From assembly GCA_964016885.1 (NCBI GenBank), contig OZ024745.1, forward strand, positions 67,270,001 through 67,334,000: DNA of 64,000 nucleotides. The letters run 5' to 3'. The stretch comes from Eledone cirrhosa (Eukaryota). Within the stretch, counting starts at the first letter, position 1. Every line of letters starts with the position of its first letter. The notes beneath the pieces are model-generated. The model was not told where the DNA came from and made no database searches. It saw nothing but the letters and a program-made list of their open reading frames with translations. The position numbers and the translations under genes are program-made. Shown here one piece after another: positions 1 through 64,000 of the stretch.

Positions 1-2460
1 ATAAGTAATTTAGCAGAACCATTTCCGACGAGTAGTTTTCTCCTAGTTTATATAGTGATATATATGTGTTCTAATGAGTGTTTCGTTAGGTAAATATCAA
101 TGTATAAAATTGTTCAAATATGGATCTTGACCCCATCATCTGTGAAACGTACGTCAATGGTTAATAATCAATACAAATGGTCATGTGAAACTTCATGTCA
201 AACCTAATATATACATTCTGCTTCAGCCTAGAATGCTAATATTGGTACTACATCCACTAACCCAAACAATTACTGAAATATATATTCGAGGTAGCGTATT
301 TTACAGTTTTTTATAATCTGAATTCTTTGTTATTCATTTTAGCTGATAAATATTTGTTTCTTGTATCAATAAATATTAATAAATTTGAATGAATGACGGC
401 TTGCTAGTAAAATTTTATTTCAGTTGTGTCACAGTTTTTTTCTATATCTTGTATATTCCATGTGCAATTGTTGTTAAAGACATGAATGTATTAGCGTATA
501 TTCTTTTGTTAGTGGTGGTGTACGATTATTTGTTACCCATCTGTCTCTGGACATGAAAAATAGTGAAGGAATTCCAATGTATGCGAATTATTTATTTTTA
601 CAATGGATTCACTGAAATGAAAGGAAACGTACTAACCTGAAGCAATAAATATGAGCAAATCAGTCAGTTCAATTCATATATTTGTTACTGTGAAATTGTT
701 GATAGGTTATGTAAGTCATCCAAAACTTCAGCTTTGTTAATTCTCAACGTTGACAGTGTGTTGTGTTGTTATTAGGTAGAAGTTGAAAGAGGTGATGAAA
801 TAGAGAATGTAGGCTCTGAAATGGAAATTTCAAAATGGAATAGGACTATGTAATAAGAAATGACAAAGCAAGTAATACAAATGTAAATATTAGAATAACA
901 CTGGTGTAGCAAAGAAGAATGATATTTACTCTATTGTTATCCACCCACGAAGGGCCTTTGTTGTTCGATGTTATAATTCCTTCTCTTAAGACGTTTTGTT
1001 TGTTTGTTTTTTGTTCTTGTCCATGCAATGTGAATGTTTGATTTTCTACAGTGGATTGTTTAGAAGAATGTGCTGCTCTTCAGATATTACAGATTGTTTA
1101 ATGAAGAATGATTAAATTTATTTTTGTTATCGGTGGTGTTTGTTTTGTTTAAACTTTGTAGTCTTTCTGAAATTAATGTATGGTGTATTCAGTATTGCTA
1201 TTCTTATTGGGTATATGGTTTATCGAAGTTTCTATTCAATTTCTACAACAGTTAATAAATCTTGGTGAACAATTTGTAAAGTTTCAACGTAATTCTTTGA
1301 ATGGAGATTAAGTGTGGAAATGACTCGTAAGATTGTGAATGGCGAATCCGGAAAAAGTGTAAAATTCAACCTGAGATGTTGTATGATGTTTACCTCCAAC
1401 GCCAAAAGCTATAATCCAACCACCAAATGAAAATAGCAATAGAAACGGCAACATGTCGGGGTTTGGATACATTGAATTGATTGTTTCAAGGGAGTATTCA
1501 CCTTCCTCCGTGGCTAGATGGTTGTGTATTCGATTACCAGTTGTATAAGTATCTTCCTGTTCACGAATAACTACTGAGAATTGCTGTATATATAACCTTT
1601 ATAAATATTCTGCTATTGTGAAAGAGAGTAGCGAATTAATTATGTCTTAATATAATTTGTCATAATATTTTGTTGTTTTGTGTTTGTTTGTTTGTTTTTT
1701 GTTGTTTTTTTTTGTTGTTGTTGTTTTTGTGTGGAGGGGGTGACTCTAGTACGTCATTTATACTTTATTTTATCACATTCGGTGATCTAGTAGATATGAT
1801 GTATCGTGAATATACAATTGTGCGAATTGTGACTCTTGATTTGGAAAGGAAAGTAAATGGGAGGATAATTGATGGAAGACCAGACCATGTATTATACACA
1901 CTCCTGATTTATTGTCATTTTTGTCCTTAGTCCCCGATACGTCATCGAAAGTGAAGCTAAAGCTGAGTTATAAGCCCTAATGTTATATCAAAAGTAGAAC
2001 ATCCTTATCAGTAGTTGAGCTTAACAGTTCTTTAAACATGGAGGTTCAATGTGTAATGGATAAAAGTGACATTTGTCCATTCTCACAACACAAATTGAAC
2101 AAATAATTTTTATTATTTCCTTTAACTACATTCACTACATTCTTCATCCATTATGCACCACATTTAGTACATTTCGCAACCATCTTTCCTCATTCCATCT
2201 ATGCTAATTCCATCTTTTAATCGTTAATTGTCTGATATTTAGAAATGTTTTCCTCTTAAAACATTTTCTTCTCTCTGTTTCTTGTCTCTATGCTCTTTTA
2301 TCCACATTTCACGTTCCCTAGCGGAAGCCTGTCTGTTTCTTTTAATATTCTGTATTTGTAATCATTGCTCAGTAGTGATTAAAATATGACGGAGACGACG
2401 TTGATTGTTGAAATGTTATTATTTTTTTCTATATTTGATATATTTCCATCGTCTGCAAAT
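1..2460 (-). mobile_element. Decayed Helitron Rep/Hel N-terminal region (stops and frameshifts), probably continuing beyond the window start
   Basis: Manual minus-strand translation gives Helitron motifs in the expected order: GKMVAKCTKCGA*W (~2150-2190), FNLCCENG (~2076-2099), NIRAYNSALA (~1955-1985), IHGLVFHQLSSHLL..SQFAQLYIHD (~1803-1895), YPNPDMLPFLLLFSFGGW (~1415-1470), and a weaker GPSW match (~945-956). Support is weak below ~900. Confidence 0.8.
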
Positions 2461-3607
2461 TTATAAACGTTATTTTGACACGAAGTAGTCTTTAGTCGAC
2501 TTAGACGAAGGAAATGCACGTGCGGATGAGAAATTTCAAACAAATTTCTATTGTTTTTGTTTTTCAAACAGAGTTTAAGGAAAATAAAGCTACAGTACAT
2601 ATTTTTCTCGGAGTGTATATGTTTATTTTGTTTGCATTTGAAATAATATTTTCCTCTTTAATAAATTTAAACAAAAGAAATCATATTAAATTTTCAGAAA
2701 GTGAAAAAAAACAATTTTTTCTTTATCTCACATTTCAAATCCAAACTGTCACACTATTATATATATGTAATATATAAAAAGAAAGATTACTTGAAACCAG
2801 AAATTGGGAGTAGCTGGTTGTGTTATTAATGTTGACAGAATAAAAATCCGCTCATTAATTTGTTTTATTGCGGATTTTTGGAAAGCCACCAATATGAAAA
2901 TTATGAATAAGCGTTTGGGATTTTCTTTATGGAAAAGACGATGTTTTAGACAGTTATATAGACATTTTGTTTCGCTATATTTTGTATTTATTTACGTATT
3001 TAGATACGGACGCTGAATTCTATTTCATTTGAATTATCTATTGTATTATCATTAAGAAATTTAAACAGATAAAGTGAAACAATATCAATAAATGTAGAAA
3101 TACTTTTATAGACTTCGACAGACAATGAAATACGTATATAGCTAATGTTAGCAAACGATCGCTCTGAATGATATAAACGTAATCATTTTCCGGGAGAGAA
3201 AAACATTTTCAATGGAAAAGAAAACGCACAATTATGTTTGTATACGATGCTTTTTTTTACAAAAATGCTATCATCACGTTTCCTCAATTTGCTACATACT
3301 TTCATACAGCCTTTATTCATCAGTAAACACAATATTGCTATTTTCTGTCTCCCGTCATGTGTGAATATTATGTCATCATCTTTTTATATAACTGTATGCT
3401 AAACGCGGTGGCTTAGTGCGTAGTGAAAAGGAATCTCTTTAAATTTCATTCATTTTTAATTGTCCATTTGACATAAAGAGAACGAAGGAAGTATAATGTA
3501 ACAAAAAGAAATATTTTATAAGCCAAATTATGTTTTGTTAGAGAATGAAGGAGATGATGGCTAAAATTGAATGTTAATTTTTATCATTTACTATATTATT
3601 GATATAA

Positions 3608-3766
3608 GGTGGAGAAATTGGCAGAATCATGAGAAAGTCGAATGAAATACTTTGCAATGTTCATCCGGTTTTCTGCACTATGCGTTCAAGTTCGGCCATG
3701 GTCAACTTTGTCTTTCATCTTTCTGAGGTCAATAAAAAAAATACGAGTCTAATACTGGAGTCGAAT
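3608..3766 (+). mobile_element. Old diverged copy of the main tRNA-derived SINE (family S1)
   Basis: Matches S1 core aactttgtctttcatc..gaggtcaataaaa with degenerate A/B boxes. Confidence 0.7.
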
Positions 3767-3844
3767 CTTTCTCTCTATCTCTTTCACACTTCATCTCTGT
3801 CGCTCTCTCTCCTTACTCTGGAAGGAATTGGCTATGTTTAGATT

Positions 3845-4020
3845 TGGAGAGGATATGGGTAAGAATTGTTTCAGATGACATGGTGTTATTTAACTCGACA
3901 GAAGGTGATCTCCGACTTGGACTTGATAGGTTTGATGCCGAGTGTAGAGAGTCGCTAGTTCTCCGAATTAAAAGATCACGACTCCGATACTACAGACATG
4001 CGGTCTCAGGAAAGAATTGC
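3845..4020 (+). mobile_element. RTE-clade LINE reverse transcriptase fragment
   Basis: VSDDMVLFNSTEGDLRLGLDRFDAEC resembles the RTE ADD motif and the following DLQxALDRFxxEC. Confidence 0.6.
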
Positions 4021-4095
4021 TCTTCACGTTTTTATAAATACTTATATATATATAACCCCTATTTATATTTATTAGTACTACTATATATACATAAA

Positions 4096-4242
<147 letters not shown>

Positions 4243-4729
4243 AAGTGTGTTGAACTACATTTTCGAATGTGCTCGTTCACTCTCTTCCACTCTCCGCCTG
4301 TCTTGTTTACATATACGAGTAGTCTTATATTTTACTATTTTTCGTACCAAATACATGTATATACGTTATATTTATATATATAATACAATCGAATTTGAAT
4401 TGATTTACCAATTAAAATTCAGATAGGGCCAGATTACGATTGATAAACGTAGATGTCTTTTAAGGAAATAATTACCTCGCAAAATATCCGAATAATAAAT
4501 ATAACTAAAGCCTTATTCTACAACATATATTTAGTCAACAGGATCAAATTATTTCGTTAATTAGATCATTCAAGCAATTCTATTAGTCTTTTGGGATAAT
4601 TTGTAAATAGCAATATTCCTCGCTTGATTCCTCCCAATAAAACTATTTTCTATCTCACATTGAAGCTTACATAGATGTATACACATAATTTCATATAAAA
4701 TAAATCCCCTTCATAATCGGTATTATTTT

Positions 4730-4912
4730 GGATTGGCAGTATCGGTAGAGGGTCGGACGCCATGCTTTCCAGCATAGTTACGTCCCTTTACGATCTGAGT
4801 TCAAATCCCGCCGAGGTTGACTTTGCCTTTCATCCTTACGGGGTCGATAAAATAAAGTACCAGTAATGCACTGGATAATTGCTGGCCTTGTGCCTAAAGT
4901 AGAAACAATTAT
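4730..4912 (+). mobile_element. tRNA-derived SINE S1
   Basis: A-box-like tggcagtatcggtag, B-box gagttcaaatccc, core ctttgcctttcatccttacggggtcgataaaataaagtaccagt, tail gtagaaacaattatt. Confidence 0.92.
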
Positions 4913-5077
4913 TTTATTATGTTTCTTTCTGGTCTCGTTACATTGGAAACAGAAACTTGCCGCTTATTATCTTCTTACACTCTCTTTGACTTGGATTTGT
5001 TTGTGAAACAGGATTATAATATCGCCTGGTGAATGATTCACTGAAAGATTTAATTATGATGTAGATATTAGATAATA

Positions 5078-5200
5078 ATTGTTTCTACTTTAGGCACAAG
5101 GCCAGCAATTACCCAGTGCATTACTGGTACTTTATTTTATCGACGCCGTAAGGATGAAAGGCAAAGTTAACCTCGGCGGGATTTGAACTCAGATCGTAAA
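5078..5200 (-). mobile_element. 5'-truncated SINE S1 with probable target-site duplication gtagatattagataataat
   Basis: Reverse complement of S1; flanking repeat at ~5061 and ~5222. Confidence 0.88.
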
Positions 5201-5339
5201 TGTGATATTAGATATTAGATAGTAGATATTAGATAATAATGATAGCGAGTTATTGGCATATCGCGCGTCAAAATTTGGCGTCAATCACTTGAATGTAAGA
5301 TGAAAATTCATATATATAACTTTGATAACTTTGATAGGT

Positions 5340-6075
5340 TTCGGCCTAGCCAACTTAATAGCTCCACGTGGCGAAATCATGATTTTGAGACCATAGCCTA
5401 CTAAAGTGGTGAGTTATTGTATAGGAGGTTTCTCCAGGATTTCTTGGAAGAATTTGTCCAAAGACTTTTTGAATTTGATGTGTTCTGTTTTTATGAATTT
5501 GGGAGTAATTTTAAAGAGTGCGGGGCCAGTTGAGGTGGAATAATTGTGTAATAATGTCGTTATGAGTTGTTGTTTCTTATGTGTATTTTAAAGATGAGGC
5601 CAAAATTATTTGGCCAATGCTGATGGAATCTTTTCTACGTCATGCAGATAATGTAGCGCTCACTGCGGCGTTGGAGAGAGTAGAGGTTGAGCTATTCTTG
5701 TCGTCTCCAATAGTCACGGCCTGCTATACCATCTATCTCTTTTGTTTGTTTTTTGAAAGAAATGATTTGAAGTGCTTCAATTTTCATATTACTTAGTTTC
5801 ATGTGGAGAGATCACAGTGGAGGATAGTATTCAATGTGGGTCCAGGAAAAAGTAGAGAAGAGAAGGATCATGGTGTGGATATCTCTCGACTAGGATGTTC
5901 TGAGAATCCAGGAACACATCCTACGGGCCATGACAACTTTGTTGCTTATAGGAGCAGCCCAGCTTAGGTTGTAATCAACAATTACTACCAGGTCTCTGAT
6001 GTTGTTGGGTGCCACGAGGGTTTCAGCCGATGGAAGAGAATATGTTGGTTTCAATATATCCTGTTTTCTAAAGTG
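5340..6075 (-). mobile_element. CR1-type LINE ORF2 3' fragment (decayed)
   Basis: IRDLVVIVDYNLSWAAPISNKVVMARRMCSWILRT, then LYSLQRRSERY, GPALF and DKFLQEI, colinear with CR1-group C-termini. Confidence 0.75.
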
Positions 6076-6709
6076 GAGATGAATACAGCAAAGCATTCTA
6101 TCCGACGTTCTAATGACTCTGTCAACTCACCGCCTTTAACCTTTTTATAAGCAGGTGCACATTGGATACTACTCATTAAAACGAAAATTCTTTTGCATAG
6201 GAATATATTTACTAAATCTTTAATTCTTTATACAGTGTCAAGCATCTAAAAAAAAAGTATAGACAAACTAGAAGAACAGATGCTGTGATTATGAATAATT
6301 GATGCTCTATATTGATCTACAGGTAACCAAGCAACAATAATTATATCTATAGCAATATATTTTCTTATCTATGTAGGTTTTGTTTCAATAGATATCTAGT
6401 TATTTAAGATACTGAATGAGGATTATAGTTAAATGCATATGTAAACTGGCGTGAACTAGGAACGAGTATGTGTATATCTATCTATCTATATATATATATA
6501 TATCGGGGGGGGGGGGGGTGTATACTGAAATATAATTATCTATTACATAATATAAGAATCATATATTTTGTAATGAAAATAAACACATATTTTTCAGTAT
6601 ATGTGTGGTTAAGTAAATATGCATAGATTATAATTGTATACACATATAATTTAAATATCACACAGGTTTAACAATATACATACACACACATGCATGGAAA
6701 AACTCATAA

Positions 6710-6751
<42 letters not shown>

Positions 6752-6813
6752 TCCAGGCGTCAATCTGATATAAATATGAATTTTACATCCCTGTGTTTGT
6801 TTTGTTTCCTTCA

Positions 6814-6879
<66 letters not shown>

Positions 6880-7014
6880 TATATATACAAATGAATATAT
6901 GAGAGGGATGAACACCGATACAAGTATACATGTGTTCGAATTGAAAATGACCAAATTAGATAGGTTGAAAAATACTAATTGTAAAAGACTATTTTGAGTT
7001 TATAACTCAATATA

Positions 7015-7118
<104 letters not shown>

Positions 7119-7198
7119 TTCAAGAGTAATCAATCTTAAAGAAACATTATATGGAGTAGCGAAACAATTATAGACGGACATTATTAGTATTAGTATTG

Positions 7199-7388
7199 TG
7201 GTGGATTGGCAGTATCGGTAGAGGGTCGGACACTATGCTTTGCAGTATAGAGTTACGGCCCTTTATGATCTGAGTTCAAATCCCGCCGAGGTTAACTTTG
7301 CCTTTCATCCTTACGGGGTCGATAAAATGAAGTACCAGTAATGTACTGGGTAATTGCTGGCCTTGTGCCAAAAGTAGAAACAATTATT
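7199..7388 (+). mobile_element. tRNA-derived SINE S1
   Basis: Full-length match to other S1 copies. Confidence 0.92.
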
Positions 7389-7588
7389 AGTATCAGCATT
7401 ATTCTTTACATTCCTTACATTAAACTACAACTATGTTTACAATCTTTAAATAATGTCTTCCTTGTGAAATCTGTGGTCTTGTTTTGCTTAACTAATGAAT
7501 ATATATATATATATATATGTAATCTGAGTTTTTCGAATATTAATAATAATATTCGATTCGTTTGCAATTATGCAAACACCCTCTTTGT

Positions 7589-7650
<62 letters not shown>

Positions 7651-7664
7651 TATATGTATATATG

Positions 7665-7751
<87 letters not shown>

Positions 7752-7819
7752 GGTGTTTATGTGTGTTATATTGAAAATCTGACTGTATACCTGCTTGATT
7801 TTTTGTATTTCATTATTAG

Positions 7820-8002
7820 TTGGCAGTATCGGTAGAGGGTCGGACGCCATGCTTTGACGCATAGAGTTACGGCCCTTGCTATTCTGAGTTCAAATCCCGC
7901 CGAGGTTAATTTTGCCTTTCATCCTTACGGGGTCGATAAAATAAAGTACCACTAATGTACTGGGTAATTGCTGGCCTTGTGCCAAAGGTATAAACAATTA
8001 TT
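7820..8002 (+). mobile_element. tRNA-derived SINE S1
   Basis: Near-full-length match to other S1 copies. Confidence 0.92.
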
Positions 8003-8020
8003 AGTTCTTTATGCGAGCCC

Positions 8021-8236
8021 GGTGGATTGGCAGTATCGGTAGAGAGTCGGACGCCTTGTTTTGCAGCATAGAGTTACGGCCCTTTATGATCTGAGTTCAA
8101 ATCCCGCCGAGGTTAACTTTGCTTTTCATCCTTACGGGGTCGATAAAATAAAGTACCAGTCACGCACTGGTGTCGATTTAATCGACTTCCCCTCCTCTAA
8201 ATTGCTGGCCCTGTGCCTATATAAGAAACCATTATT
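8021..8236 (+). mobile_element. SINE S1, long-tail subtype
   Basis: S1 head and core plus extra gtcgatttaatcgacttcccc segment; similar segments occur at ~19430, ~20290 and ~62985. Confidence 0.9.
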
Positions 8237-8399
8237 ACTTCTTTATGTTTAGTTTGTAAAAGGACCTTTCGCAGATCAATGTATCCCTTAACGTTCCGAA
8301 GTATTAACAGTACCATATTCAGAATGTCAGTTATCATATCAGCGGTATGTTGCTCACGGGGTTAGTATAGATTGTAAAATATAAAATCGAGGAATGGTA

Positions 8400-8700
8400 G
8401 GAAATCATGGACGTCTGATTCAGAATTTCTCAGCGGTTGAGATATGGCAGTTATAATTGCCGCATCTAAGTGGTAATTTTGGATTTATATTTTGATATTA
8501 GTAAAGCCTTCATAGTTACTCACATTGCTTTGTTTGGATTTCTATATAGAATTATAGTATTATCAAGTACTGTAGTCGTATCAAATTCTATTCTATGCAT
8601 AGCAGAATGCTGCGTTACCTCGTTGTGATAAGGACTTTGTTAAACGAGATGAAAGTGCCGTGCTATGTCTTCAAACTTCAAATGTATATACCAGACCATC
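8400..8700 (+). mobile_element. Highly decayed LINE RT fragment
   Basis: DLYFDISKAF..H at ~8483-8523 resembles the DxIYLDFSKAFDxVxH motif. Confidence 0.4.
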
Positions 8701-9520
8701 TTGTTGTAAATGATAGTTGCTACTAAGGTATAGTTTTTAGACTTATTTAACTAGATTACTAAAACTTATCCAGCAGAGACAATGAAAACAAACACAGTTT
8801 GGAACTATATATTTGCACACTATTCTTTACAATTATATCTTATTAAATCACCTTCGATTGTTCCAATCCTAGTCATTTAATTATGTATATAACATGTACT
8901 ATTTAATCTATTTTTTCCTATAAGATTTTCACTGCATAAGAAAACCAGATGTTTTGTGAAAGACATTAACGTTACAGATAATACTTTATAGATGCTAAAC
9001 ATTTTATTTAAAGTTATAACACGATCAGTGGTATCTCTAATAGTTAGATTGCAATAGATTCGCAGTAGATTCGAACAAAATTACTCTAGACAGCATCGCA
9101 ATATTCTATAAATATCATTCTCCGAGTAAGCAACGTAAACTATAAGAGTTGTGCTTAAAATGATACACTTTTTAAAATGGAAATTTAATCAAAGGAAGAT
9201 ATAAAACAACCTGTCTTCGCCGATATTACACATTACCATCAATGGAATTGAATTGTAGAGACATTGGAATGTCTTCCTGGATACATGGTAGTAATTATGT
9301 TGTTCTGTTTATTCGCGTTTTACGGAAGAATTACGAGCTTAAGACAGGAATGAAAAATTTACTACTAATAATGAATTACTCTTCCATATTCTGTACACAT
9401 CCGCTTATGTATGTGTGTCTATATATATATATATATACATAAATGTACATTCAGATGGACATATGCACAAGCACACATACTCAAACATATGTGTGTGTGT
9501 GTATGTATGTTTATATATAG

Positions 9521-9718
9521 AGGGAAATAGTCAGGACACCGACGGCAGAGCTCAAGCCGTTTAGACGGCTATTTCTGGACTCAGAAATAGCCGTCGAAAC
9601 GGCTTGAGCTCTGCCCTCGGGGTTTTGATTGTTTTCCTATTACCCACTCTACTACCCAAAGTATCGAGTAATCTGGTGCGTTATGGTCCACCTGGGGTTC
9701 TTTACAACACTTCCTTCG

Positions 9719-9719
<1 letters not shown>
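9521..9719. mobile_element. TA-flanked foldback element family A (other copies 27260-27392, 31630-31805, 57729-57896); probable Penelope-like terminal fragment
   Basis: Four related copies, all bounded by (TA)n; three carry an internal inversion around gccgtcGAAAcggcttgagc (hammerhead-like 3' half only). Confidence 0.65.
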
Positions 9720-9748
<29 letters not shown>

Positions 9749-9749
<1 letters not shown>

Positions 9750-9848
9750 CAGAAATGGCTTCTACAGGACTAGAACTGTTTCAGATGATGTCCTTCAAAT
9801 GAAACAGTTCCAGTCCTGTAGAAGCCATTTCTATATTAAATTTTGTTA
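9749..9848. mobile_element. TA-flanked foldback element family B (also 11301-11336 and 11363-11560)
   Basis: Inverted arms agaaatggcttctacaggactagaactgtttca / tgaaacagttc(c/t)agtcctgtagaagccatttct. Confidence 0.7.
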
Positions 9849-9861
9849 TATATATATATAT

Positions 9862-11170
9862 ATAACCCTATAGCAAATATTTATCAAAATAACAGATTAA
9901 AGTTTAAGCAAAGAATCGCTGCTTTCACCCTTAACGGGATCTTCTGAAACTAAAAAAATCAATCTGTGAACGCAGAGGTAAATATTTCAAAAAACATTGC
10001 AACCGAAGGAAAACAGGAAGACGATACTTTGGTTCGTGGAGACGTTCCCTAGCAATGAACGTAAAGCGAAGCTAATTCGTCGTTATGTGGATCGTTGAGA
10101 ACAATTACACGCAAAGAAAAAACCGCGTTTATGGTATAAATTAAGTCATAGACTAATATTCTATTTGGGAAACCGAATGATTCTCGATTCAGAATTATGA
10201 ATAATGTAAAATGAAAATGACAGAGGTTATTAAAATCAATAATAATTAAATATATACTTAAACGCATCGATATACGTACATACACGTGCATACGCGAAAA
10301 CACCCACCATGCATGCATATACATGCACGTACACATAAACGCATCACATACATAAACCTGCGCGACACCTGTACCCACGTACATACGAACGTATGCACCA
10401 AATACACATAAATATATATATATATATATATAGACGTATATAAATATACACACATAAATACGTATATAACGCACACACACACATGCCTACAGGTAAATAC
10501 ACATATGTTCACGAAGAGTGCGTCAACCAAAACACAAATCTTACATACGTGCAAACACGCAAACACACACAAAATACACAAAATACACATATACACATAA
10601 GTATATACACACATACCAGTATATATAATATAATATATACACCTATAACATATACAAGCATATATACGTACGAGAAAGTATACGTACCTTCACAAAACAT
10701 ACGGGTAAGATATACTTACCTATACAAATAAGTAATGGTATAAACATATAATATACTTAGCTACCATATCAAGACGTAAATTATCCGCGTATTGTTCCTA
10801 CTAATTTATTTATTTATATTTATTTATATTATTCTTAACTCTGAAGCCGAGAATCATTCGGTTTACCAAATAGAATATTAGTCTACGACTTCATTTATAC
10901 AATAAACGTGGTTTGTCTTTGCGTGTAATTGTTCTCACGCGCCACATAATGACATATTATCTTCGTTTTTTTCCGTTCATTGCCAGGGAACGTCTTCACG
11001 AACCAAAGTATCATCTTCCTGTTTTCTTTCGGTTGCAACGTTATTCAAAATATTTACTTGTGCGTTTACGGATTGATTTTTTTAGTTTCAGAAGATCCCG
11101 TTAAGGGTGAAAGCAGCGATTCTTTGCTTAAACTTTAATCTGTTATTTTAATAAATATATATATAGGTTA
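9862..11170. repeat. ~330-bp diverged inverted repeat pair (9862-10205 / 10828-11170) around an AC-rich spacer; degenerate hammerhead-like motif in both arms
   Basis: Arms are reverse complements. Motif CAGAAGA-t-ccc-gttaa-ggg-t-GAAA at ~11089-11112 has U4 replaced by A. Confidence 0.8.
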
Positions 11171-11234
11171 TGTAACTGTTATAGAAACACGTGTCAATAA
11201 ATTCCTTTCAACTAAACTGTATCCATTCAAATCT

Positions 11235-11304
<70 letters not shown>

Positions 11305-11556
11305 CTGTAGAAGCCATTTCTATATTAAATTTTGTTATATATATATATGTATATATATATATATAACAAAATTTAATATAGAAATGGCTTCTACAGGACT
11401 AGAACTGTTGCATTCGAAGGACAACATGTGATTTCCTTCGAATGAAACAGTTCTAGTCCTGTAGAAGCCATTTCTATATTAAATTTTGTTGAACACACTC
11501 TACTAATGTATTGAGTACCTTACTTACTGTGGTTACTTCCGATTGAACCCGGGACT

Positions 11557-11597
<41 letters not shown>

Positions 11598-11599
11598 GG

Positions 11600-12208
11600 G
11601 GGGCCGATTTAAGGAACGTTTCCTGACCCATCAATCTACCTTCAGGTACCCGGACAGACGTTCATCCACGAAACTCGCGAGCCACGTATGGTCCCTCAAG
11701 GACTCAAGTATAGACTACTCCATCAATGGAAAGCCATCACTAAGTCCAAGCCATACGCAAAGGGAAATCCGACGTGTGGCTTATGACGAACGAATAACTA
11801 TTCTAAAGAGTTTACGCAATAGTGATTGTCTAAACACGAGAAATGAATTTTTCACACGTTGTCCACACGTCGCCAAACACCTATTGCATAACTAAAGGCA
11901 CTGGACTGATTCTTTGTAATTTTATTTTCAACCTAAAAACTTTTCGGACTTTCGCAGTTATCTCCCTTACACCTTTCGCACGCAGTCTAGTATTGCCTGT
12001 GTGAAGTGACCGGGTTTCTGCGCATAAGCGTTCGTACGGTTGTCCGTCCTGTTCCTATAACCATGCCCATTCCGAGCTGAGGATCCGCTAAGGTGAAACA
12101 ACTGTTCTCAGTATGGTGAACTAACTGTTGTGTAACCACTTCTACCTAACTCGTCCCATAGACTGAGTGCTCTACCACTTCGGATATTACCTTCCAGTGT
12201 TCCACCAT
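11600..12208 (+). mobile_element. Penelope-like (Naiad-type) retroelement 3' end: GIY-YIG endonuclease C-terminus, UTR and hammerhead-bearing pLTR, in (TA)n
   Basis: FKERFLTHQSTFR..STKLASHVWSLKD..(frameshift)WKAITKSKPY..CGL*..(frameshift)ERITIL..CLNTRNEFFTRCPH..stop at 11895; hammerhead downstream. Confidence 0.8.
12067..12116 (+). ncRNA. Type I hammerhead ribozyme
   Basis: ccattccgag-CTGAGGA-t-cc-gctaa-gg-t-GAAA-c-aact-gTT-ctcagtatgg; stem I pairs at 8 of 10 positions. Confidence 0.75.
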
Positions 12209-12237
12209 TATATATATATATATATATATATATATAG

Positions 12238-12369
<132 letters not shown>

Positions 12370-12514
12370 ATATGTGTGTGTATGTATACATATATTTTTG
12401 TGTATATTTATATATATGTATATGTGCATATATATATGTGTGTATATGTGTTTGTATATGTATATATATATATGTATATGTGTATATATGTGTGTGTGTA
12501 TATGTGTATATGTA

Positions 12515-12554
<40 letters not shown>

Positions 12555-12847
12555 AGTATATATGTATATATATGTGTGTGTGTGTGTTAATGTAGCGAAG
12601 ATAATACGTCAGCAATGACGTGTTCGTCAGAATGTCGTTATGCAGACACGCAGACATACATACAGATATTATAAGGGCTCAACGGAGATCGATAACTGGC
12701 GCCTAACACCCCTTTAACAACTGAAAATTGAAAAATAAAAGCTGCAGTTAATATCTTTAGACCGCAAGGAATATATAAATACAAGTTTGAAGTCAATCGG
12801 AGTAGAAATGCGGATTTGTATAGACTTTGCAAAAATGAGGACACACA

Positions 12848-12935
<88 letters not shown>

Positions 12936-12959
12936 CACACACACAGACAACAACAGTTT

Positions 12960-13361
<402 letters not shown>

Positions 13362-13374
13362 TATATATATATAC

Positions 13375-13462
<88 letters not shown>

Positions 13463-13517
13463 ACCAGTATTTTTGTGGTACTGGTAAAAAGGGCGTACAT
13501 TATTCGATATTTTCACT

Positions 13518-13595
<78 letters not shown>

Positions 13596-13599
<4 letters not shown>

Positions 13600-14378
13600 C
13601 AAATATAAATTAGTGAGAATCGTATTTCGGCTTAGGAATTAACGAAAAACAACCTCCGAGATGTGTGACAAGCGCTCAATGATTCAGATGAACCAGAGCT
13701 ACAACATACGTTAAAGGCCAAACACACTGAGACGATGGTTAAACAATCATCCGCACAGCCAAAAAAAAAAACGACCAAGTAATTCGGGTCAAACAAATAC
13801 AAATATATGTAATTGAAAATTTACCCGGACCCCTGGATGGTTGGTAAAATCAAGCATTTGGGTTTCTGCGACTCTTAAATCAAATACTGTCGGCTTACAT
13901 AAATAATGTTAGGCTTCTGGTAAGATGATTGAACAAGGAAGCCACTTTTTCAACAGGTTTTAGTTCGAGTGCTAATTTAGGGATTGACCGTTACCGACCC
14001 CACGTGGAGCTCGGCAAGGGAGGCAACCCTTATTTTAGGCGAATGAATTCAGTTGTGTATATTATTGCGAGAATGCAAAACATCACAAATCGAATAAAGC
14101 TCTCAACAGAATGGTTATAAGTTAACATAAGCTATTCATCAGTCAATAGAATCAACTTAAAAAAATCAAGAAAATTAACTGGTCAATAGCTAGACTCTGG
14201 AGATGAATACAAATATAAATTAGCGAGAATCGTATTTCGGCTTAGGAATTAACGAAAAACAACCTCCGAGATGTGTGGCAAGCGCTCAATGATTCAGATG
14301 AACCAGAGCTACAACATACGTTAAAGGCCAAACACACTGAGGCGATGGTTAAACAATCATCCGCACAGCCAAGAAAAT
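13596..14378. repeat. TA-flanked element with ~170-bp direct terminal repeats (13596-13765, 14207-14376; period ~610 bp)
   Basis: Near-identical direct repeats read directly; no meaningful ORF. Confidence 0.85.
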
Positions 14379-14775
14379 ATATATATATACTAGGTGTATT
14401 TTGGTTTTAAAAGCAAATTGTAACTACATATGTATATAGTAACTAACGCGATAATTTCCTTGAAAGGTGTGTAATCTGGTTTCAATGCAAAGAATAATTA
14501 AATAGAAAAACTTACTCTGAATGCAAGGAAATAAGTTTTAGTGATAATCATTTTCCCTGTTAATATAAATGAAATAAGTAAGTTGTAATCACTACTACAA
14601 AGAATTTCGAATTCAATTGTTTTTATAACAATACAAATACAGCTTGTTTGTTTCCCTGTTTACTTAAACATAAATACTGTTGTTGTCTCTTTAAGCTGAA
14701 ACCTCTGAATAATAGTGTCGTTGTTTTCAGGTTTACAGCCGTTCCGTCACTGGTTTCATTCATTTCTCTTTCCTT

Positions 14776-14871
<96 letters not shown>

Positions 14872-15078
14872 TATATATACAATCGAAATATATTCACATA
14901 TACTAATACATGCATGACATACAAAGCTTCCGATTATTAAATTCCGCACATGATATATGGCAGCGGGAGACCGTGATAGAAAACATATAACCAATGTGAA
15001 GCTTAATCTGATCGAACCAGGTACAACATAATTATAATGCAAAACACTTTACAAGTACAACAAATTGTTATTATTTTA

Positions 15079-15335
15079 CTAAAGTACCAGTATTGTACTG
15101 AGTAATGGCCTTGTGCCAAAAGTAGAAACAATTATTTTACTATTAATGAGTTCAAATCCCGCCGAGGTTAACTTTGCCTTTCATCCTTATGGGGTCGATA
15201 AAATAAAGTACCAGTAATGCACTGAGATAATTGCTGGCCTTATGCCAAAAGTAGAAACAATAACAATTATTTTACTATTAATGCCGGTGGATTCGCAGTA
15301 CCGGTAGAGTGTCAGACAACATGCTTTGCAGCATA
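15079..15335 (+). mobile_element. Cluster of three truncated SINE S1 fragments
   Basis: Tail only, B-box to tail, and head only; caattattttactattaatg is duplicated between them. Confidence 0.85.
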
Positions 15336-15999
15336 CAAGAAGTTATTGCCTTTATAACTTGTTTATGTGTTACTTGCGTATCGAATTGTTTTTTGATTCT
15401 ATGCTTACTAAAATTAACCAGCGAAGTTCTTTTATAATAACCTTGCTTATGTTTAGCCTGTGTTCAATCTTGAGCACACATAGTTAAGCCTCATGTTTAT
15501 GGAATGGCTGAACTTCTTTGGTAATGTGTCAATTTCTTTCAAAACATTAATATATAGTTTGAGAGAGGTGCTGTTATTTTTAGCTAGTTAAACTACACCT
15601 TCGAGGTTATCTATTTGATTTTATCATTATTTAGAATATTTTGGTGTTATTTTCGATTGTGGACACACCAATGCTAGTTGTTTTCGGATATAAAAACTGT
15701 CGTTCATCAAGTATATTTCTTTCCTTCATTGGGTAATCTTACCTTAGACTGGTCGTTAAAAAATCCAATAATGAATGGTTTATTTTCATGTCCCTATCGG
15801 TATTCTAGTGTTGTAGGTTATAGTATGGATAAATTGTCAATTGCGTGTGTTTCCTGTCGCAACTTGCTGTAGTGAAGTATTGATGCAAAGTATATATTTA
15901 GTATATGAGAACATGGTGGGCGTGAACCAACCGATATGCTGATAGCTAAGCTGTAAGCATTTTTCTGTTGGCTAATTTATATATATAATTTGATATATA

Positions 16000-16072
<73 letters not shown>

Positions 16073-16759
16073 GTGTGCGTGTGTGTATGTGAGCATATAT
16101 ATATATATATATATATATATACATTTAAGTATAAACATATACATATCTGTTTATACGTAAACACACATATTCTATGGTGCAACACAAATATACACAAATT
16201 CGCACACCTTTTGATGTTTATAGATATACACGTGCCGACACGCATACATACACATACGCACACATGTATTGCACATTGATGGGTGCATACATATTTGTAC
16301 ACAAGTATCCCATACGGCAGGGCCTAATGGGTTCCCCTTGCAGTACGTACAACTGGACTCGCACACGCCTTGTTGTTATGACAATACTATACATTATTTC
16401 ACCTCTTTTATTATTGATGTTATTGATGCTCTGTTGAGAGAATCGTTTTTACAAATGACTGAAAATATCGAATAATGTACGCCAGTTTTACCAGTACCAC
16501 AAAAATACTGGTCCATCCACACACACGCGCGCGCGAACACTAACATACATACAGACAGACATACACACACACATACACACACATACACACACACACACAT
16601 ATATACACACACACACTTCTCCGTATAAGACAAGAGCTGAAAAATATGTTTCAACATGTTAAAATAAACACACACACACCCCCACACGCACACGTACACA
16701 CACATTCCTACTGACCGATTAATTACCATTATCACAACAATGAACCACTTTGCGACACA

Positions 16760-17264
16760 CACATACACACACATATTTGTCTTAATAGACACCTGAACTG
16801 TTGACCTCTCAACAAGACTGCAACTCAATCAAGCGGAAAAGGACACTCTTCGACAAACCTACATTTGGCGCGAAACCAGTTCGCGCTAAAATCAATTTAA
16901 ACATTCACGTGACTTCTACCGACCAATCAAAATTGTTTTGACTACAAGAATTTTTGCAACACAAATTGGCGCGAAATGTATAGTGCTTATTCACGTGACA
17001 TTCAACAACCAACCAAATCTTAATAGCTCCCAAGCCACTTTTTTCACATAAAACAGGAAGAATTTCCAAAACTGATCAGATTAGAGCAAAAATCACGAGC
17101 ATTCTATCTCAAAATTATTTTTGAAAAGCATAAGAAATGCGTAACCGGTAAAAACTTAAAACTAAAACTGAATACTAACTAATACTTATTACTAATTTAT
17201 ACTTATTCCTAATTAAACTATTTTTCACTGGGAAACATTTGTCAGCAGTTTCTTTTCCTTTTTA

Positions 17265-17268
<4 letters not shown>
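16760..17268. repeat. Interspersed repeat ending in (TA)n; its last ~190 bp recur at 32016-32205
   Basis: ctatctcaaaattatttttgaaaagcat...cctaattaaactatttttca is shared by both sites. Confidence 0.75.
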
Positions 17269-17302
<34 letters not shown>

Positions 17303-19069
17303 CATATACATTTAAGTATAAACATGCATATGAGGAGGTACAACTATCACCAGGAGCTGTGATGACTCACAGTGGACAATATCCTAAATTACACACTGAA
17401 ACCGTGGACAGGATATCGAAGTAAATTGGTAATTTTTTTTCTTTTTTCTTGCTTACTTTTCCTTCATATAATTATATATATATAATTAAGGTGTCATTCT
17501 GCTTGAATCTTACATCATTTTATTGATTACTTATTGTTATATATATTTCAGTGGTATCTATTTTTTAGACCACTATTGTATAATATTTTGTTCAACGTGT
17601 GATATGTCCCAGGCGGGTTTTGTTGTTGCTCTTCCAACGCCCAGCTGATATGGATTCAGTATAAGACTCTCTAGCTTGCATCATATGGTGGGTTATGTTC
17701 ATTTAATCTTATTGGGTGATTTTAACTCATCTCTTTAATCATTCCATTTTTGGTTAAATGTATATTTGACATTATAAAGTTAATATTTTAGAGATGATGC
17801 GTATTGTAGTATGATGTAGAAAGTTCGAAGTACAGTTAACCAACAGGGTATGTAACAGAAAAATGTCTATGGCTTACTCGTATATGCTCTAACATTGTGG
17901 GCGCAAAATGAAGGCTCAGCCAGCCAAGTTTCAATCCTGTATTGAACTTTCGCCAGTGAGTGATTACTCACTCTAATTTAAAAAAGATCTCACTAAAATC
18001 TATTGATATTTCCTATAGTATGGTATAATATTCAATCAAACGTAAACGCACCAGTAATTTAGTAATTGGACACGACGCCTAATATACATTATACATGCAT
18101 ATCTAATTTGGTTATAAGAAGTATTTCTGTGGATAGCTAAAGAGGATTGTTGTCGACAGAGAAATCCTACATAACACAGGACTAATATTTTAATCCTGAG
18201 AATATTGTGAATGGAGTCAATATGTTTAAATCTTGTTAGTACACATAATGTTTGCTAAAATCTACAGATATATACTCTAATACAGTGCAGCGTTAATATA
18301 TCAATTTTTAAAACATTCTCTGCCACTCAGTTATATATCCAGACCCCAATAAGATTATCAGGATGATTCAAATATCATCACTTTTCATTAGACAATGGAC
18401 AACGGATCGAATCATTATACGGTTGATAAGATTTGAAACTTTATGACGCGTGAACTCTGATATATGTTAGCCATAAATAATTTTTGTTAGAGAGTACGAA
18501 ATAAAAACTGCAAGCCTCTGCGTGATCAAGCGTCCTGCTAGAAATAGCAGCCTAATTTCCTTCAAATCACACTCTAGAGAGTTAAATAAAGGGTATAAGG
18601 TACTTAATAGCTCCTGTCATATATGCAAGTACAGGTTGAATACTTGGAAAACAGATTTGATCAGAGATATGTTCGATCGGGATCAGGGCCAAACCAACAC
18701 CCAACAATAATTTATGGTCTATGTATATACAATACAGGAAGATGAAGGTAAACACATGAATCTAAACAAAGTCTGGAAAAATCAATGTTTTGAGTGTTTA
18801 ACACTCAAAACATTTATACTTGGTAATATTTCGTACAGCTTTATTGGTATCACAAAATATATCAGGAAACTGGGTACGCTAATTGTAAAACCTTTAAAAG
18901 TAAATCATAGTATGTTTTTTAAACAACCTGTGTAAATATGAAGTCTTACGGACGCAGGCCTGATGCATAGAGTGACTTAGACATTTTAAACCTGTCGAAG
19001 CACATTCCACTCCAGTTCGGAACACAATCACTGTTTTCCAGAGAATGAAAGAGAGACAAAAGGGGAATC

Positions 19070-19445
19070 TATCCTAGCACTAGTAATTTATTTATCAACC
19101 TCAATAGGATGAAAAGCAGAATTGACCTTGGAGGGATTTGAACTCAAGGCATGAAATAAATACCAAAGTACGTTTCATCCAATATCCTAACGATTCTGCC
19201 AATTAGCCACTTTGTGTTAGGAAGTGAACGAAACGAGAGCTAAGTGTAGTGGTTATTATTGAGCTAAGTCTTGAGCGGTGGATTGGCAATGTCGGTAGAG
19301 CTTCGAAGAATATGCTTTGTGACATAAAGTTACGGCCCTTTACGTTCTGAGTTCAAATCCCACCGAGGTTAGCTTTGCCTTTCCTCCTTACGGAGTCTAT
19401 AAAATGAAGTACCAGTAAAGCACTGAGGTTGATTTGATCGACTAG
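19070..19445. mobile_element. Two SINE S1-related copies (19070-19215 minus, old; 19275-19445 plus)
   Basis: Similarity to the S1 head and core. Confidence 0.8.
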
Positions 19446-19674
19446 TGTCGGCATATGAACATCTATGCAAAATTTGATAGCTCGATATCGAAATGATTTT
19501 GTACTTTCTTGTCAAAAAATACTTTTTAGGAGAGGTAAAATTAAAGATTCATATAGAATTTGTCACGATTATTACTGATGATCGGAAAACAAAATTATAC
19601 AGTTAAGAATAAATAAATAAAAAAGAAAGTAAAAAACCAAAGGAAAAGGAAGACAAATAAACAAATGAAAACGA

Positions 19675-19745
19675 AATATATAAAGAACATATATAAAGAA
19701 CATATATAAAGAACATATATAAAGAACATATATAAAGAACATAAA
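19675..19745. repeat. 15-bp tandem repeat (atatataaagaacat) x ~4.5
   Basis: Direct reading. Confidence 0.9.
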
Positions 19746-20137
19746 CAGAGGTAGAAAATAATAATAAAATTTAAAAAAAAATGATAGCAATAATACAATG
19801 GAGAGCGGAAACCATGAGAATTATATGATTAGTAAGAACGTTTGAAACGAATATAATAGTATATAATGACAATTTTAAAATATCAATAACTTGAAATAAC
19901 CTAAGTCAAATTTTGTCAATTTCTTTTATTCTTTTTCAATAATAGTTAGAAAATTTATGATCTAATCTTTTTTACCGAGTTTCTTAGTGATCACACTTTG
20001 TAATAGATTTCTGATGTTCAGAAAAATAACTTAAATCATCTTTCAAATATGTGTTTTGTATTTTCATTGATATTTGTTGTTGCCTTTTTAGTTCATCTAC
20101 CCGCACCCAATATTTCTCTCAAGTACCGTACACTGTG

Positions 20138-20296
20138 GGCGGCGAATTAACTGAGTCGTTAGAACGTCGGATAGAATGCTTTGTGGTAGTTGGTCCTACT
20201 CTCTGCTCCCAGAGTTCAAATCACGCAGAGGTCAACTTTGTCTTTCATCCTTTTGAGGTCGATAAAAAAAGTACTAGTCAAGTACTGGGGTCGATT
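20138..20296 (+). mobile_element. Old SINE S1-related copy
   Basis: gagttcaaatcacgcagaggtcaactttgtctttcatcc core. Confidence 0.8.
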
Positions 20297-20888
20297 CTTC
20301 CTCTATATTTCTTTCTCACTTCTTCTGTGTCACTTTCGATCCTTCTCTGGAAGAAATCTACTGTACTCAGGTCTGGAAAGTGTTGGACTCCGCCAGGCTT
20401 AAAATGTTCAAGAAATGCCGTATGCCAATACGGCGTTCCTATGATTCCATCAGAATTTACAGGACCATACCACACCGTACTCTAATATTTATATATTTAT
20501 TTATTTTTCAGCTACTTATTTCCTATATCATAATATAGTTTTCTTTTAAAAGATATTTGTGAATTAGTTAATATGAAATGTAGGTTGCTATAACTCAATT
20601 AAATATCGATCATATCCTTGTACAGTTTTAGTATTTTTTCTTCAACGTAAATATTGCTAGTAAATTTGTTCTATATGAATTGCACCAGTGAAGAAAATAC
20701 GAAAGTGAACGAACCAAGTCTTTTAACATTCATTGAACTCTTTTTTTAATCTAGAGATACTGGTGAGTTAGTTTTCTGCAATTGCGATTTTTTTTCTTGT
20801 TCGTATACGATTCCTCTTCAAACATTTCATTGAACTAAGATTTTTCATTGACATGATGCATTTAGGTTTCTTTTATACGTGTGTATGT

Positions 20889-21060
20889 GGAAGCAGTATG
20901 TCTGAATGGTTAAAAATGTTCACTTTTCAATCATTTGTTCCCGGATTCAATCCCTCTGCGTGGCATTTTCGGCAAGTGTTATTTATTATGACCATGGGTC
21001 GGCACCATATCTGTGAGTGAAACTGGATATACAGAACCTGTTTAGAATTCCGTCGAATGG
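20889..21060 (+). mobile_element. Old tRNA-derived SINE of another family
   Basis: Degenerate A box (tgtctgaatggtta), B box (ggattcaatccc), followed by ggcaagtgtt. Confidence 0.55.
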
Positions 21061-23031
21061 ATTGTATCACAATTGTCACACAATATGTTTCGCTGAATCT
21101 CCCTGATAATTCCCTTATTGGTAAAGGTGCTTGTGGAATGATCAGTCATTTACTCGTTAATTCAGAAATAGATTGTTTAGCTGGTTGAACAACTAAAACA
21201 TTCATCGTCAAAATCAACGTAGATCCTTTCCATTCCAAACATGTGTATGATATTCTGGCCATAACCATCCCCCTTTTCAATGATACTACACCCCGGCATA
21301 CATTATCTAACTTGTTTTTAAAACCCTTAGAGTGTGATGTGATGGGAATTTAGCCACCATATCTAGCCGTTCACGTGATTGTTTTCAGAATTTCACATTG
21401 GTTCTTCGTTGTGTAGCTGTGCCAGATTCACTGTGGGTTATTGTATAATGGAGAATGCTGTTTTGATCAGTTTTGGTTCTTTGCCGAGTTGTACCCATCC
21501 AAGGGTTGCAGGGAACATCACACATAGAAATAACATAGATAACATACATAGAAATTACAGTGTGTTAATACGTTGTTTCCTTAATGAAGAACAAAATTCA
21601 GAGTTTTGATGATGTGTAGAATTGCCGTGTTACTTATTTGTGCTTGTGTCAGCGTTCACCAGGATGGGATGAGGTGGTTCTAATCAGTGAATTCTCTACA
21701 TCGCCCATGAACAGTGACCACAAACATACGATGAGAATATGTTTGTCCAGTCACGATTTTAGCGTTGCACAACATATAAGTGTGAATCTGCTATTAGCAC
21801 AAGATCCGTCTTGATCGTGCCAATCTATAGTTTCAATTGTCCTCCTCGCCATATGCATCATCTTTGTAGGGATCTGATGTGCAACTGCATCACAAATTAG
21901 TATATCTAGTTGGCGATGGATGGTGTGATCAAACCGATGAATGTCGATGTGCCGCACTAATAATGTCGATTTGATGCAGACAATAGTGCTCTAATATGTC
22001 CAGCTTGAGTACGTCAATCGCTTTCATTAACCACATTGCATAGCCAAAAAGGAAGATGGTGCAAACGAGCGCTCGCTAGATGCAGATTTTTGTACACTAT
22101 ATGGAGATCTGATCTATATCAGAGTCCGATTTGAAGATGACAGAATATGCGCGTGCACTACTCATGCAGACATCTATCTCATGTTACCGTTCGCCTATGG
22201 CAGTGAAGGTCTGTTACTTCTATAACAATGAAGGTTATGAATTTAAAGCAAGATATGACAGAAAAAGTAATTGATAAAAGAGCGAATTACTAATGTCGAA
22301 GTAATAAATTAGGTGGTTGATAATAGGAAATATAAGACATTAATATAACAGTGACTGTGCTGAATCTCTTTATCGAAATAACCTTATTAATTATGCTGTG
22401 CTTATAATATTAGATATCCCACTCCCCTCTCATTGAACCTATCGGCTGAATCAGTAAAGTATCCTTTAGGCCAGTATCGTATTGAAAAGACCGGCTACAA
22501 TTCTCAAAAGATTAAGTAGAAAGGATGTTGAAAAATAACAAATCTAGTCTATACTTTACTTTGGTGATTTATGACTGTAGATGTCGTCTCATTATTTACG
22601 AAACTTTTCAGCATGTTTCAAATGGCGTCATGAATTTCTTGTTCTTCCAATATACGCCAAGACTATTTGTAACAGGTTAACTTTGGTTCGACAACCGGCA
22701 ACTTCTCGTAATTGATGCATATCATTATATATTCTGTGCAAGAATACGTTCTGTGATAGACATCTTAAATAACTTATGTTATTGGCCTCTAGTTCATGAC
22801 TAGTGGACTTTAAAGATTTACGCATTTCCTCCGCTTGATGTTTCTGGTCACTATTTTATATGGAATGCAATCACCAGAAGAAAATTCACTATGAATTATA
22901 TAGAGACAATATGCGCATATCTACTCCTATACATAGAAAAATAAATAAGTGAATGTTTTTTTTTTCAAATACACATGTACAAAAATAGAAACGGATAAAT
23001 ATATATATATATATATATATGGGGGGGGGGT

Positions 23032-23311
<280 letters not shown>

Positions 23312-23600
23312 GCGGACAGGCATAATGATTCTCAAAGTCGAATCACCTATACTTTTAAAGGTTCTGGCGTAATACAAGAACCTCTCTGATAGTCATAGAG
23401 TGATGGAAGTACAATAGTTGTCAATGTCAGACAAAAACTTGTGAAACACAAGTTGAAATGGAGGAGTTGGGACTACACGTTTATATGTGTATGTGTGTGT
23501 GACCGAAGATCAAAGGCACACAATGCTGGCGGGAGCATGAGGTATGAATATTTTTATTTTCTTCATCCAAGTTTTCATTGCTAAAAGTTTCATAGACACG

Positions 23601-23654
<54 letters not shown>

Positions 23655-23899
23655 GTAAGTATGCATGTATACGTACATACATATATGTATACAGACGTAC
23701 AGTAGCATGCACATATATATATATATATACATATATACATACATATGCATACAGGTACACATACATATATGCACGTATCAGTTTAGCGGCGCTTATTATA
23801 ACGTCGCTTTGTTCGTTTGTAAACAAACTGAACAGCCTGAATTTATGCCATACGGTGTTAAGGCAACCACGTCACCTTTTTGTTCAACACTGATACAGG

Positions 23900-23944
23900 A
23901 ACGATGTACTAGTTTCAAGCTTGTTAGCTATCATCAGCACCGTT
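23900..23944 (-). ncRNA. Type I hammerhead ribozyme, array copy 1 (identical copies 24364-24408, 24828-24872, 25300-25344)
   Basis: Reverse complement reads aacggtg-CTGATGA-t-agct-aaca-agct-t-GAAA-cta-GTA-catcgtt. Confidence 0.88.
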
Positions 23945-25513
23945 TACCCATCTGCCAGATAGTTGAACGTTCGAAAGTATATACTTTCCTTATGAAAATT
24001 AACGGCTGAGCAGCCTAATTTGCATATTGAGTGAGTTAAATCGGTCAGGCATACCGAAAACGATAAATTGAAACAAAATGAAAACGAAATTTCATTTATC
24101 ACTCTTAGTATGGCACTTACTTAAATGTAAGTATGCATGTATACGTACATACATATATGTATACAGACGTACAGTAGCATGCACATATATATATATATAT
24201 ACATACATATGCATACAGGTACACATACATATATGCACGTATCAGTTTAGCGGCGCTTATTATAACGTCGCTTTGTTCGTTTGTAAACAAACTGAACAGC
24301 CTGAATTTATGCCATACGGTGTTAAGGCAACCACGTCACCTTTTTGTTCAACACTGACACAGGAACGATGTACTAGTTTCAAGCTTGTTAGCTATCATCA
24401 GCACCGTTTACCCATCTGCCAGATAGTTGAACGTTCGAAAGTATATACTTTCCTTATGAAAATTAACGGCTGAGCAGCCTAATTTGCATATTGAGTGAGT
24501 TAAATCGGTCAGGCATACCGAAAACGATAAATTGAAACAAAATGAAAACGAAATTTCATTTATCACTCTTAGTATGGCACTTACTTAAATGTAAGTATGC
24601 ATGTATACGTACATACATATATGTATACAGACGTACAGTAGCATGCACATATATATATATATATACATACATATGCATACAGGTACACATACATATATGC
24701 ACGTATCAGTTTAGCGGCGCTTATTATAACGTCGCTTTGTTCGTTTGTAAACAAACTGAACAGCCTGAATTTATGCCATACGGTGTTAAGGCAACCACGT
24801 CACCTTTTTGTTCAACACTGACACAGGAACGATGTACTAGTTTCAAGCTTGTTAGCTATCATCAGCACCGTTTACCCATCTGCCAGATAGTTGAACGTTC
24901 GAAAGTATATACTTTCCTTATGAAAATTAACGGCTGAGCAGCCTAATTTGCATATTGAGTGAGTTAAATCGGTCAGGCATACCGAAAACGATAAATTGAA
25001 ACAAAATGAAAACGAAATTTCATTTATCACTCTTAGTATGGCACTTACTTAAATGTAAGTATGCATGTATACGTACATACATATATGTATACAGACGTAC
25101 AGTAGCATGCACATATATATATATATATACATATATACATACATATGCATACAGGTACACATACATATATGCACGTATCAGTTTAGCGGCGCTTATTATA
25201 ACGTCGCTTTGTTCGTTTGTAAACAAACTGAACAGCCTGAATTTATGCCATACGGTGTTAAGGCAACCACGTCACCTTTTTGTTCAACACTGACACAGGA
25301 ACGATGTACTAGTTTCAAGCTTGTTAGCTATCATCAGCACCGTTTACCCATCTGCCAGATAGTTGAAATTTCGTTTTCATTTTGTTTCAATTTATCGTTT
25401 TCGGTATGCCTGACCGATTTAACTCACTCAATATGCAAATTAGGCTGCTCAGCCGTTAATTTTCATAAGGAAAGTATATACTTTCGAACGTTCAACTATC
25501 TGGCAGATGGGTA

Positions 25514-25558
25514 AACGGTGCTGATGTTAGCTAACAAGCTTGAAACTAGTACATCGTT
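25514..25558 (+). ncRNA. Array hammerhead copy with core mutation A9 to U (CTGATGT), likely impaired
   Basis: Single substitution at 25527 relative to the other five copies. Confidence 0.75.
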
Positions 25559-25985
25559 CCTGTGTCAGTGTTGAACAAAAAGGTGACGTGGTTGCCTTAA
25601 CACCGTATGGCATAAATTCAGGCTGTTCAGTTTGTTTACAAACGAACAAAGCGACGTTATAATAAGCGCCGCTAAACTGATACGTGCATATATGTATGTG
25701 TACCTGTATGCATATGTATGTATATATGTATATATATATATATATGTGCATGCTACTGTACGTCTGTATACATATATGTATGTACGTATACATGCATACT
25801 TACATTTAAGTAAGTGCCATACTAAGAGTGATAAATGAAATTTCGTTTTCATTTTGTTTCAATTTATCGTTTTCGGTATGCCTGACCGATTTAACTCACT
25901 CAATATGCAAATTAGGCTGCTCAGCCGTTAATTTTCATAAGGAAAGTATATACTTTCGAACGTTCAACTATCTGGCAGATGGGTA

Positions 25986-26030
25986 AACGGTGCTGATGAT
26001 AGCTAACAAGCTTGAAACTAGTACATCGTT
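25986..26030 (+). ncRNA. Type I hammerhead ribozyme, intact; predicted cleavage after 26023 (GUA)
   Basis: 7-bp stem I (one G-U), canonical core, 4-bp stem II, palindromic stem III ACUAGU. Confidence 0.88.
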
Positions 26031-26333
26031 CCTGTGTCAGTGTTGAACAAAAAGGTGACGTGGTTGCCTTAACACCGTATGGCATAAATTCAGGCTGTTC
26101 AGTTTGTTTACAAACGAACAAAGCGACGTTATAATAAGCGCCGCTAAACTGATACGTGCATATATGTATGTGTACCTGTATGCATATGTATGTATATATG
26201 TACATATATATATATATGTGCATGCTACTGTACGTCTGTATACATATATGTATGTACGTATACATGCATACTTACATTTAAGTAAGTGCCATACTAAGAG
26301 TGATAAATGAAATTTCGTTTTCATTTTGTTTCA

Positions 26334-26397
<64 letters not shown>

Positions 26398-26454
26398 GAC
26401 GTAAAATAAGAAAATTTTAAAAATTAAAAATCAACTTAATTACTAAAATTTTCA

Positions 26455-26536
26455 CTCCAACTAATTAGTTTCTGTAAGGGGATAAATATAGTTACATAAT
26501 ATAACTATAGAGAATTCCTTACGTCATCAGACAGTC
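26455..26536 (-). ncRNA. Hammerhead-like motif with extended stem II in a TA-flanked element (~26393-26870)
   Basis: CTGATGA-c-gtaagg...tatagtta-tattatg-taactata...ccttac-a-GAAA-ctaatta-GTT; palindromic stem III; stem I poorly paired. Confidence 0.6.
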
Positions 26537-26959
26537 TATTCTCAGCTAAGTTCCCAGGCGATGCGCGGACACTAGGAACCCATATAAAAATAATAATAAT
26601 TCAGTGGATGGAATAAAGCTAGTGAGGACTAAATTCCGGAGCACTGAAAAAATTCACTGTCTCTGGTCAGTGGCAGATTCTAAAAATCAATCACGTGACA
26701 CTGAGGTTAATCAGTTAGGAGCGGGGTGGTATTATGACAAGAGCATACTACTACCATGAATCAGCAGTAAATTTTGGCAAGTTTTGCTCAACAAATAATT
26801 TGGAGATAAATATAGAGAATTAGTACATTTACCAACATATGTGTACAGATGTTCACCTTTGCTAGCAAATATATATGTTATGTCTTAGTACCTTTGTGGT
26901 TCTATGCAGGGGGATGCAGAACAATTATATGAAAACAGTATTTCTTTGGAGATACGAAA

Positions 26960-27002
<43 letters not shown>

Positions 27003-27075
27003 CGTATCTCCAAAGAAATACTGTTTAGGAAGCCATAGCTATGCAAACACCAGGGGGCTAACGCCCTCTGGTGAT

Positions 27076-27173
27076 GTCCAGCAATCGCAAGCGGTGGAAG
27101 GGACCGTCTATGCATTTCAGGATTAATTGGCCTTCGTCAGGACGGTCCCTCCCACAGCTTGCGACTGCTGGAC
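27076..27173 (-). ncRNA. Type I hammerhead ribozyme with ~33-bp stem I, in a TA-flanked ~180-bp element (27001-27178)
   Basis: gtccagcagtcgcaagctgtgggagggaccgtc-CTGACGA-agg-ccaattaat-cct-GAAA-tgc-ATA-gacggtcccttccaccgcttgcgattgctggac. Confidence 0.85.
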
Positions 27174-27175
27174 TA

Positions 27176-27260
<85 letters not shown>

Positions 27261-27391
27261 GCTGTCGAAACGGCCGGAGCTCAGCCGCCTGGGTCCTGAC
27301 TCTTTTCCTATTACTCACTCTACTACCCTAAGTATCGAGTACTCTGGTGCGTTGTGGTCCACTTGGTATCTTAGCACACGTTCTTTGTTGT

Positions 27392-27447
<56 letters not shown>

Positions 27448-27560
27448 GGGGGTGGGGGTATGTTTAAGTGTGTGTGTGTAAGTATATATGTGCGTGTGTG
27501 TATGTTTTCTGAGTATGTGTGTACATGCCAGCCATATGCTTCTCTGTGCCTTCGTCTCCC

Positions 27561-27619
<59 letters not shown>

Positions 27620-28599
27620 ACTCCCTCTCTCTCATTGTGCCTCTATTTCCCAGATTTGCTATTTAATTCATGTTTACTTCAATTGTTCAGCAAAGCTATT
27701 TATATCTATACAAGAATATAGGTTATATACTTAGCAGTGCAGGATCTGCTACAACTACATATATAAGTGTTGTATATTATTTCTTTATTTCCAAGATAAC
27801 TAAATTCTTGACTTCTTTCTGATTTTCGCCTCGAGATATATAACCAATGAATCAAATTATGAATGAATTAAATGAAATAGCAGTTTAGATTTTCAATTTA
27901 AATTTATAGATATTTACGTACCAAATTGGTAGGGGGAATAACAATAAAGTCACTAATTTCTATGAATATTTTTATAGTGAATGATAGACTAAACGAATAA
28001 ATTACACCTCTCGGGAATTGTCGATTGTTTCACTAACAAAGCAAAGGACTTTAAATCCGTTTATATTGCATTAACTATACACCAGTAGTATTTCCTTTTA
28101 TTTTTTATGTCTTCTTCAAAATGTGTTACTGTATATTTATGTGTAAATGATGGTGTAAATTTATTATAATTTTATTTCACTCATAAGTGTATACAAATTG
28201 AGGTGATTATCATTTGGTCATTCTTATATAGTGTATCTACCACATTTGCCCAAACATATGCATACATGCGTACATACATTTACACACCCAAGCTTATACT
28301 CACATATATTTTTTTTTCTTTATATCACCCTATCCAACAACAAAATACAAGTCTAACCTACTCTAAAAGAATACCAGACAATTATCCAGTTAAATAAAAC
28401 CACAACAGAAAAAAAACCTTAATACTAGCATCGGAGCAACGGCCACTATAGTCAACAGAGTATCACATATATGATAAAATATGTATAAGTTAGCTAAATG
28501 CTAGACCTCTTTCTGATTTTTGCCTCGAGGTAGTAAATCAATGAATCAAATTATGAATGAATCTATATATAAATTTGAGCGGCTTCCATCCGTCACACA

Positions 28600-28630
<31 letters not shown>

Positions 28631-29244
28631 GTGGATGTATGTATGCATAAAAGGAAGGCAGGAATGGTAAAAAAAACTATAGCAAAAAGCTGCTGGTGTT
28701 CCATTTGCTACGCTGTGTGTGAGTGTGTGTATGTGCGTGTTTGTGTAAATGTATGTGTGTGTGTGTTTGTGTGAATGTATGTGTGTGTTTGTGTGAATGT
28801 ATGTGTATTTGTGTGAATGTATGTCTGTGCATGTGTATTTTTGTAAGTGTCGCCGTTTGCACGTTTATATTTATAAACGTCAGCGTGTTGAAAACATTTC
28901 TAGTTAAATAAATAGCAATTTAGTCAACACAGTATCACAGGTATGATACAAAATATATAAATATTTCTTACAGGACTCTCCCCAACAACTAATGCAGCAA
29001 TCTTAAACTATCCAAAAACACACCACACAAAATACAATTACTTGATCAAATAAAAATTAAAATTTACAAAGATACTAAAAGGATGAACTACACCAGGCAA
29101 CAAATGCCCTCGATCTCTGGTTTCTCTCGAGTTATGGATACCCAATAAGGAACGATCGACTTTCGTCAAATCGGACCGAGGAAACAATGTTTCCGTTGGT
29201 CTTTCCAATTGTTAATACTATCTATCGGTCGCAACTCCAGATAG

Positions 29245-29360
29245 AAGAAGCAACGTGAAATAAAGTGTCTTGGACATAACGCATCGCCTGGTCCAGGAAT
29301 CGAACTCACAACCTCACGTTTGCGAATCCAATTCTCTAACCACTCAGCCACACGCCTTCA
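29245..29360 (-). mobile_element. tRNA-derived SINE family S2 (related remnants 36830-36960 and 63055-63200, both minus)
   Basis: Reverse complement ggcgtgtggctgagtggttag...gagttcgattcc..gacactttatttcacgttgct. Confidence 0.75.
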
Positions 29361-29798
29361 CTACCCAATAAATTAGTACCATATATCTGTACGCACTAAA
29401 TATTTAATCCTGTCAACAGAAAAATGTTCGTACCAGAGTCCTTTGAATGAAAACATACAACGCAAACTGCAGTTACATAAAATTAATAGTTACATAAACC
29501 CAGTTACATAAACCCAGTTACATAAAATTAATAGTAAAATTTAAACTACAAAAGAAAACAACATTTGTACCAGAGGTCTTTCAGCATGGTTCTTAGATCA
29601 CACATTATCGAAGGTATGATACAATATATGTAATTGTTTCTCTACACAAACCTACCCTACAACATAAACAGGTTTAAACTAGCTAAGAACACAGCGAACA
29701 AAATAGAATTACACAGTTAAGTAAATCTGCTACAGATAAACACTTCGTACCAGAAACATTTTAAAGGAGATCTTAGTTCACATTATATAAGAGACATG

Positions 29799-29855
<57 letters not shown>

Positions 29856-31535
29856 GTACACTAACCAAAATACAAATAACAAATAAAATTAAAATTAAAA
29901 CACATTCAGAATACAAGTCATAAGAAGACGAAATGCATCAGTCCAAAAAATATATATAGTCGACATTATGATTCTTAGAACATAAATTATTTCACAATCC
30001 GTTGCCTGAGTAGATTCAGTTCTATATAATATGAAGGAATGGGGAGGGCAGTGTAAGCGATTTGTCGTCACGAATAATATCCTCTATCTACGACATTACT
30101 CATGATTTAATTAAATTTATAAAGTGCACATGAAGTTCATTTTAATATGTAAGAATAATAACCATCAAAAATATCTTTAAAAACCATTAAAATCTCATTA
30201 CGAAATCAAATGATATGAACGTACGAAATCAAATGATATGTATGTATGTATATATGTATATATATATATATTTATTTATTTATATATATATATGCAAGGG
30301 GGCTGTGTGCATGACTATGTATATATGTAGGTTTGTATGTGTATGTATGCATGTATGTGTATGTGCATGGGTGCCTGTGTGTATGTGTTTGTATACTTAG
30401 AAATTATAAGATTATTGGTCTAAAGTTAGAGAGCTAGTCATACATTTTGCTGGTGCTCCTTAAAAGAACGAGCAAAATTTTGAAGATAGAGTTATGACAT
30501 TAAATAATGTAAAGGGTTAATAAGAGCCAGACCCATATTGTGCATTTAAAAAACAATTTTTTAAATAATATATTTTTTTATTGATTCATATTCAATAAAT
30601 CACCTGGTGTATTTTTATGAATATATTAACATGTAAATATTCATTTTAGATCAGTAAATAACACAATCACTCATACTGGTACTTATTTCAGTGTTGTTGA
30701 GGGCGGAAGGTCAAATTATAACTCTAATCCTGTTGCATTAAAACTCAGATTTGCCACAGGTATTAAGAATAAATATAAATATTTTATCCTGCCTCAGTCA
30801 CGCCAGCATAGATTATCTTTTCAAAGCACAACGAACGCTATTATAACGTCATACCTTTTATATACAATACTACTGGCCCATATCAGCTGGATTAGTTTTA
30901 AAACAATTCAATACAAGAGCTAGTAATTCAGTTTTTATCATAACATTACAATATGGAATATTCGTTAGTATCTTGTAAAGCAACGGAGGCTATCGGGTCT
31001 TTAAAAAAAAGGCGTAAATATTGTTTAATTTAGATCATCGATCGAATAGATTACTGGCAACGACATAAATATCAAGAAATCTAATAACATTTAAATCTAT
31101 TACAGTAAAGTTAAAGTTCAAGACACATTTTTTTATATTTATTTTTATTTTAGTATTTCGCCATTTATGTTTTGCAATTTACAAAAATATCTTTTTACAA
31201 TGAGCAAGAAATGATTTACAATATAATGTGTGCTTCAACTGATGATGCTAAATCTATGTTCGTGAACACTATTTCAGTGACAAGAATGTTAAAATATACA
31301 ACTCAGAGAAAAGAGTGATGGTTAGGAAGAAGAAACGTGTCTACAGATTACAGGAAAGTGTATCAATATATGTGTCATTCTTCAACGAAGCTCTCATCAA
31401 TTTTCAAGCAAATAGATTTTGACTATATATATTTCTATATTAGGTGAAATGCAAGAGTATTGCATATATATATGTGTGTGTGTATAAATATAAATATATA
31501 AATATATATATGTATATGTATATATATAAATATAT

Positions 31536-31631
<96 letters not shown>

Positions 31632-31835
31632 CGGAGGAGTTGTGGTAAGGAACCAGATGGACCATAACGCACCAGAGTACTCAATACTTAGGGTAGTAGA
31701 GTGGGTAATAGTATGACCCCGACGGTAGAGCTCAAGCCATTTCGACGTCCAGAAATAGCCGTCGAAACGGCTTGAGCTCTGCCGCCGGAGTCATACTTTC
31801 TCCTATATATATATAGTAATATGTATACTTCTTCA

Positions 31836-31905
<70 letters not shown>

Positions 31906-32385
31906 TGAAGAAGTATACATATCACTACATGCGCATAGTTACAAGTATAGATATAGACATACATACATGGTGTCCAACTGAGTTTGGTTCAATGAAATAT
32001 ATATATATATATACAGATCAGGGCAAACAACACGGACGCTCTATCTCAAAATTATTTTTGAAAAGCATTTAGAAATGCGCAACCGGTAAAAACTTAAAAC
32101 TACAACAGAATACTAACCAATACAATTACTAATACTCATTTATTCCTAATTAAACTATTTTTCAACTGTGAACAATCTGTCAGCATTTTCTATTCCGTTT
32201 ACCAATATATATATATATATATATATATATAATGAACAATGTTTTTCTGTCATAATTTATGAATACCACTCTTTCCATCTTTCTCGGCCTTCCGATGTGT
32301 GTGTGGATGTATGTATGTACATACATACGTGCATACTACATACGTACATACATTCACACATACATACATATATACATACATACAA

Positions 32386-35300
32386 TCTTCCAGAGAGAAA
32401 TTAACTCATGTATAAATATCTCTCTGGCTGAACGTGTTAAAATGACAATGGTGAATAAAAAACCAAATAATGAAATACTACGTGTTATTGACGAAATAGG
32501 GGATGAATATTTACGACGGGTAAAAACCCAAACATTTTGGCAAATCAACGCCTGTTTAAATGCCTTAGCAATGACAGTGAAGCATTATCTTGGTGATAGC
32601 AGAGATATTAACAAGAACAAAACAGCACCAAAAATACCATCATATATAACTAAAATAGAAAAAAAGAGTGCTGACCTACGAAAAAACATAGGACATGTGA
32701 TAATGCTCCTTACATGCAAACAAACACAAAAAAACCTCACTCCTCACCAACAAAGAGTGAAAAATAAAATAGAGACGATGTTTGGTAACCGTAGAACCAG
32801 AACTCTCCAATATAAGCTGATCACCCTCAAACAAGAATTGAGAGCTGTTAGCGAAAAACGCCGATACCTGAAGAAGGTAGATGAAAGAAAAATGCTTAAT
32901 AAAAGATTCAGACGAAACCAAACATCAGTCTATAGAGATATGAAGGGCAAAATAATAAGTGTCACTGAGGCCCCATCCCAGAAAGACAGATACTTTTTGG
33001 AGAAAAATATGGGGTGAAAAGAAGAATTTCAACGAAGATGCAGTGTGGCTAAGAGAAATCCGAAAGAACTATTGCTCCTACACTACAACAAAAACATACG
33101 AAATAAGTGAGGGTACCCTTGAGACTGTGATAAGAAAATTCCAAGATAAGAAAACACCAGGAAGAGACATGATTGTCGGCTACTGGTACAAAAAGCTAAT
33201 ATTCTATCGGAGGTATCTTACTGACCTCTACCAACAAGTTCTTAAGGGAGATACACTTATACCAGAATGGTTGACATTAGCACAAACGTTACTGGTCCCC
33301 AAGAACAAAGACACCCACTTGGCAAAAAACTACCGACCCATTGCATGCCAGAACCTGATGTATAAGATGTATACTGCCTGCCTCAACCTATTCCTCCAAG
33401 GTCACTGTGAAAATAATAACATCATCACAGATGAACAAGCAGCTGGAAAGAAAAGGTTTTGGGGATGTGCTGAACAACTCCTAATCAACAAAACTGCGAT
33501 GTCGGAGGTGCGACAACTTAGGAGGAATATGACTACAGTCTGGCTGGACTACAAGAAAGCTTTCGATTCTATTCGCCACTCTTGGATGATAGAGGCCCTC
33601 CAACTTGCTAAAGTCCCAGACATTATTGTCAGAGCCATAGATAGGCTGTCTTCTTCTTGGGCTACTACCCTAAGGTTAAAGACAGAGAGGGAGGACTCTA
33701 TTTTCACTGATAAAATAAAATATCGCAGGGGTATATTTCATGGGGGACAGTCTCTCTGTGATATTGTTCATCTTGTCATTAAACCCCTTGTCCTTTCTGC
33801 TCAAGAAATGTGAGGGATACATCATTGGCTCACAGGAGGACAGAAATACGAACCTAACCCATAACTTCTTTGTGGACGATCTGAAACTCTATGCCAAGAA
33901 CATGGATGCGATGAAGAAAAATCTTGACCTGGTTACAACGTTCTCAAAGGATATAGGAATGGAGTTTGGCCAAGATAAATGCTCATACATGACTGTAAAG
34001 CGGGGAAAAACAACAACCCAATCTAGCAACATTGTCATCAATGGTCTAACTGTTTCACCGATATCTGATGAGGACTGCTATAGATACCTGGGGATAGATG
34101 AGAACATATCCTATAATGGTATCTGTAATAAAGTACTCGTAACCAGGGAATACTACACCCGATTAAGAAAGATCTGGTCATCGGAACTCTCTGCGCAAAA
34201 CAAAACAGTGGCTCACAATGTGTTTGCTGTGCCTGTCCTAACACCAACGTTTGGAATACTCAATTGGACGATAGACGAAATCCGAGCAGTTGATGTTGGA
34301 ACTCGAAAAATACTGAACAACACCGGAAACTTCCACATCAACAGTGACATAGACCGCCTTTACTTGAAACGTAAGCAGGGAAACAGAGGCCTAACATCAG
34401 TCCAGACAACATTTGAATGTCGCATCATATCTCTCCGACAACATCTACGAACCTCGAAGCGTAGGAGCCCGCTTCTCGAGCAAGTCTATCTGCATGAAAC
34501 AGATAAGATCATGAGAGTTGGGAAGGAACTCCTTGAGAGATATTCCCTGTGTGATAATCAAAAACTCACACCCAGGGATGTCGCTCAGCAGTATCGCAGT
34601 GAATCCATGGATGAAAAACTGCATGCGTATCAGCAAAAAATCATGCATGGATATGTTGCCAGGAAGCTCCAGAGTGAGAGTAATATAGATAAGGAAAGTA
34701 GTCTATCTTGGACCAACAACCGCTATATTGGCTCCTACTTTGAAGGATACGCTTTTGCAATCCAAGAACAGGAGATTAGCACGAAATACCTGATTCACAA
34801 AAGAGATAGGGATGCAGGCAAAACACCTAGATGTGATAACAAGTGCAGACTCTGCAGAACTAACATCGAGGATATCACCCATGTCATCAGCAGCTGCCCA
34901 AAGATGTCATCGCGGTACTATCTATCTATCAGGCATGATGTAGTGGCCAAAACACTGTACAATGCAGTTCGTAAAAAAGATAGCCCCGATAATAAACACA
35001 TTAAAAGCTACAACAATGTGGAAGACATCCATGTACATAATATGAAAGAGTACTGGTGGAATGTTCCAGTAAAAACCCCAATAAAATGCAGGCATAACAG
35101 ACCAGATATTATGAAATGGGACAGGGAGAAGAAAACATGCCCAGTAGTGGAAATTAGCTGCCCAGCAGATGCCAATATAATATCAAAGATTAGTGAAAAG
35201 GAGAATATTTATGCAGAACTGATGAGAAATCTGCAGATACTCCACCCTGATTACACCTTCAGATTTATGCCTGTGATTATTGGGGCACTGGGATATGTTA

Positions 35301-35670
35301 GTAACTTCCTCATTACAAATCTTGAGAAGCTAGGCTTCACAGGAACAGAAAGAACAGAACTAGTTAGGAAATATACAAGTACAATCCATTAATGGAACAG
35401 TAAAAATATGTAAAACATTCCAAAAATGTTGCATCTAATAACTGCATATACACATGTACAGATACAAAGCATATACACATGCACACATACAACTCAAAAC
35501 ATACACATCCATACATACAATAACATCCATATCTACACATGCATGCATGCATACATACATATCTACCTAGTTGATGTTGTGTAAATTCCAATGAGAGAGT
35601 CTTGTGTCTATGTTAGAAACCGACTCTCTCTCTATTGGTAAAACTTTGTGAAATTATAAAACCAGAAGAA
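32386..35670 (+). mobile_element. R4/Dong-type non-LTR retrotransposon (RT plus restriction-like endonuclease), 5'-truncated, frameshifts near 32990, 33742 and 35372
   Basis: KTPGRD, KNYRPIAC, WLDYKKAFDS, GIF(H)/GDSLS, FFVDDLKLY, YRYLG, CRLC..H..SSC zinc knuckle, RHD, RPD..VEISCP..K..Y RLE motif; flanked by (CATA)n. Confidence 0.93.
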
Positions 35671-35767
35671 CATACATACATACATACATACATACATACA
35701 TACATACATACATACATACATACATACATACATACATACATACATACATAAATGCATACATAGAACA

Positions 35768-36060
35768 TTACAAGTACAGTCCATTAATAGAACAGTAACC
35801 ATACGTAAAACATTCCAGATACAAAGTACAGATACAAAGTACAGATACAAAGCATATGCACATGCACACAGACAACTCAAAACATACACATCCACACATA
35901 CAATAACATCCATACCTCCACACACATGCATCCAGACATGCATACATATCTACCAAGTTGATGTTGTGTAAATTCCAATGAGAGAGTCTTGTGTCTATGT
36001 TAGAAACCGACTCTCTCTCTATTGGTAAAACTTTGTGAAATTATAAAACCAGAAGAACAT
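35768..36060 (+). mobile_element. Second short 3'-end copy of the R4/Dong-type element
   Basis: Aligns to 35375-35670 and ends in the same accagaagaa + (CATA)n. Confidence 0.9.
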
Positions 36061-36492
36061 ACATACATACATTAATAGATATTTTTATATATAATAAACA
36101 TGTGAGAGTTTCACTATCAAAATCTATAGCTGTGATCATATTACAGCTATCTCAATAGTCCGGGAAATAAACTTTACTTAATGTAGTGCCCTTAAATAAG
36201 GTGAGCTAGGACCTAGAAATATTGAGGGAGGGACTAGAGTGCTTCTGTAAGTTTTTGGAGACGGAGTTCTTAAATCTATTTAGTTTAACGTTAAGTTCAT
36301 GGTTGGTGTGGGTGGTTGGAGTGGGTTGTCTGGCTGGAATTTGGGGAAAGAACCTAAGTTAGCGTTGACAGAGTTATTATTAGTGGCAGTGGTAATGGTC
36401 GTGTAAGTTGTGGCAGTAGTGACAACTGTGGTAGAGGCAGGCATGAATGCTGGAGCTGTCATTGACTTCAACTGAGATGCCGATTTGTAGAA

Positions 36493-36687
36493 TAGGCATG
36501 TCGAACTGAGTGTCTCACGAGGGCCACATGGGTCACATATGTGTTGTCTGAGGGCCACACACGACAACTAATTGCGCACATTACAACTTATTTTACGAAG
36601 ATAAAACATGCTCACGCTGTAAAAAAACCTTTGTGCGGGCCGTAGGTGTGCTTGTAAAGGGCCGCATGCATTGTTCCAGCTTTTGGA
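36493..36687. mobile_element. Possible decayed non-autonomous hAT element
   Basis: taggcatgtcgaact start and repeated gggcc(a/g)ca subterminal motifs typical of hAT ends; right TIR unclear. Confidence 0.35.
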
Positions 36688-37513
36688 AAAATTACCGGCC
36701 AGTAAGTTTATATTTTGTCAAGTATACAAACACACACACACTTAGAATTAGATATAAATATACATCTACCTATATATGTGTTCGCACATATACACACACA
36801 GTAATATATATATAAACGCATGCATACAGCTGAGAAGACAAAGGCAACCGGAAATTAAGACGTTGCTCAAAAACACGAGGTAGATGCAGCTGAGAATTGA
36901 ACTTACAACCTTACGAACGTGAGCCGAAAGCCCTAAGCCATAAAACCATCCATTAGTCACACACACACACACATACATGTACATAAACATACAGACACAT
37001 AACTATATATATATATATATATATATTTATGTGTCTGTGAATGTGTGTAAATTTATATATGTGTGTGAGTGTGTATGTGTGTGTGTATATACACGCTTAT
37101 ACACACATGAAAGTATATTTACACACATACGTATATATTCACTCACGCATGTGCGTACCAGCTCATAAATATATTTCACCATCATTAGCACAGAAAATGA
37201 CACTGCTGATCTCTAGTTAAAAGGACACCATTTTATATAAATGGATAAAATATTACATCTTCAAAAACAACTACGTTACATTAAAAAAAAATCTGACTTG
37301 ATCCTGTCACAATTATCTGAATGGCCGGTGAGTATGTCGGGCAGAGAAATCAGGAAGATCAATATTTCTTAAGTAATTTTAAACTTGAGAATGAGTGACC
37401 TCTTGAACACTGAAACTTCTCACACAAACTTGCTGCATGGATATACATCGTCTTATAACATTTGCATTTGAATAATTTAAAATTGAAAAAAGATTAAAAA
37501 CACTTGAAAACCT

Positions 37514-37719
37514 AAATCACCTTGATTTACCTGCTACGTGGATATACATAAACTTATAATGAGCGCAAATTTATAAACTTTTCAATGACAGTTTAAGTTG
37601 CATCTGCAAATTTTAATTTCACTATTGACATACTTACATCCACCTTATATATAAGTTCATAAATTTGCGCTCATTATAGGTTGATGTATATCCATGTAGC
37701 AGACGAATCTAGGTGATTT
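37514..37719. repeat. ~66-bp diverged inverted repeat (MITE or foldback)
   Basis: 37514-37580 is the reverse complement of 37653-37719. Confidence 0.8.
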
Positions 37720-37720
37720 G

Positions 37721-37802
<82 letters not shown>

Positions 37803-37819
37803 TGTGTGTGTGTGCGTGT

Positions 37820-37937
<118 letters not shown>

Positions 37938-38036
37938 ATATATATTTGTATGTGTGTTAGCAGTAGCACTAAAATAGCGAATTTCTAACTTGGTTTCCTC
38001 ACCTGAAGTGAAACAACTACGCATTATTAACTCTAG

Positions 38037-38230
38037 CGCGGTGGATTGGTAGTATAGGAAGAGATTCTAACGCCATGCTTTGCAGCATAGAGTTATGTTC
38101 CTTTCCATTCTGAGTTCAAATCCCGCTGAGGTTAACTTTGCCTTTCATCCTTACGGGGTCGATAAAATAAAGTACCAGTAATGCACTGATTAATTGCTAG
38201 CCTTGTGCAAAAAATAGAAACAATTATTAA
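38037..38230 (+). mobile_element. SINE S1 with probable TSD attattaactcta
   Basis: Full-length S1; flanking repeat at ~38023 and ~38223. Confidence 0.9.
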
Positions 38231-38599
38231 CTCTAATGCTGAGAGCTAATTAAGATATTTATCAAACTGTTCGCTATGCAACCGATTTATATGATAAAGT
38301 TATATCTGTATATATATACCGAATGTATCCAACTGAGACCGCGACAATTAGTATATAAATTTGCAAATGTTAGTATATAGACATGTAAGCATGCCAAATA
38401 TACGTTTTTTTCTGTAAATTGAAAAATTACAAATACCTCACATTGATTTTTTAGCCTAGTTAGGTTTCACATCAGAAGATGTGTATATCATCTAAATAAC
38501 ATCCATATTTTTCTGAAATTACAGGCAGTTTTCTCTGGTTATACATTGTCATTCATACCAATTCCATGTGAGATATTCTCAGCGTGCAGTGTGAATTTC

Positions 38600-38900
38600 C
38601 AAAGACTTAGCTTATGACGTCACTGTTTTACTCGTCTGAGACATGGAAGCTATGTCGACGGTACATACAGATACTCGAACCATTCCGTCAGGAATATCTG
38701 GGCCATTTTCAATGTTAGTTCGTAATCCTTTACATCTGACACAGAATGGAAAAAGTACTGTCTCTGAATACCATAGGCATTGGGCTCGGTTGGTTGAGTC
38801 ACGCTACATTGATTTCCGGCTTCCCAAAGGACCAATTACATCTTAGTAAACGGACCCAGCACAAAATAATAAAGAGCCTTCCTGGTGTCACAAAAGCTAG
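38600..38900 (+). mobile_element. Decayed RTE LINE C-terminal fragment
   Basis: SETWKLCRRYIQILEPFRQ and LGWLSH resemble RTE SETWTLYRRHIxxLExFHQ and LRWLGH. Confidence 0.6.
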
Positions 38901-38930
38901 CCATCAATGTTTGGAAATTATATATGTGTA

Positions 38931-39010
<80 letters not shown>

Positions 39011-39015
<5 letters not shown>

Positions 39016-39553
39016 ATCATATGTAACCCATGTGCAACCACGCAGTATTCTTTCTTCTCATGTGTTTTATATATATTTGCCTCAGCTGCGTTTGTCTGTT
39101 TCTCTCTTACTGCTTCCCCGTTCTCTCTGTTTCTCTCACCTTCTTTCGCCCCCTCTGTCAGTTACACTTTCTCTCGACTGGCCTCTTCCTCGCACTTCCA
39201 CTCACTCACTGTCTGTTTCTCCCCTTGTAGTGGGTTCTCTTTTTGTTCACATCTCACTCACGTCGGACGGTCTGTATATCTCTCTCGCTCATGAAATCCA
39301 CCCAGCTTAAGCTGACCGGATTTCCATGCTGCTTGTTTTTTCCAATCTTTGCGTTGCTATCCTTCCCTTGTCTCGCTCGCTTTACGCGATTTACTTGTCC
39401 CAATAGCTTTATTTAGCTATTGCTCGCACCAACCGGAGGTATATGATTTTTAAAGCGATGAAATACCAATGAAGGTTGGAAAATCACTGACGAAGGACTT
39501 ATTTTATCATATGTAACCCATGTGCAACCACGCAGTATTCTTTCTTCTCATGT
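39011..39553 (+). repeat. TA-flanked element with 52-bp direct terminal repeats (period 490 bp) and a truncated hammerhead start
   Basis: ttttatcatatgtaacccatgtgcaaccacgcagtattctttcttctcatgt at both ends; CTGACGAaggac at 39487 with no matching 3' half. Confidence 0.75.
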
Positions 39554-39568
39554 TCATATATATATATA

Positions 39569-40462
39569 TAATATAAGATCAAAATATGGTTAAAAGAGTT
39601 CCAAGTATTTTATTATGCGCATTTCAAAAACAAATATCATCATGCGATGATATCTGCGTTCTCATCAAATAAAATAGGGAGACATGATATGAAGCTTAAA
39701 AAACATTTGTGAATAGTGAAGTTTTAAATCAACATATGAAAAATAAATTAAGATTGATGTATGAGATTGGGAAAAAGTGAGGGTTTGTGGAAAAGGTAAG
39801 AAAGAGGAAGAAATGAGAGTAAAGGATGGTGGGGGAGGAGTATAAGAAGGAAGGATGAGAGAGGAGGAGAGATGGGTGATAGAGAGAGAGATAGCCTTTA
39901 CAACTGAGAAAAAAATATATATTGTCTCAGAGAGAAATTAAAAAGCCGTTGGAAGATAATAGATAATTTAAAAGATAATAGATTATCTTCCAACGGCTTT
40001 TTAATTTTCTCTGTGACACAATATATTTTTTTTCTCAGCTGTAAAGGCTATCTCTCTTTCTCTATCACCCATCTCTCCTCCTCTCTCATCCTTCCTTCTT
40101 ATACTTCTCCCCCACCATCCTTTACTCTCATTTCTTCCTCTTCCTTACCTTTTCCAACCCCCCTCACTTTTTCCCAATATCACACATCAATCTTAATTTA
40201 TTTTTCATATGTTGATTTAAAACTTCACTATTCACAAGTGTTTTTTAAGCTTCATATCATGTCTCCCTATTTTATCTGATGAGAACGCAGATATCATCCC
40301 ATGATGATATTTGTTTTTGAAATGCGCATAGTAAAATACTTGGAACTCTTTTAACCATCTTTTGATCTTATATTATTTATACTCCAGTCCTACAAACTGT
40401 AGAGTGCTACTTATCCGATATTTGCATTACTTTATTGTGCTACAATAAAACTCACCTCCTAC

Positions 40463-40466
<4 letters not shown>
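39569..40466. mobile_element. Foldback Penelope-like pLTR pair (~390-bp arms, centre ~39970), TA-flanked
   Basis: Arms are reverse complements with several substitutions; each carries a hammerhead; the right arm extends ~90 bp further. Confidence 0.85.
40268..40338 (+). ncRNA. Type I hammerhead ribozyme with long stem II (mirror copy 39606-39676 has C3 to U)
   Basis: tattttat-CTGATGA-gaacgcagatatcatc-ccat-gatgatatttgttttt-GAAA-tgcgc-ATA-gtaaaata. Confidence 0.82.
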
Positions 40467-40522
<56 letters not shown>

Positions 40523-40620
40523 GAGATGTCAACATGAATGTACCAGTTATTTTTATCTAAAGACATTTTTTTCCAATTCCATCCCGCCCGTCCCCTCAAT
40601 CTATTTTATTTCTCATTATT

Positions 40621-40656
40621 TCTTCTGATGAAGGACTAGCGTCCGAAACGTTAAGA
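40621..40656 (+). ncRNA. Minimal hammerhead in a ~210-bp microsatellite-flanked element (40519-40732); second copy 52200-52425 on minus (motif 52287-52322)
   Basis: tctt-CTGATGA-a-ggac-tagc-gtcc-GAAA-c-GTT-aaga; the second copy has a GTC triplet. Confidence 0.78.
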
Positions 40657-40730
40657 CCCTCTTACTGCTATATCAAGCGTTAACCTTCCATATACTGTAC
40701 CGATTGTGTTGTTATTTCTGTTTACCTTTT

Positions 40731-41285
<555 letters not shown>

Positions 41286-41302
41286 TATATAGTATATATA
41301 TA

Positions 41303-41335
<33 letters not shown>

Positions 41336-41336
<1 letters not shown>

Positions 41337-42351
41337 GTTAATTAGCTTCATAGGCTCCCCAAAACTTATTGCTTTTAAAGAGTTTATGTTATTGGCATAA
41401 TGTAATATAATATAATTGTTTCTAATTTTGGCACAAGGCCAGCAATTACCCAGTACATTACTGGTACTTTATTTTATCGACCCCGTAAGGATGAAAGGCA
41501 AAGTTGACCTCGACAGGATTTGAACTCAGACCGTAAAGGGATGTAACTATGCTGGAAAGCATGGCGTCCGACTCTCTACCAATACTGCCAATCCACCGCT
41601 ATAATATAATATAATATAATATAATATGATATAATATGATATAATTGTTTCTACTTTAGGCACAAGGCCAGCAATTACCCAGTGCATTACTGGTACTTTA
41701 TTTTATCGACCCCGTAAGGATGAAAGGCAAAGTCAACCTCGGCGGGATTTGAACTCAGATCGTAAAGGGACGTAACTATGCTAGAAAGCATGGCGTCCAA
41801 CCCTCCACCGATACTGCCAAATATTATATATACATATGAGAGATGAACATTTTTGAGTCCACACATACGTAACGTTCGATATGCAAAATAACATAATAAA
41901 GTGAAATTTCGTTATCACACATAAAATATATATATATATATATTTTATGTGTGATAACGAAATTTTACTTTATTATGTTATTTTGCATATCGAACGTTAC
42001 GTATGTGTGGACTCAAAAATGTTCATCTCTCATATGTATATATAATATTATATCATATTATATCATATTATATTATATTATATTATAGCGGTGGATTGGC
42101 AGTATTGGTAGAAAGTCGGACGCCATGCTTTCCAGCATAGTTACATCCCTTTACGGTCTGAGTTCAAATCCTGCCGAGGTTAACTTTGCCTTTCATCCTT
42201 ACGTGGTCGATAAAATAAAGTACCAGTAATGTACTGGGTAATTGCTGGCCTTGTGCCAAAATTAGAAACAATTATATTATATTACATTATGCCAATAACA
42301 TAAACTCTTTAAAAGCAATAAGTTTTGGGGAGCCTATGAAGCTAATTAACG
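41336..42351. repeat. Inverted duplication of ordinary DNA centred on (TA)n at ~41935, containing three SINE S1 copies (41413-41599 -, 41641-41820 -, 42088-42275 +)
   Basis: Arms are reverse complements except for the extra SINE in the left arm and a few substitutions. Confidence 0.9.
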
Positions 42352-43793
42352 TTAATATGTCATGAAATGAACAACCCAGCATCTGTATGAAGGCTAAAAT
42401 CTGTGATGTAGATTTTCACCTGTAAGAAGACTAAGAGATATAATCCTAATAGCCCACAAATCTGAATTCATCATACGAACCCATTTTCACATGTTAACGT
42501 TATTAGCATTGTTTTACTAACACTGTGTCTTCAAAACATAGTAAAGAATTCTTGTTGTTCATCAAAACGGTAACTTCAAAATCATGATGTACTAAATTCC
42601 GAAGCATAAAGTATATGTTGGTTAGACATGTCAGACTCAATAAATTTTCAATCCTATGTATTGCCAACTTCGTTGGACTAATTCATTATTAACTTCTTTG
42701 CCGAATTAAGGAGCCTCGGAGTATTTAATATTTAATACTAATAAAAAGTTTACATAGTATTAGATATATGGTTTTGTCCTCTATTTTAGGTTTGGTAGAT
42801 ACTTTAGTAGCTGCTTTATTAATCTTATAATAGATGCCATCACACAACACTGCTTACTGGGACGCTTCGTTCATTGTTTGGTCAATACGCAATCTTAAAT
42901 ACTTTCATGTCTTGCAAAAGTGGAATCGTTAAGATTTGTTTAGAAGAAATTAAATTGATTTGAACGAGGAAAGGCAAAAACCTAAATATTGCAATATTTA
43001 GATTTGTGAGCGCTGTGCATATTTTTCAAATATTTCGACCCTTTCTTTGTCTTTGAAATAGAGGATTGTTTTTATCCATCCGGTAATAGGAAGAACAAAT
43101 GTCTCATAAGATTAATAGCAAAAAAGCAAAGTAATTTGATTAAAAACATCTTGTACTATTTAAATCGAAATGAATAATTTTATCACATCCGTAGAAAAAG
43201 TTTTAATGTTAAAATTTAGAATGATTTTTCTCATTGTTATTAGATCAAATATTGAATCACACAACTTTATGGCTGTTTTCGAATATCTATAAAAACAGTG
43301 AATTAATGACAGTTTTATCCGGAAAACTTAAGTACTAATTTTTCAAGAATTCCCACGCTACAGATAATATACATTGTGAGGCTGTATAACTTACGATTTA
43401 ATACTTTGGAATATTTAATAAATTATTTCACTACAAATCCTTAATTTCTATTAATACGATATGCTAAGCAAATTAATCCGTCAGTAGTTTATGTGATGGT
43501 ATATTCTCTGTCATGGGTTTATATATATATATATATTTGTTTTCCTTTTGCAATTGAAACTGCTGTAACCAGAATGAACGGCATCCCTTCGACAGAGGGC
43601 ATATCAAACACCAAAAACCAAAATGAAACAAAGTTTAAATTTTCAGCAGCTCTCTGACGACAATGCATTAAATAACAATTATATAAGGACATTTTAATGC
43701 CTTTGAAATGTACATAACACGCGTGATGTTAAACAGAATCTGAAGGAGAATATGTAAAACCGTCTCTCTTCTTTTTTCTTAATATACACACAC

Positions 43794-43889
<96 letters not shown>

Positions 43890-43891
<2 letters not shown>

Positions 43892-44367
43892 TTTCTGAAT
43901 TTGTTTAGCAAGATTCTTTATCTGAAATCGTGTGTTGAAACCGATATTGTTATACTTTGGGAGGGTCATGTTGCCAATAAGAAACACACGCACCAGTTGC
44001 TTTCACTTCAATTTATTATATATTTATAAATTTATAAATTTACAAATCTACAAACTTATAAATTTCTGGTTGGTTGGTTGGTTCCACAACCAGATAGTTG
44101 TTTATATATAGTCATAGTCCTTTCGTCACACACTCTGTGACCTCTTCAGGAATCCCTAGTCACTGAAGAGGTCACAGAGTGTGTGACGAAAGGACTATGA
44201 CTATATATAAACAACTATCTGGTTGTGGAACCAACCAACCAACCAGAAATTTATAAGTTTGTAGATTTGTAAATTTATAAATTTATAAATATATAATAAA
44301 TTGAAGTGAAAGCAACTGGTGCGTGTGTTTCTTATTGGCAACATGACCCTCCCAAAGTATAACAATA
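43890..44367. mobile_element. Foldback Penelope-like pLTR pair (~205-bp essentially perfect arms, centre ~44155), TA-flanked
   Basis: 43944-44149 is the reverse complement of 44163-44368; hammerhead at the centre. Confidence 0.88.
44157..44203 (+). ncRNA. Type I hammerhead ribozyme
   Basis: tagtca-CTGAAGA-g-gtcac-agagtgt-gtgac-GAAA-gga-CTA-tgacta. Confidence 0.78.
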
Positions 44368-44389
44368 TATATATATATATATATATATA

Positions 44390-45686
44390 TGGGATAAAAA
44401 GTTATGGTTATAGGTAATCCAGTTAGAGGTTGTGAGCACTCTGTATTGTAGATAGTTTTAACGTACAGCTTTGTTTTACTCAACAAGATGTTTCCATAGT
44501 TAGGTAGCGTGTTCGCGAGAATTCCTCTGCAGGTTATACTTGGAGTAATAATAGTGAAAGATTGAAGAATAACATGGTCGGCTGTACAACAAGGGGTTTT
44601 ATTTCAAATATTAACAATTGTTTCATTGATCAGGTGAGTCTAAAGGCCGCTAATCGCTCGAAGTTGCGTCACTCGACCTTAAATACAGTGTTTACCTCTG
44701 ATCAAATCATCAGAATACTAGAGATTTCACATATGGCAATGGTATATATAGATACAGCGTAGAATCAAAACAATAACATCAATAATAAAATATAATGATA
44801 GAGAGGTAAAGAAGTTACAGATGTAAAAAGTAAAAAAAATATTAGAATACGATAGCTGATAATAGTGGTGGTAGTGAGTAAGTGTATGTATAAAGATGTG
44901 AGGGTAGAGGTAGTACTAACATGAAAAGCAACATTAGATACATACATACGTGGTGGTCAAATCTTAGCGGGTTAGAAGTAGAGAATAAGAGGTAGTAACA
45001 AATGACAGATAAAAGATAAAAAATAATAAATTAAAAATTAAGTGAGAGATACAAGGATGAGACATAAGGGGTAGAGCTAAGGACAGGGAAGGAGGATTTT
45101 GATGTGTGTGTGGTAAATGTTTAGCATGATGATTGTCTTATCTTAATGGGGTTGATGTGGCTTTAGGGAGTAAAAGAAAGGTTAGGAGATTTATTATGTT
45201 GATCTAGTGACCAGTTGGTCAGTTGACAGCAAATAACAGTGTGGTGGTATGTATTCAGTACATTAAACTCCGGGTGGTTCGGCTCGAATTTAGAGATTGC
45301 TGGGTCGAATCATGTTGGTTTGAAATTTGTGAACTTGGTAGCTGCTTTGGGCCTACAGAAAATTGATCTTCCTATTTTTTTTTTTTTTTTTTTGCTGTTA
45401 AACAGCATCTTATCATACTTTAAAATATGGAATAGCTCCATATTGCAAAGTCCATAGTGGGACATTCCATTGTTGTAGGCCCTTGCTCCCGATAATTTCG
45501 ACCATATATGAAATCTCTAGTATTCTGATGTTTTGATCAGAAGTAAACACTGTATTTAAGGTCGAGTGACGCAACTTCGAGTGATTAGCGGCCTTTAGAC
45601 TCGCCTGATCAATGAAACAATTGTTAATACTTGAAATAAAACCCCTTGTTGTACAGCCAACCATGTTATTCTTCAATCTTTCACTA
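44390..45686 (-). mobile_element. Penelope-like (Naiad-type) 3' end (45500 to 44390) with an inverted pLTR copy (45503-45686), TA-flanked
   Basis: Minus-strand ARAYNNGMSHYGLCNMELFHILKYDKMLFNSK..IFCRPK matches the endonuclease C-terminus at 11600-11895. Hammerheads at 44608-44718 (-) and 45520-45630 (+, A9 to U). Confidence 0.78.
44608..44718 (-). ncRNA. Hammerhead ribozyme with ~80-nt stem II domain
   Basis: gtatt-CTGATGA-t-ttgatcag...ctgatcaa-t-GAAA-caatt-GTT-aatat. Confidence 0.72.
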
Positions 45687-45705
45687 TATATATATATATA
45701 TATAT

Positions 45706-46321
45706 ATTCTAGGGCGGGTAAAATTCCCGAGATCCATGGGCGCGTTCTCTCCAGCGGTCTCTGTTCATCATTATCGCTGCCATGTCCTGCATCTCCAACA
45801 GACCAGTGTCTGTCCTTAGGGCATCAACATACGTTAACCTTGGTCTTCCTCTTCCAGTGTGTCCATGTAAGGGCTCCCACAGGAGCACTGAGTGCAATGT
45901 CAACTCTGGATGTCGATGAGCATGTTCAGCTAACCACAGTCTCCTCTGTGTCACTTTTGAGCTGACTTTTGGGAGGCTGCCATACAGCTCTGAGTTTTTC
46001 ATCCTCAATGTGTAGAGACATCATCAGCATTCTCGTGTAGCACCCATCCACCATCTGAGTGAGTTTCTTGGTCAGTGTCCAAGTCTCAGACCCGTACAGC
46101 AGCACAGACTCCACTACAGCAATGAAGATGCGGATTTTCAGGTCTTTACGAAGGTCCGATTTCCACACCGATCTCAAGCTGTAGCACGCCGCCCAAGCTT
46201 TGCTCTTCCTCTCAACCACATCATCTTCCGTATTCCCAATCTTTGCTCCCAAATACAGGAAGTCCTCAACCAATTCTAGCGGCTTCCCGCCTACATTAGT
46301 AATCCCCTCTGGCTTCAACAT
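45706..46321 (-). mobile_element. RTE-clade LINE 3' fragment ending in (TA)n
   Basis: LELVEDFLYLG, ESVLLYGSETWTLTK, DGCYTRML, LLWEP..GRGRPRLTYVD, NRDRWR. Confidence 0.9.
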
Positions 46322-46410
46322 TCTCTACCAGATATTTTGTTTTAGTCTCATTCATTCTCAACCACACACTCATCGACACAGTCTCAACCTCCGAGAATAA
46401 TAATTTTAGA

Positions 46411-46450
<40 letters not shown>

Positions 46451-46639
46451 TCTAAAATTATTATTCTCGACTCTAAAAATGAGATAATCCCTTCTTGTCT
46501 ACATATAAACATTTACTCTTTTTTTTACAAAATCATTGAACCTGATTAATTATACCTGTTACATTCCTACTTAGGTTTGTGTAACACATGGAATAGTGGT
46601 CTCATATATCTTTTCTACCCTGCCTCTTGGTTAAACTTT

Positions 46640-47792
46640 ATTATAAAATGTATTTTGTTACCCAGCTTAAACCTCCGTATTTGAACATGGTCGCTTGGAT
46701 GCCAATGTGCACCAAGGAAGAACAGAGATCAGTGATCCGATTTCTCTACTCTGAGGGTGTGTCAGGGGCTGAAATTCATCACAGGCTTTTATTACAATAC
46801 AGGAACAACTCTCTACCGCTTATAAGTATGTATGAGTGGATTGAAAATGGTCAGACAAGTGTGAAGCACGAAGAAGGAATAGGACGACCATTTACCTCCA
46901 CTACTGACGTAAAAATTCAACAAGCTTCAAAAATGGTTCTGGCAAACAGACGAGTGACCATTGAGGAGGTGGAATGTTCTCTGCAAATTGCTCATTATTC
47001 TGCTTACGATATCATCCATAAGCTTCGCTTACGTAAAGTATGTGTGCGATGGGTGCCAAGAGAGGTTACCGAAGTGCATAAGTGCAATTGTGTGGAGATC
47101 TGCCAACGCTCACTCAACCTCTACAAAGATGAGGGCGAATAGTCATAGAAGAAGAGTCCTGGATCCATCATTTTGAACCAGAATTCAAAAGGCTGAGATG
47201 AAGTGGAAACCGTCGGTTTCGCCAGTGAAAACGAAATTCAAGACCCAGCCTTTTGCAGAAGTTATGCTAACTGTTTTGGGGACGCAAAAGGGCTTATATT
47301 GGAGAATTAACTGGAAAAGGGATTTACAGTTATCAATGTAGGTTACAGTGAAACGCTGGCCAACAAACTGAAATCAGTAATTCGCATCAAACGCCGAGGT
47401 CTGTTATCGAAACAAGTGTTATTGCTGCACGAAAATCCACGCCCATATATGGCTACCCACACCGTTAAAACCATAGAAAAATTAGGTTTTGATTGCTGAA
47501 ACACTCTGCATGCAACCCATATCTGACCTCTTCCGACTATTACCTCTTTGAACCACTCAAACATCGTTTACGTGGTCGTTGATTTGCTGCGGACGAAGAA
47601 GTGCACAAAGCGATGGATAAATGGCTGTGTGACCAGCCAAAAACCTTATTCTCCGATAGAATAAGCAAGCTTGTGGACCGCTGGAAAACGTACATCGAAA
47701 AGCAAGAAAACTATGTCGAAAATGATGTAATTGTTCAACTCCTGCTTTAAATTACAGACAGAAGAGTGCGTATAATTTTTTACTTCAACTAA
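46640..47792 (+). mobile_element. Decayed mariner transposon (transposase pseudogene ~46706-47725)
   Basis: KEEQRSVIRFL..GAEIHHRL, GRP, KVCVRWVPRE, ESWIHHFEPE, LLHENPRP, RWKTYIEKQENYVE; several stops and frameshifts. Confidence 0.9.
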
Positions 47793-50198
47793 TATAAACC
47801 TTATTATGAGAACACGCAGAAAGATATTATAACCTTCTTAATTCAGAAAGTCTTTAAGTTTAATACTTCTTCCGGTCGGCCTAAAAGGTTTCTGTCTCGA
47901 GCAGATGGCAAGGATTAATTCAATTCCATCTTAATAATTGGAATGCTTCTAAATATTATGATATCAGCTTTAGCGACAGACAAGCTGCAAGATGAATTCT
48001 TGTCAGAAAATACATTGCTAGAGGAATTATTGATCGGAAAACATTACAGCATATTGTAATATATATACGTCCACATAGCTAACGTTATTGTGTTGCTTAT
48101 ATATTTAATAACATTATATACGTATCGCTAAGCAAGATATTGAGGAATGTATTTAGTATAGCGTTTGGAGTTATCATTCACAAATATTCATTCCATATCA
48201 TTTCTCACCTAAACACCTACGTAAGAAAAAAATTAAGAAAATAAGGGTTCTTCCTAAAAGCTCGTAATTTCCCACGTTTAATGTAATAACATATTTCTCT
48301 GTCTGATATCGACTATATTTATGGAAATCATTCGCTCCAATGATTTTAAATGATAGGCAAAGCGATCGTTTGAATACATGCCAAAATCAATGAAAGAATG
48401 GATGCCAGCTATCTTGGTGAATGGCTTGTATTTATTATGAATTATGTTAACTGTTGCCATTTTGAGCCAAAAAATAATATTTTAAAGATAAAAACGTATG
48501 AATTGTTACATAAAATACATAGTTATTACATCAAATATTGGTTTGAATATATTATATGAATCAATCATATAATGAAGTTGATAATAGGTCAAAATGAGAT
48601 AAGATAAATGAAGTGCTATATAAAAATATTAAAATATAATTAAATGATCAATAAGCATTCATTCTTTAAAACTTTTGGTTGTAAATGAAACTTTGGAAAT
48701 ATCTTCCAACACTATTATCAAACTAGGTAATTGCCATACTCACATAAAGTTTATATATTATAAGATCATTGTAGAGCATGAAGATGTTTCTAAACTTGTT
48801 TAGGATTTTTATATGTTCCTGTTATATATTTAAAATGGTACAATAATGGACATATCTGTATAACAGGCACTGAATGTAAAAAAGACATAAATATCTCGTT
48901 GTCTTATTGGTAGATCGTTTGACAAGAGAATCGGTTGTTGAATTAAATGTGAAATATAGTACTGTAGCAGAAAACAAATGGCTAAAGTGCAGAAGAAATT
49001 TTTGTAATACATTAACTTATAAGTAAAATTTGTAATACATTAACTTATAAGTAAAATTTCGTTGTATTTTGTCTCATATATATTCATATATATATTCACA
49101 CCCAGCCTAACGTCTGTACATACCCACCCTGGCACGTCTGGATGGATGAAAAGCAAAATACACCTCGGCATGATTTGAGCTCAGAACACTTAGACAAGGA
49201 ACAAAGCTGAAACAAATCTGTCAGATCGACAACCTTACACGTACAAAAACAGAAAAACCATATGGCTTCGATAGCGATTAAAAGGAACATGTGTAGCTTG
49301 GATTTCATACGTAAATATTATGATAAATAGGCGTGCTGAAGCCAGTGTGTACAAAACGCCAGCACCGAGAAATATCGCAATTTAAACAAAGTATGAAATT
49401 TGTTTTTTAATTCTCGCTGGTAAAATATACTGCGTACATATTTCACAGCAACACAACCAAAAATGGAAACTCCCAAGTAAGATACATAATATTGGAAGAA
49501 TATCCTTGATATAAAAGCAATTTTAGATCCCAACAAACATAGATACTTTAAGAAGATATATGGTCAAAACCAAACATGACTCTCCTCCATAAATAATACA
49601 AATGATGAATCAAAAATGTACAACAACAATAAAATTCGAAAACATTAGGTAAGCAAACCCCTAATATAGAGAGAGCAAAATACAAGCAAACCAAATAAAT
49701 ACAAAGTTCAATAAAATCAAACCCTGTCATATCAAACCGACACTAACTGACAAAAGTCAATATCATATGCCTCCACCGTACATCAAAGCCAATATTATGG
49801 CTTGGTTGTCACAACGCTGCTCTCTCATCCGAGCCCATCAAATTGTTTTAAATCTTGTGGGCTGCTTCTCAGTTCACAGAACTGGGAATTATGTTTTGCT
49901 GCCAGTTACGGTAGATATCTGTTAAAAAGGCTCGCTGAGCAAGTCTGACATATGAGTGTAATGTTTCTAGGGTAGACTATCCAAAGCTGGTGATTTACCC
50001 AAAGCATTACTGGTATTGCTGTTGCCGTTGCTTTTCAAAGTTTTATATGATTTTAATGTATGCCTTCAAAATGTCCTCTTTCTCAGTCTGGTAATTTCTG
50101 CAGTATATAAATATAATTGTAACGTATATTTCAACAGCTATTTGAACATTATGACACCAAATAAACAATATAAAATGTTCAACCAAACACATATACAT

Positions 50199-50314
<116 letters not shown>

Positions 50315-52124
50315 AACTAGACACAGTTAAAGCTTTACAATATACAGTGCGTCCCAGAGGTAACAGTAAAACTTAGCATCGCGGGTTCAGGCGGTGTTGG
50401 TGGGCTTTCTCTTGTGTGTGGGAGCCCATGTGCAGACCGCCTCGGGCGCCCAACGGACAGAATGGAGAAAATGTTACCCCTAAAGATAGTGAGAAGACGC
50501 TTTGGAATAACCATTCCAACTCGCTGGGTTCGCTCCTGTGGGTCGCCAACACAACCCCGATATTAATGAGTAGGGACGTGGTCCTGCAAATCTCCACTAC
50601 TCGACCACAAACCTATCAGAGAATGACCGACACTTTGCTCTCGTCGTCCTGACGAGCAGAAATCCCTGAGTTAGTCGCCAAATGCACCAAGTTGCTGCTG
50701 GAGAAGGTATTGTGCGTATTAGAATATAAATAATATGCACTTTGTAAATAATATGGTTATTGATTTAAAGAGTTTGATGTTTAGCTTGTTCGGGTGCAAT
50801 AAATCTTAGCAAAGAATTAACGACTTCGATTATTTTATGGACGGACACATTCGAAATGTAAAAACTCTTGTTATTTGAAATATCATTAGCAAACATAGAT
50901 AAATGTGATTGATTAATTGATTGTTTCATTGATATATTGTAAACAGCTGTTATTAACCAAATAATTTTAGTTCGTAACATGTTATCAATCAGATACTTAT
51001 TTCATTTAGGCATCAAATGATAAATGTGTTAGTAGTGTTTGCTGATTCATAAATTTTCGACGATAGATTTTTTATTGATGATCAATTCAATACGATTAGT
51101 AAGTTGAGCAACTTAAATAATTCTATAACGGCGATTAGGGAATTTGGAATATGATATCTAAAATTTCTCTTAGAGAAAAACTCGGGCAATAATTTAATAG
51201 TATGTTACCGTATAGCATTACATTATCAAATTGTTTTATAAGAATATGTGCTTAGTGATTAAGAGGTAAAGGACTATTTCTTCAAATCTAATTCCCTTTA
51301 ATGTCCACACTGTCATCATTTCTATATGTATCAGTCGGGGAAGCGTTGATATCTTCTTATTCCTAAATATTTTTTGTTTAGTCCGACCTCAGTATATTAG
51401 CTCTTTATATTTCTTTTTGTTTTATATAAACATCAAAGCTAAAGCCATGTTGGATCTTCACAACAATTGATTTTATCACGTATGGTAAAGTGTAAACTAT
51501 GTATGAGTTGGTTTTAATTTTCATGCGTAGATTCATGAAATATCAGTTAATATTTTGGCCATATTAGTATTTTTGATTACAGCTCTCATAATTTTTAAAT
51601 AAAATTACTACGTTTTACCGCATAGGGGAAGTCGGCAGTCTAATTACAAGAATTAAAACTAAAATATAATCCTTTTATCACTTTATTTCACCTAGAACAA
51701 GAGTAATACTACATTTATATCAAATAATTACATAGAATGTCTAAGATATATAAGACTATTCATTTCATTTCATTATTCGACTATACAATCAATTTTTCAG
51801 GTCATTAGGGTATATCCATTGCACAATATATTACTGGTATTATCTTGACGATTTTAGTGCCATGAACTTAAATACATGTGCGTATTTTAATACACATATA
51901 TTTTTTATATGAGTAGGAACGAAGTATCAATATAACATCATTATGTTTATTCACACCTGACGCACGTTTCGTGATCAATCAGCTCAGGGTACGATTGGTG
52001 TCGATCTGAATGCTCAAACTGGTGAACCAATAATAACTAAACTTTACACACCAATAAACTATATAAATATTTTTTTATGTTTGCCTTTTACACACACAAA
52101 CACACACACACACACACATGTATG

Positions 52125-52199
<75 letters not shown>

Positions 52200-52531
52200 G
52201 TAAAAGGTAAACAGAAATAACAACACAATAGGTACAGTATATGGAAGCAATATATTAGGTTAACGCTTGAAATTGCAGGAAGATGGTCTTGACATTTCGA
52301 ACGCTAGTCCTTCATCAGAAAAAAGAATGATAAATAAGATAGATTGAAGTAATGGGCGGGTTGGAATTGGAAAAAATGTCTTTAGATAAAAAAAAATAAC
52401 AGGTCCATTCATGTTGACATCTCTTGGGGAAAAAAATATATATATATATATATATGCATACATACTTACATAATTAGATATATAGATATAAACACACATT
52501 CATTTTAAAAAGGCTAAATAGTGAGGCTTGT

Positions 52532-52600
<69 letters not shown>

Positions 52601-52657
52601 CAAATTATAAAGTAAGAAGCAATATAATAGACACAGATATATACCTATTTTTTCTTC

Positions 52658-52757
52658 AATGTCCCGACTGTACAGTTTCGCTGGTCAGTATGCAACAATC
52701 TTATATCATAGCGATGCAACATTGTTGTGAGGTAAGCCAGCTTTTCAAGGGAACACC
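52658..52757 (-). ncRNA. Hammerhead ribozyme with U3-A8 core and long stem II, in a TA-flanked element (~52600-53050)
   Basis: ggtgttccc-TTGAAAA-gctgg...ccagc-GAAA-ctgtaca-GTC-gggacatt; palindromic stem III. Confidence 0.75.
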
Positions 52758-53083
52758 TCAGGGAAAGAGCGCTTCCAGACACGTCCGTAGCAAGCGAGAA
52801 AATTTCAAAAAGGTGGAGGGAGATATTATCACGTGATACACCAGTCAAGAAAGGGGACTAAATCCCTTGTAGCAGTGAAAAATATCTCATAAGGCGGATA
52901 GAGATATTGATATGATACCGAGGCTGATACCGAGGCTACAGATGGGTGGTAAGGTTGACTGAAAGTGTTTATAGTGTTTGCTTAAAAGCAGTTTCTATAC
53001 TTCCTTGGTTACTCTACCGTGAGGGAGTTTGAGACAATAATGAGAGGTACGCACATATATGTGCATACACATACATACACATG

Positions 53084-53120
<37 letters not shown>

Positions 53121-54132
53121 GAATATGTGTGATGAAAAAGTGTAGTGTTACAACTGATGAACTTAGGTCATAGACTAAATATCATGCAGCGCATGTAACA
53201 TTGTACCCGACGCAAAGGAAAGTTTTAGATGATGATGATGTTTCCAGGATTATTTTCAGCATCACACGTTTTATTGACATGCTTCAAAAGCTCATTCCCT
53301 TCTAAAACTAAACGAGTAGCATATTCTTTTTCAAACTGTACCCTCATTATCCATTTCAAACCTTCGACTTAACTATACTTGTATTTGATGTCATCAACTA
53401 AATTCTCCACTTCATACCCCACCACTGGTCAACATTCAAGCGTTTCTTATCATATTTCTGGTGAAAGGTTTTCAATATCTGCCTATATTATTTCACTTCA
53501 TTATCTAACATTGAATGTTCTCTGATCAAATATTTTAATTTATTTCGTAGATTCAACCTTGTCGGCTAATTTCTACATTGATTTGGCATTAAATCCTGTT
53601 TCTTTTTTTTGGTGTTGTTGTTATTTTTTTTGCCATCCACATAGTTCACTAGATGACAAAAAAAGATGAAAAGTTGTTCAAGGCAAGAAAGAATTCTGAC
53701 ACAGACGCGTGAATATAGGCGTTGCATACAAAGACACAAGCGGGAGATTGGCCATAAAAATATAATTGGATAAGATATGTGTAGAAAAGGGATATCAGGG
53801 AAAATTATTTCCTATGAACAATGAACCAGAAGATATCACGTTCGGCTTCAGAATACAGTATCAGTTTGAAAATAGGGAAAATCAGACGAAATGAAAATAG
53901 AAGAAAATGAGGAGCGGAAAATAATACTGTAAACGAGAGAATCATTCAAAAGAAATTTTATAAAGTAAATAGCTACCCAGGATGATGGATAGCTACTCTG
54001 TAATATAATTTCCACAAAAACATCTTTATTAATATAAAGATTGGTAAAACCAATAGCATTTTATTATTATTATTTGAGTTCAAGTCTTTGAGTCTAAATC
54101 CCGCTGAGGTTAGCTTTGTAGGTAGTAGTAGC

Positions 54133-54164
<32 letters not shown>

Positions 54165-55730
54165 GAGTAGGAGGAGGAGGAGGAGGAGGAGGAGGAGGAA
54201 GAGGAGCAGTTTCATCCTAGGTTTAATCTTATTCAGCCATAAACATCGTGTTTTCTTTCTTTTCTTCTTTTTGTCTTTTTCACAGACATTTTATTTCGGA
54301 CTACATTATCCAATATCTTCTTTTTAGGACGTCAGAATGCTTGAATTTGGGTCGATTTGGTTTTCAGTGTTATTTATCGCGGGTCAATTGATCACATAGA
54401 ACCTCCCTCGTTGGCTCATAGAGATATTGAATAAACGTGCACCCGGTATGAAAATAATATTGAGAAACAATTGGAAGTAAAATATTTGCTCTAGATAACT
54501 TTGTTCAAAGCTGAAACAACAAATTGATGGCAATAACAGAAATTTGAACATTGCAAAACAAGATAAGGGTAAATATATTGTAACGTTAGTCCAAAGACAC
54601 TTCGGAGGAACCCTATTTCGGCCTCTTCTATTCGTGGGCATATTCTGTCTCAAGATTCATGATTTATCCTTTCGTTCAGAAATCAGCAGAGTAGATTTTA
54701 TCACTTTAACAACAAAATATTAATTTGACCTTTATTCCGTTGGGAATATATCAAAGTTCAGTCAAAAGAAAGTTAAAGATTATTTATTTACTTCCATGGA
54801 AGAACAAAAGCAACATTTGCATATGGACTTTAAAGAACGGAAAGCTTACCATTTTTGTTCATATTACATAATAAGTGTATTATCAAGGATTTGGTTTTCA
54901 TAACGATTTTTTATCAATTATTCCCTCCGTATTTTTTTCGCTAATTTGAAGTTACTCAATCTACCACATAAATCCCAGATTGGTGATCCAAACTGCCAAC
55001 TTGTTAACAGAGAATTTAATGAATTAATTATAGAAATATATATTTAATTTTCAAGTCAAATAATTTTGAGTAATAATTTCTCAAAGGAAAATTCGAGGAC
55101 TACAATCGAAGGATCATGATTTTGATCTATTTGGCTTTCATTCATCTTCAATGCAGTCATAATCGGTCACCTTTCTATGTCAGACAGCTGAAATTCCTAT
55201 CGATAACTTCCCAAATGTTATATGTATACATTATGTCAAAGCTACATCACATACCGATTTATTCAATATATTGATTGATATTCTTAATGAATGGTTAGGT
55301 AAATATACGAGATCAAAGTCCCGCCTGTTTACGCTTTAGCTATGCATGTTGTCGGTATCGCATTTCTCCAGAACCGACCACGTGTTTCCTCTTTAAAATT
55401 CTCATTTTAGAATACTGAAAATATATTATTATCCATAATCAACTCATACTCTCTCTGTGGTGTATTATGTAAGTTTTATTGTACAAATTGTGGAAATTTA
55501 AATGACTGCATAATTCAGTTGGGATATCAATTCATATCGATATAACTAAACAGGTTCATGCGATTCTAGTTGTATTGGAGTCGAATGAGATCCAGCAAAG
55601 TTGAAAGTGTAATCTAGGATCTATAAAATTAAAATATGGAGCGAAGATAAATATGCATTTTCATATGTATTTAAATAATATTTTAATAGCAGTTACCTAT
55701 GTTTTCTACCGAAGTTTCACACAACACACA

Positions 55731-55928
55731 CGAGGGTCAGCTGAAAAGTTCATAGGCTGACCAAGATACTTTCACGGAATGACCAAATGAGGTTTATTTT
55801 TCAACATAGAACCTGGAAAGAAACAATGTTGTTATTAATAAGAAAAGTTGAAATCAAAGCATGCAGGATTTCACAGCTCTAGCATCATTCCTTTATAGTC
55901 AGCCTATAAACTTTTCAGCCGTCCTTCG
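55731..55928. mobile_element. Mariner-derived MITE (~200 bp, ~31-bp TIRs)
   Basis: cgagggtcagctgaaaagttcataggctgac / gtcagcctataaacttttcagccgtccttcg. Confidence 0.8.
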
Positions 55929-56335
55929 AAGATTATACGATGTTTAGATCTCATTTCTGATTATTACATGACACTCCAATAACCAATTAAATTATTAAGG
56001 TTCGACATATTGATTTCAATTTCATGTAAGATATTAGAAACTAATCATTTTTTTCTGTACATATCCCATATCCCTATCTGTGTGACACTCATGGGATAAC
56101 TCAAATTCAGCATTTGAAATTAATGGATTGCGAATAAACAATATTGTACTTCAGTCGTAGATTTTACCGAACAGTGATAATGTTTACGAAAGGAATGTCC
56201 AGTCAGATTTTTCGAGCAAGGCCAACCGACAGGGATCCAGCTTGGGGATGCAGCTGGGTCAAGTAGAAACGGTTGTTTCTCATATGGGTATCTGAAAGAC
56301 GTATCTAGGGACTCTGTCCCCTACAATCCTCCTCG

Positions 56336-56435
56336 GAAGAAGAAGAAGAAGAAGAAGAAGAAGAAGAAGAAGAAGAAGAAGAAGAAGAAGAAGAAGAAGA
56401 AGAAGAAGAAGAAGAAGAAGAAGAAGAAGAAGAAG

Positions 56436-56496
<61 letters not shown>

Positions 56497-56505
56497 GCAA
56501 CAACA
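56336..56505. repeat. Compound (GAA)n(CAA)n microsatellite
   Basis: Direct reading. Confidence 0.97.
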
Positions 56506-56845
56506 CCAAAAATTCTCATTATACTATATACTGCATTGCATCAAACCAATATATATCAAAATGATTCAATGTGAATGTTTAATAAATTGGTATTGTATTG
56601 TATAAAACTACTTTCGTCAGCAACAGCAGTAGCTAGAGCAGCTGCAGGAAATAAGGGAGAGCTTCAATTTTATACAGCTGTCAAACTGTGATGCAATAAG
56701 TTTACTAGTGTTATCTACTTTCTTTTATGTTTCGTACCTTTATCTGACATCCTTACTTAATCATTTATTCACATTTGTCATTGATATTATTATTTCGTGC
56801 TGACAATGCATATATATATATATATAAGTATGTGTGTATGTGTGT

Positions 56846-56894
<49 letters not shown>

Positions 56895-56953
56895 CATATA
56901 TATATATATACATACATATACATATATATATAAATATATATATATATATAAAT

Positions 56954-57014
<61 letters not shown>

Positions 57015-57076
57015 TATATATATATATATAATATCATATATATATATATACATACATATACATATATATATATTTA

Positions 57077-57221
<145 letters not shown>

Positions 57222-57566
57222 TACATTATATATTATATTATATTGTGTTTGAATTCCTTTCCTCTGTCAGTTATTCAATTGCTTACACTTTCTATGCCGT
57301 AGAATGAACTACTTTCTATTAATTCTAACAAAGCGGATATGGATTCTTTACTTCATAATTTTTCTCGCCCTCTTACATTGATTCAAAGACAGATTTACCT
57401 GCCTTCATCTTATTCATTTATTCTTATGATCTGACATATATTAAATTCTCACACGACCTATAAGATCTATACAGACTGTTCATTATATAATCAATCAATC
57501 GATAGGCTTATGAATAAATATATATGTATATATGTATATGTATATATCTATATGTATATCTATATC

Positions 57567-57668
<102 letters not shown>

Positions 57669-57681
57669 TATATATGTATAT

Positions 57682-57729
<48 letters not shown>

Positions 57730-57893
57730 CGAAGGAAATGTGGTAAGGAACCAGGTGGACCCTAACGCACCAAAGTACTCAATACTTGAGGTAGTAGAGT
57801 GGGTAATAGGAACCAGTAAGACCCCGACAGCTGAGCTCAAGCCGTTTCGACGGCTAATTCTGGACTGCTAATTCAGTCGGGGTCTTACTGGTT

Positions 57894-57974
<81 letters not shown>

Positions 57975-58419
57975 GTATATATATCAAAGGTATATATTGA
58001 GTTAGGAACTCAAAATAGTCTCTTACAATAAAATAGCTCTAAGAAAGAGATTTTTCCGAGCCGTATATTATAATTGAATATAAAAGAAAAACGAACACAG
58101 ATATATAGATATATAGATATATAGATATATGTGTTCAAATCGCAAGGGACCAGATTCGCTAAGGTGAAAAGAATACTAACTATAGACAATAGGGTTTGCC
58201 TGACTCAATTTAAGAATAAATCAAGAAAATAAATACAAAACGGAATTGTGCGGTTTGTACTTATTTTCTTGATTTATTCTTAAATTGAATCAGGCAAACC
58301 CTATTGTCTATAGTTAGTATTCTTTTCACCTTAGCGAATCTGGTCCCTTGCGATTTGAACACATATATGTATATATCTGTGTTCGTTTTTCTTTTATATT
58401 CAATTATAATATGTATATA

Positions 58420-58458
<39 letters not shown>

Positions 58459-58499
58459 AAAGAGATGTTCGTTTTTCTTTTATATTCAATTATAATATG

Positions 58500-58560
<61 letters not shown>

Positions 58561-58564
<4 letters not shown>

Positions 58565-58909
58565 AAAGAGATGAAATCGAAAATGCAACTGGAGTCTTAT
58601 TTAAAAAGAAAATATATATATTTATTTGGTTCCTTTACCGGTTTCGCAGTTCTTCTGCTTTTCAAAAGGTGAGTTGAGATGGAGGGACTGTGGTTTTTCT
58701 CAGATGTGAGAAAAACCACAGACCCTCCATCTCAACTCACCTTTTGAAAAGCAGAAGAACTGCGAAACCGGTAAAGGAACCAAATAAATATATATATTTT
58801 CTTTTTAAATAAGACTCCAGTTGCATTTTCGATTTCATCTCTTTTTCTTTATACTTTCACTCGTGTAGGACACCTCGGTTTAATTTTCATTTTGTAAAAA
58901 AAACCTCAC

Positions 58910-58914
<5 letters not shown>
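58561..58914. mobile_element. Foldback element (~140-bp arms, centre ~58704) with a U3-A8 hammerhead in both arms (58740-58777 +, 58632-58669 -)
   Basis: cctt-TTGAAAA-gcag-aagaa-ctgc-GAAA-ccg-GTA-aagg; TA-flanked. Confidence 0.8.
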
Positions 58915-58973
<59 letters not shown>

Positions 58974-59122
58974 TATATATATATATACATATATGCACAC
59001 ACACACACACACACAAATATATATGTGTGTGTGTGAGTAAATACATATATATATATATGCATATATATGTACTTATATAGTTATGCATATCCATATATAC
59101 ATATATATACATATAACATACA

Positions 59123-59370
59123 TGGGTTCTGTTCACATGCCAACACAAGAGCAAGAATGAGGGGCTCATTCTACTGACATGGCTTAAAAATTGAGGCTTG
59201 TTTACATAATTGAACGAATCGAATGTTATTATTAATATTCGAAAAACTCAGATTACATTTATTGTATTCAGCCATATAGAGCGGAAATTTTCTTTTATAT
59301 ATAGATATATAGATAGATAGATTATATATAGATAGATTATATATATATAGATTATTATATATATATAGAT

Positions 59371-59446
<76 letters not shown>

Positions 59447-59690
59447 AAATTTTCGCTCTATATGGCTGAATACAATAAATGTAATCTGAATTTTTCGAAT
59501 ATTAATAATAACATTCGATTCGTTTGCAATTATGCAAACAAGCCTCAATTTTATAGCCATGTCAGTAGAACGAACCATTTCTTCTTGCTCTTGTGTTGGC
59601 ATGTGAACAGAATTGCAGACACTAATGTTTCTGGGTATCACCCTTCATCAGTACACTCACTGTTCACCTGCCAACTATCAGAGCTAATGA
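59123..59690. mobile_element. Tail-to-tail pair of a Penelope-like terminal repeat around (TA)n; degenerate hammerhead at 59618-59656 (-); family fragment also at 7519-7585
   Basis: 59126-59296 is the reverse complement of 59441-59612. CTGATGA-a-ggg-tgata-ccc-a-GAAAc on minus, with stems I and III decayed. Confidence 0.7.
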
Positions 59691-59846
59691 AAATATATAC
59701 TATTTTCTAAAATATATATATATATATATATATATGGAAATACGGACGACTACCGTGTAGATTCAATTACAAAAATTATCCTTATAATATACTGCACTCA
59801 AAAGTTTACACGTAGAAGTCATCGTCAAGTTAGATTTTTATTTGTG

Positions 59847-59885
<39 letters not shown>

Positions 59886-60089
59886 ACACACATACACATA
59901 CATATATTTGACTGAATCTTAATGTCAATTCGACTTTAGGAATCCGTACATTCGTGTTTAATATGACTAGATATGTACAAATTGAAATGCCTCCGGAAAG
60001 AATTTGAAGCCATACATGTGTGGAAGCACTTTGAGAAGTACAAGCTTAGTTCATATATATTTCAGGGCAGTTGTAGACAAACATCTAAA

Positions 60090-60281
60090 GATAATTGTTT
60101 CTACTTTTGGCACAAGGCCAGCAATTACCCAGTACATTACTGGTACTTTATTTTATCGACCCCGTAAGGATGAAAGGCAAATTTAACCTCGGCGGGATTT
60201 GAACTTAGAATGGCAAGGGCCGTAACTCTATCCGTCAAACATGGCGCCCGACCCTCTACCGATACTGCCAATCCACCGCCT
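60090..60281 (-). mobile_element. Full-length SINE S1 with TSD acaaacatctaaagataat
   Basis: Repeat at 60077-60095 and 60283-60301. Confidence 0.93.
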
Positions 60282-60741
60282 TACAAACATCTAAAGATAA
60301 TGTATGTGCTTTGGTAAGGTATCGATACAATAAAATAAGTAAATATATGCCCAATTTAGCTAAATGTGCTCACTTAAATAAAATTTGCATCTCATTGAAG
60401 TATTCGTCATATGATTACACAGAAATAACTATGGTGTTTCTGCCTCTATTATTTTTCTTCTCCATCTATTTCAACCATTTTACTATATTAATAACAATTT
60501 TGATGAGGCCGCTGCTCCATTATCAACGGCCATTCCATTACGGTTACGATATTTTCTTTTATGGTGTTTAACTTATTAATAAGTAGCATTGAATATTTTT
60601 GGAAAATGTTACGTAAATGTGTGCGTTTTTACGCTATTGATATACTGTATGTATATCACCGTGACTATGGTCACGCTGATATGCATGCGCGTGCGGACAT
60701 ATAAGCATATAATTGTTTATATATTGTATTTATGCATGTGC

Positions 60742-60816
<75 letters not shown>

Positions 60817-60872
60817 AAGAGAGAGAGGGAGAGAGAGAGAGAGAGAGAGAATACATAATATATATATATATA

Positions 60873-60922
<50 letters not shown>

Positions 60923-60930
60923 GAGAGAGT

Positions 60931-60982
<52 letters not shown>

Positions 60983-61009
60983 AGTGGATGGATAGATATA
61001 CATATATAT

Positions 61010-61197
61010 AATAATTGTTTCTACTTTTGGCACAAGGCCAGCAATATACCAGTACATTACTGGTACTTTATTTTATCGACCCCGTAAGGATGAAAGGCAA
61101 AGTTAATCTCGACTGGATTTGAACTCAGACCGTAAAGGGACGTAACTGTGCTGGAAAGCATGGCGTCCAACCCTCTACCGATACTGCCAATCCACCG
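61010..61197 (-). mobile_element. SINE S1
   Basis: Reverse complement of S1. Confidence 0.92.
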
Positions 61198-61227
61198 TAA
61201 TAATGATTATTATTAATATTATTATTT

Positions 61228-61745
61228 TTATTTATTTATTTATTAGCCAAAAGGGCCTACATATAGGGGACAATACAATAGATAGGAACAGTGCGGGTTT
61301 ACATATATAACGTGTAAAAAATATAAATAACAATAACAAGTAAAATACAACAATGAAAATTCCCCAATTCGGGGCATAACCACACAAGGGGCGACTCATG
61401 TATCCCACCAATCCTGAACCACCCGACGTTTAGTGGGCCCGAGAAGGATACCCCTCTCCTCCTCAAATTAGCCAGCCTTCAAGTGCATGTTCAGGGCAGA
61501 CCCATTCACATGGGTCATTCTCGCCACATTCACCCATCTTTTAGCAAAATAATTGTTTCTACTTTTGGCACAAGGCCAGCAAATACCCAGTGCATTACTG
61601 GTACTTTATTTTATCCATCCGGTAAGGATGAAAGGCAAAGTTAACCTCGGCGAGATTTGATTCTTTTAGCAAACTAATACTGAAACGAAGCTATCGAAAA
61701 GGACCGATACACATTCGGTCCTTTTCCTCTCACACAATAATTTGA
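61228..61745 (-). mobile_element. Possible Tx1/L1-like LINE 3' end interrupted by a truncated SINE S1 (61549-61661, TSD tcttttagcaaa)
   Basis: FAKRWVNVAR C-terminus and (TAAA)n tail; 12-bp TSD at 61537-61548 and 61662-61673. Confidence 0.5.
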
Positions 61746-62049
61746 TTAAGTCAGTATAATTAAAATACCTGCTCGTGTATATGTTACATTTTTACGTTGG
61801 TAAAAATGTAACAGGACATATCCATATGTGATATCTCAGTAGAACTATAAAAGTCTGACCCTTTTTTTTTCATACATTAATCTTAATCTTTTATACACTC
61901 ATGTTGCTATTCATTCCAATTTTTGCATCAACACACTCACACGCATATACACATACATACATATATAAGCATATACGTTTGTGAGTCTATGTATAGCTGT
62001 GTGTGTGTTAGTTGCGTGTACGTGAAACGCTGTAGTCTCTTTGCTAGTA

Positions 62050-62380
62050 TTCCCTGCTCTCCTTTCCTCCTTGCTCTCCTTCCTTCCTTGCTCTCCTTGC
62101 TCTCCTTGCTCTCCTTCTCGCCTTGCTCTCCTTCTCTCATTACACTCCTCGCTCTCCTTGCTCTCCTTCCCTCCTCGCTCTCTTTGCTCTCCTTCCCTTC
62201 CTGCTCTCCTTGCTCTCCTTGCTTTCCTTCTCTCCCCCCCCCCCCTTGCACTCCTCCACTTGCTCACCTTACTCTTCTCTCGTTGCCCTTCTTTCTCTCT
62301 TTGCTCTTCTTGCTCTCCTTCCCTCCTTGCTTTCCTTCCTTCCCTGCTCTCCCTGCTCTCTTTACTCGACTTGCTCTCCT
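62050..62380. repeat. Degenerate 10-bp pyrimidine-rich tandem repeat (ctccttgctc)
   Basis: Direct reading. Confidence 0.9.
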
Positions 62381-62843
62381 AGTTGGGCTAGACCAACAGC
62401 TCGGAATATACCGAACTAAAACTTCAGAAACGTACTTTTCATGTTCTCCAGTATATAAACCAAGCAGATAACATATATCCATGCTGTCGAATTATCCTAT
62501 ACTAACGTCAAATATGTCTCTAGAGTCGAGAAACCAATTTCATTTATATATTCGAACAAACTGGCAAATCTTTCATACACTATATACGGAATTTCACATT
62601 TTTTCAATATCTCCCTTTTCCATTAGTATTTTATTTTCTAACATTTTTCCTCGTATCTTCTCATATTAATAAGAGCAATTTGATATATACCGGGTGTTTA
62701 TTCGCTTTCAAAACTAGAGAGAAATACGTAAATCTTACATGTTCCATGTTTTTTATACTCAATATGTATATTTATATACACACACATTCATGCTTAATAC
62801 TGTTCCTTATATACACATATTCGTTATATGTACACACAGAAAA

Positions 62844-63050
62844 CGGTGGATTGGCAGTATCGGCAGAGCGTCGGACAGTATGCTTTGCGGCCTTTTACAT
62901 TCTGATTTCAAATTGCGCCGAGGTTAGATTTGCCTTTCATCCTTACAGAGTCGATAAAATAAATCAGCAGTAATGTACTGGGGTCCATTTAATTGACTTT
63001 CCCCTACTCCCAAATGTGTTGGCCTTATGCCAAAATCAAACACCATTCCA
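62844..63050 (+). mobile_element. SINE S1 long-tail subtype; a further truncated S1 lies at 63395-63492
   Basis: Similarity to S1. Confidence 0.87.
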
Positions 63051-63894
63051 GCTATTAAGGGTACTCATTTTCAGCTAAGTATACTGGAGCAACGTCAAAT
63101 ATGGTGTTTTGCTCCAGGACACACCATGCAACCCAGCCCAGGAATGGAAGCTACTACATTATGATCGTAGATCTAATACCCTTACCACTAGACCATGCTC
63201 CTCCACATATTAATGAAATAAAGACCAGACCAACGGGACATAACTTAGCACTTTAAAAGTTGTTTATTCTGAGAAATGTATTAAGTGTTGAGAGGGGATT
63301 ATTGTGAACTGATGATGGCCCTTAGAATCTGAGTGGCTTGGGATGACAGTGATTTTTGAAGTACAGAGGAACATAATATTAGAGAGATATCCAAGGTTAA
63401 CTTTGCCTTTCATTCTTATGAGGTCGATAAAATAAAGTACCAGTAATGCACTGGGATAATTGCTGGCCTTGTGCCAAACGTAGGAACAATTATATGTTCA
63501 CACATGTATTTATCGCATATTTCGGCTACTTAGAGCAGAACTAAGTATATACTGAAATTAGATACCACTGTAAGAGCAAGTAATATACAAATTTGTACCT
63601 TGATTTCATGTTTACTGATAAATTTGTTAATCTTTATAGAGCAATCAGTTACGTATTTCGCAATGATCAATGATCAACGATATAGATGTTGTCTGATGAG
63701 AATCAAATAAGGGTCGGAAATCGATTAAGGGTTTTCATCCCTTTTTTCTTAATTCACAAAGAAATAGTTGAATAAATAGTAATGTCTACGTACTTAATGT
63801 ATATATTTACATAATCAGTCATAAAATGTCGGCCAATCATGTACTGTCTCTGTACAGATACTTATTTATCGTATATGCCCCTGTTTAGTGCACA

Positions 63895-63962
<68 letters not shown>

Positions 63963-64000
63963 ACATATATATGCATATATATGCATATATATATATATAT

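What the first reader, a model, noticed from the sequence alone, without database searches (positions are those of the whole stretch)
23651..26338. Young palindromic retrozyme-like array: 464/472-nt non-coding unit with one hammerhead per monomer, inserted in (TA)n
Seen: six near-identical hammerheads (aacggtg CTGATGA t agct aaca agct t GAAA cta GTA catcgtt) at exact unit spacing. The array has about 3.7 units on one strand and 2.1 on the other, (TA)n at both outer ends, and no real ORF. Known: non-LTR retrozymes in animals are tandem hammerhead repeats processed to monomers and circRNAs and thought to be mobilised by Penelope-like elements; minimal type I hammerheads with palindromic stem III work as dimers in tandem transcripts. 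Inference: this is a recent integration of a ~470-nt self-cleaving, probably circular RNA replicon, somewhat longer than the animal retrozyme monomers I recall. I do not know of such a family described in cephalopods and cannot search.
Basis: partly seen in the sequence, partly recalled or inferred. Interest (0 to 1): 0.92.

Follow-up and report, generated by a model that had tools for sequence, protein, structure and literature searches.

The report
Ribozyme repeat spread by Penelope retrotransposons
This is one young copy of a very abundant non-coding repeat that carries a self-cutting RNA motif and is pasted into TA repeats by Penelope-type jumping genes; the kind is known, but its copies record unusually clearly how the pasting works, probably by copying round a small RNA circle.

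Summary
The array is real: a 1,718-bp minus arm and a 976-bp plus arm, joined head-to-head between (TA)n runs, with six type I hammerheads, one mutated in the core. It is not a lone event: a 24-mer of the ribozyme has 16,959 exact matches in the genome. Copies carry the Penelope-like (PLE) insertion signature. 3' ends fall at two fixed internal sites 59 nt apart (66 of 80 ends), and two-armed insertions use one site per arm (28 of 30 classifiable). In 25 young loci, 15 locus-private substitutions are fixed in every unit, 4 across both arms; only 3 are in a subset of units. This points to one monomer copied repeatedly, most simply a circle. The ribozyme core and the sense-strand fold are conserved across subfamilies. 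A young intact Neptune-type PLE with a similar tail length is a candidate helper, without sequence homology. Verdict: a new family of the known animal non-LTR retrozymes, that is a non-autonomous PLE. Cleavage, expression and circles are not shown.

The parts
23620..23649 (.). (TA)n target, left half, preceded by (CT)n
23650..25367 (-). Left arm, 3.7 units (partial, 472, 464, 464, partial); its 3' end at 23650 is the short end, unit position 257 counted from the ribozyme cut
23900..23944 (-). Type I hammerhead, intact core
24364..24408 (-). Type I hammerhead, intact core
24828..24872 (-). Type I hammerhead, intact core
25300..25344 (-). Type I hammerhead, intact core
25364..25367 (.). Head-to-head junction of the two arms, 4-nt microhomology
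25364..26339 (+). Right arm, 2.1 units; its 3' end at 26339 is the long end, unit position 316
25514..25558 (+). Hammerhead with core A9 changed to U at 25527; probably impaired (inference from hammerhead core knowledge)
25552..26023 (+). One full 472-nt monomer, cut site to cut site; 36% GC; circular fold z = -7.5 against 60 shuffles
25678..25796 (+). TA/TG-rich tract folding as a long hairpin; source of the 8-nt length difference; itself a PLE target in locus L156
25798..25815 (+). Hairpin whose loop holds the short 3' end site (position 257), inferred first reverse-transcription start; next to a helix with a compensatory change (positions 57 and 268)
25832..25832 (+). Position 281: T in all 5 covering copies on both arms of this insertion, G as the majority base in the other young loci
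25963..26047 (+). Predicted extended helix I spanning the cut site; would hold the two ends of a cut monomer together
25986..26030 (+). Type I hammerhead: 7-bp helix I, 4-bp helix II closed by U-U, 2-bp palindromic helix III, predicted cut after 26023
26281..26339 (+). 59-nt PLE-type tail (positions 258-316), present at one outer end only
26337..26393 (.). (TA)n target, right half

Best explanation
A non-autonomous Penelope-like element of the animal retrozyme kind. Shown in the DNA: thousands of dispersed non-coding tandem copies in (TA)n, two fixed internal 3' ends, one per arm, precise ribozyme junctions, and units of one insertion sharing private variants. Inferred mechanism: (1) a tandem array is transcribed; (2) neighbouring hammerheads pair through the palindromic helix III and cut out monomers; (3) a monomer, its ends held by extended helix I, is ligated to a circle of about 470 nt; (4) a Neptune-type PLE RT/GIY-YIG protein, probably a dimer, binds the structured 247-316 region, nicks both strands of a (TA)n tract and primes reverse transcription from each target end, one at position 257 and one at 316; (5) each RT runs round the same circle for from under one lap to over a dozen; (6) the two cDNAs join head-to-head by microhomology, or one arm is very short or lost. 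Odds by step: PLE-mobilised non-autonomous element about 0.95; ribozyme under selection about 0.85; circular monomer template about 0.7; the L124/L160 PLE family as helper about 0.4.
For: Copy number 16,959 exact 24-mers, control 0; youngest subfamily 4,734 exact 31-mers. Of 80 terminal ends in 60 stretches taken by position, 31 lie at 252-262, 35 at 309-316, 11 elsewhere, 3 read on; most run into (TA)n. 43 of 44 joined opposite arms are head-to-head; of the 30 my rule could classify, 28 pair long with short, 21 of 23 in the position-picked set, p = 3e-5. This matches the PLE tail and inversion (passages of 10.1101/2021.04.23.441226) and the two internal RT starts, nicking and extension of both strands, and predicted dimer of PMC11167929. 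5' ends are scattered; 7 of 135 lie in positions 1-25, so RT usually crosses an intact junction. In 25 young loci, 15 substitutions are fixed in all covering copies, each private to one locus, in 11 loci, 4 across both arms, against 3 subset variants and 80 singletons. Core positions outside the search pattern are unchanged in 383 of 384 calls over 64 insertions, while the free N7 varies 26 U to 38 C. Sense fold: of 18 variable pairs 4 compensatory, 8 kept, 6 broken; antisense 4, 4, 16; slid controls 0-1 compensatory. Intact young Neptune-type PLEs exist (69 scored copies at 98-100% identity; RT and GIY-YIG) with the same end pattern and ends at +127 and +188.
Against: No cleavage, expression or circle was observed. 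In PMC11167929 ribozyme mutants did not affect insertion in vitro and uncut RNA was the main substrate. In 10.64898/2026.07.22.740005 only 1 of 9 dimers cleaved. Three young arrays carry a variant in a subset of units (L166 6 of 9, L165 3 of 18, L168 2 of 3), L165 shows a period-3 pattern, and the window has two adjacent 464-nt units; these need slippage, later duplication or multimeric templates. A nearest-neighbour test over old and young copies was uninformative (47 same insertion, 41 ties, 45 other). Fixed private variants could have been fixed one or more rounds earlier. The monomer's minimum-energy fold shifts helix I out of the active register. The loci were selected for an intact 3' half of the ribozyme, and variable sites are not much rarer in its unselected part (3 of 21 positions against 23% outside). 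No nucleotide homology to five PLE terminal regions.
Confidence: 0.7

Rival explanations
1. Same PLE machinery, but the template is an uncut linear multimer transcribed from a parent array; arrays are regenerated and homogenised at DNA level, and the ribozyme is incidental or acts at another step.
For: Uncut RNA was the dominant substrate for a purified PLE. Block and period-3 patterns in L165 and L166. Satellite-like local expansion is proposed in 10.64898/2026.07.22.740005.
Against: Private variants fixed in every unit, including across inverted arms in 4 loci; only 3 of 77 distinct singleton variants recur in a second locus. The two arms of the window and of L165 are not in register for unit length. 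Truncation alone can only shorten arrays, yet one arm holds 15 junctions.
Confidence: 0.15
2. The template is one cut linear monomer or short multimer, and RT makes tandem copies by jumping repeatedly from its 5' end back to its 3' end.
For: Explains fixed private variants equally well. End-to-end jumping is known for R2-type RTs (recalled, no call). 7 of 135 arms start within 25 nt of the cut.
Against: All 121 junctions read in young loci match the cut-site motif, and unit lengths differ almost only in the TA tract; jumps usually add or lose bases (recalled). Junctions were found by that motif, so imprecise ones could be missed, though no oversize gap between units appeared.
Confidence: 0.07
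3. The unit is the pseudo-LTR of an autonomous PLE that I did not find; the arrays are truncated copies and local expansions of it, not an independent parasite.
For: 24 of 57 Xenopus retrozyme families match known elements, mostly PLE termini. I examined only 50 GIY-YIG loci out of 10,597 first-look candidates.
Against: No PLE ORF is joined to the unit in 86 stretches (L005-L090) plus the window; the two PLE-ORF hits, in L042 and L087, lie outside the unit matches. Read-through past position 316 leads into the next unit. The two matches near GIY-YIG loci, L115 and L132, lie apart from the PLE frames.
Confidence: 0.05
4. A viroid-like RNA that replicates RNA-to-RNA and is only occasionally captured into DNA.
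For: Strong, conserved fold. RNA-RNA replication is raised as a possibility for mussel retrozymes in PMC7229834.
Against: My core-motif scan found the ribozyme in one polarity only. Discrete subfamilies and near-identical young copies fit genomic source copies. Every feature is explained by retrotransposition.
Confidence: 0.03

Closest known systems
Animal non-LTR retrozymes (Cervera and de la Pena 2020, PMC7229834; Li, Clavereau and Pollet 2026, 10.64898/2026.07.22.740005)
   Same: Non-coding tandem units with one type I hammerhead each, GC under 45%, highly paired fold, thousands of copies, co-existing PLEs. The U-U at the base of helix II recalls an axolotl motif (passage). Already known in a mollusc (mussel, 350-390 bp).
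   Different: Unit about 440-540 nt with an internal TA hairpin. In the parts I read, those papers argue PLE mobilisation from co-occurrence and pLTR homology; here it is read from insertion ends and per-insertion variants. No homology to a PLE terminus found. Expression and circles, shown for coral, mussel and axolotl, are not shown here.
Endonuclease-bearing Penelope-like elements, Neptune clade (Craig et al. 2021; Frangieh et al. 2024, PMC11167929)
   Same: Partial tandems, inverted 5'-truncated arm, tail on one end, (TA)n target, hammerhead upstream of two internal start sites.
   Different: No ORF. Tail 59 nt instead of the 30-40 nt described. The whole element is one short repeat, with up to 18 junctions in one insertion.
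PLE hammerheads that work as dimers (Cervera and de la Pena 2014, PMC4209133)
   Same: Short palindromic helix III, unstable alone (active-like monomer fold -2.0 against -9.5 kcal/mol for the minimum; intermolecular duplex -6.8).
   Different: Helix III is present (2 bp, 2-nt loop), helix II is 4 bp rather than 7-8, and the usual G10.1-C11.1 pair is absent.

Membership tests
Animal non-LTR retrozyme | Tandem non-coding units each with a type I hammerhead, at least two consecutive | tested here: met
   four consecutive intact motifs on the minus arm
Animal non-LTR retrozyme | Short unit, low GC, strongly paired | tested here: met
   464/472 nt, 36% GC, circular z -7.5; within 51-972 bp, above the usual 170-400 nt
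Animal non-LTR retrozyme | Dispersed multi-copy family, no LTR, no ORF | tested here: met
Animal non-LTR retrozyme | Self-cleavage of transcripts | not testable with these tools
   Only conservation of the core; needs in vitro transcription
Animal non-LTR retrozyme | Expression as monomeric linear and circular RNA | not testable with these tools
   No usable RNA data; indirect support for a monomer template only
Animal non-LTR retrozyme | Match to an Rfam hammerhead model | tested here: not met
   0 matches at gathering score; not a defining criterion in the papers read, which use motif descriptors
PLE-mobilised element | Two fixed internal 3' ends with a tail on one end | tested here: met
   66 of 80 ends; 28 of 30 classifiable arm pairs
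PLE-mobilised element | Partial tandems with inverted 5'-truncated arm | tested here: met
   43 of 44 head-to-head; scattered 5' ends
PLE-mobilised element | Microsatellite (TA)n targeting | tested here: met
   Junctions printed
PLE-mobilised element | Homology to the pseudo-LTR of an autonomous PLE | tested here: inconclusive
   None in 50 GIY-YIG loci or five terminal regions; most PLE families not examined
Autonomous PLE | RT plus GIY-YIG ORF | tested here: not met
Viroid-like RNA replicon | Ribozymes in both polarities or RNA-to-RNA replication | tested here: inconclusive
   Hammerhead core in one polarity only; replication not testable

The most novel reading that the evidence does not exclude
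The genome holds a direct record of a PLE enzyme dimer starting two reverse transcriptions at fixed sites 59 nt apart on one ribozyme-made RNA circle and rolling round it from both halves of a broken (TA)n target. The circle is recognised by shape rather than sequence, and its helper is the young PLE family with the matching tail. This would tie together the PLE tail, the inverted tandem architecture and the role of PLE hammerheads, and would give a natural enzyme and circle pair.
Probability: 0.35. Interest if true: 0.8.

Novelty: new member of a known kind. Interest (0 to 1): 0.56.

Why it matters
How animal retrozymes move, and why Penelope-like elements carry hammerheads and form tandem and inverted insertions, has been proposed since 2014 (circle plus more-than-unit reverse transcription, PMC4209133) and is described as unresolved in the papers read. 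This family is young, abundant and readable: thousands of insertions with mapped ends and private variants allow a genome-only test of the circle model, and intact PLEs in the same genome allow an in vitro test. The class itself is known, so the value is mechanistic, not categorical.

Tried and rejected
Rfam scan of the window: 0 hits. G/T mixing at position 281 within arrays (21 of 55 multi-copy insertions) suggested an RNA modification read by RT; rejected, because it fell to 1 of 31 in position-picked loci and arose from the query carrying the rare T. Recurrent A9-to-U (4 of 45; 1 of 25 in position-picked loci): not significant over about 1,000 site-allele tests. Pile-up of 5' ends at the cut site: not found. 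Nearest-neighbour clustering of units by insertion over all ages: uninformative. Search for a PLE whose terminus is the unit: none. Tail lengths read by eye for other families were about 28-40 nt, and 61-72 for the L121 family, on very few ends each; the TA overlap makes the candidate helper's tail 50-66 and the retrozyme's 56-61, so the match is loose. Earlier notes of this scan held nothing for this genome or sequence. Literature: eight searches listed no paper describing this family or mapping PLE tails on a retrozyme; an octopus repeat paper has no hammerhead, ribozyme or retrozyme word in its main text (PMC13282606, term search). Supplements of the papers were not read and may list such families; Lunse et al. 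2017 is not held.

Full report
Observation. The array is as described: a minus-strand arm at 23650-25367 and a plus-strand arm at 25364-26339, joined 5' to 5' in ribozyme sense over 4 shared bases, with both 3' ends running into (TA)n. Five hammerheads are identical and one has U for core A9. The motif is type I with a 7-bp helix I, a 4-bp helix II closed by U-U and a 2-bp palindromic helix III. Rfam gives no hit at its thresholds. I number the unit from the predicted cut, position 1 being 25552 or 26024.

Family. The genome is 3.0 Gb. A 351-nt query gave 42 matches at 82-100% on many contigs, a lower bound. An exact 24-mer across the cut has 16,959 matches against 0 for the reversed control, and a 31-mer typical of the youngest subfamily has 4,734. 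For an unbiased view I fetched 60 stretches covering 95 of the first 100 listed matches on contig C1 (5 single matches left out).

Insertion signature. Of 80 terminal 3' ends, 31 map to 252-262 (22 exactly at 257), 35 to 309-316, 11 elsewhere and 3 read on into a further unit; most join (TA)n directly. Among 85 stretches, 43 of 44 joined opposite arms are head-to-head. My rule classified both ends in 30 of the 43: 28 pair a long with a short end and 2 are short-short; in the position-picked set 21 of 23, p = 3e-5. The 135 5' ends are scattered, 47 in the TA tract and 7 in positions 1-25. This is the PLE pattern: partial tandems, an inverted truncated copy and a tail on one end (10.1101/2021.04.23.441226, passages), the tail being the stretch between two internal RT starts, with both target strands nicked and extended (PMC11167929, parts 1-2 of 4). 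The one-start-per-arm rule suggests two active sites on one RNA; that is inference.

Template. I took 25 young loci: 20 fetched from the first 100 matches, chosen mainly for several units (5 single matches left out), 4 held already, and the window. Fifteen substitutions are fixed in all covering copies of a locus, each private to it, in 11 loci and across both arms in 4, the window's T281 among them. Three variants occur in a subset of units and 80 are singletons, of which 3 of 77 distinct ones recur in a second locus. Unit lengths are often locus-specific on both arms, for example 476 in all six full units of L169. So arrays are repeatedly rebuilt from one unit. With precise junctions and up to 15 junctions in one arm, rolling round a ligated circle is the simplest reading. 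Against it: block patterns in L165 and L166, the two adjacent 464-nt units in the window, and the possibility that fixation happened in an earlier round. The 8-nt loss recurs in scattered units of L165, so it may be slippage.

Selection on RNA. Over 64 insertions the six core positions outside the search pattern are unchanged in 383 of 384 calls; variation falls on N7, loop II and a helix I site where G-U becomes A-U. The circular fold has z = -7.5 in sense and -4.5 in antisense (60 shuffles). Of 18 variable pairs in the sense fold 4 are compensatory, 8 kept and 6 broken; in antisense 4, 4 and 16; slid controls show 0-1 compensatory. The G-U pattern favours the ribozyme strand. These counts do not correct for shared descent, and the loci were selected for an intact 3' half of the ribozyme.

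Helper. GIY-YIG search gave 10,597 candidates, 150 scored. In 50 loci examined I found several RT plus GIY-YIG families with the CxxxxCxxC linker that marks Neptune and Nematis; I call them Neptune-type on that motif, without a tree. One family is young and intact (69 scored copies at 98-100%; 6,005 exact ribozyme matches). It forms tandem and head-to-head insertions in (TA)n with ends at about +127 and +188, and its hammerhead shares the U-U closure and the UA-loop palindromic helix III (read). Other families show tails of about 28-40 nt, one 61-72, on few ends. No terminal region aligns to the unit above shuffles. The helper is therefore a candidate only.

Comparison with what is known. Animal non-LTR retrozymes are established, with circles shown in coral, mussel and axolotl and PLEs proposed as mobilisers (PMC7229834, passages and sections 14 and 17). 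The circle model for PLE tandems dates from PMC4209133 (parts 1-2 of 4). A 2026 preprint calls retrozymes non-autonomous PLE derivatives on co-occurrence and homology, gives 51-972 bp units, and found cleavage in 1 of 9 dimers (10.64898/2026.07.22.740005, parts 1-3 of 5). PMC11722881 (passages) adds nothing on insertion ends. Eight searches listed no description of this family or of tail mapping on a retrozyme; the library lacks most subscription papers and I read no supplements.

Verdict. A new family of a known kind. Its PLE mobilisation is well supported, a circular template is likely, and activity and expression are untested. Interest 0.56, for making an open mechanism testable.

Noticed in passing
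L141-L160 and L124 (for example L160, minus strand): The young PLE family has two overlapping frames: a 449-aa ORF1 and a 768-aa RT/GIY-YIG frame in the -1 phase, joined at a U UUU UUA heptamer. The T run is kept in 26 of 26 copies and is in slippery phase in 10 of 11 copies that have the ORF1 start. Possible programmed frameshift in an endonuclease-bearing PLE, which are described as single-ORF; no strong downstream fold. One search listed two papers, not read for this.
   Followed up: partly
window +12077, +40625, -59651, -11645: Four other hammerhead-core-like motifs near (TA)n; their neighbourhoods recur in unrelated loci, so the window holds several more repeat families, some probably ribozyme-bearing.
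   Followed up: partly
window about 58400-58900: Short head-to-head pair of ends of the L121 PLE family.
   Followed up: no
L156: A head-to-head insertion of the young PLE lies inside the internal TA tract of a retrozyme copy.
   Followed up: partly
L039:5340-6600: A second tandem hammerhead family, period 310 bp, directly beside a retrozyme insertion.
   Followed up: no
L026: Older array of at least 7 junctions in which two hammerhead helix I variants alternate over the first six units, a possible dimer-level repeat.
   Followed up: no
L121, L127, L137, L140: PLE termini with U3 and A8 in place of C3 and G8 in the hammerhead core, like the covariant described in PMC4209133.
   Followed up: no
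window 32256-35392, 45709-46324, 46597-47142: Broken frames resembling a non-LTR retrotransposon with a C-terminal nuclease, an RTE-like fragment and a mariner-like transposase (names recalled, not tested).
   Followed up: no
   Followed up: no
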